Below are positions 1 to 64,000 of a DNA stretch of 64,000 nucleotides, piece by piece. Positions within the stretch are counted from its first letter, which is position 1, and each line of letters starts with the position of its first letter. The DNA lies in assembly GCA_965277715.1 (NCBI GenBank), contig OZ255836.1:1728001-1792000 (forward strand), read 5' to 3'. The notes beneath the pieces were generated by a model. The model saw nothing but the letters and a program-made list of their open reading frames with translations. It had not been told where the DNA came from and did no database searches. Position numbers and translations under genes: made by a program. Source of the stretch: Gammaproteobacteria bacterium (GTDB taxonomy: Bacteria; Pseudomonadota; Gammaproteobacteria; JBCCGL01).

Positions 1-430
1 ACGCCACCATTGCGTACAGTGACAGTGACAACATTTCCAGACCGAGGTAAGCGGTTAACATACTGCCCGATGAAATCATTATCATCATGCCCAGCACACC
101 GAACAAACCCAGCACATAGTACTCACCCTTGAGCATACCGCGATCCTGTAAATACACAGTGGAATAAGCAAATGCCAGTGCAATAATCGCTACCACCCAC
201 ATCTTTAATACACCACTCATTGGATCGATAACAAACGCCCCATCAAACAACCCAGCACCCTGAACAGGCACTTGATACCACAACAATAAAAACGTGCCCG
301 CCAAAGACAACAGTGATAAGTAAAGATTGACCTGTTTTTTGCCCTCTTGCAGAAACAAATCCCACATCAGCACCACACAGGTGCTACAGGCGAGGAATAT
401 TTCTGGCAGCAGAGGAAGATACGTATTCAT
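1..430 (-). CDS. nuoN: NADH-quinone oxidoreductase subunit N (5' part; runs off left edge)
   Basis: ATG at 430 overlaps the nuoM stop (ATGA). Manual translation MNTYLPLLPEIFLA...GEYYVLGLFGVLGMMIMISS...YLGLEMLSLSLYAMVA is typical NuoN; last gene of the nuo operon. Confidence 0.95.
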   Translation of the reverse strand, partial: MNTYLPLLPEIFLACSTCVVLMWDLFLQEGKKQVNLYLSLLSLAGTFLLLWYQVPVQGAGLFDGAFVIDPMSGVLKMWVVAIIALAFAYSTVYLQDRGMLKGEYYVLGLFGVLGMMIMISSGSMLTAYLGLEMLSLSLYAMVA

Positions 431-1956
431 AAAGGCAGCTTCGAGGTGAGGATGTGTTGGAGCAGATTTTCCACCGTCGCATGCATCACTTGCGTCAATA
501 CATCGGGCCACAAACCGAAAAACAGCACACAAATAGCCAACGCCGACAAGAATAGAAATTCGCGGCGATTGATATCCTGTAATTTGGCGACATTATCGTG
601 CACCACATCTCCAAACAGGACCCGCTTAACCATCCACAAGGTATACGCCGCACCAATAATCAATGTGATCGCCGCAAAAAAGGCATACCAGAACCCGGCT
701 TTAAACGACGCCAGTATCACCATGAATTCACCGACAAACCCGGATGTACCCGGCAGGCCCGCATTACTCATGGCAAACAACACCATAAACGCAGCAAAAA
801 CCGGCATGGTATTCACCACACCGCCATAGTCGGCAATTTCGCGTGAGTGAATACGATCGTACATAACCCCCACACAGAGAAACATCGCCGCCGAGATAAA
901 ACCGTGAGAAATCATTTGCATCATCGCACCTTCAATGCCCAGAATGGCGCTGGAGGTTGCGCTGCTATCGGTCTCACCAACCGAAGTGGCCATAATGCGA
1001 AAAGCGAGAAACATGCCCAGTGTGACAAAGCCCATGTGTGATATCGAGGAATAGGCAATCAACTTTTTCATATCAGACTGCACCAACGCCACAAAACCGA
1101 TATACACAACCGCGATCAAAGACAGCACAATCATTAAACCGTCGAGGTACAAGCTGGCGTCCGGGGCAATCGGTAGACTAAAACGCAGAAAACCATAAGC
1201 ACCCATTTTCAACATAATCGCCGCCAGTACCGCCGAGCCACCTGTGGGGGCTTCGACGTGCGCATCAGGCAACCAAGTATGCACCGGCCACATCGGTATT
1301 TTCACCGAGAACGCCAATAGGAACGCAATGAAAATCATTATCTGAGTGTCCAGGTCGATTTTCAGTTGTTGGAAATCATCGATAGAAAAAGTGCCGGTCT
1401 GGTAGTGCAAGTAGATCAGCGCGACCAACATAAATACCGAGCCGAAAAAGGTATACAGGAAAAATTTGATGGTAGCGTAAACGCGATTAGGGCCACCCCA
1501 GATACCAATAATCAAAAACATGGGGATCAGTGTCGCCTCCCAAAACACATAAAACAGAATGGCATCCATCGCGGCAAACACACCGATCATCAACCCGGTC
1601 ATTAACAAAAATGACCCCAGGTATACGGCGGCACGGTCTTGTATCACTTCCCACGCGGAGATAATAACGATAACGGTAATAAACGCCGTGAGGATAATCA
1701 GCGGCATGGCAATACCGTCGACACCCAATGCGTAGTAAACATTAAATGGATCAACCCATAGGCGCGATTCTGTAAATTGCATTTGCGCTGTGCCGGTATC
1801 GAAGTGTGTATACAGCAGCAAGCTCAATAAAAACGTCACCGTGGCAACCGCCAAAGCAGCGGGGCGCGCCAGATTATCGTGCAATAGCAACACCGCGATG
1901 CCACCGATAACCGGCAGCCAGACCAATATGCTCAGCAGTGGCCAATCAAGTGACAT
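427..1956 (-). CDS. nuoM: NADH-quinone oxidoreductase subunit M
   Basis: 509-aa antiporter-like membrane protein with FYVFWE, KIPMWPVHTWLPDAHVEAPT and KKLIAYSSISHMG; operon position. Confidence 0.97.
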   Translation of the reverse strand: MSLDWPLLSILVWLPVIGGIAVLLLHDNLARPAALAVATVTFLLSLLLYTHFDTGTAQMQFTESRLWVDPFNVYYALGVDGIAMPLIILTAFITVIVIISAWEVIQDRAAVYLGSFLLMTGLMIGVFAAMDAILFYVFWEATLIPMFLIIGIWGGPNRVYATIKFFLYTFFGSVFMLVALIYLHYQTGTFSIDDFQQLKIDLDTQIMIFIAFLLAFSVKIPMWPVHTWLPDAHVEAPTGGSAVLAAIMLKMGAYGFLRFSLPIAPDASLYLDGLMIVLSLIAVVYIGFVALVQSDMKKLIAYSSISHMGFVTLGMFLAFRIMATSVGETDSSATSSAILGIEGAMMQMISHGFISAAMFLCVGVMYDRIHSREIADYGGVVNTMPVFAAFMVLFAMSNAGLPGTSGFVGEFMVILASFKAGFWYAFFAAITLIIGAAYTLWMVKRVLFGDVVHDNVAKLQDINRREFLFLSALAICVLFFGLWPDVLTQVMHATVENLLQHILTSKLPL

Positions 1957-1986
1957 ATGTGCCCGACCTTGTCAGCAAAGAGGTGT

Positions 1987-3933
1987 TCAACGAATAAACA
2001 ACCAGGTTAAAAGAAGTAACAGACCTAAAATCATCGCAAATGCATAGTGGTAGAGAAACCCACTCTGGATATGGCGAATCGAAGCCGCCAAACGCCCCAC
2101 ACTACGTGCAGCGCCATTGACAATGCCATCGTCGATTATTTTGATATCGCCCACTTTCCACAGAAACGCCCCAATACGGCGACTGCCATCGGCAAATACG
2201 ACCTGATTGAAATCGTCCAGGTAGTATTTATTATCCAGCAGTTTATGCAGCGCGGAAAACCGCTCCGCCATCTGCTGGGCAATCACCGGTTTGCGCATAT
2301 AAATATACCAGGCTACCAATACGCCCGAAGCCGCCAACCAGGTTGCCGGGCCTGCCAGCCCATGCAGAATAAACGCGATAACCCCGTGGTATTCAATCTG
2401 GCTCAGCACATTGTGTTCAGCGGCAACATAAATTGCATCGGCAAAGTAGTCACCAAACAACATGGGGCCAATACCAATAGCACCGATAATAACCGAGGGT
2501 ATGGCCAGCACAATTAATGGAGCAGTTATCACCCAAGGGCATTCGTGGCAGTGTTCACGGGTATGTTTATCCATGCGCGTTTCACCATGAAATACCATAA
2601 AAAACAGGCGGAAGCTGTAAAGTGCAGTAATGAAAACCCCAAGCAATACTGAGAGATAGGCAAAACCAGAACCGGCGATTTCAGCGTGGCGGACGGCCTC
2701 TATAATGGCATCTTTGGAAAAGAAACCGGCGAATCCCGGTGCGCCAATCAGCGCCAGCGAGCCGATTAACGACACCCAATAGGTTATGGGCATATAGCGC
2801 TTTAAACCGCCCATCTTGCGCATATCCTGCTCGTGATGCAGGGCGATAATCACCGAGCCCGCCGCCAGAAACAGCAGCGCTTTAAAAAACGCATGTGTCA
2901 TTAAATGAAAGATTGCCGCCGAGTAAGCCGAGGCGCCCAGCGCAACGGTCATATAACCCAATTGCGATAATGTGGAATAGGCAACCACTCGTTTGATATC
3001 GTTCTGTACCAGGCCGATCAAGCCCATAAACAAAGCCGTTGAGGCACCGATAACCAATATAAAACTCAGCGCCGTCTCGCTCAATTCAAACAGTGGTGAC
3101 ATACGCGCCACCATAAAAATACCGGCTGTCACCATTGTCGCGGCATGAATCAGGGCAGAGATGGGGGTCGGGCCTTCCATCGAGTCCGGCAGCCATACGT
3201 GCAGTGGAATTTGTGCCGACTTACCCATCGCACCAATAAACAGCAGAATACAGGTCACCGTCATTAGCGACCATTCGGTATCGCCAAACAAGCTGATTGT
3301 CTGCCCAACGAGTGACGGCGCATAGGCAAACACTGCGTCATAATCCATCGAACCTGTAAAGGCGAGCACGGCGCCAATACCCAGCAGAAAACCAAAATCA
3401 CCGACCCGGTTGACCAGGAATGCCTTCATATTCGCGTGAATCGCCGTTGGTTTCTTAAACCAAAACCCAATCAGCAGGTATGAGACCAGGCCAACAGCCT
3501 CCCAGCCAAAAAACAATTGCACAAAATTGTTCGCCATTACCAACATCAGCATGGAGAAGGTGAACAGGGAGATATAGCTAAAAAAGCGCTGATAGCCGGG
3601 GTCTTCGTGCATATAACCGATGGTGTAGATATGCACCATTAGCGAAACACCCGTAACAACGGTCATCATGGTAACGGTCAGACTATCGATCAGAAAACCG
3701 ACCTGAATCGAAAACGTGCCACTGGTTAGCCAGGTGTAAACCGTTTCGTTGTAGGTTTCCCCACCCTCAAAAACAATGTGTGAAAACGCCAACAAAGACA
3801 ACAAAAATGAAATCGCCACCCCAATAATAGTGACCCAATGCGCGCCAGCACGGCCAATTTGCCGACCAAACAACCCGGCAATAATAGCGCCAGCCAGTGG
3901 CGCCAGGGGTATCGCTAAATACAGATTATCCAC
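1987..3933 (-). CDS. nuoL: NADH-quinone oxidoreductase subunit L
   Basis: GKSAQIPLHVWLPDSMEGPTPISALIHAATMVTAG, NRVGDFGF and THAFFKALLF motifs. Confidence 0.97.
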   Translation of the reverse strand: MDNLYLAIPLAPLAGAIIAGLFGRQIGRAGAHWVTIIGVAISFLLSLLAFSHIVFEGGETYNETVYTWLTSGTFSIQVGFLIDSLTVTMMTVVTGVSLMVHIYTIGYMHEDPGYQRFFSYISLFTFSMLMLVMANNFVQLFFGWEAVGLVSYLLIGFWFKKPTAIHANMKAFLVNRVGDFGFLLGIGAVLAFTGSMDYDAVFAYAPSLVGQTISLFGDTEWSLMTVTCILLFIGAMGKSAQIPLHVWLPDSMEGPTPISALIHAATMVTAGIFMVARMSPLFELSETALSFILVIGASTALFMGLIGLVQNDIKRVVAYSTLSQLGYMTVALGASAYSAAIFHLMTHAFFKALLFLAAGSVIIALHHEQDMRKMGGLKRYMPITYWVSLIGSLALIGAPGFAGFFSKDAIIEAVRHAEIAGSGFAYLSVLLGVFITALYSFRLFFMVFHGETRMDKHTREHCHECPWVITAPLIVLAIPSVIIGAIGIGPMLFGDYFADAIYVAAEHNVLSQIEYHGVIAFILHGLAGPATWLAASGVLVAWYIYMRKPVIAQQMAERFSALHKLLDNKYYLDDFNQVVFADGSRRIGAFLWKVGDIKIIDDGIVNGAARSVGRLAASIRHIQSGFLYHYAFAMILGLLLLLTWLFIR

Positions 3934-3935
3934 GG

Positions 3936-4241
3936 CTACCCCTTAATTTCGTTGAGGTCTTCGACGTTAATCGTACTGCGATTGCGAAACAGCAGGACCA
4001 ATATCGCCAAACCAATAGCCGCTTCAGCGGCGGCAACCGTGAGTACAAAGAAGACAAATATCTGCCCGGTGTTGTCGCCGTTAAAGTGCGAGAAGGCGAC
4101 AAAATTCATATTCACCGCCAGTAGCATTAATTCAATCGACATCAACAGTACGATGACATTTTTTCGATTGATAAAAATACCGGCCACGCTTAAACCAAAT
4201 AACACCGCGCCGAGAATCAAAAAGTGTGAGAGCGAAATCAT
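3936..4241 (-). CDS. nuoK: NADH-quinone oxidoreductase subunit K
   Basis: 101 aa; SIELML and [12 protein letters not shown] motifs. Confidence 0.97.
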
Positions 4242-4248
4242 AGTAGTG

Positions 4249-4851
4249 TTAGTATTTTTCCGATTTCATCGGGACGATGCGCAAACGATCTTTCTTTTGC
4301 ACGGAAACCTGCTGTACAGGCGACTGGTATTTTGTGTCGGGGCGTTTGCGCATAGTCAGCGCGATGGCAGCGACAATCGCGACCAATAAAATCAGTGCCG
4401 CCACTTCAATATGAAACAGGTACTGGGTGTACATTTCACGGCCAATCGCCTCTGCATTGCTGTAGTCAGCAGACTTTGCCGCAGGGGCTGGAAAGGCATC
4501 CAGTGAGAAATTGCCGCGTACAATAATAACCGCCATTTCACCCACCATGATCAAACCGACCAGAATACCGACGGGCAGATTGCGGATAAACCCTTCACGC
4601 AACGGCTCTACATTGATATCCAACATCATCACCACAAACAGAAACAGCACCATAACAGCACCGACATAAACCAGAACCAGCACGATAGCGAGGAATTCAG
4701 CTTCCAGCAGCATCCACAACACTGAGCAGGTAAAAAAGGTCAGTACCAGAAAGAGTACGGCGTGCACAGGGTTGCGTGCGGTAATCACCCGCAGCGCCGA
4801 GGCAATCAAAATGGCACTGAATACCCAGAATAAGCTGTTGTATACGGTCAC
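4249..4851 (-). CDS. nuoJ: NADH-quinone oxidoreductase subunit J
   Basis: [14 protein letters not shown] and [17 protein letters not shown]. Start moved to GTG at 4851, just after the nuoI stop. Confidence 0.95.
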
Positions 4852-4858
4852 TTGGTTT

Positions 4859-5347
4859 CTACCGGTAAGGTGCGTCCGCCGCACGGTCTTTGGCGAGTTG
4901 TACTTCGTATTTATCACCCAGTTCGAGCAACATTTCTTTGGTCATAATCTGTTCACCACGTTTTTCAAAGTGGTATTCAAAAACGCGAGTTTCGACAATC
5001 GAATCAACCGGACAGGCCTCTTCACAAAACCCACAATATATACATTTAAATAAATCGATGTCGTAGCGTGTCGTGCGCCGCGTGCCATCGTCTCGCTGTT
5101 CTGATTCAATGGTAATCGCCAGCGCCGGGCAAACCGCTTCACACAGTTTGCAGGCAATACAGCGCTCTTCCCCATTGGGGTAGCGCCGCAGGGCGTGAAG
5201 GCCACGAAAACGTGGCGACTGCGGGGTTTTCTCCTCGGGGTATTGCACCGTGATTTTAGGCTTAAACAGGTGCCTGCCGGTTACCCGCAAGCCACCAAGT
5301 AACTCCCATAACGCTAAGCTTTTAATGTAGCTAATGACGGCATTCAT
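4859..5347 (-). CDS. nuoI: NADH-quinone oxidoreductase subunit I
   Basis: Two 4Fe-4S motifs, [12 protein letters not shown] and [12 protein letters not shown]. Start moved to ATG 5347. Confidence 0.97.
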
Positions 5348-5351
5348 GGTG

Positions 5352-6392
5352 TTAAGCGCCCAATGCGAACCAGGGTTCGACTTTAAAGTAAATAGCGACC
5401 CCTTCAACGAACACCCAGACGATAGTGATGGGGATAAATACTTTCCACCCCAGACGCATAATCTGATCGTAGCGATAGCGCGGAAAAGTGGCCCGAAACC
5501 AGAGAAACAGGAACAGCATTGCCGAGGTTTTAATCAAAAACCAGTGAATGCCGTCACCAAAGCCGTCGATGGGTGACATCCAACCGCCGAGAAACATTAT
5601 CGCGGTGAGCGCGGCAATCATAATCATATTGGCGTATTCGGCGAGAAAGAATACCGCGAATGCCATGCCCGAGTAATCGATATGAAACCCAGCGACAATT
5701 TCTGACTCACCTTCAGCGACATCAAACGGTGCGCGGTTGGTTTCAGCGACACCGGAAATAAAGTAAACAATAAATAAGGGAAACAACGGCAACCAAAACC
5801 AGTGAAATACTCCCCCGCTCTGCGCGCGCACGATATCGCCGAGGTTCAAACTGCCTCCAACCATCAACACCCCCACCAATGCAAACCCCATGGCGATTTC
5901 GTAGGCGACAATTTGTGCGGCAGAGCGCATGGCGCCGAGAAACGCATATTTTGAATTAGATGCCCAACCGGCAATAATTATTCCATAAACCCCCATCGAC
6001 GTAAGAGCCAGCACATACAATAAACCGGCGTTGACATCTGCCAGCACCAGGCCATCATCAAACGGCACTACCGCCCAGGCCGCCAGTGCGGGCGTTAGCG
6101 AAAGTACCGGTGCAACCAGAAATAAAAACCGGTTCGCATGGCTGGGAATAATAACTTCTTTAGTAAGCAGTTTGAGCGCATCGGCAATCGGTTGTAACAA
6201 ACCTTTTGGGCCTACACGGTTCGGCCCCATACGCACCTGCATATAAGCAATTACCTTGCGTTCGGCAAAGGTGAGATAGGCAACAGTTCCCATCAGCGGC
6301 AATAGGATGACGGTGATTTTAAGTACCGTCCAGACCGTATATTGCACGGCTTCCGGCAGGCTGCTCCAAAGGGATAAGGCAAATTCAAGCAT
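5352..6392 (-). CDS. nuoH: NADH-quinone oxidoreductase subunit H
   Basis: [28 protein letters not shown] and [13 protein letters not shown]. Start moved to ATG 6392 (MLEFAL). Confidence 0.97.
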
Positions 6393-8793
6393 CGGCCAAC
6401 TTTCCTGTGGTAGGTTGCCCTGCAGTAGACTGACCTGGCGCCAAAGCCACTTCTGCCTGTGCGGCGCCCAGTGCGGCACTGCTGGGCATTCCCATCGGAA
6501 TCCAGGCACAACCATCGGCAAGTGCCGTATCGATTGTTACCGATAAGGTTTTAGTGGCGCCCTGCTGGGTGACCACGACCTCATCGGCCCCGTTCAGGCC
6601 AATAGCATTCGCACTGCCTGGTGATAAGCTGATGCCCGTAGGATTGGCATCGGCCGTGCGCTGTAAAGCCGTTGCACGGCGGGTGAGCGGGTCACTCGCG
6701 TAAATAGGCACATCACCTGTGCGTACCATTGCCCCGGTATTGCACGCTGACACAGAAACAGCACCCAGCGCCCGCTTATTGTCCAGTTGCACATTGAGAC
6801 AATGTTGTTTTAGCTCGCCACGTACATCATCACTGGACAGGTAATCAAAACCATCGATGTTCAGGTGGTTAGCCAACACCCGCAACACCTTCCACGCCGG
6901 GCGGGACTCACCACGGGCTGCAACCGCGCCTTTAAAAGACTGCCAACTGCCTGCTGCATTGACAAAAGTACCCGATGTTTCAGCAAATGTAGCCACCGGC
7001 AATATGATACTGGCACATTCACGCAATGCCTCACTATCAAAGCTGGTCAGGGCAATTAATGCATCGGCCTGGCCTAATGTAGCCACCGCTGCCGCGCCTG
7101 CACTGCTATCCATATCAGGGTCTATCGCTAGTAACAAATAGGCTTTTAAAGCGTGTTCCAGCATATCTGCGGCGTGTTTGCCTTCGGGCTCACTGGTGGC
7201 ATTTCCGGCGGCGCTACGATGCGGTACACAACCACTCAGCCAGGCACCTGCGGTATTGCCCGCTTCAGGCAAATAGCCAAATACAGCGTCGCTACTCATC
7301 GCTATCGCCTGAGCCAACGCCCGCAGCGCCGAAAAATCGCTGTGACTAACCGCACTATTACCCAGTACCACCCAGGTTTTCTCGCCCTTTTTGAGGCTGT
7401 CGGCAATACGTTGATGTTGTGGACTAATCGTGGCCGCACGCGCACCGGAAACGTGGGATATATCAGCCCCCAGTGCGTTGGCGATTGCCATCAGTTCGGC
7501 CACCATCGCATAGGGGTGCACCCCCATATTGACACAGGTATCAAATTGCTGGGCGTGGGCACGCGTATTTAAAAAGCTGATTTGCGCGCCTTTAAGAGCC
7601 GATTTGCGCAATCGATGTGCCGCAATCGGTTGTTCTTTACGCGGATTGGAACCAATTAATAATGCGGCATCAAGTGTGTCGATAGCATCGATTGGCATAC
7701 CTAACCAGGGCATGACCGGCGCTTTTTGTTGATCGCTAAAATCACGCTGGCGCAAGCGGTGATCGATATTGTTACTGCCCAGTGCACGGGTTATTTTCTG
7801 GGCGAGGTATTGTTCCTCCAGTGTGGCGATAGGCGAGATCAGCGTACCCAATTGATCGCCACTTGCAGCAATCGCTTCAGCCGCTGCCGATAGCGCTTCA
7901 TCCCATTCGACCGATTGCCACTCACCGCTCTTTTTGAGCATCGGTGTCAACAGCCGTTGTTTGCTGTTAATCGCCTCGTAACTGAAACGGTCGCGGTCAG
8001 AAATCCACGCTTCGTTGATCGATTCATTGTCGCGTGGCACTACGCGCATCACATCGCCGCGCCGCGAGTGGATGTAAATGTTCGACCCCATGCTGTCGTG
8101 TGGCGCCACCGAGGCATGCTGGGTCAATTCCCAGGGTCGTGCAGTGTAACGGGAGGGTTTTGCTGTTAGAGCGCCCACCGGACACAGATCGATAACATTA
8201 CCGGACATCTCTGAGGCAACACTTTTTTCGATAAATGTACCGATGCGTGAATTTTCACCACGCCCCGTCATACCCAGCTCGCGCAACCCGGCAATCTCTT
8301 CACCAAAGCGGACACAACGGGTGCAGTGTATACAGCGTGTCATCTCTGTGGATATTAATGGGCCGATGTATTTATCAAAGACGACGCGCTTAGTTTCGCT
8401 GTATTGCGAAACACCACTACCGTAACCCATCGCCTGATCCTGTAATTCACACTCTCCCCCCTGATCGCAGATGGGGCAGTCCAATGGATGGTTGATCAGC
8501 AGAAATTCCATCGTCGATTTTTGTGCGTCGAGCGCCCGTTCAGAACGTGTATGCACGACCATGCCAGGCATAATGGGTGTCGCGCAGGCGGGCAAGGGTT
8601 TCGGCGCCTTTTCAACATCGACCAGGCACATTCGGCAGTTGGCCGCCACCGACAATTTCCGGTGGTAGCAGAATCGTGGCACATCAATACCCGCCTGGTC
8701 GGTGGCCTCAATCAACATGGCGCCCTTGCGCGCCTGCAGAGGCTGCCCATCGACAGTAATTTCCACTAATTCTTCGTTAACGGCGTCACTCAT
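6385..8793 (-). CDS. nuoG: NADH-quinone oxidoreductase subunit G
   Basis: Fe-S motifs [30 protein letters not shown] and [11 protein letters not shown]. Confidence 0.97.
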
Positions 8794-10100
8794 GCGGCGT
8801 CACCCAGTTTTTCAGCGACAAGGCTACGCTTGTGCTCGATGTAGTATTCAAATTCGTGGCGGTAGTGTTTGATAAAGCTGCGCACCGGCATCGCCGCCGC
8901 ATCACCCAGGGCGCAGATAGTGCGGCCCTCTATTTTATGGGCGACATCGTCGAGCCTGTCCAGGTCTTCCGGCAGGCCTTTACCGTCGACAATGCGACAC
9001 AGCATACGGTACAGCCAGCCCGTTCCTTCGCGACAGGGAGTACACTGACCACAGGACTCAGAGAAATAAAAGCGGGAAATACGCCGTAGGGTCTTGACCA
9101 TATCGGTGCTTTCGTCCATTACGATCACCGCACCAGACCCCAGCATTGAGCCGACACTGGCAATCGAGTCGTAGTCCATATTGACCTGCAACATCTGCTC
9201 ACCAGGCACCACTGGCACCGAGGAACCACCCGGAATAACCGCCTTTAATGGCGTGCCATTGAGTACACCACCGGCCATATCCAACAGTTCGGCAAACGGA
9301 GTACCGAGGTTGATTTCAAAGTTACCGGGGTTATTAACATGGCCAGACACTGAGAACAGTTTTTGCCCCCCCGCCCTTTCGATACCCATATCGGCAAACC
9401 ATTGCGCACCGTTGCGCATAATCGCGGGCACAGAGGCAATCGATTCGGTATTGTTAATTGTCGTTGGTCTACCGTATAAACCGTAGTTAGCCGGGAAAGG
9501 TGGTTTAAAGCGTGGCTGGCCTTTTTTGCCCTCCAGCGATTCCAGTAGTGCAGTTTCCTCACCACAGATATAAGCCCCCGCACCGAGCGCACCATAGACA
9601 TCGATATCGATACCACTGCCTTTGATGTTCTTACCCAGCCAGCCATTGTCATAGGCCTCGGCAACCGCCTGTTCAAAACGGGTGGCCACTTCGTCCATAA
9701 ACTCACCGCGCATATAGTTGTAGGCAACACTGGCGCCAATCGCATAGGCGCCAATCGCCAGGCCCTCAACCAGAGCGTGTGGATTAAAGCGAATTAAATC
9801 ACGGTCTTTACAGGTGCCTGGTTCAGATTCGTCTGAGTTACACACCAGGTAGTTCTGGCTACCATTAACCGGCTGAGGCATAAAACTCCATTTCAGACCA
9901 GTGGGAAACCCTGCCCCACCCCGGCCACGCAAGCCAGAGGCTTTCACTTCGTCGATCACATCCTTCTGTGGTATCTTTTCACTGAGGATTTTCTCCCAGC
10001 CTGTGTAACCACCCGTTTTCAGGTAGTTTTCATATGTCCAGGGCTGCTCAAACTGCAGCGTGGTAAAACAGACTTGATTGGTCAGTGTCGCCATTCTCAT
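8790..10100 (-). CDS. nuoF: NADH-quinone oxidoreductase subunit F
   Basis: SGLRGRGGAGFPTG, GAGAYICGEETAL and ESCGQCTPCREG. Start may instead be 10094. Confidence 0.97.
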   Translation of the reverse strand: MRMATLTNQVCFTTLQFEQPWTYENYLKTGGYTGWEKILSEKIPQKDVIDEVKASGLRGRGGAGFPTGLKWSFMPQPVNGSQNYLVCNSDESEPGTCKDRDLIRFNPHALVEGLAIGAYAIGASVAYNYMRGEFMDEVATRFEQAVAEAYDNGWLGKNIKGSGIDIDVYGALGAGAYICGEETALLESLEGKKGQPRFKPPFPANYGLYGRPTTINNTESIASVPAIMRNGAQWFADMGIERAGGQKLFSVSGHVNNPGNFEINLGTPFAELLDMAGGVLNGTPLKAVIPGGSSVPVVPGEQMLQVNMDYDSIASVGSMLGSGAVIVMDESTDMVKTLRRISRFYFSESCGQCTPCREGTGWLYRMLCRIVDGKGLPEDLDRLDDVAHKIEGRTICALGDAAAMPVRSFIKHYRHEFEYYIEHKRSLVAEKLGDAA

Positions 10101-10597
10101 TCCAATCCGTCGAGGATATCATCGACCTTTTCAGGTGTCAGATGAGTGTGGTAAACGTGATCGACCTGCATCATCGGCCCGCCGGAACACGCGGCCAGAC
10201 ACTCCTCTTCAACTTTCAGATAAATGCGGTTATCCGCTGTGCTCTCGCCAAGTTTAATGCCCAGCTTGCGCTCGATATGATCGACAATCCGGTCACTGCC
10301 CATCAACATACAACTGATATTGGTACAGATCGCCACATTGTGGCGGGCCACCGGCTTCAATTCGTACATCGAATAAAAACTGGCCACCTCGTAAACGGCT
10401 ATTTTTGGCAGATCGAGATAGTCGGCCACCGCGTCCATCAGTTCAACAGTGAGGTAGCCTTCGTTCTGATGCTGTGCTTCGCGCAGGGAAGTCAATACAG
10501 CCGAGCGTTTTTGATCGTCGGGAAAGCGCGCCAAACAGGCATCGATGGCCTCGAGGGTGTGCTGTGAGAGTATTGATGTAGCGGCTTCAGTGCTCAT
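10097..10597 (-). CDS. nuoE: NADH-quinone oxidoreductase subunit E
   Basis: 2Fe-2S ligands CTNISC and ECLAAC; EVASFYSMY. Confidence 0.96.
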
Positions 10598-11850
10598 CGG
10601 TCAATCTCTCCGAAAACAATATCCTGTGTGCCGATAATGGCCACCGCATCAGACAGCATGTGGCCACGCGCCATTTCGTCAAAGCCCGATAGGTGCGCAA
10701 AACCCGGTGCACGGATTTTTAGCCGGTACGGTTTGTTTGAACCGTCTGAAATCAAGTAGGCACCAAACTCCCCTTTAGGGTGTTCAACCGCCGCATAAGC
10801 TTCACCTGGCGGCAAGGTAAACCCTTCGGTAAAGAGTTTAAAGTGATGAATCAGGGCTTCCATATCGGCTTTCATCTCCTCACGACGCGGCGGCGCCACT
10901 TTGTGCCCCCCCGCCTGAATAGCGCCACCGGGGTTGGCGCGCAACCAGTCGATACACTGGCGAATAATGTGATTGGACTGGCGCATTTCCTCCATGCGCA
11001 CCAGGTAGCGATCATAAGAATCACCGTTAGTGCCAACGGGAATATCAAATTGCATACGGTCATAGACTTCGTAGGGTTGTTTTTTACGCAGATCCCATTC
11101 GACCCCTGAACCGCGCAACATTGGCCCGGTAAACCCAAGCTGCATAGCACGCTCTGGCGAGACGACACCAATGCCCACTGTGCGTTGTTTCCAGATACGA
11201 TTATCCGTTAACAGGGTTTCGTATTCATCTACATACGCGGGAAAACGCCGGGTAAAGTCCTCGATAAAATCGAGCATCGACCCTTGTCGATTGTCATTGA
11301 TCTTGTCTATTTCAGCACGGCTGCGCCAGCGCGAGGCCTGATATTTTGGCATATCGCCTGGCAGGTCGCGGGCGACACCGCCTGGGCGGTAGTACGTTGC
11401 GTGTAAACGGGCGCCAGATACGGCCTCATAGCAATCCATCAAGTCTTCACGCTCGCGAAACGCGTATAGAAACATGGTCATCGCCCCGACATCCAGCGCG
11501 TGTGCACCAATCCACAACAGGTGGTTGAGAATGCGGGTTATTTCATCGAACATCACCCGGATATATTGAGCGCGCTCTGGGACTTCAACACCGAGCAGTT
11601 TCTCAATCGCCAATACATAGCCGTGCTCGTTGCACATCATCGATACGTAATCGAGCCTGTCCATATAGCCGATGCTTTGGTTGTAGGGTTTGCTCTCGGC
11701 GAGTTTTTCAGTACCCCGGTGCAACAGGCCAATATGGGGATCGGCGCGTTGAATCACTTCGCCGTCCATTTCCAATACCAGGCGCAAAACGCCGTGTGCC
11801 GCCGGATGCTGCGGGCCAAAATTGATGGTGTAATTGCGAATTTCAGACAT
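10594..11850 (-). CDS. nuoD: NADH-quinone oxidoreductase subunit D
   Basis: [27 protein letters not shown] and C-terminal DIVFGEIDR. Confidence 0.98.
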
Positions 11851-12572
11851 CAGGATTCGCTCACAGGCGGCGTAGCTTCATTGAGGTAGCGGTTGTCTTC
11901 GCGCACTACTTTGGGCACCAGTACACGCGGTTCGATAGTAACAGGCTGGTACACCACACGGCCCTTTTTCGGGTCGTAGCGCATTTCAACATGCCCGACA
12001 AGTGGAAAATCTTTACGGAACGGGTGGCCGACAAAACCGTAATCGGTGAGTAACCGACGTAAGTCACTATGGCCATCAAACAAAATACCGTACAGATCAA
12101 ACGCCTCGCGCTCATACCAATCGGCACCATTCCAGACAGACGTTACCGACGTAATAACCGGGAAAGACTCATCTTCAGCATAGCTGCGCACCCGCAAACG
12201 GTGATTGTGTTTGTATGACAACAAATGCAACACCACGGCATAGCGGCGTGGATCGTTATCACCGGCGTCACCCTCATCACCAAAAGACAAACGCCCCGCG
12301 CTGGCACCCTCAACCCCACGGCTAAACCCCGTATTACTGGATTGATTAGTGGCCCACTCTTCATTGCCATATTCGGAATAGTCTACACCGCATAAATCGA
12401 TCAACTGTTCAAAGGCAAACGCTGCCTCATCTTTCAGGGCCTGGCATACGTTCAGGTAGTGGGCGGGCTCGACCTCAATAGTCACTTCACTATTCACCAG
12501 TGAACCTGAAATCAACGTATCGGCAAAGCGCGTTTGCAGTGTATCGAGCAGTTGTTGTCGGGTTTGGTTCAT
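11850..12572 (-). CDS. nuoC: NADH-quinone oxidoreductase subunit C
   Basis: [19 protein letters not shown] and [10 protein letters not shown]; separate from NuoD. Confidence 0.97.
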
Positions 12573-12602
12573 TCGATTGGTGTCAATTAATAATCGTAGT
12601 GC

Positions 12603-13079
12603 TTAGCGTGCAATCGTGTTGGTGCGTTTGATTTTATTCTGTAGTTGAATAATGCCGTACAACAGCGCCTCGGCAGTCGGCGGGCAACCCGGCACATAAA
12701 TATCCACAGGTACAATGCGGTCACAACCGCGCACTACCGCGTAGGAATAATGGTAGTACCCACCGCCATTGGCGCAGGATCCCATAGAAATCACCCATTT
12801 AGGATCGGCCATTTGGTCATATACCTTGCGTAGCGCCGGTGCCATCTTATTCACCAGCGTACCAGCGACAATCATCACATCAGATTGGCGTGGACTGGGG
12901 CGAAACACAATCCCAAAACGGTCGAGATCGTAGCGTGACGCGCCTGCCTGCATCATCTCCACCGCACAACAGGCGAGACCAAACGTCATAGGCCAAAGCG
13001 AGCCCGTACGCGCCCAATTGATGACTTTATCGGCTGTGGTGGTAACAATACCTTTTTCGAGTATGCCTTCTATTCCCAT
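12603..13079 (-). CDS. nuoB: NADH-quinone oxidoreductase subunit B
   Basis: [17 protein letters not shown] and PGCPPTAE. Start moved to ATG 13079. Confidence 0.98.
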
Positions 13080-13426
13080 TCCAATGCCCCTTTCTTCCAC
13101 GCGTAAACCAGGCCCACCAGCAGTTCGATCAGGAAGATACCCATCGCGATAAAACCACTTAATGCGAGGTTATCCAGGACTATCGCCCAAGGCACGATGA
13201 AAGCAATTTCCAGATCGAAGACAATAAACAAGATAGCGACCAGGTAGTAACGTATATCAAATTTGATGCGTGCATCTTCAAATGCCTCGAAGCCACACTC
13301 GTAGGGGGAGTTTTTTTCCGCATTGGGTTTGCTGGGGGCAATGAGTCGGCCCATACTCAGAGCAACCACACCTACAATGGCCGCAATAAATAGGAAAAAA
13401 AGAATCGGCAAATAGTTTTCTAGCAA
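13070..13426 (-). CDS. nuoA: NADH-quinone oxidoreductase subunit A
   Basis: [16 protein letters not shown] and WKKGALEWE; TTG start with GAGG upstream. Confidence 0.97.
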
Positions 13427-13579
13427 ATCGTTTGACCTCTTGCCTCTATAAAAGACTGCACAAACTCGTACAGTTGTAGTTCAAAATTGCATTTTGTTCA
13501 AATTATTGAAGAAAATAAAGCACTTTGTTCAACAACTTATACTTTCATATTGTGCTATTTTCGTACTCAAGTTATACGT

Positions 13580-13664
13580 TGGTGCCGACGCCCGGACTCG
13601 AACCGGGACGGCTTTCGCCACTACCCCCTCAAGATAGCGTGTCTACCAATTCCACCACGTCGGC
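13580..13664 (-). tRNA. tRNA-Leu (anticodon GAG)
   Basis: Reverse complement is GCCGACGTGGTGGAATTGGTAGACACGCTATCTTGAGGGGGTAGTGGCGAAAGCCGTCCCGGTTCGAGTCCGGGCGTCGGCACCA: cloverleaf, long variable arm, encoded CCA; usual position after secG. Confidence 0.97.
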
Positions 13665-13691
13665 TTATTTTTGAACCTTAAACAGGGTTGG

Positions 13692-14045
13692 TTACTGATC
13701 TATTTCTGGTACGTCGTCTTCTTGTTCGGGTGCCATTTTCTCAGCTTCTTCCGGGATAACAACACTCTCCTCGGGCACCGGCAGTGTATCCGTCACACTA
13801 CCCAGTTCGCTGCTGCGCTGCGCTGCAAGGTAAAACAGCGTCAAACTCGTTAGAAAGAATAAAACCACCATACCCGTAGTCAACCGCGTCAGAAACGACC
13901 CCGAACCGCGTGAACCAAAAACGGTTGCCGAGGCACCTGAACCAAATGCAGCACCCGCATCGGCCCCTTTGCCGTGCTGAACCAACACCAGGCCAATGAC
14001 GACAACCGCCAGTAACACATGAACGACTAAAATAATCGATTGCAT
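13692..14045 (-). CDS. secG: Preprotein translocase subunit SecG
   Basis: VLVQHGKGADAGAAFGSGASATVFGSRGS motif. Confidence 0.97.
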   Translation of the reverse strand: MQSIILVVHVLLAVVVIGLVLVQHGKGADAGAAFGSGASATVFGSRGSGSFLTRLTTGMVVLFFLTSLTLFYLAAQRSSELGSVTDTLPVPEESVVIPEEAEKMAPEQEDDVPEIDQ

Positions 14046-14114
14046 AAAAATTCTCTGCTTTACCTAAACAGTTAATCGGCAACTAACCTAATCCGCCATT
14101 AATCAGGCAGCGCG

Positions 14115-14867
14115 TTATTGCGCCGCACGGCAAATCGCCACAAAATCATCGCTGTTTAGGGCAGCGCCACCAATCAAACCACCGTCGATATCTTGCATAG
14201 CGAATAACTCACCCGCATTACCCGGCTTTACACTACCACCATATAAAATACGTATCGACTCGGCGATGCCAACATCCAGTTTGGCAATTTTATCACGAAT
14301 AAATTTGTGTACTGACTGCGCCTGTTGTGGGGTGGCCGTTTTCCCGGTTCCGATGGCCCACACAGGCTCATAGGCGATAACCGCCTTACCCAGTGACGCT
14401 ACACCGGCCAAATCGATAACTGCGTCAAGCTGACGGCCTACAATGACTTCAGTTTGCTGGTTTTCACGCGCTTCAAGCGATTCGCCCAGGCAGAGTATTG
14501 GTGTTAAACCCGCACGTTGCACGGCAATATATTTTGCCGCGACCTGCCCGTCGGTTTCAGTATAGATAGCACGGCGCTCAGAGTGTCCCACTATAACGTA
14601 TTCGCAGCCACATTCGGCCAGCATTGGCGCGGAAACTTCGCCTGTAAAAGCACCGGAATCCTGATCACTGGCATTCTGTGCCCCCAGTTTCAATCGGGAG
14701 TCAGCGATACCCGCAAGCACGCTGTGCAAATGCACATATACGGGGCAGACAACAACTTCGACGGCAGACACATCGGTAAGATAAGCAGCAATTTCAGAGA
14801 CCAAAGCAGAAGCACTGGCGATCGAGCCATTCAGCTTCCAGTTACCTGCCACCATTGCTTTTCGCAT
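14115..14867 (-). CDS. tpiA: Triosephosphate isomerase
   Basis: AGNWK, GHSERR, AYEPVWAIGTG, YGGSVK and DGGLIGGA. Start at ATG 14867. Confidence 0.98.
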   Translation of the reverse strand: MRKAMVAGNWKLNGSIASASALVSEIAAYLTDVSAVEVVVCPVYVHLHSVLAGIADSRLKLGAQNASDQDSGAFTGEVSAPMLAECGCEYVIVGHSERRAIYTETDGQVAAKYIAVQRAGLTPILCLGESLEARENQQTEVIVGRQLDAVIDLAGVASLGKAVIAYEPVWAIGTGKTATPQQAQSVHKFIRDKIAKLDVGIAESIRILYGGSVKPGNAGELFAMQDIDGGLIGGAALNSDDFVAICRAAQ

Positions 14868-15130
14868 TACTGAGTTCCGGCGCACAAAAGCGCGGAATAA
14901 TACAGACCTAATCGAGGCAAATCAATCTTTTGCACGATAAAAGTCAATGTCGAAGGGTGCTTCTTGGCAGGAGCATGGCGATGCCTACCTGGCATTGCGT
15001 TTGGGGAGAAACGCAGAATTTACACACCCTTCAATACCCAGCAGCTAAAGAGTGGGGAAGCTCTATCGCTAACAACGAACGGTATCGCCGCAGCTTAACA
15101 AAACGGTTAAAACCCCACTTTCACCCGGCA

Positions 15131-15694
15131 CTAACCATTTCGTGTTTGAAGTGCTTGCATAAACCTGTCACGAATTACCACCGGGTCCATCTGGATCACA
15201 GGTACTTTGATATTTCCCGATTCACATTTGCAGATGATGATGGTCATTTTATCGCTATCCAGCGCCTCCTGAACAGTTTTAGCCGCATCCTCTGGTTGGC
15301 ACTCTTTTACGTTTTCACAACCACACGCGCTCGCTACCGCAGCAAGTGATGTTTTTTTGCCCGCATAGGTAGGCTGATCACCCGTTGAACCATAACTGCC
15401 ATTGTCGATCACTAATAAAATAAAGTTATCAGCAACATTATTGGCAATGGTTGGCAGGGTGCCAAAATTCGTCAACACAGAACCATCACCGTCAATCGAA
15501 ATCACTTTTTGCTTCTGCGCCAATGCCAAACCCAAGCCAATTGACGAGGATAAACCCATCGTTCCCAACATGTAAAAGTTAGTGGCCTGGTCGTCGAGCA
15601 TATGCAGTTCCTGACTCGGTAAACCAATATTGCACACCACAAAATGGTCAGATATCACCGGCACCAGTTGTTTTAATACCTCTGAGCGAATCAT
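15131..15694 (-). CDS. comE: Sulfopyruvate decarboxylase beta subunit (TPP-binding)
   Basis: NFYMLGTMG, DGDGSVL...DNGSYGSTGDQPT TPP motif; paired with an alpha subunit. Confidence 0.85.
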   Translation of the reverse strand: MIRSEVLKQLVPVISDHFVVCNIGLPSQELHMLDDQATNFYMLGTMGLSSSIGLGLALAQKQKVISIDGDGSVLTNFGTLPTIANNVADNFILLVIDNGSYGSTGDQPTYAGKKTSLAAVASACGCENVKECQPEDAAKTVQEALDSDKMTIIICKCESGNIKVPVIQMDPVVIRDRFMQALQTRNG

Positions 15695-15697
15695 AAA

Positions 15698-16201
15698 TTA
15701 GTACCCCTTCCAGAAAGAGGCGTCCGTCAGGATCGCCACGGGTTTATTACACATGAAGGTATAGGCCAGAATCTTATCAAGCTCGTTGATATCGTCTTCA
15801 TGGTGAAAGTGGTAGGTGGGAATATTCAGCTGCGCCAACAGGGCTTTGGTATGAACCGCCATCTCAACCTGACAGGCAACAGGCTCACCTAGCTCACCAC
15901 GGTAGCTGATCAGCATAGGCAGCGGCATCCGGTAGTATTGTGTCAACGTCACGAGCGTGTTGATTGTCACGCCAATCGCCGTATTCTGCATAATAATCGC
16001 GGGGCGTTTACCCCCCATAAAAGCACCGGCACAAAGACCTATGCCTTCATCTTCTTTATTGGAGGGGATATGGTAAATGTCGTCACAGGCATCGATTTTT
16101 TCGATTACTCCTGCTAACTGTTTACAGGGAACGGTCGTTACAAACTCAATGTTGTTCCGAACGAAGTCAGCAACAATTCTGTCATCGATTGACAAGGCCA
16201 T
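15698..16201 (-). CDS. comD: Sulfopyruvate decarboxylase alpha subunit
   Basis: TTVPCKQL, EDEGIGLCAGA, IMQNTAIG and ISYRGELGE...Q, ComD-like. Confidence 0.85.
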   Translation of the reverse strand: MALSIDDRIVADFVRNNIEFVTTVPCKQLAGVIEKIDACDDIYHIPSNKEDEGIGLCAGAFMGGKRPAIIMQNTAIGVTINTLVTLTQYYRMPLPMLISYRGELGEPVACQVEMAVHTKALLAQLNIPTYHFHHEDDINELDKILAYTFMCNKPVAILTDASFWKGY

Positions 16202-16305
16202 TTCACTCTACTGGTTAATATCGGTTCACTATAAATTAAATATTATCTTTACTCAAACAATATGTATTTAATATTTTATAAAGAAAAACTTTATAAAAAC
16301 ACACT

Positions 16306-17196
16306 TCACCCGCCTGACGTTTGTTCTCTGGCAATAATCCGCTCCACCTGTTCGAGCAATTTGTCGATTAAACGTCCCTTTGAACAATCCGAGCGAGCCA
16401 ATAGACCGAGGACTCTAAAACCCGGTGTTGAGGGCAGCCGAATTTTTCGCAATTTTTTAAATATAGGGTCTGGCACACAGCTATTGGGGACGATTGAAAT
16501 ACCTAAATTATGCGACACCATGTTTGTTACAGATTCCAATGATTCCATCTCCATTGCAGTGCGAATAGAAATATTATTTCTCAACAGCCACTCCTGTATC
16601 AACTCACCCACTACCGCCTGACGCTCAAGGCCAATATAAGGCATCTCTTTCAGTAGGCGCACGGGGTCATTTCCGTTTATCTCTGCCGGTGTCAATAGTA
16701 TTAATTCTTCCTCGACAAACGGTCGCCAGGTCAAATTGGCAGCAACCCTTGGCGGTTGGGTTAAAATTGCGGCATCCAGGACACCGCGTTCAACTTGTGT
16801 ATATAAAGCACCGGATAAGCCCGGCACCACACGCACATGTAAGGCCGGGTAGCTATAGACCAATTCTTTAATGGATAAAGGCACCAGTTCCCGAATCGAC
16901 GATGGGACAGCTCCCAGTGTCAGTTCACCAAATAACTGCGCTTCCCCAACAAGATCATCCAGTAACGTGTCATACGAATAAATCAGCTTTTGCGCTTTTG
17001 GCACCAGCGCTTTTGCGAGCTGGTTGAGTTCGGGGCTTCTTTTTGTTCGATCAAATAGCGAAACCTGAAGTACCGCTTCCAGGCGTTTCATCTGTTGCCC
17101 CACAGCGGCGTGTGAGACATTGACAGAATCAGCCGCTGCACCAAAACTGCCCTGCTCGGCAATCGCGACCAACGTTTTTAAAAGTGAAATTGTCAA
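16306..17196 (-). CDS. LysR-family transcriptional regulator
   Basis: N-terminal HTH GSFGAAADSVNVSHAAVGQQMKRLE plus substrate-binding domain; 296 aa. Confidence 0.93.
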   Translation of the reverse strand: MTISLLKTLVAIAEQGSFGAAADSVNVSHAAVGQQMKRLEAVLQVSLFDRTKRSPELNQLAKALVPKAQKLIYSYDTLLDDLVGEAQLFGELTLGAVPSSIRELVPLSIKELVYSYPALHVRVVPGLSGALYTQVERGVLDAAILTQPPRVAANLTWRPFVEEELILLTPAEINGNDPVRLLKEMPYIGLERQAVVGELIQEWLLRNNISIRTAMEMESLESVTNMVSHNLGISIVPNSCVPDPIFKKLRKIRLPSTPGFRVLGLLARSDCSKGRLIDKLLEQVERIIAREQTSGG

Positions 17197-17225
17197 GGAT
17201 ACCCCTCTTCCGCAGTTACGCCTAC

Positions 17226-17386
17226 CAGAAGTCCGCCGGGTTTAGGCGCCCGTAGCGGGGAAAACCGGTTCGAGCCATTTCTTGCGCACGGTGAGGATAA
17301 GTGGTTCTGTTTGACGAAATAGTGCGCAAAAAAGGGCCAGGTCGGCTTTTATGTAGTAGAGCGATCCTGAACCCGACAGGCTACTG
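17226..17386. repeat. ~160-bp imperfect palindromic element (MITE/REP-like)
   Basis: Arms GTCCGCCGGGTTTAGG (17231) and CCTGAACCCGACAGGC (17366) are 12/16 complementary; inner TTGCGCAC/GTGCGCAA inverted repeat. Confidence 0.55.
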
Positions 17387-17438
17387 CCCCCTGTATTAAC
17401 AACCTATACACAACCAAACGCAGGAGCCATAAAACAAT

Positions 17439-18779
17439 TTAACCCGTTACAGCCTCACGTACCGCAGCAGCCACCCGGTTACAAATTTTCTCAACATCAC
17501 TGGCTACCCGCCCTTCCACCATCACCCGGACTAAAGGCTCAGTACCCGACAACCGCAATAAGACACGCCCGGCATCACCCAATTCCCTTTCGGCTTCAAC
17601 CACAGCCTGTCTCACCGCGTCATTCGTATCGAGGTCGATAGACTTTTCCAACGGGACGTTGATCAGTATTTGTGGGTAACGGGTCATACCCGATTTCAGC
17701 TCAAACAAACTGGTGCCTGTCTCACTCATATAAGCGAGTACTTGCAAGGCAGCCACGATGCCATCACCCGTGGTGGTTTTATCCAGGCAAATCAAATGGC
17801 CCGATGCTTCACCGCCCAATACCCAACCACGTTGTTCCATCACTTCATGCACAAACCGATCACCCACGGCAGCACGCGCAAAGTCGATACCCAGGTCACG
17901 CAACGCATGCTCAAGGCCCAGGTTTGACATCATGGTACCCACAACGCCTTTGACCTCGGCACCCGATTCCTGGCGGGATCGGGCGATGATGTAGAGCAAC
18001 TCATCGCCATCGACCACTTCACCGCGGTTGTCGACCATAATCAAACGATCGGCATCGCCATCCAGTGCAACCCCGACATCAGCGCTCTCTAACATCACAT
18101 GCGCACGCAGGTCATCGGGTGATGTCGAACCACACCCCTGGTTAATATTCAACCCATCCGGCTCGGCCCCAACTGAGATAACATCGGCACCCAGCTCGCG
18201 AAATACCCGTTGCGCAACAGCATAAGCGGCACCATTGGCTGCATCGACAACCATTTTCATGCCGTCCAAACGCGCACCAGCGGTAAACGTGCTTTTACAG
18301 TATTCGATATAGCGGCCTCCGGCATCACCAATACGCACAGCACGTCCCAGCTCGGCAGAATCAACCGTATCCATCGGTTTTTTCATCATCTCTTCAATCG
18401 CTGCTTCGGTTTCATCCGGTAATTTTTGCCCCTCACTGCAGAAGAACTTAAGACCGTTATCGCGATAAGAGTTATGCGATGCGCTAATAACAATACCGGC
18501 TGCGGCGCGAAAGGTGCGGGTGAGGTAAGCGACTGCCGGTGTTGGCATCGGCCCCAGCAATTGGCTGTTGACCCCAGCAGATGAAAGCCCAGCTTCCAAT
18601 GCAGACTCAAACAGATACCCGGAAATACGCGTGTCTTTACCAATCAATACCTCCCGGTTACCCTGCGATGCCAGTACTTTACCTACCGCCCAACCCAGCT
18701 TTAGCACAGAACTGGCTGTCATCGGTTCAACGCCGACACGCCCGCGAATACCATCCGTTCCAAAATAGTTTTTACTCAT
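17439..18779 (-). CDS. glmM: Phosphoglucosamine mutase
   Basis: [21 protein letters not shown] and [14 protein letters not shown]; follows folP. Confidence 0.97.
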
Positions 18780-19633
18780 AGTGTATTAATCCTGGATTCC
18801 GCTGAACCGCTAACGGCACTGACAATTTTCATCGCTTCTACAGTTGCACCCACATCGTGCACCCGAATAATTTTTGCCCCTTTAGTTGCAGCGATAACCG
18901 CTGCCGACAAGCTACCTGCCAACCGCTGGCCCAGTGGTACTTGCAACACTTGTCCAACCATGCTCTTACGTGAAATACCCACCAATATTGGCCTGTCCAG
19001 TGCACTGAATTTATCTAATTGATTGAGTAACTGTAGGTTGTGTGACAGGTTTTTACCAAACCCAAACCCTGGGTCAACCAGTAACTTATCACGCGCAATG
19101 CCTGCCGCGACACAAGCCGTGATTCGCTCGTTGAGAAATGCGATAACATCGACTGTCACATCATCGTAATAGGGGTTATCCTGCATAGTGCCCGGCTCGC
19201 CCTGCATGTGCATCAAACAGACCGGCACACCAAGCGATACCGCCATGTGTAGCGCACCAGGCAGACATAGGGCGCGCACATCGTTAATTATGCCTGCACC
19301 CGATGCCACTGCACCGGCCATAACTGCCGGTTTGCTGGTGTCTATTGAAATCACTACGTCGAATTCTTTACTAATTGCCTCAATAACCGGCGCGACGCGA
19401 TCCAACTCTTCGTCGGCCTCAACCGCCCGCGCACCGGGGCGGGTGGATTCACCGCCGACATCGATGATAGAGGCTCCCTCATCGACCATCACACGCACCT
19501 GTTCAAGTGCGGCCTGTACCGAGAAAAAATGCCCCCCATCAGAAAACGAATCAGGGGTTACATTTAAAACCCCCATAACAACCGGCTCGCTAAGCGAGAG
19601 TGGCTTACCACCGCAATCAAGCCGTTGTTGCAT
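18776..19633 (-). CDS. folP: Dihydropteroate synthase
   Basis: [35 protein letters not shown] and IRVHDV. Confidence 0.98.
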
Positions 19634-19657
19634 CGCTGGAACCTCTAAAAAACCGAT

Positions 19658-19687
19658 AAAAAAAGCGACAGTGTTGCCACTGTCGCT
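19658..19687 (-). terminator. Intrinsic terminator downstream of ftsH
   Basis: AGCGACAGTG-ttgc-CACTGTCGCT hairpin followed by a T-run on the minus strand. Confidence 0.75.
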
Positions 19688-19711
19688 CTATGCACACCCA
19701 ATACAGGTAAA

Positions 19712-21646
19712 TTAATGCAAGCTGGCAGGGCCACCAATTGAGGATTCTTTATCCGATTTACCCTCGGCTGAAGCTGACGCCTCCACCGGTTTACCTGAGC
19801 CCGGCGTGTCATCATCATACCAGTCCGACGGTGGGCCAGGTTCTTTACCCTCCATAATTGCATCGATCTGGCCTGAATCAATGGTTTCATATTTCATCAA
19901 GGCCTCAGACATCGCGTGTAGTTTACTGAGGTTTTCATCGAGTAAAGTACGCGCCCGTTGATAATTTCTATCGATTAACGAACGGATTTCCTCATCTATG
20001 GATGTAACGGTGGCAGGCGATATCGGTTTTTGTTGTGTGGTTGACCGACCGAGAAATACCTCACCTTCCTCCTTACTGTAAGCCAGTGGCCCCAGTTTTT
20101 CAGATAGGCCCCACTTGGTTACCATATTGTGCGCCAGCTCGGTGGCACGTTCAATGTCATTGGAGGCACCTGTAGTGACCGCCTCGGGTCCAAAAATTAT
20201 TTCCTCCGCCAAACGACCGCCATAGAGCGAGGAAATTTGGCTTTCCAGCCGCTGTTTGCTGTAACTGTACCGGTCTTCCTCTGGTAGAAACATGGTAATA
20301 CCGAGGGCGCGACCACGCGGAATAATCGATACTTTGTAAACAGGATCATGCTCCGGCACCAGGCGCCCCACAATCGCATGCCCAGCTTCGTGGTAGGCGG
20401 TGAGTTTCTTCTCATCTTCACTCATCACCATCGATTTGCGCTCTGCGCCCATCATGATTTTATCTTTGGCGCGCTCAAACTCCTCCATTTGCACAACACG
20501 CTTATCGGCGCGTGCGGCAAACAACGCCGCCTCATTAACCAGATTGGCCAGATCAGCCCCCGAAAAACCCGGTGTTCCCCGTGCAATCAGATCAGGCCGT
20601 ACATTTTCAGCGATAGGCACTTTACCCATATGTACGCGTAAAATTTGCTCACGGCCACGAATATCCGGTAGGGGCACAACAACCTGGCGGTCAAATCTGC
20701 CAGGTCGTAACAAAGCAGGATCAAGCACATCAGGGCGGTTGGTTGCAGCGATAACGATAATGCCTTCATTGCCTTCAAAGCCGTCCATTTCCACTAATAA
20801 CTGATTGAGCGTTTGCTCGCGTTCGTCGTGCCCGCCGCCTAAACCGGCGCCGCGATGACGGCCAACGGCGTCGATTTCATCGATAAAGATAATGCAGGGA
20901 GCATGTTTTTTGGCCTGCTCGAACATATCGCGCACACGTGATGCACCGACCCCAACAAACATTTCGACAAAATCAGAACCGGAAATTGTAAAGAAAGGCA
21001 CTTTTGCCTCACCGGCAATCGCCTTGGCCAGCAATGTTTTACCTGTACCGGGAGACCCTACCATCAGCACGCCACGTGGAATCTTCCCTCCTAGCTTCTG
21101 GAATTTACCGGGGTCACGTAGAAATTCGACCAGTTCAAATACTTCCTCTTTGGCCTCTTCGACTCCGGCAACATCGGCAAATGTCACCTTTACCTGATCC
21201 TCACCCAGCAAGCGCGCTTTACTTTTACCAAACGACATGGCCCCACGACCGCCACCACCGCCCTGCATTTGCCGCATAAAAAATATCCATATACCAATTA
21301 ACAACAAGAACGGAAACCAATTGATCAGTAGCTGTGTCAGCAGGCTGCTCTCCTGTGGTGGATTGGCGCGAATCTCCACATTGGCATCGAGTAGGTCACC
21401 AATCATTGAGCGATTATCCGTCTCCGGACTATAGGTGGTAAAAAATTCTCCCGTGGTGGAGTGCCCCTGAATCTGGCGACCATCAATAGTGACCGAGGCC
21501 ACGCGGCGCTGTTTAACTTCGCTCATAAACTGCGTGTAACTCAGCCCATTGGCAGGCTGTTGCTGACCGCCCAGACTGTTGAAAACGGTCATCAATATAA
21601 CGGCGATCACTGCCCACAACAGGACATTTTTAATTAAATCGTTCAA
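19712..21646 (-). CDS. ftsH: ATP-dependent zinc metalloprotease FtsH
   Basis: Two TM segments, [22 protein letters not shown] and HEAGH. Confidence 0.99.
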
Positions 21647-21740
21647 GGTTTACCCCAAAACACAATGAGTGAGAAACGTACAGAATGCATAATTTCATTT
21701 CTATATTAACGGCAGATAAGGCGCGCAAATGCTGACCCTA

Positions 21741-22361
21741 CTATAATTTAATGCCCCTTGCCAGTACATAGACTTCCCGGCTTCGGGGTCTGGATGCTTT
21801 TGGTTTACGGCTAGATACCTTCGAAAAATGCTGTCGCAAAGTGTGCAGGTAATGATCAAACCCCTCCCCCTGAAACATCTTTACCAGCAGTGTGCCGCCG
21901 GGTTTAAGCACTTGTTGAGCCAACTCCAGAACCAATTCTACCAGATAGATTGAGCGCGTTTGGTCGACCACACCCACCCCGCTAATATTGGGGGCCATAT
22001 CTGAAATTACAATGTCGGCCCGCTGTGTCTGCATAGCCGCCAATACCTGCTCAAGTATAACTGATTCAGTGAAATCGCCCTCGATAAAGACCACGCCGGG
22101 TAGCGAATCCATTGGTAATATATCGCAGGCGATAACGATACCTGTATCACCCAGGCGGTGACTGGTGTATTGCGACCACCCACCTGGCGCAGACCCCAGA
22201 TCGACAACCGTCATGCCCGTCTCGAATAGTGCCTCGCGTTCATCCAGTTCCTGTAATTTGTACACAGCACGCGAGCGATAGCCCTCACGCTGCGCTCTGG
22301 CAACGTATTCATCGTCGAAGTGTTCTTTCAGCCAACGGGCGCTGCTTTTACTCTTAGCCAT
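21741..22361 (-). CDS. rlmE: 23S rRNA (U2552-2'-O)-methyltransferase
   Basis: [24 protein letters not shown] and SRPRSREVY. Start at ATG 22361. Confidence 0.97.
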
Positions 22362-22458
22362 ATTCAGAACCACATGAGAGACCGTTCGGATGTTTCAACA
22401 AACTGATTACAGCTTCGATATAATGCACGCACACCCTCTTCGGTCTTCGGTCACACAC

Positions 22459-22752
22459 GTGAAACTCAGCAAAACGCAACGCAAACACCTCAGCACCCTA
22501 TCTCACTCGCGCAAACCCATCGTCAGGGTCGGCCAGAAAGGCCTCTCCGAGAATATTATTCAGGAGCTGGAAAATGCGTTAAATGTTCACGAACTGGTGA
22601 AAGTTAAAATCACCACAGCTGACCGCGATGCTCGACACGAAATGATCGAGACCTTTCAGCAGCGCTGCGACTGTGAATGCATTCAAAAAATCGGCCACAC
22701 GGCGACGCTGTTCAGGCGCAACAACAAACAGCCAGTGATTGTACTACCCTAG
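22459..22752 (+). CDS. yhbY: CRM-domain ribosome assembly RNA-binding protein
   Basis: KPIVRVGQKGL, HELVKVK and IQKIGH; divergent from rlmE. GTG 22459 chosen as start. Confidence 0.92.
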   Translation: MKLSKTQRKHLSTLSHSRKPIVRVGQKGLSENIIQELENALNVHELVKVKITTADRDARHEMIETFQQRCDCECIQKIGHTATLFRRNNKQPVIVLP

Positions 22753-22815
22753 TGATTGTACTGCCTATGAACCCCGTGTACTCCTGGCCAATAACTTGGC
22801 CCTGGGTAGTGTAGC

Positions 22816-23292
22816 TTACACATAGCTTACCGATAAAATTTCGTACTCCACGACACCGCCGGGGGCCTGCACCTCAGCGACATCACCCTCCTCTTTACCA
22901 ATCAACGCACGCGCAACCGGTGAGTTAACCGAGATAAGCCCCGATTTTATATCGGCTTCATCATCGCCCACTATTTGGTAGCTGACTTCTACCTCGGTAT
23001 CCAGGTTGAGGATAACGACGCTGGCACCAAATACAATTTTACCCTTGGTGTTCAAAGCGGCGACATCGATAACCTGCGCATTCGACAGTTTACCCTCGAT
23101 ATCCTGTATACGCCCTTCGATAAAACCCTGTTGTTCACGCGCCGCGTGGTATTCAGCGTTTTCTTTCAAATCGCCGTGCGCACGCGCCTCGGCAATCGCC
23201 TCGATCACTTTGGGCCGGGCGTCCGTTTTTAGGTGGTGTAATTCCTCGCGCAGTTTTTCCGCACCGCGTAGCGTTAATGGTACTTTGTTCAT
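22816..23292 (-). CDS. greA: Transcription elongation factor GreA
   Basis: [18 protein letters not shown] and [14 protein letters not shown]. Confidence 0.98.
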
Positions 23293-26200
23293 GCGATTCC
23301 TTCGTGTAACTGTTGTAAACGGTAAACCGAAATGCCAGCGCCAATTTGTGCCTGGCTATGCAGGGCAGCACAGATAGCTTCGCCCCCAGCAATAGTAGTA
23401 GTGTAGGTAATTTTTTTATTCAATGCTTCACGCCGGATGGCGTAGGAGTCATTGATTGCCGATTTGCCTTCAGTGGTGTTGATAATCATATTGATTTCAT
23501 TGTTTTTAATCATATCGACAATATGCGGACGGCCCTCCTTGACTTTGTTGGCTGTTTTGCAGGCCAGCCCGGCAGATTCGATAGCCTGTGCCGTACCACT
23601 GGTGGCCAGCAGCTTAAAGCCAGCATCGTGCAGTTTTCCCGCCATCGACACAGCGTTGGGTTTGTCACGATCCCGCACACTGATAAACACACGGCCCTCG
23701 CTGGGAATACGACTGCCCGCCGCCAACATGCCCTTTAAAAACGCCTCGCCAAAGTCGGCACCGACCGACATTACTTCGCCCGTCGATTTCATCTCCGGGC
23801 CAAGCAATGGGTCGACACCGGGAAATTTAACAAAGGGGAAAACCGATTCCTTAACATTGAAATATCGGGGAATGCGCTCTTTCAAATACCCCTGACGGGC
23901 AAGTGAAACACCCGCCATACAGCGCGCCGCCACTTTCGCCAGCGGCAACCCGGTGGCTTTGGAAACAAACGGCACAGTGCGCGAAGCGCGTGGATTGACT
24001 TCGAGCACGTAAATATCATCCCCCTTAATGGCGAACTGGGTATTCATCAGGCCAACCACTTTGAGTCCACGCGCCATAGCGATAACCTGCTCGCGCATAC
24101 GGTCCTGAAGTGATACCGACAGGGAAAAGGGTGGCAGTGAGCACGCCGAATCACCCGAGTGTACCCCTGCCTGTTCGATATGCTCCATAATGCCGCCGAT
24201 CAGCACATCCGTGCCATCGCATATCGCGTCGACATCGACCTCAATAGCGTCATCCAAAAAGCGATCCAGCAACACCGGGGAATCATTCGATACCTGTACA
24301 GCCTTGGTCATGTAGCGGTGCAGTGCTTCAACATCGTGCACAATCTCCATCGCCCGCCCGCCGAGCACGTATGAGGGCCGTACCACCAGAGGGTAACCGA
24401 TTTCCTCAGCCATCAGCACAGCCTGCGGCTCATCACGCGCCGTGCGGTTGGGGGGTTGGCGCAGGCCGAGCCGGTCGATCAACTGCTGAAAGCGTTCACG
24501 GTCTTCAGCCAGGTCAATCGAATCCGGGCTGGTGCCGATGATGGGTACACCGACCGCTTCCAGCGCACGCGCCAGTTTCAACGGGGTTTGCCCACCGTAC
24601 TGCACAATCACCCCATGGGGTCGCTCGATCCGTACCACTTCCAGCACGTCTTCAAGGGTCAGAGGTTCAAAATATAAACGATCAGAGGTGTCGTAATCCG
24701 TTGAGACAGTTTCGGGGTTACAGTTGACCATAATGGTTTCATAACCGTCTTCACGCATCGCCAACGCGGCGTGCACACAGCAGTAATCGAACTCGATGCC
24801 CTGGCCGATACGATTGGGACCACCACCCAACACAATAATTTTCTTCCGCTGCGATGGATTCGCCTCACACTCTTCCTCGTAGGTGGAATACATATACGCC
24901 GTGCTGGAGGCAAACTCCGCAGCACAGGTATCGACACGTTTGTACACCGGGAAAATACCCAGTTGGTGGCGGTGCGCCCGCAGCGCGTGCTCATCACACT
25001 GCAACAGACTGGCGAGGCGGCTGTCGGCAAACCCTTTACGCTTTAGTACGAACAGTTCCGCCTTAACCAACGATGCCAAATCGCGGCCACTCAGCGCTGT
25101 TTCGCTGCGCACGATATCTTCGATCTGCACCAAAAACCACGGGTCAATTTTACTTAACGCGTGTACGCGCTCAGTGGAGTAGCCGCGACGATAGGCATCG
25201 GCCACATACCAGATACGGTGCTCACCCGGCTGTCGCAGCTCGGCGTCGATCAACTCTTCGGCGTTTTCCTGTGGCATATCAGTCGCGACCATAGGGTTAA
25301 AGCCATCGGTGCCGATTTCCAGCCCGCGCAGGGCTTTTTGCAACGACTCCTGCTGGGTGCGCCCAATCGCCATTACCTCGCCCACCGATTTCATTTGCGT
25401 GGTTAAGCGCGCATCCGCCTGGGGAAACTTTTCAAAGGTAAAGCGCGGTATTTTGGTGACGACATAATCGATACTAGGCTCAAAAGATGCTGGGGTAATC
25501 CCCCCCGTAATATCATTTTTCAGCTCGTCGAGGGTGTAACCCACTGCCAGTTTCGCCGCCACCTTGGCAATCGGAAACCCTGTCGCCTTGGAGGCCAGCG
25601 CAGAAGAGCGCGAGACGCGGGGGTTCATCTCGATAACGATCATTGCACCGTTTTCAGGATTGATAGCGAACTGTACGTTGGAACCGCCCGTCTCAACACC
25701 AATTTTGCGCAACACCGCCAGCGAGGCATTGCGCATCAATTGATATTCTTTATCCGTCAGTGTTTGTGCGGGGGCGACTGTAATTGAATCGCCCGTGTGT
25801 ACGCCCATGGGGTCGAGGTTTTCAATCGAGCAGATGATAATGCAGTTATCTTTTTTATCCCGCACCACTTCCATTTCATACTCTTTCCAGCCGAGTACCG
25901 ATTCTTCCAGCAGTACTTCGGTGGTAGGTGAGAGATCCAGGCCACGGCGTATGATCGCCTCAAATTCCTCAATGTTATAGGCAATGCCGCCGCCGCTGCC
26001 CCCCATCGTAAACGAGGGGCGGATAATGCACGGAAAACCAATTGATGCCTGCCCTTGCAGCGCCTCTTCCATGCTGTGGGCGATAAAGGCACGCGGTGTC
26101 GCCAAGCCAATATCCGACATCGCTTTGCGAAACAAATCGCGGTCTTCAGCCATATCGATGGCATCTCGCGAGGCACCGATCATCTGCACATTGTATTTGC

Positions 26201-26525
26201 TGAGCACGCCTTCACGCTCAAGATCGAGCGCACAATTGAGTGCCGTTTGCCCGCCCATCGTCGGCAATAGAGCATCGGGTTTTTCAATGTCGATAATGCG
26301 CTCTACCACCCGCCAGTCGATGGGTTCAATATAAATCGAATCCGCTGTGTCCGGGTCGGTCATTATCGTCGCCGGATTCGAGTTGATCAAAATAACCCGG
26401 TACCCCTCCTGCTTGAGAGCCTTGCAGGCCTGCGCCCCGGAATAATCAAATTCACACGCCTGGCCGATCACGATTGGTCCCGCGCCGATAATCAAAACCG
26501 ACCGGATATCTGTGCGCTTTGGCAT
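23289..26525 (-). CDS. carB: Carbamoyl-phosphate synthase large subunit
   Basis: MPKRTDI...[17 protein letters not shown]; duplicated ATP-grasp and MGS domain. Confidence 0.99.
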
Positions 26526-27661
26526 CAGGCGTGCGCCTCCATAAGGTGGATAAAGTGGCCGAACAGCGGCGCCATATCGTGTGGTCCAGGGCTGGCTTCA
26601 GGGTGTCCCTGAAAACCGAACGCCGGGTAATCGGTACACTCGACGCCCTGCAAAGACCCGTCGAATAGCGAGCGGTGTGTGGCCTTGAGCGTATCCGGCA
26701 GGGTCGATTCGTCGAGAGCAAAACCGTGGTTTTGGCTACTGATCATCACTGTGCCATCCGCCAGGTTTTGCACCGGGTGATTGGCGCCGTGATGGCCGAA
26801 TTTCATCTTCAGGGTTTTTGCACCACAGGCCAGGCCGAGCAATTGCAAACCGAGGCAGATGCCAAAAGTGGGCACGCCCGCTGCGAGTATTTCCCGAATC
26901 GCGGCAATTGCGTAGTCGCACGGCTCCGGGTCACCGGGGCCATTGGAGAGAAACACGCCATCGGGATTCATCGCCAGCACATCGGCAGCGCTCATTTGCG
27001 CAGGCACGACAGTCACCCGGCAACCACGCTCGACCAGCATTCGGAGAATATTCCGCTTAACCCCAAAGTCGTAGGCCACCACGTGAAAGCGGATTTGCTC
27101 CGGCGTGCTATCCGCTGGCAAACCGTGTGTTAACGACCAACAACCCTGTTGCCAGTTATACGCAGCAGGTGTGCTGACTTCCCTGGCCAAATCCATCCCC
27201 TGCAAACCGGCAAAACCGCAGGCTGCCTGTATTGCCTGCTCCACATCCGGGGTATCCGATGCGACAATACAACCACTTTGTGCCCCCTTCTCGCGCAATA
27301 TACGGGTGAGCTTGCGGGTATCGATACCTGCGATAGCGACAACATGGTTGTCACGCAGATAATGATCGAGTGGTTGTTGGTTGCGAAAGTTGCTCGCCAA
27401 AAGTGGTAGATCACGAATCACTAATCCGGCACAGAACGTCCGTATGGATTCTTCGTCTTCGCTGTTGGTGCCGGTGTTACCAATATGCGGATAGGTGAGG
27501 GTGACAATTTGCCTGGCGTAAGAGGGGTCGGTGAGAATTTCCTGATAGCCGGTCATCGCTGTATTAAAAACGACCTCGGCAACAGACTGCCCCTGTGCCC
27601 CGATGGAATAGCCGTGGAAGATACTGCCATCTTCCAATGCAAGGATCGCCGGTGTATGCAA
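26525..27661 (-). CDS. carA: Carbamoyl-phosphate synthase small subunit
   Basis: [25 protein letters not shown] and QGHPEA. TTG start at 27661 with a GGAGG RBS. Confidence 0.98.
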
Positions 27662-27680
27662 GTGCCCTCCGCAGACGCAC

Positions 27681-27713
27681 AAAACGGGAAGCGTCCAGGA
27701 CGTTTCCCGCTTT
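27681..27713 (-). promoter_or_regulatory. Terminator-like hairpin in the carA leader (possible attenuator)
   Basis: Minus strand AAAGCGGGAAACGTCCTGGACGCTTCCCGTTTT lies just before the carA RBS. Confidence 0.55.
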
Positions 27714-27875
27714 AAGTAATGGGTTGATTGAGGTTAGCACCCAATCAAAAATCGGGCGCAATTTTAACACGTCGCCTCTATTTGTCACGCGCAAAAATAA
27801 CCCGATGGTTGCCCTGGGTTTCTACTACACCCACAAGTAGTGGCATAATCTTACAAAATGCAGAGACTTCCCTAT

Positions 27876-30710
27876 ATGAAAAAATGGTTTTTGATTGCCC
27901 TCACGCTCTTGTGTACCGCACCACCGAGCCAGGCTGTAGACCCTTCGCTCAACTGGAAGACCCTGCACACCGCACATTTTTATATTCACTTTACCCATAA
28001 CCAAGAACCCATCGCACGCCGCCTGGCAAACATCGCCGAACAGGTACACGACGACCTAAGTGACTGGATAAGCTGGCAACCCGGCGAACCAACCCACATC
28101 GTGCTATCCGACGAAAGCGATGTCGCCAATGGTCTCGCCAGCCCCATCCCCTACAATCGTAGCGTACTGTTTTTAACCCCACCCAACGGTATCGACAGCC
28201 TTGAGGATTACCACGACTGGCTGACGCTGTTATTCACCCACGAGTACACACACATACTGCACCTCGATAAAGGCACGGGGTTAGCCGCTGCTGGCCGCAA
28301 CATCTTTGGTCGTTATTTCCTGTTTTTCCCCAACCTTATCCAACCGCGTTGGTTTATTGAGGGCTTAGCGGTACAGCACGAAACCAGCCGCGAGATAGGG
28401 GTAGGCCGTGGTCAGAGCAGTTATTTTCATATGCTGATGCGTAGCGAGATTGCCCAGGGTATTAAGCCCGTGGCGCAGGTTAACCAGCTTGTACGCAGTT
28501 GGCCCGCCGGGGCCGTACCGTATTTATACGGCACGCATTTCTTACAGTTCATTGAAGAAAAATACGGTGAGCAGGCCGTAAAAAAGTGGATAGACGGCTA
28601 CAGCGACAACCTGATCCCGGCCCGTCTGAACAGTACTGCACGCAGTGCAGTGGGCCAGTCACTGCCACAGTTGTGGTATGCATTCTCAGCTTGGCTGGAA
28701 CAAACCTATGCCAAACAAAATACGATTACCCACGCATCCCCCTTGACCGAGGGTGAGCGACTGACCCACCACGGATTTCGCACCGGCTCGATCAATCAAG
28801 ACAGTGAAGGTAATTTATATTACGTGCGCGAAGACCAACTGCGCCATACGGCACTGATGCGGCGTAATCACGTCGGCGATACGCGTGAACTGGCCGATTT
28901 GAATAACGGCGCCCTGATTGATGTACATAAGCAGCGCGGGGTGTTGATTGCACAACCAGAGGTGTGCAACAACGTCTCCATTTACTACGATTTATTTCAA
29001 TACCGCGAAGACCAGGGTTTGCAACGCCTCACCCACTGCGCACGCTATGTATTTGCCCGCTGGCACCCGGAGGGAGAGAAAATAGCCGCCGCCCAGGTGA
29101 CAAACGGCAATAGCGCACTGCATTTGCTCAATGCACAAGGCGTCAGTGAGGCAACTTTATGGCAGGCTGAACACGGTGAAACCCTGGGCAGCTTCGACTG
29201 GTCACCCGATGGCGAGCGCCTGGTTGCCGCTATCTGGCGGCCACAGCTCGGCTGGAATATCGAAGAGTTTGTTGTCGCCAGTCGCCAATGGATAGCGATC
29301 ACCGACTCGCCGTTGATCGAATCCTCGCCCCGCTACAGCGCAGACGGCAAGCACCTCTATTTCAGCGCCGAATACGGCGGGGTTTACAATATTTGGCAGT
29401 ATTCACCTGCGCAACAGCAATTCAGCCAGATGAGCAATGTACCCACCGGCGCGTTCCAGCCATTAATTGGCCACGATGGCGCGCTGTATTACATCGGCAA
29501 TCACGCACAGGGATTTGATATTTACCAGCTCGACCAGATGGTGGCAATCAGCACCCGCGACGCTGCACCTGTAACGCCGCTAATGCCCGCCCCCAACACA
29601 ACGCTATTACAAACCGGAGAAGTCAAAGACTACGCACCGCTGTCATCACTGCGGCCACGGGCCTGGTTTCCCCATTTGGTACTGAGCGACGGCGCCAATG
29701 AAATCGGTGCCACTGTCGACGGCAGCGATGCGATCAACCGACACAACTACGTGGCGACCCTGGCCTATGATATTGACAACAACTACCCCGTAGGCGGTTT
29801 CTCTTATCGCTACACACCGTTCAACTGGGCGAGCCTGCAAATAGCCGCCATCCGTTTTAATGATGTCACCCTGGATAACAACGACAGGGCCGTACGGATT
29901 CGCCGCGAAGACCAGCTACACCTGAATGTGCGCTTCCCTTTCAGCGGCCTGGCCAGATCCTGGCATATCCTCACAGGGCTGAGCAGCTCGCATGAATCTG
30001 ACCAAGAGACAGCGATTGGCATCACCCGGCGGGCAGACACGCGTGACAATATCGCCGGGGTGGGCCTGCTCTACTCAGATACTGACGAACAACTGCGTGC
30101 TATCAGCCCCGCCGATGGTCGTGAAATACGCCTGACGGCAGAAAACAGCGGAGTGCTTAACAGCGATTTCAGCGGCAATGTCTACCTGCTCGACTGGCGC
30201 GAATTTGTGCGCTTGGGTACGTCAGATCACGTGTTGGGTTTACGCTATGTACGCGGCCACGGCACCGACAACCCACGGCCATTTGAGCTGGGGGGAATTG
30301 GCTCTGGGTCTATTATCGGCCTGCTCAATGGCAATAACGGCGGGGCGGCTTTATTGAACCAACGGCTGTACGAATTTCGCGGCTACGATAGCAGCGTGTT
30401 CGGGTTAATTGGCCGACGCATGCAACTGCTCAGCGCCGAGTGGCGCTTCCCCATCAGCTTGATTGAGCGTGGCTGGATGGCACCGCCGGTGGGATTAAAC
30501 CGGCTCTCTGCACGTGTATTTATCGAAAATGCAGCGGCCTGGCAGGGCAGCAGCCCCCAACGCACCTTCTCATCCGCTGGATTTGAATTGCACCTCGACG
30601 TCAACGCCCTATACTTCGACGACTTTCGTCTTCGACTTGGTTACGCACACGGTTTTGATGACGTGTTGGGAGAGGATCAATTATACCTGGCCATTGGCGG
30701 TGGTTTTTAA
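27876..30710 (+). CDS. Outer-membrane protein: gluzincin-like peptidase + TolB/WD40-like propeller + Omp85/BamA-like barrel
   Basis: Signal peptide MKKWFLIAL...SQA; HEYTH plus WFIEGLA; propeller repeats WSPDGER and YSADGKHL; FRGY and SAEWRFP barrel motifs; C-terminal Phe. Confidence 0.8.
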   Translation: MKKWFLIALTLLCTAPPSQAVDPSLNWKTLHTAHFYIHFTHNQEPIARRLANIAEQVHDDLSDWISWQPGEPTHIVLSDESDVANGLASPIPYNRSVLFLTPPNGIDSLEDYHDWLTLLFTHEYTHILHLDKGTGLAAAGRNIFGRYFLFFPNLIQPRWFIEGLAVQHETSREIGVGRGQSSYFHMLMRSEIAQGIKPVAQVNQLVRSWPAGAVPYLYGTHFLQFIEEKYGEQAVKKWIDGYSDNLIPARLNSTARSAVGQSLPQLWYAFSAWLEQTYAKQNTITHASPLTEGERLTHHGFRTGSINQDSEGNLYYVREDQLRHTALMRRNHVGDTRELADLNNGALIDVHKQRGVLIAQPEVCNNVSIYYDLFQYREDQGLQRLTHCARYVFARWHPEGEKIAAAQVTNGNSALHLLNAQGVSEATLWQAEHGETLGSFDWSPDGERLVAAIWRPQLGWNIEEFVVASRQWIAITDSPLIESSPRYSADGKHLYFSAEYGGVYNIWQYSPAQQQFSQMSNVPTGAFQPLIGHDGALYYIGNHAQGFDIYQLDQMVAISTRDAAPVTPLMPAPNTTLLQTGEVKDYAPLSSLRPRAWFPHLVLSDGANEIGATVDGSDAINRHNYVATLAYDIDNNYPVGGFSYRYTPFNWASLQIAAIRFNDVTLDNNDRAVRIRREDQLHLNVRFPFSGLARSWHILTGLSSSHESDQETAIGITRRADTRDNIAGVGLLYSDTDEQLRAISPADGREIRLTAENSGVLNSDFSGNVYLLDWREFVRLGTSDHVLGLRYVRGHGTDNPRPFELGGIGSGSIIGLLNGNNGGAALLNQRLYEFRGYDSSVFGLIGRRMQLLSAEWRFPISLIERGWMAPPVGLNRLSARVFIENAAAWQGSSPQRTFSSAGFELHLDVNALYFDDFRLRLGYAHGFDDVLGEDQLYLAIGGGF

Positions 30711-31219
30711 TGAGCCTGGGAATATTTTTTATCCCGGTTACCCAACCGGGCAAATTGGCACTGTTGCCACACCCCCGCACAGGCAATAGCAGTGACAATA
30801 ACACGTTAAAAAGTGAATTAAACGCATTGCGGACACAAGGCATTGATAGGTTGGTATCATTGTTGACGAACACTGAATCGCATGATCTTGGCCTTGCCAA
30901 TGAAGCCGCCTTATTCACAGCGCTTGGTGGTGAATTCACTGCGTTCCCAATCCCCGACATGTGCCTACCAGATCAGCCGCACGCTTTTATGCAATTGGCC
31001 TGCACACTCGCCGACGACATCGTACAAGGTCGCCATATCGCCATTCACTGCCGCGCCGGAATCGGTCGCTCCGGTATGTTGGGCTGTAGCGTATTGCATT
31101 ACCTTGGCATGAATATCGACAATGCCCTTGCTCACATTGGCAAATACCGTGGTCTGCGCATACCAGACACTTGCGAACAGGAAAACTGGCTACGTCAAAA
31201 CCTGCCGACCAACCAATGA
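30710..31219 (+). CDS. Cys-based protein tyrosine/dual-specificity phosphatase (CDKN3-like)
   Basis: HCRAGIGRSG P-loop and FPIPD general-acid loop. Confidence 0.88.
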   Translation: MSLGIFFIPVTQPGKLALLPHPRTGNSSDNNTLKSELNALRTQGIDRLVSLLTNTESHDLGLANEAALFTALGGEFTAFPIPDMCLPDQPHAFMQLACTLADDIVQGRHIAIHCRAGIGRSGMLGCSVLHYLGMNIDNALAHIGKYRGLRIPDTCEQENWLRQNLPTNQ

Positions 31220-31238
31220 TGAGAGGAATACGCCAAAT

Positions 31239-31580
31239 ATGACTGAAACCACCGCGCAAATCGACAACTTTCATGCACATATTTACTTCGACGCCGCTAC
31301 TTATCAACAAGCGGATCAACTCTGCCAACGCGCAGGAGAACACTTTGATCTAACAGTGGGCCAAATGCTGAAGAAACCCGTAGGCCCGCACCCGATGTGG
31401 AGCTGCCAACTGTTATTCAAACCCACATTATTTGGCGAAGTCATCCCATGGTTAGCACTCAACCGCAATGGACTAATTGTCTTCATCCACGCCACCACCG
31501 GCGACCACCTGAAAGACCACACCGATCACGCTATATGGATGGGTGAAAAATGCACATTAGACCTATCAATTTTTAATTAA
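31239..31580 (+). CDS. DOPA 4,5-dioxygenase family protein
   Basis: FHAHIYFD, PVGPHP and IHATTG...DHTDHAIWMG. Start at ATG 31239 with GAGG RBS. Confidence 0.88.
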   Translation: MTETTAQIDNFHAHIYFDAATYQQADQLCQRAGEHFDLTVGQMLKKPVGPHPMWSCQLLFKPTLFGEVIPWLALNRNGLIVFIHATTGDHLKDHTDHAIWMGEKCTLDLSIFN

Positions 31581-31585
31581 TACAT

Positions 31586-31670
31586 CAGGAGCAGTTGCCG
31601 ACGACTGTAGGGACACAGAAGATAGAGCAACGCAGGAGCAGTTGCCGACGACTGTATGGATACAGGAGTG
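31586..31670. repeat. Intergenic direct repeat (24-bp identical unit, 47-bp period)
   Basis: CAGGAGCAGTTGCCGACGACTGTA at 31586 and 31633, followed by GGGACACAG and TGGATACAG respectively. Confidence 0.8.
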
Positions 31671-31771
31671 AGCAAAAATTAATATCGATTTATTACAAAA
31701 AAACCCTCATAGTTAAGCGATCAACGCTTAAACCTAGAAAATGCACCACAGCGACCAGCGGATAAACATTA

Positions 31772-32950
31772 ATGACCCAACGCCCCTCCCCTACCCAAGC
31801 ACAACGCACCACAATACAAGCCTGGCGGCACGACATTCACCGCCACCCAGAACTGGCCTTTGAAGAACAACGCACCGCCGAAAAAGTCATAAAACTACTC
31901 ACCTCCTTCGGTATTCAGGTACACACAGGCATTGGTAAAACAGGCGTTGTCGGCGTACTAAAAAAGGGTAGCAGCACACGCGCTATTGGCCTACGCGCCG
32001 ATATGGATGCACTAAAAATCCTCGAACAAAACAACTTCGAACACTGTTCCCAAAATCCGGGGAAAATGCACGCCTGCGGCCACGACGGCCATACCGCCAT
32101 GCTGCTCGGTGCAGCACAATACCTGGCCGAATCAGCCGTATTTGATGGCACCGTAGTGTTTATCTTCCAGCCCGCCGAAGAGCACGGCGATGGCGCCAAA
32201 GCAATGATTGCAGACGGTCTGTTCGAGCGCTTTCCTGTCGATGCGGTATACGCCATCCACAACTTTCCATCACTCACAGTAGGCAAATTTGCCGTGCGCG
32301 CCGGGTCGATTATGGCGGCAGAGGATAACTTTGAAATCACCGTCAATGGCACCGGATGCCACGCCGCAATGCCCCATTTAGGCAAAGACTCAATCGTCAT
32401 CGGCGCGGAGATTATCACCGCCATGCAAACACTGGTATCGCGCACACTGGACCCCATCGATAGCGCGGTCGTCTCCTTCACCGAGTTCACCACCAACGGC
32501 ACAGTGAATGTCATACCCGGCCAAGTCATTTTAAAAGGCGATACGCGCTCACTCACCACCGATGTACAAGACCACATCGAACACACAATGGCGCGCATCG
32601 TCAGTGGTATATGCGCCGCACACGGCGCACATTACACCTTCAATTACCGGCGCAATTTTGTACCTACCATTAACACAGTAGCGGAAGCGGCGTTAGCCGC
32701 CGAGGTCGCACGCGGCGTGGTCGGTACAGACAATGTCGTCGGTGACAGCCGACCGATCATGGCTTCCGAGGATTTTGGCTATATGCTGCAGGCCAGGCCC
32801 GGCGCCTACCTGCTCCTCGGCAATGGCGAGGAAGGTGTGGGTGGTTGCAGCCTACACAATCCACACTATGACTTTAACGATGATATTCTTACCATCGGCG
32901 CCGACTTTTGGGTCGCACTGGTTGAATCACAACTCGCCGCCAGTCAATAA
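31772..32950 (+). CDS. M20D amidohydrolase (hippurate hydrolase-like)
   Basis: HRHPELAFEE, RADMDAL, MHACGHDGH, QPAEE, SEDFG and LHNPHYDFND. Confidence 0.93.
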   Translation: MTQRPSPTQAQRTTIQAWRHDIHRHPELAFEEQRTAEKVIKLLTSFGIQVHTGIGKTGVVGVLKKGSSTRAIGLRADMDALKILEQNNFEHCSQNPGKMHACGHDGHTAMLLGAAQYLAESAVFDGTVVFIFQPAEEHGDGAKAMIADGLFERFPVDAVYAIHNFPSLTVGKFAVRAGSIMAAEDNFEITVNGTGCHAAMPHLGKDSIVIGAEIITAMQTLVSRTLDPIDSAVVSFTEFTTNGTVNVIPGQVILKGDTRSLTTDVQDHIEHTMARIVSGICAAHGAHYTFNYRRNFVPTINTVAEAALAAEVARGVVGTDNVVGDSRPIMASEDFGYMLQARPGAYLLLGNGEEGVGGCSLHNPHYDFNDDILTIGADFWVALVESQLAASQ

Positions 32951-32987
32951 TATAGCGCACTGCCCTTCACGCCAGAGCCTCACCAAT

Positions 32988-34241
32988 ATGTACGATACCG
33001 CTTTCACCAACGCCTCCATCAAACATTTTCACAATGCAAAAACCGATGTGCGCAGCAACTGGCCTGCGGCGCTCAGTGAGATTATGAGCCCGGTAGCCAT
33101 TACCCAGGCGGTGAACGAAATTCAGCAGTGGCCGGCTTATGCCCCTACACCGTTACGACACTTCGATGGGTTGGCAACTCAGTTGGGGATTGCAGCGGTG
33201 TATTACAAAGACGAATCGACACGCTTTGGCCTGGGTAGTTTCAAAGCCCTCGGCGGTGCCTACGCGGTGCTGTGCCTGCTGCAACAGACGCTATCAAAAA
33301 CCACTGGCCGCGAAATCAGCTTTGAGGAAATCCGCAATGGCAGCCTCGCCGATAAAGCACAGGCGATCACCGTGGCCACCGCCACCGACGGCAACCACGG
33401 GCGTTCAGTGGCATGGGGCGCGCAGTTATTTGGTTGCCGCTGTGTGATCTACATCCACGCCGAAGTCAGCGAAGGGCGCAAGGCCGCTATGGAGGCCTTT
33501 GGTGCCACCGTCACGCGTGTCGATGGCAACTATGATCAATCGGTACACCAGGCGGCCAGTGATGCGGAGAAAAACGGCTGGTTTATCGTCTCTGATACAT
33601 CCTACAAAGGCTATACCGAACTACCCAAACACGTCGCCGCCGGTTATACCGTTTTTATGGATGAGGCAATGCAGTCAATGCCAGGGGGGCAACACGGTGG
33701 CCAAAATGGGCAGGCACCCATTACCCACGTATTTGTGCAGGGAGGCGTTGGCGGGCTGGCCAGCGCAGTATGCGGCTACCTATGGCAGAAATACGGGCAA
33801 AACAGACCACGCTTTATCATCGTCGAACCCGAGCTCGCCGACTGCCTGTACCAAAGTGCCGTTAACGATAAACCGACGGCTGTCAATATCACCGAAGAAA
33901 CCATTATGGCGGGCTTGTCCTGTGGTGAAGTGTCCTACCTCGGCTGGAAAATTCTCGCACCATCGGTGGATGACTTCCTCACCATCAGTGATGATCTGGT
34001 CGGCCCTACCATGTGTATGTTGGCAGCAGGCATCGAAGGTGCCAGCCCAGTCGTGGCAGGTGAATCGGCAGTGGCGGGGTTGGCCGCGTTGATTGCAACC
34101 AGAGATAACGCCGCACTGGCCGAAAGTCTTGGGCTAAATAGCAATAGTCGCGTATTGGTTATTGGCACGGAAGGAGCGACAGATCCAGTGATTTATCAAC
34201 GCATTGTTGGTCGGCCAGCACAAGAGGTAACGTTATGCTAA
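32988..34241 (+). CDS. Diaminopropionate ammonia-lyase (PLP)
   Basis: KDESTRFGLGSFKALGG, ATDGNHGRSVAWGA, VSDTSY, TIMAGLSCGE and TEGATD. Start at ATG 32988. Confidence 0.92.
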   Translation: MYDTAFTNASIKHFHNAKTDVRSNWPAALSEIMSPVAITQAVNEIQQWPAYAPTPLRHFDGLATQLGIAAVYYKDESTRFGLGSFKALGGAYAVLCLLQQTLSKTTGREISFEEIRNGSLADKAQAITVATATDGNHGRSVAWGAQLFGCRCVIYIHAEVSEGRKAAMEAFGATVTRVDGNYDQSVHQAASDAEKNGWFIVSDTSYKGYTELPKHVAAGYTVFMDEAMQSMPGGQHGGQNGQAPITHVFVQGGVGGLASAVCGYLWQKYGQNRPRFIIVEPELADCLYQSAVNDKPTAVNITEETIMAGLSCGEVSYLGWKILAPSVDDFLTISDDLVGPTMCMLAAGIEGASPVVAGESAVAGLAALIATRDNAALAESLGLNSNSRVLVIGTEGATDPVIYQRIVGRPAQEVTLC

Positions 34242-34251
34242 ATTCCCCCTA

Positions 34252-35151
34252 ATGGCACATTCAATCGACCAAAAACTCAATACACTGGCAAACCTCAAGG
34301 ATTACACTAAACTCAAGCACTATCTAGCCGACCGCAACTACCGCATCATTGGCAAAGCGGCAGATATCGCCCGCGAACAACTGTTATACGACCTAACCCC
34401 CGCCCTCTGCGATGCCTTTAGACGCCTGCGCGGCGATGGCAGTAAAGTTGACCCAAGCTGCATGGGTAAAGTACCAATATGCCGCGCCCTGGTCGATTTA
34501 GACTGCGAAGATATTCCTTTTTTACTGGAGCATATTCACTACCGGCAAATGGAACCCGTCTGGGGTGGCAGTGTCGATTCAGCGGCGGAAATAAGATCAC
34601 TATGTGCCGTTGCGTTGGTCGCCAGCGGTTGGCCGCGTGCACTGGTAGAAATAACACCCTTACTACACGACCCAGAGCTTCCCGCCCGGCTCGGTGGCGT
34701 CAACGCCATAGCCAGCGGCAACCCAGCCCAGGCAGAGGCACTGTTAAGGCTAAAAGTGCATAGCGGTGACCCGGAACCAGAAGTCATGGGTCTATGTTTT
34801 GAAAACCTGCTGGAAATCGAACCGGATGAATCACTGCCTTTTGTTGCCCGCTTTCTGCGTGATAAAAATGAAGAAATTTGCGAACAAGCCGCATTGAGCC
34901 TGGGTACATCGCGGCTGCCCGATGTTATCCCTGTATTTAAACAGTGCTGGGAAGAACAGTACTATCTAAACCCAGTGCGGCGGACAATCGTTAAAGCCGC
35001 ATCCCTGCACCGCAGTAGCGAAGCGATCGAATGGTTGTTTCAACTACTCACCTCCTCCGATAAAAAGCTAAAAACACTCATCGGCGATGCCTTACGTATA
35101 TACAGTGCAAACGAAGCATTGATGCAGCGGCTTGACCAGGCGCTACGCTAA
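34252..35151 (+). CDS. HEAT/PBS-lyase-like repeat protein
   Basis: Helical repeats such as LLHDPELPARLGG, FLRDKNEEICEQAALSLG and DSAAEIRSLCAVAL. Confidence 0.7.
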   Translation: MAHSIDQKLNTLANLKDYTKLKHYLADRNYRIIGKAADIAREQLLYDLTPALCDAFRRLRGDGSKVDPSCMGKVPICRALVDLDCEDIPFLLEHIHYRQMEPVWGGSVDSAAEIRSLCAVALVASGWPRALVEITPLLHDPELPARLGGVNAIASGNPAQAEALLRLKVHSGDPEPEVMGLCFENLLEIEPDESLPFVARFLRDKNEEICEQAALSLGTSRLPDVIPVFKQCWEEQYYLNPVRRTIVKAASLHRSSEAIEWLFQLLTSSDKKLKTLIGDALRIYSANEALMQRLDQALR

Positions 35152-35524
35152 AAAAAAACAAAGGGGTCAATAGCAGCCTTTAGGTTTAACACCCCCGGTT
35201 TATTTTTCCTGTAAAAGAAAACGATTGTTAATCGCTTTGACAGAAACGCGCCGACCCTCCGTGTTATCGACAAAGACAGCCTCTTCCCTCTCCTGTTTTG
35301 CACAGAGCCTACTCGGCCCCGCCATGTGTTCAAGCAGCGCGTCAAGCGTATCAGGAAGCGGCGACACACCTAAAAATGGGTAACAACCCGATTCATCTAT
35401 AAATTGATCTAACAAGGCTTAATAAGGAAGAGTGGTTGTTTAAGGGCGGAAACTGAGTCAACCATTACACATATTTATGGAATATTGATTAACATATTTA
35501 TGTTAATTTGTTATAACGGCTATT

Positions 35525-36499
35525 ATGAAACTTCAACAACTGCGCTACCTGATAGCAATTGAAAAAAACAACCTCAGTATTTCTGTTGCCTCAGAAAAAC
35601 TGTTCACCTCACAACCCGGTGTCAGCAAACAAATCCGCCAGCTAGAAGACGAACTGGGGATTAAGTTGTTTAACCGCAATGGCAAACAACTCACCCATAT
35701 CACCCCAGAAGGTCGGCATATTATAAATCGCGCCAAAGCGATTATGCGTGAGGTCGCCAATATCAAAGGGTTGGCTGACGAATTCCGCAACGACCAGATC
35801 GGTACTTTAAAACTGGCAACCACGCATACCCAGGCACGCTATATGCTGCCCCCCGTGATTCGCGAATTCCGCCAACGCTACCCACAGGTAAACCTACAGA
35901 TTCAACAGGGCCGACCCGAGGAAATTGCCGCGATGGCCGCCTCCGGCGAGGTAGACTTCGCTATCGCCACCGAGGCGATTGGCGAGCGCGACGATTTGGT
36001 TATGCTGCCATGCTATTACTGGAACCGTTGTGTGCTGGTTGCCAAAGACCACCCTCTGGTGGCACAAAAACTAACCTCACTGGCACAGATCGCTGAGCAC
36101 CCGATTGTCACTTATGTATTTGGTTTTACGGGCCGTTCACAACTTGATCGTACATTTACCAACGCCGGGTTAGAACCCAATATCGTACTCACTGCCGTCG
36201 ATTCAGACATCATCAAGACCTATGTGCGGCTGGAATTGGGTATTGGAATTGTGGCGCGCATGGCCTACGATGAATCGGCCGATGCCGATCTGGTCGCGCT
36301 GGATGCAGGGCATTTGTTCCCCGCCAGTTCAACAAAAATTGGCTTCAAGCGCGGTACATTTTTACGCGGCTATGTCTACGAGTTTATGGAATTGTTTGCA
36401 CCGCATTTGACCCTGCAGGCAGTCGATGCAGCGGCCCACACCAAATCGCGTGAGGAGGTGGAAAAGTTATTTGCCGATGTTGAGTTGCAGGTTTATTAG
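35525..36499 (+). CDS. cysB: HTH-type transcriptional regulator CysB
   Basis: MKLQQLRY, TSQPGVSKQ, ATTHTQARY, TYVFGFTGRS and DIIKTYVRL; next to a sulfite reductase. Confidence 0.95.
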   Translation: MKLQQLRYLIAIEKNNLSISVASEKLFTSQPGVSKQIRQLEDELGIKLFNRNGKQLTHITPEGRHIINRAKAIMREVANIKGLADEFRNDQIGTLKLATTHTQARYMLPPVIREFRQRYPQVNLQIQQGRPEEIAAMAASGEVDFAIATEAIGERDDLVMLPCYYWNRCVLVAKDHPLVAQKLTSLAQIAEHPIVTYVFGFTGRSQLDRTFTNAGLEPNIVLTAVDSDIIKTYVRLELGIGIVARMAYDESADADLVALDAGHLFPASSTKIGFKRGTFLRGYVYEFMELFAPHLTLQAVDAAAHTKSREEVEKLFADVELQVY

Positions 36500-36521
36500 G
36501 GCCATTGGTTCAGGTTCTTTC

Positions 36522-36700
36522 AACCTAAATTCCGCAGTTGAATCGTAGCGAGGGCATCTAAGGTGCTGAAGATGAAGTGTTTTTACCCGCATTTCAGCAA
36601 TCCTGTCGTGATTCTACAGGTGAAGCTGAAATGCTGGTTAAAGCGCTTTAGATTCTGTGCATTAGGTGCTCGCAGTAGATTCAACTGCGGAATTTAGGTT
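36522..36700. repeat. 179-bp palindromic element with perfect 23-bp terminal inverted repeats (MITE-like)
   Basis: AACCTAAATTCCGCAGTTGAATC (36522-36544) and GATTCAACTGCGGAATTTAGGTT (36678-36700); nested GCATTTCAGC/GCTGAAATGC and CCTGT/ACAGG. Confidence 0.8.
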
Positions 36701-36714
36701 CAAGGATAAGGGGA

Positions 36715-37191
36715 TTAAGCCATCCCCACTTTACGGGAAAAGTGCTCCTGATAATCAACCGATATTTCAGAAAAAGCCGCCAGTGCAGCGGTAATATCAC
36801 GCTCACTCTCCAACGCAAACTGGGTAATACCGCAGCGCGCCATAAACGCCAACTGGTCGCGCTGCACATCACCGACAGCGCGTATTTCTCTGCTATATCC
36901 ATAGCGCTCACGCAGTAGCCGCGCCTGACTAAAACCACGCCCATCACTAAATACCCCAAACTGAATCGCGATCAGGCCGAGTACATCAAGATCAGCCTGT
37001 AAATCAACCACATCGGTATTCGGGTCCAGCACAACGCCGAATTGTCCTCTCTGTACGCGTAAATGCGCACGCTGTTCACGCCAACGCCCTATAGATACCA
37101 GCAAACGGGGCGCCGCTACCAACGCTTGCGCATCATCCAGCCATACCCATTCATCGACAACAACCCCATGCGTATCAATGAGTACGGACAT
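36715..37191 (-). CDS. DUF934-like sulfite reductase partner
   Basis: FSDGRGFSQARLLRERYGY...RAVGDVQRDQLAFMARCG; overlaps the reductase stop. Confidence 0.88.
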   Translation of the reverse strand: MSVLIDTHGVVVDEWVWLDDAQALVAAPRLLVSIGRWREQRAHLRVQRGQFGVVLDPNTDVVDLQADLDVLGLIAIQFGVFSDGRGFSQARLLRERYGYSREIRAVGDVQRDQLAFMARCGITQFALESERDITAALAAFSEISVDYQEHFSRKVGMA

Positions 37192-38845
37192 AGACACGCT
37201 CCTTAAAGGGGGTTTGCCCTACGCGTGCAAGCGTTTGCAAAAAAGACTCACCGGGATCACGCTGCGCTACATAGGTCTCGATAATTTTTTCAACCGCACC
37301 CCCCACTGCCTGCTTGGGAATGGCCGGTCCCAATCGCCTGCCAATAGCCGCATCATTTTCTGCCGAACCACCCAGGGTAATCTGGTACCACTGCTCACCT
37401 TTCTTATCGACCCCCAACAAACCGATATGGCCAACATGATGGTGACCACACGCATTCATACAACCGGATATTTTGATGTGAATATCGCCGAGTTCATACA
37501 ATTCATCAAGTTGTTCAAAACGATCCATGATATCCCTGGATACATCAATCGATGTGGCGTTAGCTAGGCTACAAAAGTCCAGCCCTGGGCAGCAGATAAT
37601 ATCGGTCACCGTATTAATATTGGGATTGGCCAGCCGATGCTTCGACAGCGCCCGCCATACATCAAAGAGTGCCGACTCCTCGACTTCTGCAAGCACCAGA
37701 TTTTGCGAATGGGTGGTACGCAACTCACCAAAACTGTAACAATCGGCAAGATCAGCCAGCACATCCATTTGTGTATCACTGATATCGCCGGGTGCCTGAT
37801 TATGCACTTGGCCATGCCCTTTGAGTGAAACATAGACAATGCGATAACCCGCTACCTTATGCGCCTGTGTGTTTTGCCGATACCAGGTGTTAAACAAAGG
37901 GTTGCTATTGCGCTTTTCCCATGAAGCCTGATCACCCGTGGGTGTTGTACTGTAGTGGTGTGTTTGAAAAGCCTGGCTCACCCGGTCAATTTCTGCATCG
38001 CTAAGCTGTAGACCAGAATCGCGTAGGTACTGCCATTCATTATCGACCTGTTCACGAAAGGCATCGATGCCCAGCGCATTGACCAAAATCTTGATCCGCG
38101 CTTTATACATATTATCGCGACGACCGTGCAGGTTATAAACACGCAATATCGCCTCAAGATAACTGAGCAAATCCTGACGCGGCAAAAACGCCCGGAGCGG
38201 CTTGCCAATAACCGGTGTACGGCCAAGCCCGCCACCCACAGTGATACAAAAACCAACCTCGCCCGCCTCATTGCGCAGCACTTGTATACCAATATCGTGA
38301 ATCTGCGTAGCGGCGCGGTCGAGCTCGGAACCCGTCAGGGCAAATTTGAACTTGCGCGGTAAAAATGAAAACTCCGGGTGCAGAGTCGACCACTGGCGAA
38401 TCAATTCACACCAAATACGTGGGTCTTCAATTTCATCGGGGGCGACCCCGGCCAATGGGTCACAGGTGATATTGCGAATGCAGTTGCCACTGGTTTGCAT
38501 GGCGTGCATTTGCACCTTGGCCAATTCAGCTAAAATATCCGGCACATTTTCCAACGCGGGCCAGTTCAACTGAATATTCTGGCGGGTGGTAACATGCGCA
38601 AAGCCCCTGTCGTAAGTGCGGGTAACGTGGGCGATGGTGCGCAACTGTGCCGATGACATCACCCCATAAGGCACAGCGATACGCAACATCGGTGCGTGGC
38701 GTTGAATATACAAACCATTGCGTAGACGCAATTGCTTGAATATTTCTTCGTCTAATTGACCATTAAGATAGCGCGTGGTTTGATCGCGAAACTGCTCGAC
38801 CCGTTGATCGACAATTTTCTGATCGACAGCACTGTAGGCATACAT
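37175..38845 (-). CDS. cysI: Nitrite/sulfite reductase hemoprotein (Pseudomonas-type CysI)
   Basis: TTRQNIQ, TSGNCIRN, LPRKFK, CPGLDFCSLA and SGCMNACGHH siroheme/4Fe-4S ligands. Start probably ATG 38845. Confidence 0.9.
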   Translation of the reverse strand: MYAYSAVDQKIVDQRVEQFRDQTTRYLNGQLDEEIFKQLRLRNGLYIQRHAPMLRIAVPYGVMSSAQLRTIAHVTRTYDRGFAHVTTRQNIQLNWPALENVPDILAELAKVQMHAMQTSGNCIRNITCDPLAGVAPDEIEDPRIWCELIRQWSTLHPEFSFLPRKFKFALTGSELDRAATQIHDIGIQVLRNEAGEVGFCITVGGGLGRTPVIGKPLRAFLPRQDLLSYLEAILRVYNLHGRRDNMYKARIKILVNALGIDAFREQVDNEWQYLRDSGLQLSDAEIDRVSQAFQTHHYSTTPTGDQASWEKRNSNPLFNTWYRQNTQAHKVAGYRIVYVSLKGHGQVHNQAPGDISDTQMDVLADLADCYSFGELRTTHSQNLVLAEVEESALFDVWRALSKHRLANPNINTVTDIICCPGLDFCSLANATSIDVSRDIMDRFEQLDELYELGDIHIKISGCMNACGHHHVGHIGLLGVDKKGEQWYQITLGGSAENDAAIGRRLGPAIPKQAVGGAVEKIIETYVAQRDPGESFLQTLARVGQTPFKERVYVRTH

Positions 38846-38962
38846 ATACTTCACCGGTATTAATGAGTGGCGCTACTTTAGCGCCCCTCTCTAATACACG
38901 AAAAGAATATTTTTTAATTTGAGTATGCTTATTTTGAATATAAAAAAACAAACACAGGATCA

Positions 38963-39919
38963 TTACCCCCGCTTAACGATCACCTCATAACCCGCCTCTT
39001 CCGGTTCATCGTCACACATTTCCGGCGGAAACCCCGGCGCGAGAATATCGACATTACACGCTTCTTCAAGCCGCTTGATAATGTTGGGGGACAACTCGCG
39101 TGACCCATAACGTTGCTCACCATCGAGAAAAATATCGCGCAACAGTGGTGAGACTTCCAGTGGAACATTGTGACGATCGGCAACCTGCTGGAACAAACTG
39201 ATATCCTTCACCACCAAATCCATTGTAAAGCTGATATCACGGCTGCCATTTAAAATGACCTGGCTTTCGGTTTCATGCACAAACGAAGTGCCCGATGAAA
39301 TACGCATAGCCTCATACGTAGTCGCCAAGTCCATACCTGCTTTTTTCGCGGTAACCAATGCCTCGCAGCACGTCACAAGATTAGCCGTGGCAAGGTAATT
39401 GGTCACCACCTTTAAAACAGAGGCAGAGCCTAGCTCACCGGTATGCAAAATACGCCGACCCATCGTGGTCAGCAATGGCAGCATACGATCAAACACGGCC
39501 CGCTCACAACCGGCAAAAATAGAAATATTGCCCGTGGCAGCGCGGTGGCACCCCCCAGAGACGGGGCAATCAACGGGTTCGGCACCCGCCGACTTAACCT
39601 TCTCACCGAGCCTGAGCACTTCCTCCTGATCGGTGGTACTCATTTCAGCCCAGATTTTCCCCGCAGACAAGCCTGCCAGAATGCCATCTTCTGCCTCCAT
39701 CACCGCTGCGCTGGCAGCCGGTGATGGTAAACAGGTAATCACCACATCCACCTGCTCGGCCATCGCCTTTGGCGACGCGCCCCAGTGGGCACCCTTATCG
39801 AGAAACGGCTGGGCAACCGATGTGTCCAAATCGCGCACAGTCAGGTCGATACCATTGCGCAACAGACTACCGGCCAGCTTGCCACCCACATTACCCAAAC
39901 CAATAAAACCGACTTTCAT
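38963..39919 (-). CDS. NAD(P)-dependent beta-hydroxyacid dehydrogenase (3-hydroxyisobutyrate DH family)
   Basis: GFIGLGNVG, DCPVSGG, catalytic KVVTN and DLVVKD. Confidence 0.88.
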   Translation of the reverse strand: MKVGFIGLGNVGGKLAGSLLRNGIDLTVRDLDTSVAQPFLDKGAHWGASPKAMAEQVDVVITCLPSPAASAAVMEAEDGILAGLSAGKIWAEMSTTDQEEVLRLGEKVKSAGAEPVDCPVSGGCHRAATGNISIFAGCERAVFDRMLPLLTTMGRRILHTGELGSASVLKVVTNYLATANLVTCCEALVTAKKAGMDLATTYEAMRISSGTSFVHETESQVILNGSRDISFTMDLVVKDISLFQQVADRHNVPLEVSPLLRDIFLDGEQRYGSRELSPNIIKRLEEACNVDILAPGFPPEMCDDEPEEAGYEVIVKRG

Positions 39920-40257
39920 TATTGTTTTCCTCTATTTAGTTTTATTACTGCGCCCGATAAGGCGAGATAGCGCGATAATACAACGTGTAACACATAAAAA
40001 ATGCAGTACTGCGCTTGTTATCGCAAGTAATGCGACCTGCTGTGCGTGCACACTTAATCGTGCTGGGAATGACGCTATAAGGAGCGATATTAGATCACTT
40101 TCAGCATGCGAATGAATCGTGGAAAGCGAGTAGCACTCACCTCTTATTGGATACACAAGCCGCTTCTGATATATTCTCGTATAAGCGGTTTATCCCCCTC
40201 TCCTACCACTACTTATGGAACTACCGGTCACCGTTAGCGTGCCGAGTCTGGAAGCCA

Positions 40258-41883
40258 ATGCCTTGCAACAATAAACCGATAATTGCAACAAAATATAGTG
40301 TATATGCCGTTACTGCGGTTCTGGCATTTTGCAGCATTATTTACGAGCTACTTCTGGCACAAACCCTCACGGAGATATTTGGCAACTCTGTTTTGCGTTA
40401 CGCCATGACAATAGGTATTTATCTATTTGCCATGGGTGTCGGCGCTATAGCCCATCCGCTGCTTAGCCGAACATTGATACCGAGCTTGATCGGCCTGGAA
40501 ATTGTGCTAAGCCTTACCGGTTTGTGTGTGGTTTTTCTCCTGTTTCTTTTCGCTTACGCCTCATTTGAATACCCTCTTGGTAGCCTGCTACTGTGCCACG
40601 TTATGATTGTTGTCGTGGGATTCCTCTCTGGCATGGAAATTCCCTATCTGGTCAACATGGAAGCGGGCAAACGCTTTTCCAGAATTTTATGTCTGGACTT
40701 TATCGGCACACTAATCGGTACGCTCTGTTTTCCACTGGCGCTTTACCCCAACTTCACGCTTTTCGAAATTGGCTTTTACACTGCGCTGTTAAACATATTG
40801 GCGGCCATATACCTACTCACTCGTTCTACTGGAATTGGCATCAAAACCAAAATTGGTACCGTCGTCTGCGCAATCACCTTCCTGATCGCGATGCCATACC
40901 ACAAGACAGTCGGTGACAGTCTACTGGTTCGGTACGAAATCAAGCGGCACGCCTTAAATTGGGGTGGAAAGCGCGAAAACTGGCCGGAAATCGCCGAAAA
41001 AATCAATGTATTAAATATCACTAGAACCCGCTATCAAAAAATTATGTTATTGGAAGATACGCACCCAGGTGTTGCTACTGGCAAGTCGCTCTATCTCGAT
41101 AAAAATATACAATTGCAGGATTGGTGGATTGACTCTTATCACGAAACACTATCGCTAACACCACTTTTGTTTCAACACAAACCCCAATTGGATATCGCTA
41201 TCCTCGGTGGTGGCGACGGTATTCTCGCCAGACATCTGCTCAATTCAGGCAGGGTGAATCATATCGACCTAATCGATATCGACAGTGAATTTATCGCGTT
41301 TATGAAAACACACCCACACTACGTGCTCATCCACCTCAACGCACTGGACGATGATAGGGTCAGCGTTCACATTGCTGATGCCTATGCATTTATCAGAGAG
41401 AACAGCTTTAGCAAACAGGCGAAAAAATACGATATTGTGATACTTGATCTACCTGGCTTAAAGGATGGGGATAAACTGATCCATTTATATTCAAAGGAGT
41501 TTTTCACATTTATCAACAAATCCCTGCGCTCGAAGGGTGTGATGGCGACATGGCACTACAACACCCCAAGGCATAAGAAGATACTGTCGAGTACTCTCAG
41601 CGCTTCAGGTTTCGATAAAGTCTTGTACACCTGTTCCCGTGCTAACCAAGTACTAAAACAAAACTCAGTCGATGACCAACAGTGTGTTGAGTACTTTTTG
41701 CTGGCCCACGCAGGCAACACTACACCATTGCCTTATAGCCAATGGGATATGTCCGATTATCAACATACCTGGATCGAAAACCATCGCCAAAGCCTTAGCT
41801 GGCAGGCACTAGAAAATAGCGACCAACAGGTAAACTCTATATTCAAACCAAACTACAAACTGATCCCCGGCACATTCCGATGA
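40258..41883 (+). CDS. Membrane-fused polyamine aminopropyltransferase (spermidine synthase-like)
   Basis: TM domain (FCSIIYEL, IGIYLFAMGVG, SGMEIP) then TRYQKI, YHE, LGGGDG, DID and IADA. Start ATG 40258 is inferred. Confidence 0.82.
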   Translation: MPCNNKPIIATKYSVYAVTAVLAFCSIIYELLLAQTLTEIFGNSVLRYAMTIGIYLFAMGVGAIAHPLLSRTLIPSLIGLEIVLSLTGLCVVFLLFLFAYASFEYPLGSLLLCHVMIVVVGFLSGMEIPYLVNMEAGKRFSRILCLDFIGTLIGTLCFPLALYPNFTLFEIGFYTALLNILAAIYLLTRSTGIGIKTKIGTVVCAITFLIAMPYHKTVGDSLLVRYEIKRHALNWGGKRENWPEIAEKINVLNITRTRYQKIMLLEDTHPGVATGKSLYLDKNIQLQDWWIDSYHETLSLTPLLFQHKPQLDIAILGGGDGILARHLLNSGRVNHIDLIDIDSEFIAFMKTHPHYVLIHLNALDDDRVSVHIADAYAFIRENSFSKQAKKYDIVILDLPGLKDGDKLIHLYSKEFFTFINKSLRSKGVMATWHYNTPRHKKILSSTLSASGFDKVLYTCSRANQVLKQNSVDDQQCVEYFLLAHAGNTTPLPYSQWDMSDYQHTWIENHRQSLSWQALENSDQQVNSIFKPNYKLIPGTFR

Positions 41884-42575
41884 GAGCCTTATCCACTGGC
41901 TTACAATCCGGTTTTGCGATAATGACTACCACCGCAGTCATCGCCTTTTGCAGCATTATGTACGAACTGATACTGGCGCAGACCTTGACGGCCTTGTTCG
42001 GTGGTTTGATCCTGCAATATTCGTTGACTATCGGGTTTTACCTGATGGGTCTCGGGCTTGGTGCACTGTGCTTCGAAAAATTCGCCAAACACCCCGCCCG
42101 GCACTTCTTCACCACACAATTGCTGCTAAGCCTTTTGGGTTGCCTCGGGTTTGCAAGCCTGCTGTTGCTGTCACCCTGGCAATATCAATACCCCAAACTG
42201 ATAATTGTATACGCCTACCTGCTGGTCATTGCAATCGGTTGTCTGTCGGGGCTTGAAATTCCACTGATCAACGCGCTCTACAAACGCGAATTCACACACG
42301 TGCTGGGACTCGATTATTTTGGTGGTCTGGCGGGAGGTGTCCTGTTTCCACTGCTTTTTTATCCACACCTTGGATTAGTGTTTAGCGTGCTGTTTATCGC
42401 TTCACTCAATCTGTTCGCCTGCCTCTGGGTAGGTCTGGCGTTTATGCGAAACCGCCTGGCTATCGTCGGGACGTTAGTTACTATTGGCGTGTTTTTCGTA
42501 GCACTCTGGCATCACATCACTATTGCCCAGCTGCTGCAAAATATTTATATATCAGGGAGCTTTTATGCCACTTAA
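41880..42575 (+). CDS. Stand-alone paralog of the aminopropyltransferase membrane domain
   Basis: FCSIMYELILAQTL, TIGFYLMGLGLG, SGLEIP and DYFGGLAGGVLFPL mirror the previous gene's N-terminus; ATGA coupling. Confidence 0.8.
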   Translation: MRALSTGLQSGFAIMTTTAVIAFCSIMYELILAQTLTALFGGLILQYSLTIGFYLMGLGLGALCFEKFAKHPARHFFTTQLLLSLLGCLGFASLLLLSPWQYQYPKLIIVYAYLLVIAIGCLSGLEIPLINALYKREFTHVLGLDYFGGLAGGVLFPLLFYPHLGLVFSVLFIASLNLFACLWVGLAFMRNRLAIVGTLVTIGVFFVALWHHITIAQLLQNIYISGSFYAT

Positions 42576-43023
42576 CACTTTGTACTTCCAGCAGTACGGC
42601 GATCGCGTTCCACCCAACCCCAACGAAGTTTTTGCCCAGGCAAAAAAATACCACGCGCTGGGTGTGATAGAACTCTATGTGATTGGCTCTTCGCACCATC
42701 TTATTCTTGAGGACTGTTACACCGAGCGGCTATCCTGCGAAACCAACTTGCCTGAACAACTGCGGGGCGATAGTCATTGCTATAAAAAAGATACGCCTAT
42801 TGGCGTGTTCCGCACAAGGCTTTGGCAGGAGGCCTTTCCCAACGACCAATTTCCCTCACTAGAACAGGAAAAACTGTCAGAGGACTGGGATATTAAACAC
42901 TGCTTTCTAAAAAACGCTGCGTTTACCGCAATACGCGTCAACGACAATACCATCGTCACCCTCCATTCCTACCCAGAGCATTGCAGCCTGGTATTTAGCG
43001 AGACCACATTACCCATCGACTGA
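42565..43023 (+). CDS. DUF2617-like hypothetical protein
   Basis: VIGSSHHL, ERLSC and TLHSYPE..LVFSET resemble the DUF2617 family known to me from membrane spermidine synthase loci. Confidence 0.55.
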   Translation: MPLNTLYFQQYGDRVPPNPNEVFAQAKKYHALGVIELYVIGSSHHLILEDCYTERLSCETNLPEQLRGDSHCYKKDTPIGVFRTRLWQEAFPNDQFPSLEQEKLSEDWDIKHCFLKNAAFTAIRVNDNTIVTLHSYPEHCSLVFSETTLPID

Positions 43024-44155
43024 CACGCCGTACACACCACTCGAAACTGTATTTACCACCGTTTAACCGATCCCATTGGCACAGAACAACGTAGAAAACA
43101 GCGATAAAACCCCAGGCCATAAGCAGCGCCACCGTGTAACTGACAACACCATCCCCTACCAGGCGCCCCGCATTGTCAAGATACAAATAACCGTAAAGCC
43201 GGAGGATAAACAACGCAAAAATATTATGGATAATATAAGCTGAAAGTGAGAACTTGCTATAAACCTGTAGAAAGCTACGCAGTCTGGGGTGGTTGCTCAG
43301 CCCGTTGCCACCGACGAGGGTATAACTTATCGCAAGGGAGAAAATAACGACACCAAGCGCCCCAATCATAAACGCTGTTGTCGCGGGAAAATAGTTATAG
43401 CTAAACACATAAACACTTCCCCACTCCAACTGCACTATCGCCGCGCTACCCAGTAACAACAGCGAACCCAGCAGTACTGTAGCAGCTATCCGTCCACTCT
43501 GGAGCGTTCCACCAGCAAAGACCCAGCGGGCAAACATATAGCCCGCAACCGGAAACACCAACCAGGGGATAAAAGGTTGGTAGCCACGCAAGAAATAGTT
43601 CTTCAAAACCTCGGTGAACAGAGCAACCCCCTCGAAAGTCTGATACTGGGAGGGCCAAAATATCTGATCATAACTCAGTACCTGATATCCAGACCACGCC
43701 TGAAGATAAGGGGCGCTGAGTAGAAGCAACGCCAAAAAAACCAACGGAACAAAAAGCATCGTTGCGCGAAAAGCCGCCACCACGATCACCCCGAGCCCCA
43801 ACAAATTTAATATGCTGCCAACCATTAAACCTCCATTTGACAACATAGACATAACCAAGCCGATGACAAACAACCCTATACCACGCACCATCAGCTGTCC
43901 GGTCATATGCGCCGATGAGTACTGAGATTGATTACCAAGACGCCAGAGCCAAACACTTACCCCTACCAGGAAAGCGAACGCAGGCGCAGAGTAGCTTTCC
44001 ATATCGATCCAATAGAACAGTAGCCCATCAGTAACCGTGCCCAACTCGCGCAAGGCATACCAATCTGACCAGTAATAGACAAAATGTCCCTGGATCATAA
44101 ATAAAATCGCCAATGCTCTCACTACATCAATCCAAATGAACCTATCTCTATCCAA
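42995..44155 (-). CDS. DUF1624/HGSNAT-like multi-TM acyltransferase
   Basis: RFIWIDVVRALAILFMIQGH, APAFAFLVGVS, PFIPW and SLSAYIIH. TTG start at 44155 with an AGGA RBS. Confidence 0.75.
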   Translation of the reverse strand: MDRDRFIWIDVVRALAILFMIQGHFVYYWSDWYALRELGTVTDGLLFYWIDMESYSAPAFAFLVGVSVWLWRLGNQSQYSSAHMTGQLMVRGIGLFVIGLVMSMLSNGGLMVGSILNLLGLGVIVVAAFRATMLFVPLVFLALLLLSAPYLQAWSGYQVLSYDQIFWPSQYQTFEGVALFTEVLKNYFLRGYQPFIPWLVFPVAGYMFARWVFAGGTLQSGRIAATVLLGSLLLLGSAAIVQLEWGSVYVFSYNYFPATTAFMIGALGVVIFSLAISYTLVGGNGLSNHPRLRSFLQVYSKFSLSAYIIHNIFALFILRLYGYLYLDNAGRLVGDGVVSYTVALLMAWGFIAVFYVVLCQWDRLNGGKYSFEWCVRRVSRWVMWSR

Positions 44156-44181
44156 TGTAATATTCCTGTTTGTTGAAATTC

Positions 44182-45744
44182 TTACTGTGCATCGGCAACC
44201 AGGTCGATTCGCGAAAAAAATACCCCACATAACAGCATAGACGCACACAGCATTACTATCGGCCACGAACCCCAGCGAGTATAAAACGTACCACCAAAAC
44301 GTGGTTTTACCTCACCGTACACACTGTATTGGCCAACAGTTGGCCCACGGTTAATCAACACACCATTGTGGGCAATCACGGCAGAAAGGCCCTTGTTACT
44401 TGAGTAAAGCGCCGGTTTTTGGCTTTCTATAGCCCTTACCCGTGCATTCAGCAACAAATACGAGGCGACCCAGCCTCCGCTAAACCAACCAACATCACTG
44501 GTGTGAACATGCAGGTGGGAGCCATGCAGGCGGTCGCGTAATTCATCGCCGAACAGCACCTCAAAACAAATTGACGCCGCAAGCCTAAGCTCCTGGTAAT
44601 CGACAGAACCCGTTTGACCCGTCCCTGGCACCAAACGACTCATATAGGCGTTAGGCAACAGCGTAGACACCCACGAAAACCACGTGGGGGAATATTCACC
44701 AAAAGGTATTAAGTGTTGTTTTCTATAACTGGCTTCACCGGTACTCGCGTCGATAATCGCATTGTACTTGCGCTCGCCATCCTGTAAATAGCCGCCAAAC
44801 AATACTGTAGTGCCCATTTTCGCGAGCCGCGAAAAACTATCGGTAAATGCGTCAGCAAGCTGCCGATAATCAGTGCTGGCAGTAGATTCCGGCCATAAAC
44901 TGATATCCGGTAAAGGGGCCTGCCCGGCCAGTGCAGCGTAATGCTTTATACGGCGCACAACATCTGCCCGACTGTCCTTTTCACCCAAATCAAAATCACC
45001 TTGTATAACTTGAACGTTAAGGGGCTTGACGTTGAGCGGCTGCGTCCACTGAACCTGGCGTAAACTGAAAACGATAAAAGCCAAACACGCCAAACCGCAG
45101 CACGCCATCACCAACGTATTCCAGCGCAGCCTAGTCAGCACCAGACACAACAGACCAACACCAAAATACAACAGTAAACTCAACCCCAGGATGCCTGTAA
45201 GTGGCAACAACGAATTAAACCCCCGGTCTACGAGCAGGTAACCCGCCTGTTGCCAGGGAAACCCTGTCCAAAGCCAACTGCGTATCCACTCGCTAAGGCA
45301 TCCACTAGCAGGCAATATGCCCAACCACCACCACGCACTTTTCCGCTGTACAAACGTAAAACGGGTGACAATACTGGCTATAAGCACATAATACATAGCC
45401 TGAAGCAGAATAATGCTCAATATAAGTGCCCCGGTAGTCCATTTTCCATGGCCTTCAAAGTGCGAGGCAATATCAAATAACCAATACAAGCCACACAAAA
45501 AGTAACCAATACCAAAGATACCAGCCAACATCAGCGCGTGTCGATAACGACTAATCTGTAGTAACCGGTAAAGAAGCACATGGCCAAGCAGCCACAACCA
45601 GAAATAGGCGTTGTATTGGAATGCCAAAGCTGCACAAACACCGCTAATAAACGCTATGGCGACAGCCGGTATAAAGCCAATTGATTGCAGTGAAGTCGAT
45701 TTTATTAAAGCCACAACCCAAACCTGGTTTCTACTGTTATGCAA
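44182..45744 (-). CDS. lnt: Apolipoprotein N-acyltransferase homolog
   Basis: EWIRSWLWTGFPW, VIQG, WPES, YRKQHLIPFGEY, ICFE and RAIE give an intact E-K-C triad. Exact start uncertain. Confidence 0.9.
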   Translation of the reverse strand: MHNSRNQVWVVALIKSTSLQSIGFIPAVAIAFISGVCAALAFQYNAYFWLWLLGHVLLYRLLQISRYRHALMLAGIFGIGYFLCGLYWLFDIASHFEGHGKWTTGALILSIILLQAMYYVLIASIVTRFTFVQRKSAWWWLGILPASGCLSEWIRSWLWTGFPWQQAGYLLVDRGFNSLLPLTGILGLSLLLYFGVGLLCLVLTRLRWNTLVMACCGLACLAFIVFSLRQVQWTQPLNVKPLNVQVIQGDFDLGEKDSRADVVRRIKHYAALAGQAPLPDISLWPESTASTDYRQLADAFTDSFSRLAKMGTTVLFGGYLQDGERKYNAIIDASTGEASYRKQHLIPFGEYSPTWFSWVSTLLPNAYMSRLVPGTGQTGSVDYQELRLAASICFEVLFGDELRDRLHGSHLHVHTSDVGWFSGGWVASYLLLNARVRAIESQKPALYSSNKGLSAVIAHNGVLINRGPTVGQYSVYGEVKPRFGGTFYTRWGSWPIVMLCASMLLCGVFFSRIDLVADAQ

Positions 45745-45929
45745 GCTAACTCCACACTCAATTGAAAATAAACCTAATGCCGTTTACTCTATAACAGTTA
45801 GGTAGTTACGCTTATAAGTATTTTTTTCGCCAACCTGCAAAAAGGAACTTTTTGGTTGTGCAAAATGTAAAACTATGCATAATTACACTTGCAGTTTAAC
45901 AAAATTTATTTTAGAGGAGATTTAATACA

Positions 45930-46271
45930 ATGTTTAATAGGATGCTTATATTAGCTACATTACTTTTATCATCCAATACGGCTTGGGCCATTTCTTCCGA
46001 AACCGGAAAAATAACATCACTTTCAATTGGAGAAAGCGGCTACGTTTCTGTCTACCTTGATGGTACCGATGACAATAGCCAATGTTCAGGAGGGGCCAGA
46101 TGGACACTATATAAAAATGACCCAATGTTTGAGGGTAAATACTCCACTCTTTTAGCGGCATATATCTCGGGAAAAACCATCGGTCTTAGGCATCTAAGTT
46201 CTACATGCGGCCTGTATTCAGGTAATATTATCGAGATGATTAGTATTAATCTTTCCTACCAAAGCCAATAA
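45930..46271 (+). CDS. Small secreted hypothetical protein with a Cys pair
   Basis: GAGGAG RBS; signal peptide ending AWA; two Cys; YSTLLAAYISGKTI segment. Confidence 0.75.
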   Translation: MFNRMLILATLLLSSNTAWAISSETGKITSLSIGESGYVSVYLDGTDDNSQCSGGARWTLYKNDPMFEGKYSTLLAAYISGKTIGLRHLSSTCGLYSGNIIEMISINLSYQSQ

Positions 46272-46317
46272 ACAGAATTCAGTTCAAAGTTTTAAAAAAA
46301 TTCACAATCGGATAATC

Positions 46318-46341
46318 ACCGGGGGTAATCGAACCCCCGGT
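46318..46341 (+). terminator. Hairpin terminator after the secreted-protein gene
   Basis: ACCGGGGGT-aatcga-ACCCCCGGT followed by TTT. Confidence 0.55.
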
Positions 46342-46616
46342 TTCGACAGAGAAACATCAAGTATTAAAGACAAGTTGCTGACAGCAGTATACAGCTACTT
46401 TGTGGGGAAGATTCACCTATTGCTGTGATTTACCAAACTGCTGTTGTACAAACCGCCGTTTTTCAACCACATTCTGATCGTAGTAACATCACTGCGTTAT
46501 AACGGTAATGTGGCAACACAAATTTCTACTGAAAATATTATGCCCTGGGGTGTTCAACGCCATTAACTTAATTGATCAGCGGCGTAAAAGCCCTTTAGCA
46601 CTTTACAATCGCCACT

Positions 46617-47180
46617 ATGCGCACCTATTTTGATAACGTTGACACCCTGCATCGCTACACCCTGGAACTTGACCTCCATCAGGATGAGCTACTATGCCCT
46701 AACTGGTTTAAATGCAACTCGTTTGTCTCCCACGGCTTTGTCTACAAACAGATCTCCAGCACCCAGAAAGTTGTTGTCGGCAAACGCATTTTCTGCACGA
46801 ATCGACACGCAAAAACGGGCTGCGGCACAACTCGTAGACTGTATCTGGCCGAGACCATTCCCTCCCTTCGCTACTCCACTCAGCACCTTTTTACCTTTCT
46901 TTTATCGTTGATCGCATTGTGTAGTATTCAACAGGCCTATGAAGCCGCTACCGGTACTAAAGACCCTCGCAATGCGTATCGTTGGTTACATAAGCTAAGC
47001 CTTAAATTGATGAACTTCAGACAAGGACTCACCTTACACGCACCCTCCCTTGCCGAACGTTTCAAGACGCGAACACGACGTTTGAGAGTAATATTGCCTA
47101 CCCTGCAAACCCTGTTTTCAACTCTACCCACCAACCCCTGCACCCACTACCAGCACCGCCGACAAACGGCGTTTATTTAA
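46617..47180 (+). CDS. Cys-rich transposon accessory protein (DUF6431-like)
   Basis: CPNWFKC...HG...RIFC...GCGTT and NAYRWL; first gene of the element. Confidence 0.65.
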   Translation: MRTYFDNVDTLHRYTLELDLHQDELLCPNWFKCNSFVSHGFVYKQISSTQKVVVGKRIFCTNRHAKTGCGTTRRLYLAETIPSLRYSTQHLFTFLLSLIALCSIQQAYEAATGTKDPRNAYRWLHKLSLKLMNFRQGLTLHAPSLAERFKTRTRRLRVILPTLQTLFSTLPTNPCTHYQHRRQTAFI

Positions 47181-47394
47181 CGTTTACCATCATCAGGATA
47201 CCCGCTGATTTACCCAATACACCCCAAATATGAACCACCATCACAAATAGGCATTACCACATTATCATCCACCGCCGCGCAAAACCATGAGGCTTTATCG
47301 CCTCCTCTATTCTTGCAACAGAATCCGTCACTCGTTTAACACCATGGCGCTCTCTACCATCCCCAACCTCATCCATCGTTTAATCAGGTCTAAC

Positions 47395-48636
47395 ATGAAA
47401 TCCACTCAACATCCTCCCCTCGAACTCAGGCTGCGTGTCTTAAGCGCTATCGATTATGCGCCCGGCCAGTCGATCCGCAAACGCATCAAACAGGTCGCCA
47501 ACCGTACCTTCCACGACGAACAAACCGGGTGCCAGTACACCTTTACCTGGCGAACCATCAGCACCTGGTTGTACCGGTATAAAAAACACGGTGTCACCGC
47601 ACTTGATAGCAAAACCCGCGCGGATAAAAACAGTTACCGGAAAATCCAGCTCAACGAATTGGCTGAGGCCATTAATGACATCCTTCCAACGTTAAGTCAC
47701 AATAAAATAGGCATCGTTCCAAAACAGGCCATTTATCGCCAGTGACTTCAGCGCAATTACTTTCAGCGTAGCCAACTCTCACAAACCTCTTTCTATTGTA
47801 TGCTTAGAGAAAATGATCTGCTTAATGGTGAACAAATACAAAAACTTCGACGATCCTTTTCTATGCAGTTTGCCAATGAACTCTGGCAGGCCGATACCCT
47901 GTATGGGCCTTCAATCAAACAACCCGATGGCAAATGGAAAAAGACCTTTCTGATCGCCTTTATTGACGATGCCAGCCGGGTCATTACCCACGGCGAATTC
48001 TTTTATCGGGATAATACCGACAACATGGTGGAGGCCTTTCGAACCGCTCTGTTTAAACGCGGTAAACCCGAAAGACTCTACTTTGATAACGGGGCCAACT
48101 ACACCTCTAAAGAAATACTACAAGCCTGTGTGCGCCTGAATATTCATCTGTCCCATGCACCCATTAGGGACGGTGCAGCAAAAGGTAAAATCGAACGGTT
48201 CTTTCGGGGATTCCGTGATCGGTTTTTAGTCCAACATGTAACCTTTGAGTCATTGGATAAACTCAACGCGCTGACCGGTGAATGGGTAGAAAATGACTAT
48301 AACACCAAGCACCATACCGGCATTGGAATGATACCGATTGACCGGTTTAACCTCGACCATAGCCGTATCCATTTCCTCACTGACGATGAGTACACCGAAG
48401 AGGTTTTCTTTATCCAAGAAAATCGCAAAGTCAGTAAAACCAATGTCTTTTCTATCAACTCACAAAAATACGAATGCCCGGTGGATTTGCGGAAAAAAAC
48501 TATCCAGGTGCGTTATGACCGGACTAAGCGAGATCGTTTTGTGGTCTATTTTGCTGACACACGTATGGGGGACCCCACAGTACTGGATCTCCACTATAAC
48601 GCTAACCTCAGAAAAAAGGCGCTAACCCATGATTAA
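47395..48636 (+). pseudogene. DDE-type integrase/transposase with HTH, interrupted by an in-frame TGA
   Basis: ORFs 47287-47745 and 47800-48636 share one frame. HTH TWRTISTWLYRYK; DDE motifs WQAD, FIDD, FDNG, KGKIERFF. Single TGA at 47743-47745. Confidence 0.82.
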
Positions 48637-49435
48637 ATCCATCTTCGGACTCACCAAAGAACCCTTTAATCGACGTGACTTGACACTATTGCCCCAACAG
48701 AAGAAGATCCTTGATATCATCAAGATTCACTCCCAGCAAGGGGGTTTCTCTGTCGTTATCGGCAAACCTGGTGTCGGTAAAAGCGTACTGTTTGAGCATA
48801 TTGAAAATCTGCAAAAAGAACGCAACATCACGGTTGTATCCTGCTCACGCACTTTGCATACTTACCTCAATATTCTCAAACAACTGGCGGAGTCGTTTAA
48901 AATTGAGGTCGCTGTTAAAGACTTGGAAAAGGAATTAATCATCAGCGCATTTAATCATATCCGGGATCGAAAAACGCTTTATATCCTGATTGATGAAGCG
49001 CATTTATTGGACATGCTAGTGTTGCGAAAGCTAAGGTTATTGTTTGAACGTTTTCCGAAAAAACATAACCTGATACTGTTTGGACAGCGGGATTTATTGT
49101 ATTACCTGTCTATGAATGTAAACCAGGATATCAAGAGTCGTATTACTTATTCTGAAAATATATCCCCGCTCAATGACGATGACCTGGAACGTTATATCAT
49201 CAAAGAGTTGGAAGCGGTTAGGATGGGCATTAATACCTTTGATAGCGCCGCTATCGAGCTGATCGTACGTTCAGCACAGGGAAACTTACGGCTCTGCCGC
49301 AATCTGTGTTATGGCAGTCTTATCGAAGCTTGTAGAGAAACCAAAAAAATCGTGACAATCAGTTATGTCAACAATGTGTTGGTACAACCCCATTGGCGCT
49401 CTCATGAAGAATTAATCAAACAGCAAGTGGCGTAA
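48629..49435 (+). CDS. ExeA/TniB-like AAA+ ATPase
   Basis: Walker A GKPGVGKS, Walker B LIDEAH, LILFGQ, SRIT and GNLRLC; overlaps the transposase stop. Confidence 0.88.
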   Translation: MIKSIFGLTKEPFNRRDLTLLPQQKKILDIIKIHSQQGGFSVVIGKPGVGKSVLFEHIENLQKERNITVVSCSRTLHTYLNILKQLAESFKIEVAVKDLEKELIISAFNHIRDRKTLYILIDEAHLLDMLVLRKLRLLFERFPKKHNLILFGQRDLLYYLSMNVNQDIKSRITYSENISPLNDDDLERYIIKELEAVRMGINTFDSAAIELIVRSAQGNLRLCRNLCYGSLIEACRETKKIVTISYVNNVLVQPHWRSHEELIKQQVA

Positions 49436-49825
49436 GGGAGAGAGCCAGGATACCCACCTTATCCTTTTCGGACAGTGAAAATAGCATCAACTCTTAGAGA
49501 AACGTTGTTTGCGACATCTATCGTAACAGGGGGCTATGTGCTCCCTGTTACAAGTTAACCCATGACATCATAAAGGGCAACCTACGAGAGTATCGTGGTC
49601 AGCCGAGGTTATCGTACGGGTATAATATGGATGGGTAAAACGTCAGATTTTAATGCGGTAAAAGTATTTTTTATTATGATCGGAATGTGGCAAAAACGCC
49701 GAAAAACTGAAAAATACTATGATAGATAATTTGGGGATTTATACGATCAGAAAGTGGCACGCTACAATGTCCTTGCATATTTCTATATAGTGCCTGTCCT
49801 ATTTCTACTTTCATCTTTTAAATAG

Positions 49826-50114
49826 TAAATAACTAGCCTGACCCCTTTTGTTCTTTTGACAAACCGTATCCTTTATTGATGCAGCCAAGGGACGTGGCCA
49901 GAAGTGTTGTTAAAAAATATGGCCATCCCAAAAAACAGAAATAGGTCATTTACAATGAAAGTACTTCCATATTTTTCATGTACTTAGAGCTTAAGGAAGT
50001 GCCATTCTAGCCTGACCCCTTTTCTTCCTTTTCTTTTTAAAAAAGCCTCCGGTATACGAGGCTTTAACAAAAAGTACTTTGTTTATACTAAATAACTAGC
50101 CTGACCCCTTTTCT
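49826..50114. repeat. Three dispersed copies of CTAGCCTGACCCCTTTT
   Basis: Copies at 49833, 50007 and 50096; the first and third extend to TAAATAACTAGCCTGACCCCTTTT. Confidence 0.85.
50038..50065 (-). terminator. Intrinsic terminator of the Rhs-immunity operon
   Basis: AAAGCCTC-cggtatac-GAGGCTTT hairpin with a T-run on the minus strand. Confidence 0.6.
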
Positions 50115-50180
50115 TTCTTTTCTTTCTAGTTACAACTAGCTCACCTGCACCATCAGATAAGACGCGTGAACCCAACCTAT

Positions 50181-50849
50181 CTAAAGCAGGCCGAACACCA
50201 GAGTTTTTAAAGACGCAATCAGCTCCATTTCCACAATCGTATTGCGCCCCCTTTTGTGCATGCAAGAAAGCAATGAGTCTTGTTCCACTGTACTTTCCAA
50301 GTGCTGAATGTACTTTCTATATTTTCCCGTGTAAATATGGGAGATTTTATTTCGAATTTTTTCATCCGCAAAATCACTACTATAAATATCATCTAAAACA
50401 TCCTTGACATCGTTTAAATAAAAATAGTTAACTACGCCTTTCCCTATATCTACTCCCGGATAAATAGCTTCATACAAAACTTCAACATTAGAATTTTCTT
50501 TCAATACTTCTTTGTATATCTCATTAAAGAGTTCAATATATTGAACTCTTTCCAAGCATTGCATCGCATAGACAACAATTTTTTTCTCATCCAAATTTAG
50601 ATTGGGATTTTGTATTGCATTAACTGCGTAATCAAAGAAAACACTAGGTTTTCTATATATATGCGAGAATTTTTCATCATTTATTAAAACCGTGTTAGAT
50701 GAATAATCAAAAAATCTATAAAAATTAATTTTAAGAGCGATATCACCGATAGCCTCTATAAATGATGATTCTTCCAATAGAGTGCTCTGTTCGTTTTGAT
50801 CAATACATGATGCCAATAAAAAGATCAACCCAAATAGAATCCTTTTCAT
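50181..50849 (-). CDS. Putative lipoprotein immunity protein
   Basis: ATG 50849 overlaps the Rhs TGA; MKRILFGLIFLLASC lipobox; very AT-rich. Confidence 0.75.
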   Translation of the reverse strand: MKRILFGLIFLLASCIDQNEQSTLLEESSFIEAIGDIALKINFYRFFDYSSNTVLINDEKFSHIYRKPSVFFDYAVNAIQNPNLNLDEKKIVVYAMQCLERVQYIELFNEIYKEVLKENSNVEVLYEAIYPGVDIGKGVVNYFYLNDVKDVLDDIYSSDFADEKIRNKISHIYTGKYRKYIQHLESTVEQDSLLSCMHKRGRNTIVEMELIASLKTLVFGLL

Positions 50850-53800
50850 TGTAGACCTACCCAACGTCTATACACTATGGATCCAGATGCATTGGCGGGC
50901 TGATATGAACCCATACCTAATCTAACCATAAGGTGAGTAGTAGAATACCCCACACCGCCGTAGTTAGCAGCAATTACTTGTCTCCCAAACCCTCCTACAT
51001 AAACACCAACATGACCAGAGCCTTCTGTCCTTGCAAAAGCTGCGATATCCCCCCTCTGGGGAGAGTCTACAACTTCAAAACCTGGAATGCTCCTTGTAGC
51101 ATCTGCCCAATAATTTGCCCTAATTGGCCACTTCCCTCCCTCATACATTGGAGCTGTTGCTCCAGCCGTATTTAGCACATTTTTTACAAAACAATTACAT
51201 TTCCAATCTCCTGGGCCAAAGTTATCAACAGTTCCTGATTTTGCATAATTTGTATCACCTAAATAATCTTCTGCTACCGTTGCTATTTTTTCTCTGACCC
51301 TTTCAATTTCTAATTGCCTCTCTGCATTGTGCCAGTGGGTGAAGGCAGAGGAAGCTGCCCCATTTGCAAACTTCCCCCCACCAAGCTTAGATGCCGTCCC
51401 CCCAATCACCGCAGCAGTAACCGTCCGATGAATTTTATAATTAGCGGACTTCCCCCAAATATCAGAATTCAACGACTTTGCCCCTGCAGCAAAGGCCGAC
51501 GAAACAAACCCATAACCAAACTTTCCGCCTTGCGCAACCGCCAAAGTACCACCAACCACACCATTAGCAGCTACATTCAAGGCATACTGACCTGCACCAG
51601 CATTAATGTCAAAGGTTGAACCAACCCAGCTACTGGCTTGTTGGCCAAGATAATACGTTATCCCCGCTACAGCGGCACCTCTAGCGGCTTCCGAGGGCGA
51701 AGCCCCATACGCTCTGGCTATATCGTATTGCGCGTGCGCATAACACAGCGCTGCAAAAGGGCCACAAAATGCTGAGCCAATGGTCGCCGCGAGATTGGCA
51801 ATTTTTGGACCTACAGCCCGAATAACGGCTCTTGTAGCTTTCTTCACAAGTTGATGATGCAAAGCCGCCGACGGCCCTAATACAAGACCCGCAAGTCCCC
51901 CGAATGCTTTTTTAAGCAATCCCTTTAAAATATACCCACTAGGATCCGTATACTTCATCGGATTATTCTGCACATAGCTATAGCGACTATAGCTTTGGCT
52001 CATGCCCGCCGCCTGTATATATGGATCGGCGCTGATAAACCGCGCCAGGCTTGCATCGTATACCCGCCCATTCATATGAATCAGGCCCACTTCTTCAATC
52101 GATTCGTGGTCGGTATAAGCCCGGGTGGTAAACAGTAAACGCATGCTGTACAGCGACCCCGCACCTTGCCAGTCAAAATGGCGTTGTTTGCCCCAGGCAT
52201 CGTAACTGCGCCGATCAACCACTTGACCGTCAGCATCCGTCATCGTGTCGATACTGCCGAGCGCGTCTTTGTGCAGATAGTGGGTTTTAACACCCTCCTT
52301 GCTGGAAACACTGTGGCTGGCGACCCGATTGCCTGCAGCATAGATGTAGTGTTGATGCCGGGTGTGTTGACCGTTGTCAGTGACCTGTTTCTCGTACAAT
52401 CCCCCTACGTACCAGGTGGTATCACCTGTGTGATTGATCTTTTTATAGCGCGCCCGGTCAAGGCCATAACTAAAACGGGCCGATTTGCCGTTTTTACTGA
52501 TATGGATCGGTTTGTTAAAACTGTTCCAGGTGAAACGGCGCCCATCGCCTTCGAGCATATTGCCGTTGGCGTCGTAGTGGTATTGATGATTACCCGCGCT
52601 GCTAACAGCATGTGGCCGACCACTGGTGTATTGGTAGTGACCCACGTCAGATTTGTAGGTGATATTGCCGTAAACGTCATAATTCTGGGTTTGCGCAATA
52701 TCGAGACCACCACCGATAAAGCGCTCACTGACCAAGTGCGTGGCGGTCAGCCGGTCTAAGCGGTCGTACTCGAAGGTTTCGCGGATGTCGTTAACCAGAT
52801 CATCGCGCAATGTGACATTATTGTAGGCGTCGTATTGGTATTCGATATGCCGTATCGCGGTGCTGGCAAGCAGGCCGCTATGGATAACTTGCAACTGACC
52901 AGTGGCGGTATTGTAGCTGTAGTCGTTAACGATACCGTTACCATACGATTCTGCAGTAATGCGCCCGGACGCATCGGCATCAAGCGCCTGCCAGTAGGTG
53001 ATATGTTGGGTATCAGCCGTTTGTGCTTGATAGCTTTCAGCACCGTTTTCAAGGCTGCGTGTGTAATGGAAGCTTTGATCTGCCGCTGCCAGCGTTTGCT
53101 CGGCTAATACGGTGATTTGTTCGATCAATTGGGTGTAACTGCCGATATGCTGATCGAGTAACGCAATGACATTCTCAAGCTCAATAACGGTATTGTTGAG
53201 GTGGCCTAAAAATGCCGGTGAGAGGGTTTGGTTTTGCCCAATACTCGCCGTTAGCTTTGTTTGTTCGTCAGAACTAAGGTTCTGGGTAGGTGTTACTCCT
53301 TGGCCATTCTCGACCGGTATGAAAATACTTATACCATTGACATTAACTGGTGCCAGGGTAATTACATGGGGTTTTTCTATCTTGGCATTATTTATACTTT
53401 CTGTTAGCAAACTTTTCTGGCTATTCAGATCGGCTTGCAAGTCATCGCTTAAATGCGGTACAGGCACAGGGTCTCTGGTTGGCAGAACCAATTGACTGCG
53501 CCAGCCAGGTACGAAAATGGTGATATCTCCAACACTAATCGGTACCTGTACGCTCACCAAGGGTTGACTGGCAGCTTCTTTCTCAGCTTCTTTAAGGTCA
53601 GCCTGATATTTCGCCTCTGCACGGGTTTGTATGGCAAGTAATGCGCGGTAGTCGTCGAGTTTGGCGCGATACCGCTGCCCAATGCGCCGCAAGGTGTGCG
53701 CACGGGTTTCGTAGCTTTCAGCCAGGTCTGTCGCGGCCAGAATTAACGGGGCTAATTGGCTGAGATCACCGGTTTCTGCCCGGAGACGACTGCCACGCAC

Positions 53801-64000: not shown

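Follow-up and report, generated by a model that had tools for sequence, protein, structure and literature searches.

The toxin encoded on the minus strand of the analysed DNA (64,000 nucleotides, hereafter the window) carries inside its RHS/YD shell a helical insert, and we read this insert, with a probability of roughly 0.5, as an exterior display stalk presenting a target-binding module. Its relatives keep the stalk and swap its distal content, and it would therefore most likely be an outward-facing recognition arm, not a membrane needle.

Organisation of the toxin gene and its product

The 2358-aa protein encoded in the window was designated P0001, and the sequence strings quoted in the original prediction were all present in it. 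The features of the locus and of the protein are given below.

50846..57922, minus strand: toxin gene, 2358 aa
N-terminus of the 2358-aa protein: signal-like peptide
aa 40-206: SpvB (53 bits, above the Pfam cut-off)
Seven near-identical FG-GAP-like blades (FG-GAP_3, 69.8 bits, above the Pfam cut-off)
aa 672-807: TcdB_toxin_midN (69.2 bits, above the Pfam cut-off)
RHS/YD shell (PF05593 RHS_repeat, 111.6 bits against a cut-off of 22)
Rhs core motif ending in NPMKYTDPSGY (DPSGY at aa 1993-1997), a candidate self-cleavage motif of the PxxxxDPxGY type
Gly-rich hydrophobic linker between the Rhs core motif and CHAP
50999..51211, minus strand: CHAP, aa 2238-2308, C-terminal toxin part (29.9 bits against a cut-off of 26)
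50181..50864, minus strand: 227-aa ORF with a lipoprotein-like N-terminus, overlapping the end of the toxin gene
57935..58384, minus strand: 149-aa ORF upstream of the toxin gene, its end 13 nt away

The RHS/YD repeats of the protein are predicted to form a shell, which matched solved Rhs cocoons with E values down to 6.5e-18; the Pfam model RHS (PF03527) reached 17.6 bits, below its cut-off of 27.9. By its domain matches, the protein combines SpvB, a beta-propeller and the TcdB middle region in the manner of the TcB-TcC type. Three paralogues had inserts that were 99-100% identical and C-termini that differed (CHAP, Peptidase_M23 as the cargo domain of P0003, or a domain without Pfam assignment), and the locus appears to join a variable C-terminal toxin on a constant shell to a downstream candidate immunity gene. 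The latter is the 227-aa ORF, which had no Pfam match and is a candidate immunity protein by its position. The CHAP domain, the M23 domain of P0003 and the lipoprotein-like ORF overlapping the gene end suggest that the cargo is antibacterial and acts on the envelope.

An insert at a fixed site of the shell

The upstream flank YSELGFLHSVR occupies aa 1366-1376 and the downstream flank TYWQALDADASGRITAESYGNG aa 1642-1663; since the flanks end at aa 1376 and resume at aa 1642, the insert comprises aa 1377-1641.

53000..53794, minus strand: insert, 265 aa (aa 1377-1641), between the shell strands YSELGFLHSVR and TYWQALDADASGR

An insertion of about 265 aa had been proposed here, and its size and place were right, whereas its end coordinate, 53795, lay one base too far. 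The insert is located in the last part of the shell, approximately 350 residues before the Rhs core. In the alignment with 8qja, the solved chain was about 264 residues shorter than the query between the matched blocks that flank the insert.

Relatives of the insert were found by an exhaustive phmmer search, and the best 120 of 1262 matches were examined; when the insert alone was the query of a word-index search, no more than the three paralogues from a single genome were recovered among 2475 candidates. Both flanks could be placed in 114 of the 125 collected relatives, and these were scored. The length at the insert site was bimodal, with 4-24 residues in 24 of the 114 proteins, 123-417 aa in the other 90 and none in between, and every insert call was unchanged when a stricter gap rule was re-applied to the 125-protein set. 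The short class agrees with the earlier statement that the two flanks lie a few residues apart in Rhs proteins, and the occurrence of a helical insert at the same site in 90 relatives rules out that it is unique to one strain. The inserts also differed in composition from the whole proteins, with less G+Y (9.3% vs 15.9%) and more A/L/E/Q/K/R (47% vs 32%). The insert is a discrete domain at a fixed site of the shell.

Twenty-four relatives, including nine paralogues in genome G002, did not have the stalk, which is therefore accessory; G002 holds eight insert-bearing paralogues as well. Inspection of the HSPs placed loci L065 and L061 among the insert-less ones, and a 128-aa insert called at L065 was discarded as a repeat-induced artefact.

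Predicted fold of the insert

Two AlphaFold2 runs were made on the insert, with a mean pLDDT of 58.0 in run 1 and of 68.9 in run 2, which used a 49-row alignment. The elements proposed are the following.

53567..53752, minus strand: outgoing helix, 62 residues, aa 1391-1452 (AlphaFold2)
53507..53545, minus strand: motif 1, VPISVGDITIFVP, aa 1460-1472, in a predicted beta-hairpin at about aa 1459-1472
aa 1493-1512, minus strand: short helix within the distal cassette (AlphaFold2)
53312..53353, minus strand: motif 2, APVNVNGISIFIPV, aa 1524-1537, an internal duplicate of motif 1, in a predicted beta-hairpin at about aa 1522-1537
53237..53272, minus strand: short conserved helix, aa 1551-1562, consensus LxxHQxxLxxxV
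53015..53218, minus strand: return helix, 68 residues, aa 1569-1636, the most conserved part of the insert
53282..53632, minus strand: variable distal cassette, aa 1431-1547, with both beta motifs and the helix 1493-1512

In run 2 the means of 10-residue blocks were 75-88 in the outgoing helix (1391-1452) and about 69-89 in the return helix (1569-1636). The tip in run 2 was mostly below 60 and in places below 50. Over both runs the region between the two long helices was of low confidence, with block means of 38-72 and much of it below 50. The family-averaged hydrophobic periodicity of the insert was 3.45-3.5 residues. A structural comparison with VIA-align superposed model residues 14-277, approximately, on solved helical hairpins with Z values of 9-11. 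For helical models the tool itself sets the noise level at about 13, so these matches fall short of it and say nothing about function. They included LipC (Z 10.8, rmsd 3.2 over 136 aligned residues), colicin Ia (Z 9.5) and EmrA (Z 9.3), and they formed a plateau over unrelated hairpins (ESCRT-III, SMC, LipC, colicin Ia and designed bundles), which we read as a generic arrangement and not a relationship. Modelling of the insert as a monomer thus returned the antiparallel coiled-coil hairpin that the original prediction had proposed, in agreement with the hydrophobic period and the generic level of the structural alignments, and at the level of these models we count the heptad periodicity and the helical-hairpin secondary structure as demonstrated.

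The outgoing helix was conserved across close relatives only in its first part, up to about aa 1430. An LSPxFLGHL turn directly follows the helix at aa 1551-1562, and within the return helix nearly every position of VLAEQTLAAAD (about aa 1605-1615) was conserved. This exceeds the needs of a solvent-exposed two-helix coil and suggests that the helix may touch something else as well (the shell, a partner or a second copy), which a display stalk leaves unexplained.

Conserved base and exchangeable distal cassette

Residues 1365-1430 and 1548-1641 were occupied in essentially all of 40 close relatives, whereas residues 1431-1547 were occupied in about a fifth of them. The minimal inserts, of 157-163 aa, had a short polar or Gly/Ser-rich loop in place of the motif region. 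Three pairs of proteins shared identical or near-identical flanks and stalk bases and had inserts of very different length (P0007/P0029, 289 and 161 aa; P0051/P0054, 240 and 131 aa; P0033/P0036, 295 and 161 aa), and the distal helices diverged within each of these pairs as well. The nearest tree neighbour of P0001 was P0019 (SH-like 98), whose 323-aa insert contains an F5/8 type C domain at aa 1449-1561, where P0001 has the beta motifs (F5_F8_type_C, 36.6 bits, cut-off 28.2; F5_F8_type_C_2, 36.7 bits, cut-off 27.8). The Pfam search found neither PF00754 nor PF22633 in the P0001 insert, and P0019 was the only protein with a Pfam-recognised binding domain in its insert, six insert-bearing proteins having been scanned and the rest covered by precomputed Pfam lists. 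Across relatives the cassette held nothing, one motif, a stretch of about 110 aa without assignment, or the F5/8 type C domain. The distal part is a swappable cassette on a conserved stalk base.

The halves containing motif 1 and motif 2 gave a local alignment score of 60, against 27.8 +/- 4.75 and a maximum of 43 in 200 shuffles, so that their similarity, claimed earlier, was above chance. A strict pattern derived from the P0001 motif had 15 matches within inserts (20,188 residues), spread over 14 proteins, some of them with distantly related inserts, and none in 231,033 residues outside inserts; by this pattern the beta motif is specific to inserts. Depending on the relative, it was placed at two different loops of the stalk. 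The motifs were moderately hydrophobic, with a best 19-residue Kyte-Doolittle mean of 1.47, and their predicted strands were about 6 residues long.

Searches for known relatives and distribution

Pfam detected nothing in the inserts of P0001, P0003, P0048, P0052, P0033, P0034 and P0108. The PDB sequence search with the insert returned a single chance-level row (E 0.88), so that neither Pfam nor the sequences of solved structures contained a known unrelated domain matching it, and the ESM Atlas search gave no usable match. Foldseek, which had been suggested as a further check, found no match at E <= 0.001 against the PDB; the best rows were V-ATPase stalk subunits (E 0.23), colicin Ia was at E 1.9 and NheA at E 2.0. 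The articles covered by our literature search described no helical insert in an Rhs shell. The insert-bearing proteins are a large unannotated subfamily with no Pfam model over the insert. They were found in Gammaproteobacteria of marine origin, several of which are represented by MAGs or uncultured isolates (one is Candidatus Endobugula sertula); more divergent inserts occurred in proteins named in their sources as Sulfurimonas and Arcobacter.

Comparison with known systems

P0001 has the SpvB domain, the FG-GAP-type propeller, TcdB_toxin_midN, the RHS repeats, the Rhs core motif and the variable C-terminal toxin of TcB-TcC cocoons (YenB/YenC2 and TcdB-TccC); its direct similarity to YenB, TcdB1 and SpvB was weak (E 2.5e-5 to 1.1e-4 over about 54 residues). 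Unlike them, it has all its domains fused in one chain, whose N-terminus is signal-like, and its cargo is of the peptidoglycan hydrolase type (CHAP, M23) instead of a eukaryote-directed enzyme. The best solved-structure matches to the shell were T6SS Rhs effectors (8qja, 8h8a, 7q97, Tse15 and Tse5; E 6.5e-18 to 6.3e-9), which are likewise antibacterial polymorphic toxins. These effectors are delivered through PAAR/VgrG and are not known to have an SpvB/propeller N-terminus, whereas P0001 has SpvB, FG-GAP and TcdB_midN and, according to Pfam, neither PAAR nor VgrG. No solved Tc chain and no T6SS Rhs effector structure matched the insert by sequence.

Colicin Ia offers a likeness of another kind, since there, too, a binding element of small size is presented on a long antiparallel helical hairpin, and the toxin is antibacterial and has to cross the Gram-negative outer membrane. 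In E-type colicins the receptor-binding domains are located on long helical hairpins, and the recognition logic that we propose resembles theirs. The alignment of colicin Ia to the insert model (Z 9.5, 119 residues, rmsd 2.5) is at the generic level of helical hairpins and the PDB sequence search showed no colicin similarity to the insert, and we use the comparison as a functional analogy only. The hairpin of P0001 is moreover inserted in a 250-kDa capsule, whereas that of colicins joins the domain for translocation to the one for killing.

Bacterial teneurin-like proteins (TLPs; 9ifo, 9pt5) are described in PMC13018210 as YD-shell toxins that are Sec-targeted, enclose their cargo and have immunity proteins. 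They share the YD shell and the Sec targeting with P0001, whose shell they matched weakly (E about 1e-7). In contrast, their N-termini carry other domains, and the main text of PMC13018210 describes no stalk and does not use the words helical, coiled, hairpin, SpvB or FG-GAP. A precedent for a decorated shell is mosquito SGS1. According to PMC9935623, its Rhs/YD repeats are interrupted in sequence by domains (CBM, lectin-CRD, wedge and propeller) that lie on the exterior of the shell in the solved structure and are proposed to bind receptors or carbohydrates. The F5/8 type C domain of the P0019 insert would follow the same decoration logic as in SGS1 and teneurins. The inserts of SGS1 differ in being globular beta-sandwiches set directly on the shell, whereas the P0001 family has a coiled-coil stalk (helices of 62 and 68 residues) and exchanges the whole cassette among close relatives.

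Possible role of the stalk

That the stalk lies outside, that it binds and what it binds are inferences; the exterior position is suggested by the size variability of the insert, the folded lectin-like domain in P0019 and the SGS1 precedent. In our reading the antiparallel coiled-coil stalk is built into a single loop of the YD shell, and the toxin is a Sec-exported cocoon resembling a TcB/TcC fusion. The stalk would project to the outside, reaching an estimated 90-100 Å or so by the length of its helices, with its base as a conserved scaffold and its distal cassette presenting a binding module, which in P0001 may consist of two copies of the small beta-hairpin motif. This module might recognise a structure of the target-cell surface, or anchor the toxin on a cell surface, and the capsule would thus be positioned before it releases its peptidoglycan-cleaving cargo (CHAP here, M23 in the paralogue).

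For the question of how Sec-exported Rhs capsules with no TcA, T6SS or CDI partner find and enter their targets, a conserved one-site stalk with a cassette swapped between otherwise identical proteins offers a tangible candidate for target recognition that experiments can address. A bolder view, which we hold to be rather unlikely, is that these proteins are self-contained cocoon toxins working without TcA, in which the stalk would be the toxin's own cell-entry organ: the receptor on competing bacteria, in the outer membrane or a surface glycan, would be chosen by the exchangeable cassette, in the manner of colicin R domains; through the conserved base, attachment would lead to opening of the capsule, and the peptidoglycan hydrolase would reach the periplasm of the target. 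If true, this would be a new Rhs delivery route independent of T6SS, T7SS, CDI and Tc injectosomes. Seen as a natural scaffold, the stalk also accepts modules from 0 to about 260 residues in length.

The original prediction had taken the hydrophobic hairpins at the tip as the working part and had supposed that the insert substitutes for TcA. The stalk would then be a device for membrane insertion or translocation, its hairpins entering the target membrane alone or after oligomerising, by analogy with the helical channel hairpins of TcA or with ClyA-type toxins, which are helical bundles with a hydrophobic beta-tongue. A long helical hairpin with two beta-hairpin motifs of moderate hydrophobicity close to its end is consistent with this, as is the result that the TcA families PF18276 and PF03538 were not found in four of the five genomes with insert-bearing relatives; they were found only in G005, on contigs apart from its two insert-bearing loci. 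In the window, none of the ORFs of at least 80 aa at positions 38000-64000 had the length of a TcA. TcA pore-state chains and NheA also appeared among the Foldseek rows, only at a non-significant E of 2-3. However, the hydrophobic hairpins, on which the ClyA-family comparison depends, were not conserved among the insert relatives, most of the close ones having polar loops, or in P0019 the lectin-like domain, at the position where about a fifth of the 40 close relatives have the motif region. A best 19-residue hydropathy of 1.47 and strands of about 6 residues also argue against membrane entry, as does the place of the stalk, some 350 residues ahead of the Rhs core, since the route of the cargo out of solved Tc toxins is through the propeller end of the shell. 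Finally, insert-less and insert-bearing paralogues are found side by side in G002, which had no TcA match, and the insert is therefore not the cause of TcA independence. We consider a membrane device replacing TcA very unlikely.

The long heptad-periodic helices, together with the conservation of VLAEQTLAAAD on all faces and its richness in small residues, a pattern that close packing of several helices would favour, would suit an oligomerisation module in which the stalks of at least two toxin molecules form a helical bundle and make the capsule multivalent. The distal helices, however, diverge between near-identical proteins, which fits recognition better than a conserved self-interface; the base could still pair, and we give this module a small chance. 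The strong conservation of the stalk base and of the middle of the return helix, and the position of the insert in the last shell part before the Rhs core, would also be expected of a structural brace or latch lying along the shell or over its opening and controlling the stability or opening of the capsule with no part in recognition. We find such a latch highly improbable, as a length range of 123-417 aa, swapped cassettes and a lectin-like domain are all unexpected for it and 24 relatives manage without the insert. The stalk might instead be a docking site for a partner in the producer cell, for example the upstream 149-aa protein (hydrophobic N-terminus and coiled coil), which would keep the toxin at the envelope or assist in exporting it. 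Of the 10 loci with upstream sequence, the window included, 8 had a homologue of this small gene upstream in the same orientation, and it was found in four of the five related genomes; the AKKL and R-L-x-x-I-x-x-H motifs were invariant in the protein family. The 149-aa protein is a possible partner of the toxin. Nevertheless, in G002 it precedes only one of the eight insert-bearing paralogues and the others have no analogous small ORF, the protein has no Pfam or PHROG family above cut-off, and its co-occurrence with the toxin is confounded by phylogeny, so that we regard docking as distinctly unlikely.

The upstream 149-aa gene

The 149-aa ORF encodes an N-terminal hydrophobic helix followed by two helices. 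Its assignment as an i-spanin-like protein or to a known family was rejected, because all Pfam matches were below cut-off and the PHROG matches were only to single-member families at E >= 0.01, and a tie of the small gene to every insert-bearing gene was given up on the G002 count. Among 399 scored genomes of the class of G001, the sole credible match to the 149-aa protein was in G001 itself, and the three other matches in this sample were weak stretches inside ORFs of 532-1151 aa.

The toxin gene and its insert

All the strings cited in the original prediction were found in P0001, a toxin with an Rhs/YD shell, and the insert occupied aa 1377-1641 (window 53000-53794, - strand). The gene and its recognised parts were the following:

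50846..57922, - strand: toxin ORF P0001, 2358 aa, containing the insert
aa 40-206 of P0001: SpvB (Pfam)
P0001: FG-GAP_3 (Pfam)
aa 672-807 of P0001: TcdB_toxin_midN (Pfam)
P0001: RHS_repeat (Pfam, 111.6 bits)
aa 2238-2308 of P0001: CHAP (Pfam, 29.9 bits, cut-off 26)
50846-51931, - strand: post-core linker and toxin end of P0001

P0001 began with a hydrophobic, signal-like peptide and its Rhs core motif terminated in DPSGY (aa 1993-1997). The two beta-hairpin motifs of the insert were an internal duplication, with a local score of 60 versus 27.8 +/- 4.75 in 200 shuffles. Two paralogues on the same 4.29-Mb contig (P0002 and P0003) had inserts 99-100% identical and different C-terminal domains, that of P0003 being Peptidase_M23. 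These three proteins of one genome had the shell and the stalk in common, their C-termini being CHAP, Peptidase_M23 or an unassigned domain, and a Gly-rich hydrophobic linker carrying GGKF(A/G)xG motifs, similar in all three, was localised between the Rhs core and the toxin domain. The FG-GAP-like propeller of P0001 corresponded to a 174-nt tandem repeat (6.9 copies, 96% identity, window 55800-56998, - strand), so its blades were nearly identical, a sequence feature pointing to recent amplification or gene conversion; the blade set of P0003 was different, yet also highly repetitive.

Distribution of the insert

When the insert alone was used as query in an exhaustive phmmer search over 1.84 billion cluster representatives, 21 proteins passed E <= 0.001 and 19 of these also passed E <= 1e-10; nearly all were 2200-2700 aa long and were matched in a similar part of the chain. 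Searching next with aa 1150-1960 yielded 1262 proteins at E <= 1e-20 out of 8000 scored candidates, the best 120 being listed. Insert length was determined by placing the 100 residues of each side in 125 collected proteins, 114 of which were scorable. The gap between the flanks was 4-24 residues in 24 of them and 123-417 in the other 90, with no intermediate values, and a stricter choice of HSPs left the class of every protein in the 125-protein set unchanged. The premise that both shell strands adjoin in some relatives was thus borne out, and the possibility that the insert was unique to this strain could be discarded: it is a family-wide domain.

BLAST matched the P0001 insert in 44 of the 125 proteins, and a profile made from these inserts recovered a further 14 at E < 1e-3, the set searched being small (the 90 inserts). 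It matched none of 32 others, even at E <= 10; these were likewise rich in A, Q, E and L, and had in common the entry motif S-P-x-x-Q-I-x-D-Y-D-x-x-H-L and the exit motif Y/F-W-R-A-x-x-R-D-A-A-G-R. Pfam-A had no model that spans any insert scanned, and no solved-structure sequence matched the insert.

Predicted structure

Two AlphaFold2 runs, one on aa 1297-1721 (20 rows, mean pLDDT 58.0) and the other on aa 1365-1653 (49 rows, mean pLDDT 68.9, pTM 0.48), agreed in the secondary structure of the insert:

aa 1391-1452: helix, 62 residues
between the 62-residue and the short helix: beta-hairpin, 20-residue helix, second beta-hairpin
aa 1551-1562: short helix
aa 1569-1636: helix, 68 residues

The 10-residue block means of pLDDT were about 69-89 in the long helices and 38-72 in the stretch between them, much of it being below 50. 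The strongest family-averaged hydropathy period of both long helices was 3.45-3.5 residues, the heptad value. Together, the modelled helices and this period support the antiparallel coiled-coil hairpin that had been predicted, and we infer that it points to the exterior. VIA-align placed model residues about 14-277 onto solved antiparallel hairpins with Z of 9.2-10.8 among the 50 matches listed, below the ~13 that the tool itself considers informative for helical models. Foldseek gave no significant match to the insert model.

A variable distal cassette

Residues 1365-1430 and 1548-1641 were present in all 40 close relatives, and residues 1431-1547, which contain the two motifs, in about a fifth. 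In the minimal inserts (157-163 aa) a short polar or Gly/Ser-rich loop joined the first helix to the short helix. A strict pattern derived from the P0001 beta-hairpin motif, run over insert and non-insert residues of the relatives, had 15 matches in 20,188 residues of inserts versus 0 in 231,033 outside them; it was present in 14 proteins, distant insert types included, and in P0007 and P0012 the motif was at another loop, between the short and the return helix.

A tree (112 rows, FastTree, midpoint root) was built from the 340 residues that follow the insert. The relative P0019 paired with P0001 (SH-like 98), and its 323-aa insert contained an F5/8 type C domain (aa 1449-1561, above both Pfam cut-offs) immediately following the conserved segment of the first helix. 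In three pairs of proteins whose shells were near-identical (tip branches about 0.004-0.06), the inserts measured 289 and 161, 240 and 131, and 295 and 161 aa; flanks and stalk base were identical or nearly so, and distal helices and tip were divergent. This pattern is the signature of a swapped cassette. Twenty-three of the 24 insert-less proteins formed one group (SH-like 98). The remaining one, P0044, was placed inside the close-insert group and its 24-residue remnant retained the first residues of the insert, implying a secondary deletion. Because the tree was in effect unrooted and gave long-branch warnings, no direction of insert gain or loss is claimed.

SGS1 and the teneurins already provide examples of receptor domains inserted into YD shells; in the text returned by full-text literature searches, no TcB/TcC-like bacterial toxin was described whose coiled-coil stalk bears a swappable distal cassette.

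Gene neighbourhood

47800-49435, + strand: rve integrase and AAA_22 ATPase, flank of the toxin operon
50181-50864, - strand: 227-aa ORF, overlapping the toxin gene end by 19 nt
57935-58384, - strand: 149-aa ORF, ending 13 nt upstream of the toxin gene
58545-61318, - strand: DDE_Tnp_1 fragment, rve integrase and HTH_Tnp_1, other flank of the operon

Neither Pfam nor PHROG gave the 149-aa ORF a family above cut-off. It had a hydrophobic helix at its N-terminus and an R-L-x-x-I-x-x-H helix at its C-terminus, together with a coiled-coil helix and an invariant AKKL motif. Of the 10 loci with sequence upstream, 8 had a homologue there in the orientation of the toxin gene; in the related genome G002 one preceded only 1 of 8 insert-bearing paralogues. 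The 227-aa ORF, without Pfam match and with a lipoprotein-like N-terminus (LLASC), is a candidate immunity protein. Mobile-element genes (transposase, integrase) were present on both sides of the operon. A second small conserved ORF (127-128 aa, signal peptide and conserved APTCH motif), absent from the window, was seen in loci L009 (5207-5590), L010 (5416-5799) and L011 (12616-13002); in two of them it separated the toxin gene from the small upstream gene, and in the third it lay downstream of the toxin gene.

Possible role of the stalk

The best-supported reading is that the stalk is outside the shell and its distal part would present an exchangeable binding module. The fixed insertion site, the three-fold spread of insert lengths, the folded lectin-like domain that P0019, the nearest relative, has at this position and the exchange of cassettes between identical shells argue for it, as does the solved precedent of SGS1, where, according to PMC9935623, carbohydrate-binding domains encoded as YD-repeat insertions decorate the shell exterior. 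Judging from the CHAP and M23 cargo types and from the lipoprotein-like ORF downstream, bacterial envelopes are the likely target, so that the helical-hairpin receptor domain of colicins would be the closest functional likeness, as an analogy only. In the return helix VLAEQTLAAAD is conserved almost completely; an exterior stalk does not explain this, and it suggests another contact. Such a contact keeps three rival explanations alive: oligomerisation of the stalk, one of the roles originally proposed; docking of a partner, for which the upstream 149-aa protein would be a candidate; and a latch on the shell.

Membrane insertion replacing TcA, the other role proposed, is the least supported: most close relatives lack the region holding the two motifs, and P0019 has its F5/8 type C domain there instead. 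Scanning a single genome per species gave 14 loci, in Hahella, Exilibacterium, Cellvibrionaceae MAGs, Candidatus Endobugula, IMCC1989, a Chromatiales MAG, a Pseudomonadota MAG and uncultured Pseudomonadales. Five of these genomes were scanned for the TcA families PF18276 and PF03538; both were present in G005, and the other four, G002 among them, gave no match. G002 (7.2 Mb, the genome of L008 and L011) had 19 shell matches, most of them ORFs of 2160-2840 aa, and among the 18 loci fetched, eight had inserts of 159-256 aa, nine had 3-11 residues and one was uncalled, so that insert-bearing and insert-less paralogues stood side by side. Among proteins starting with M, signal-like N-termini were found in 69 of 88 insert-bearing and 14 of 20 insert-less ones. 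Since G002 mixes both classes, TcA families were found in one genome of five and such N-termini are common to both, the insert is an accessory of a TcA-independent family and not the cause of TcA independence. The number of toxins of this kind in G002 is in itself unusually large.
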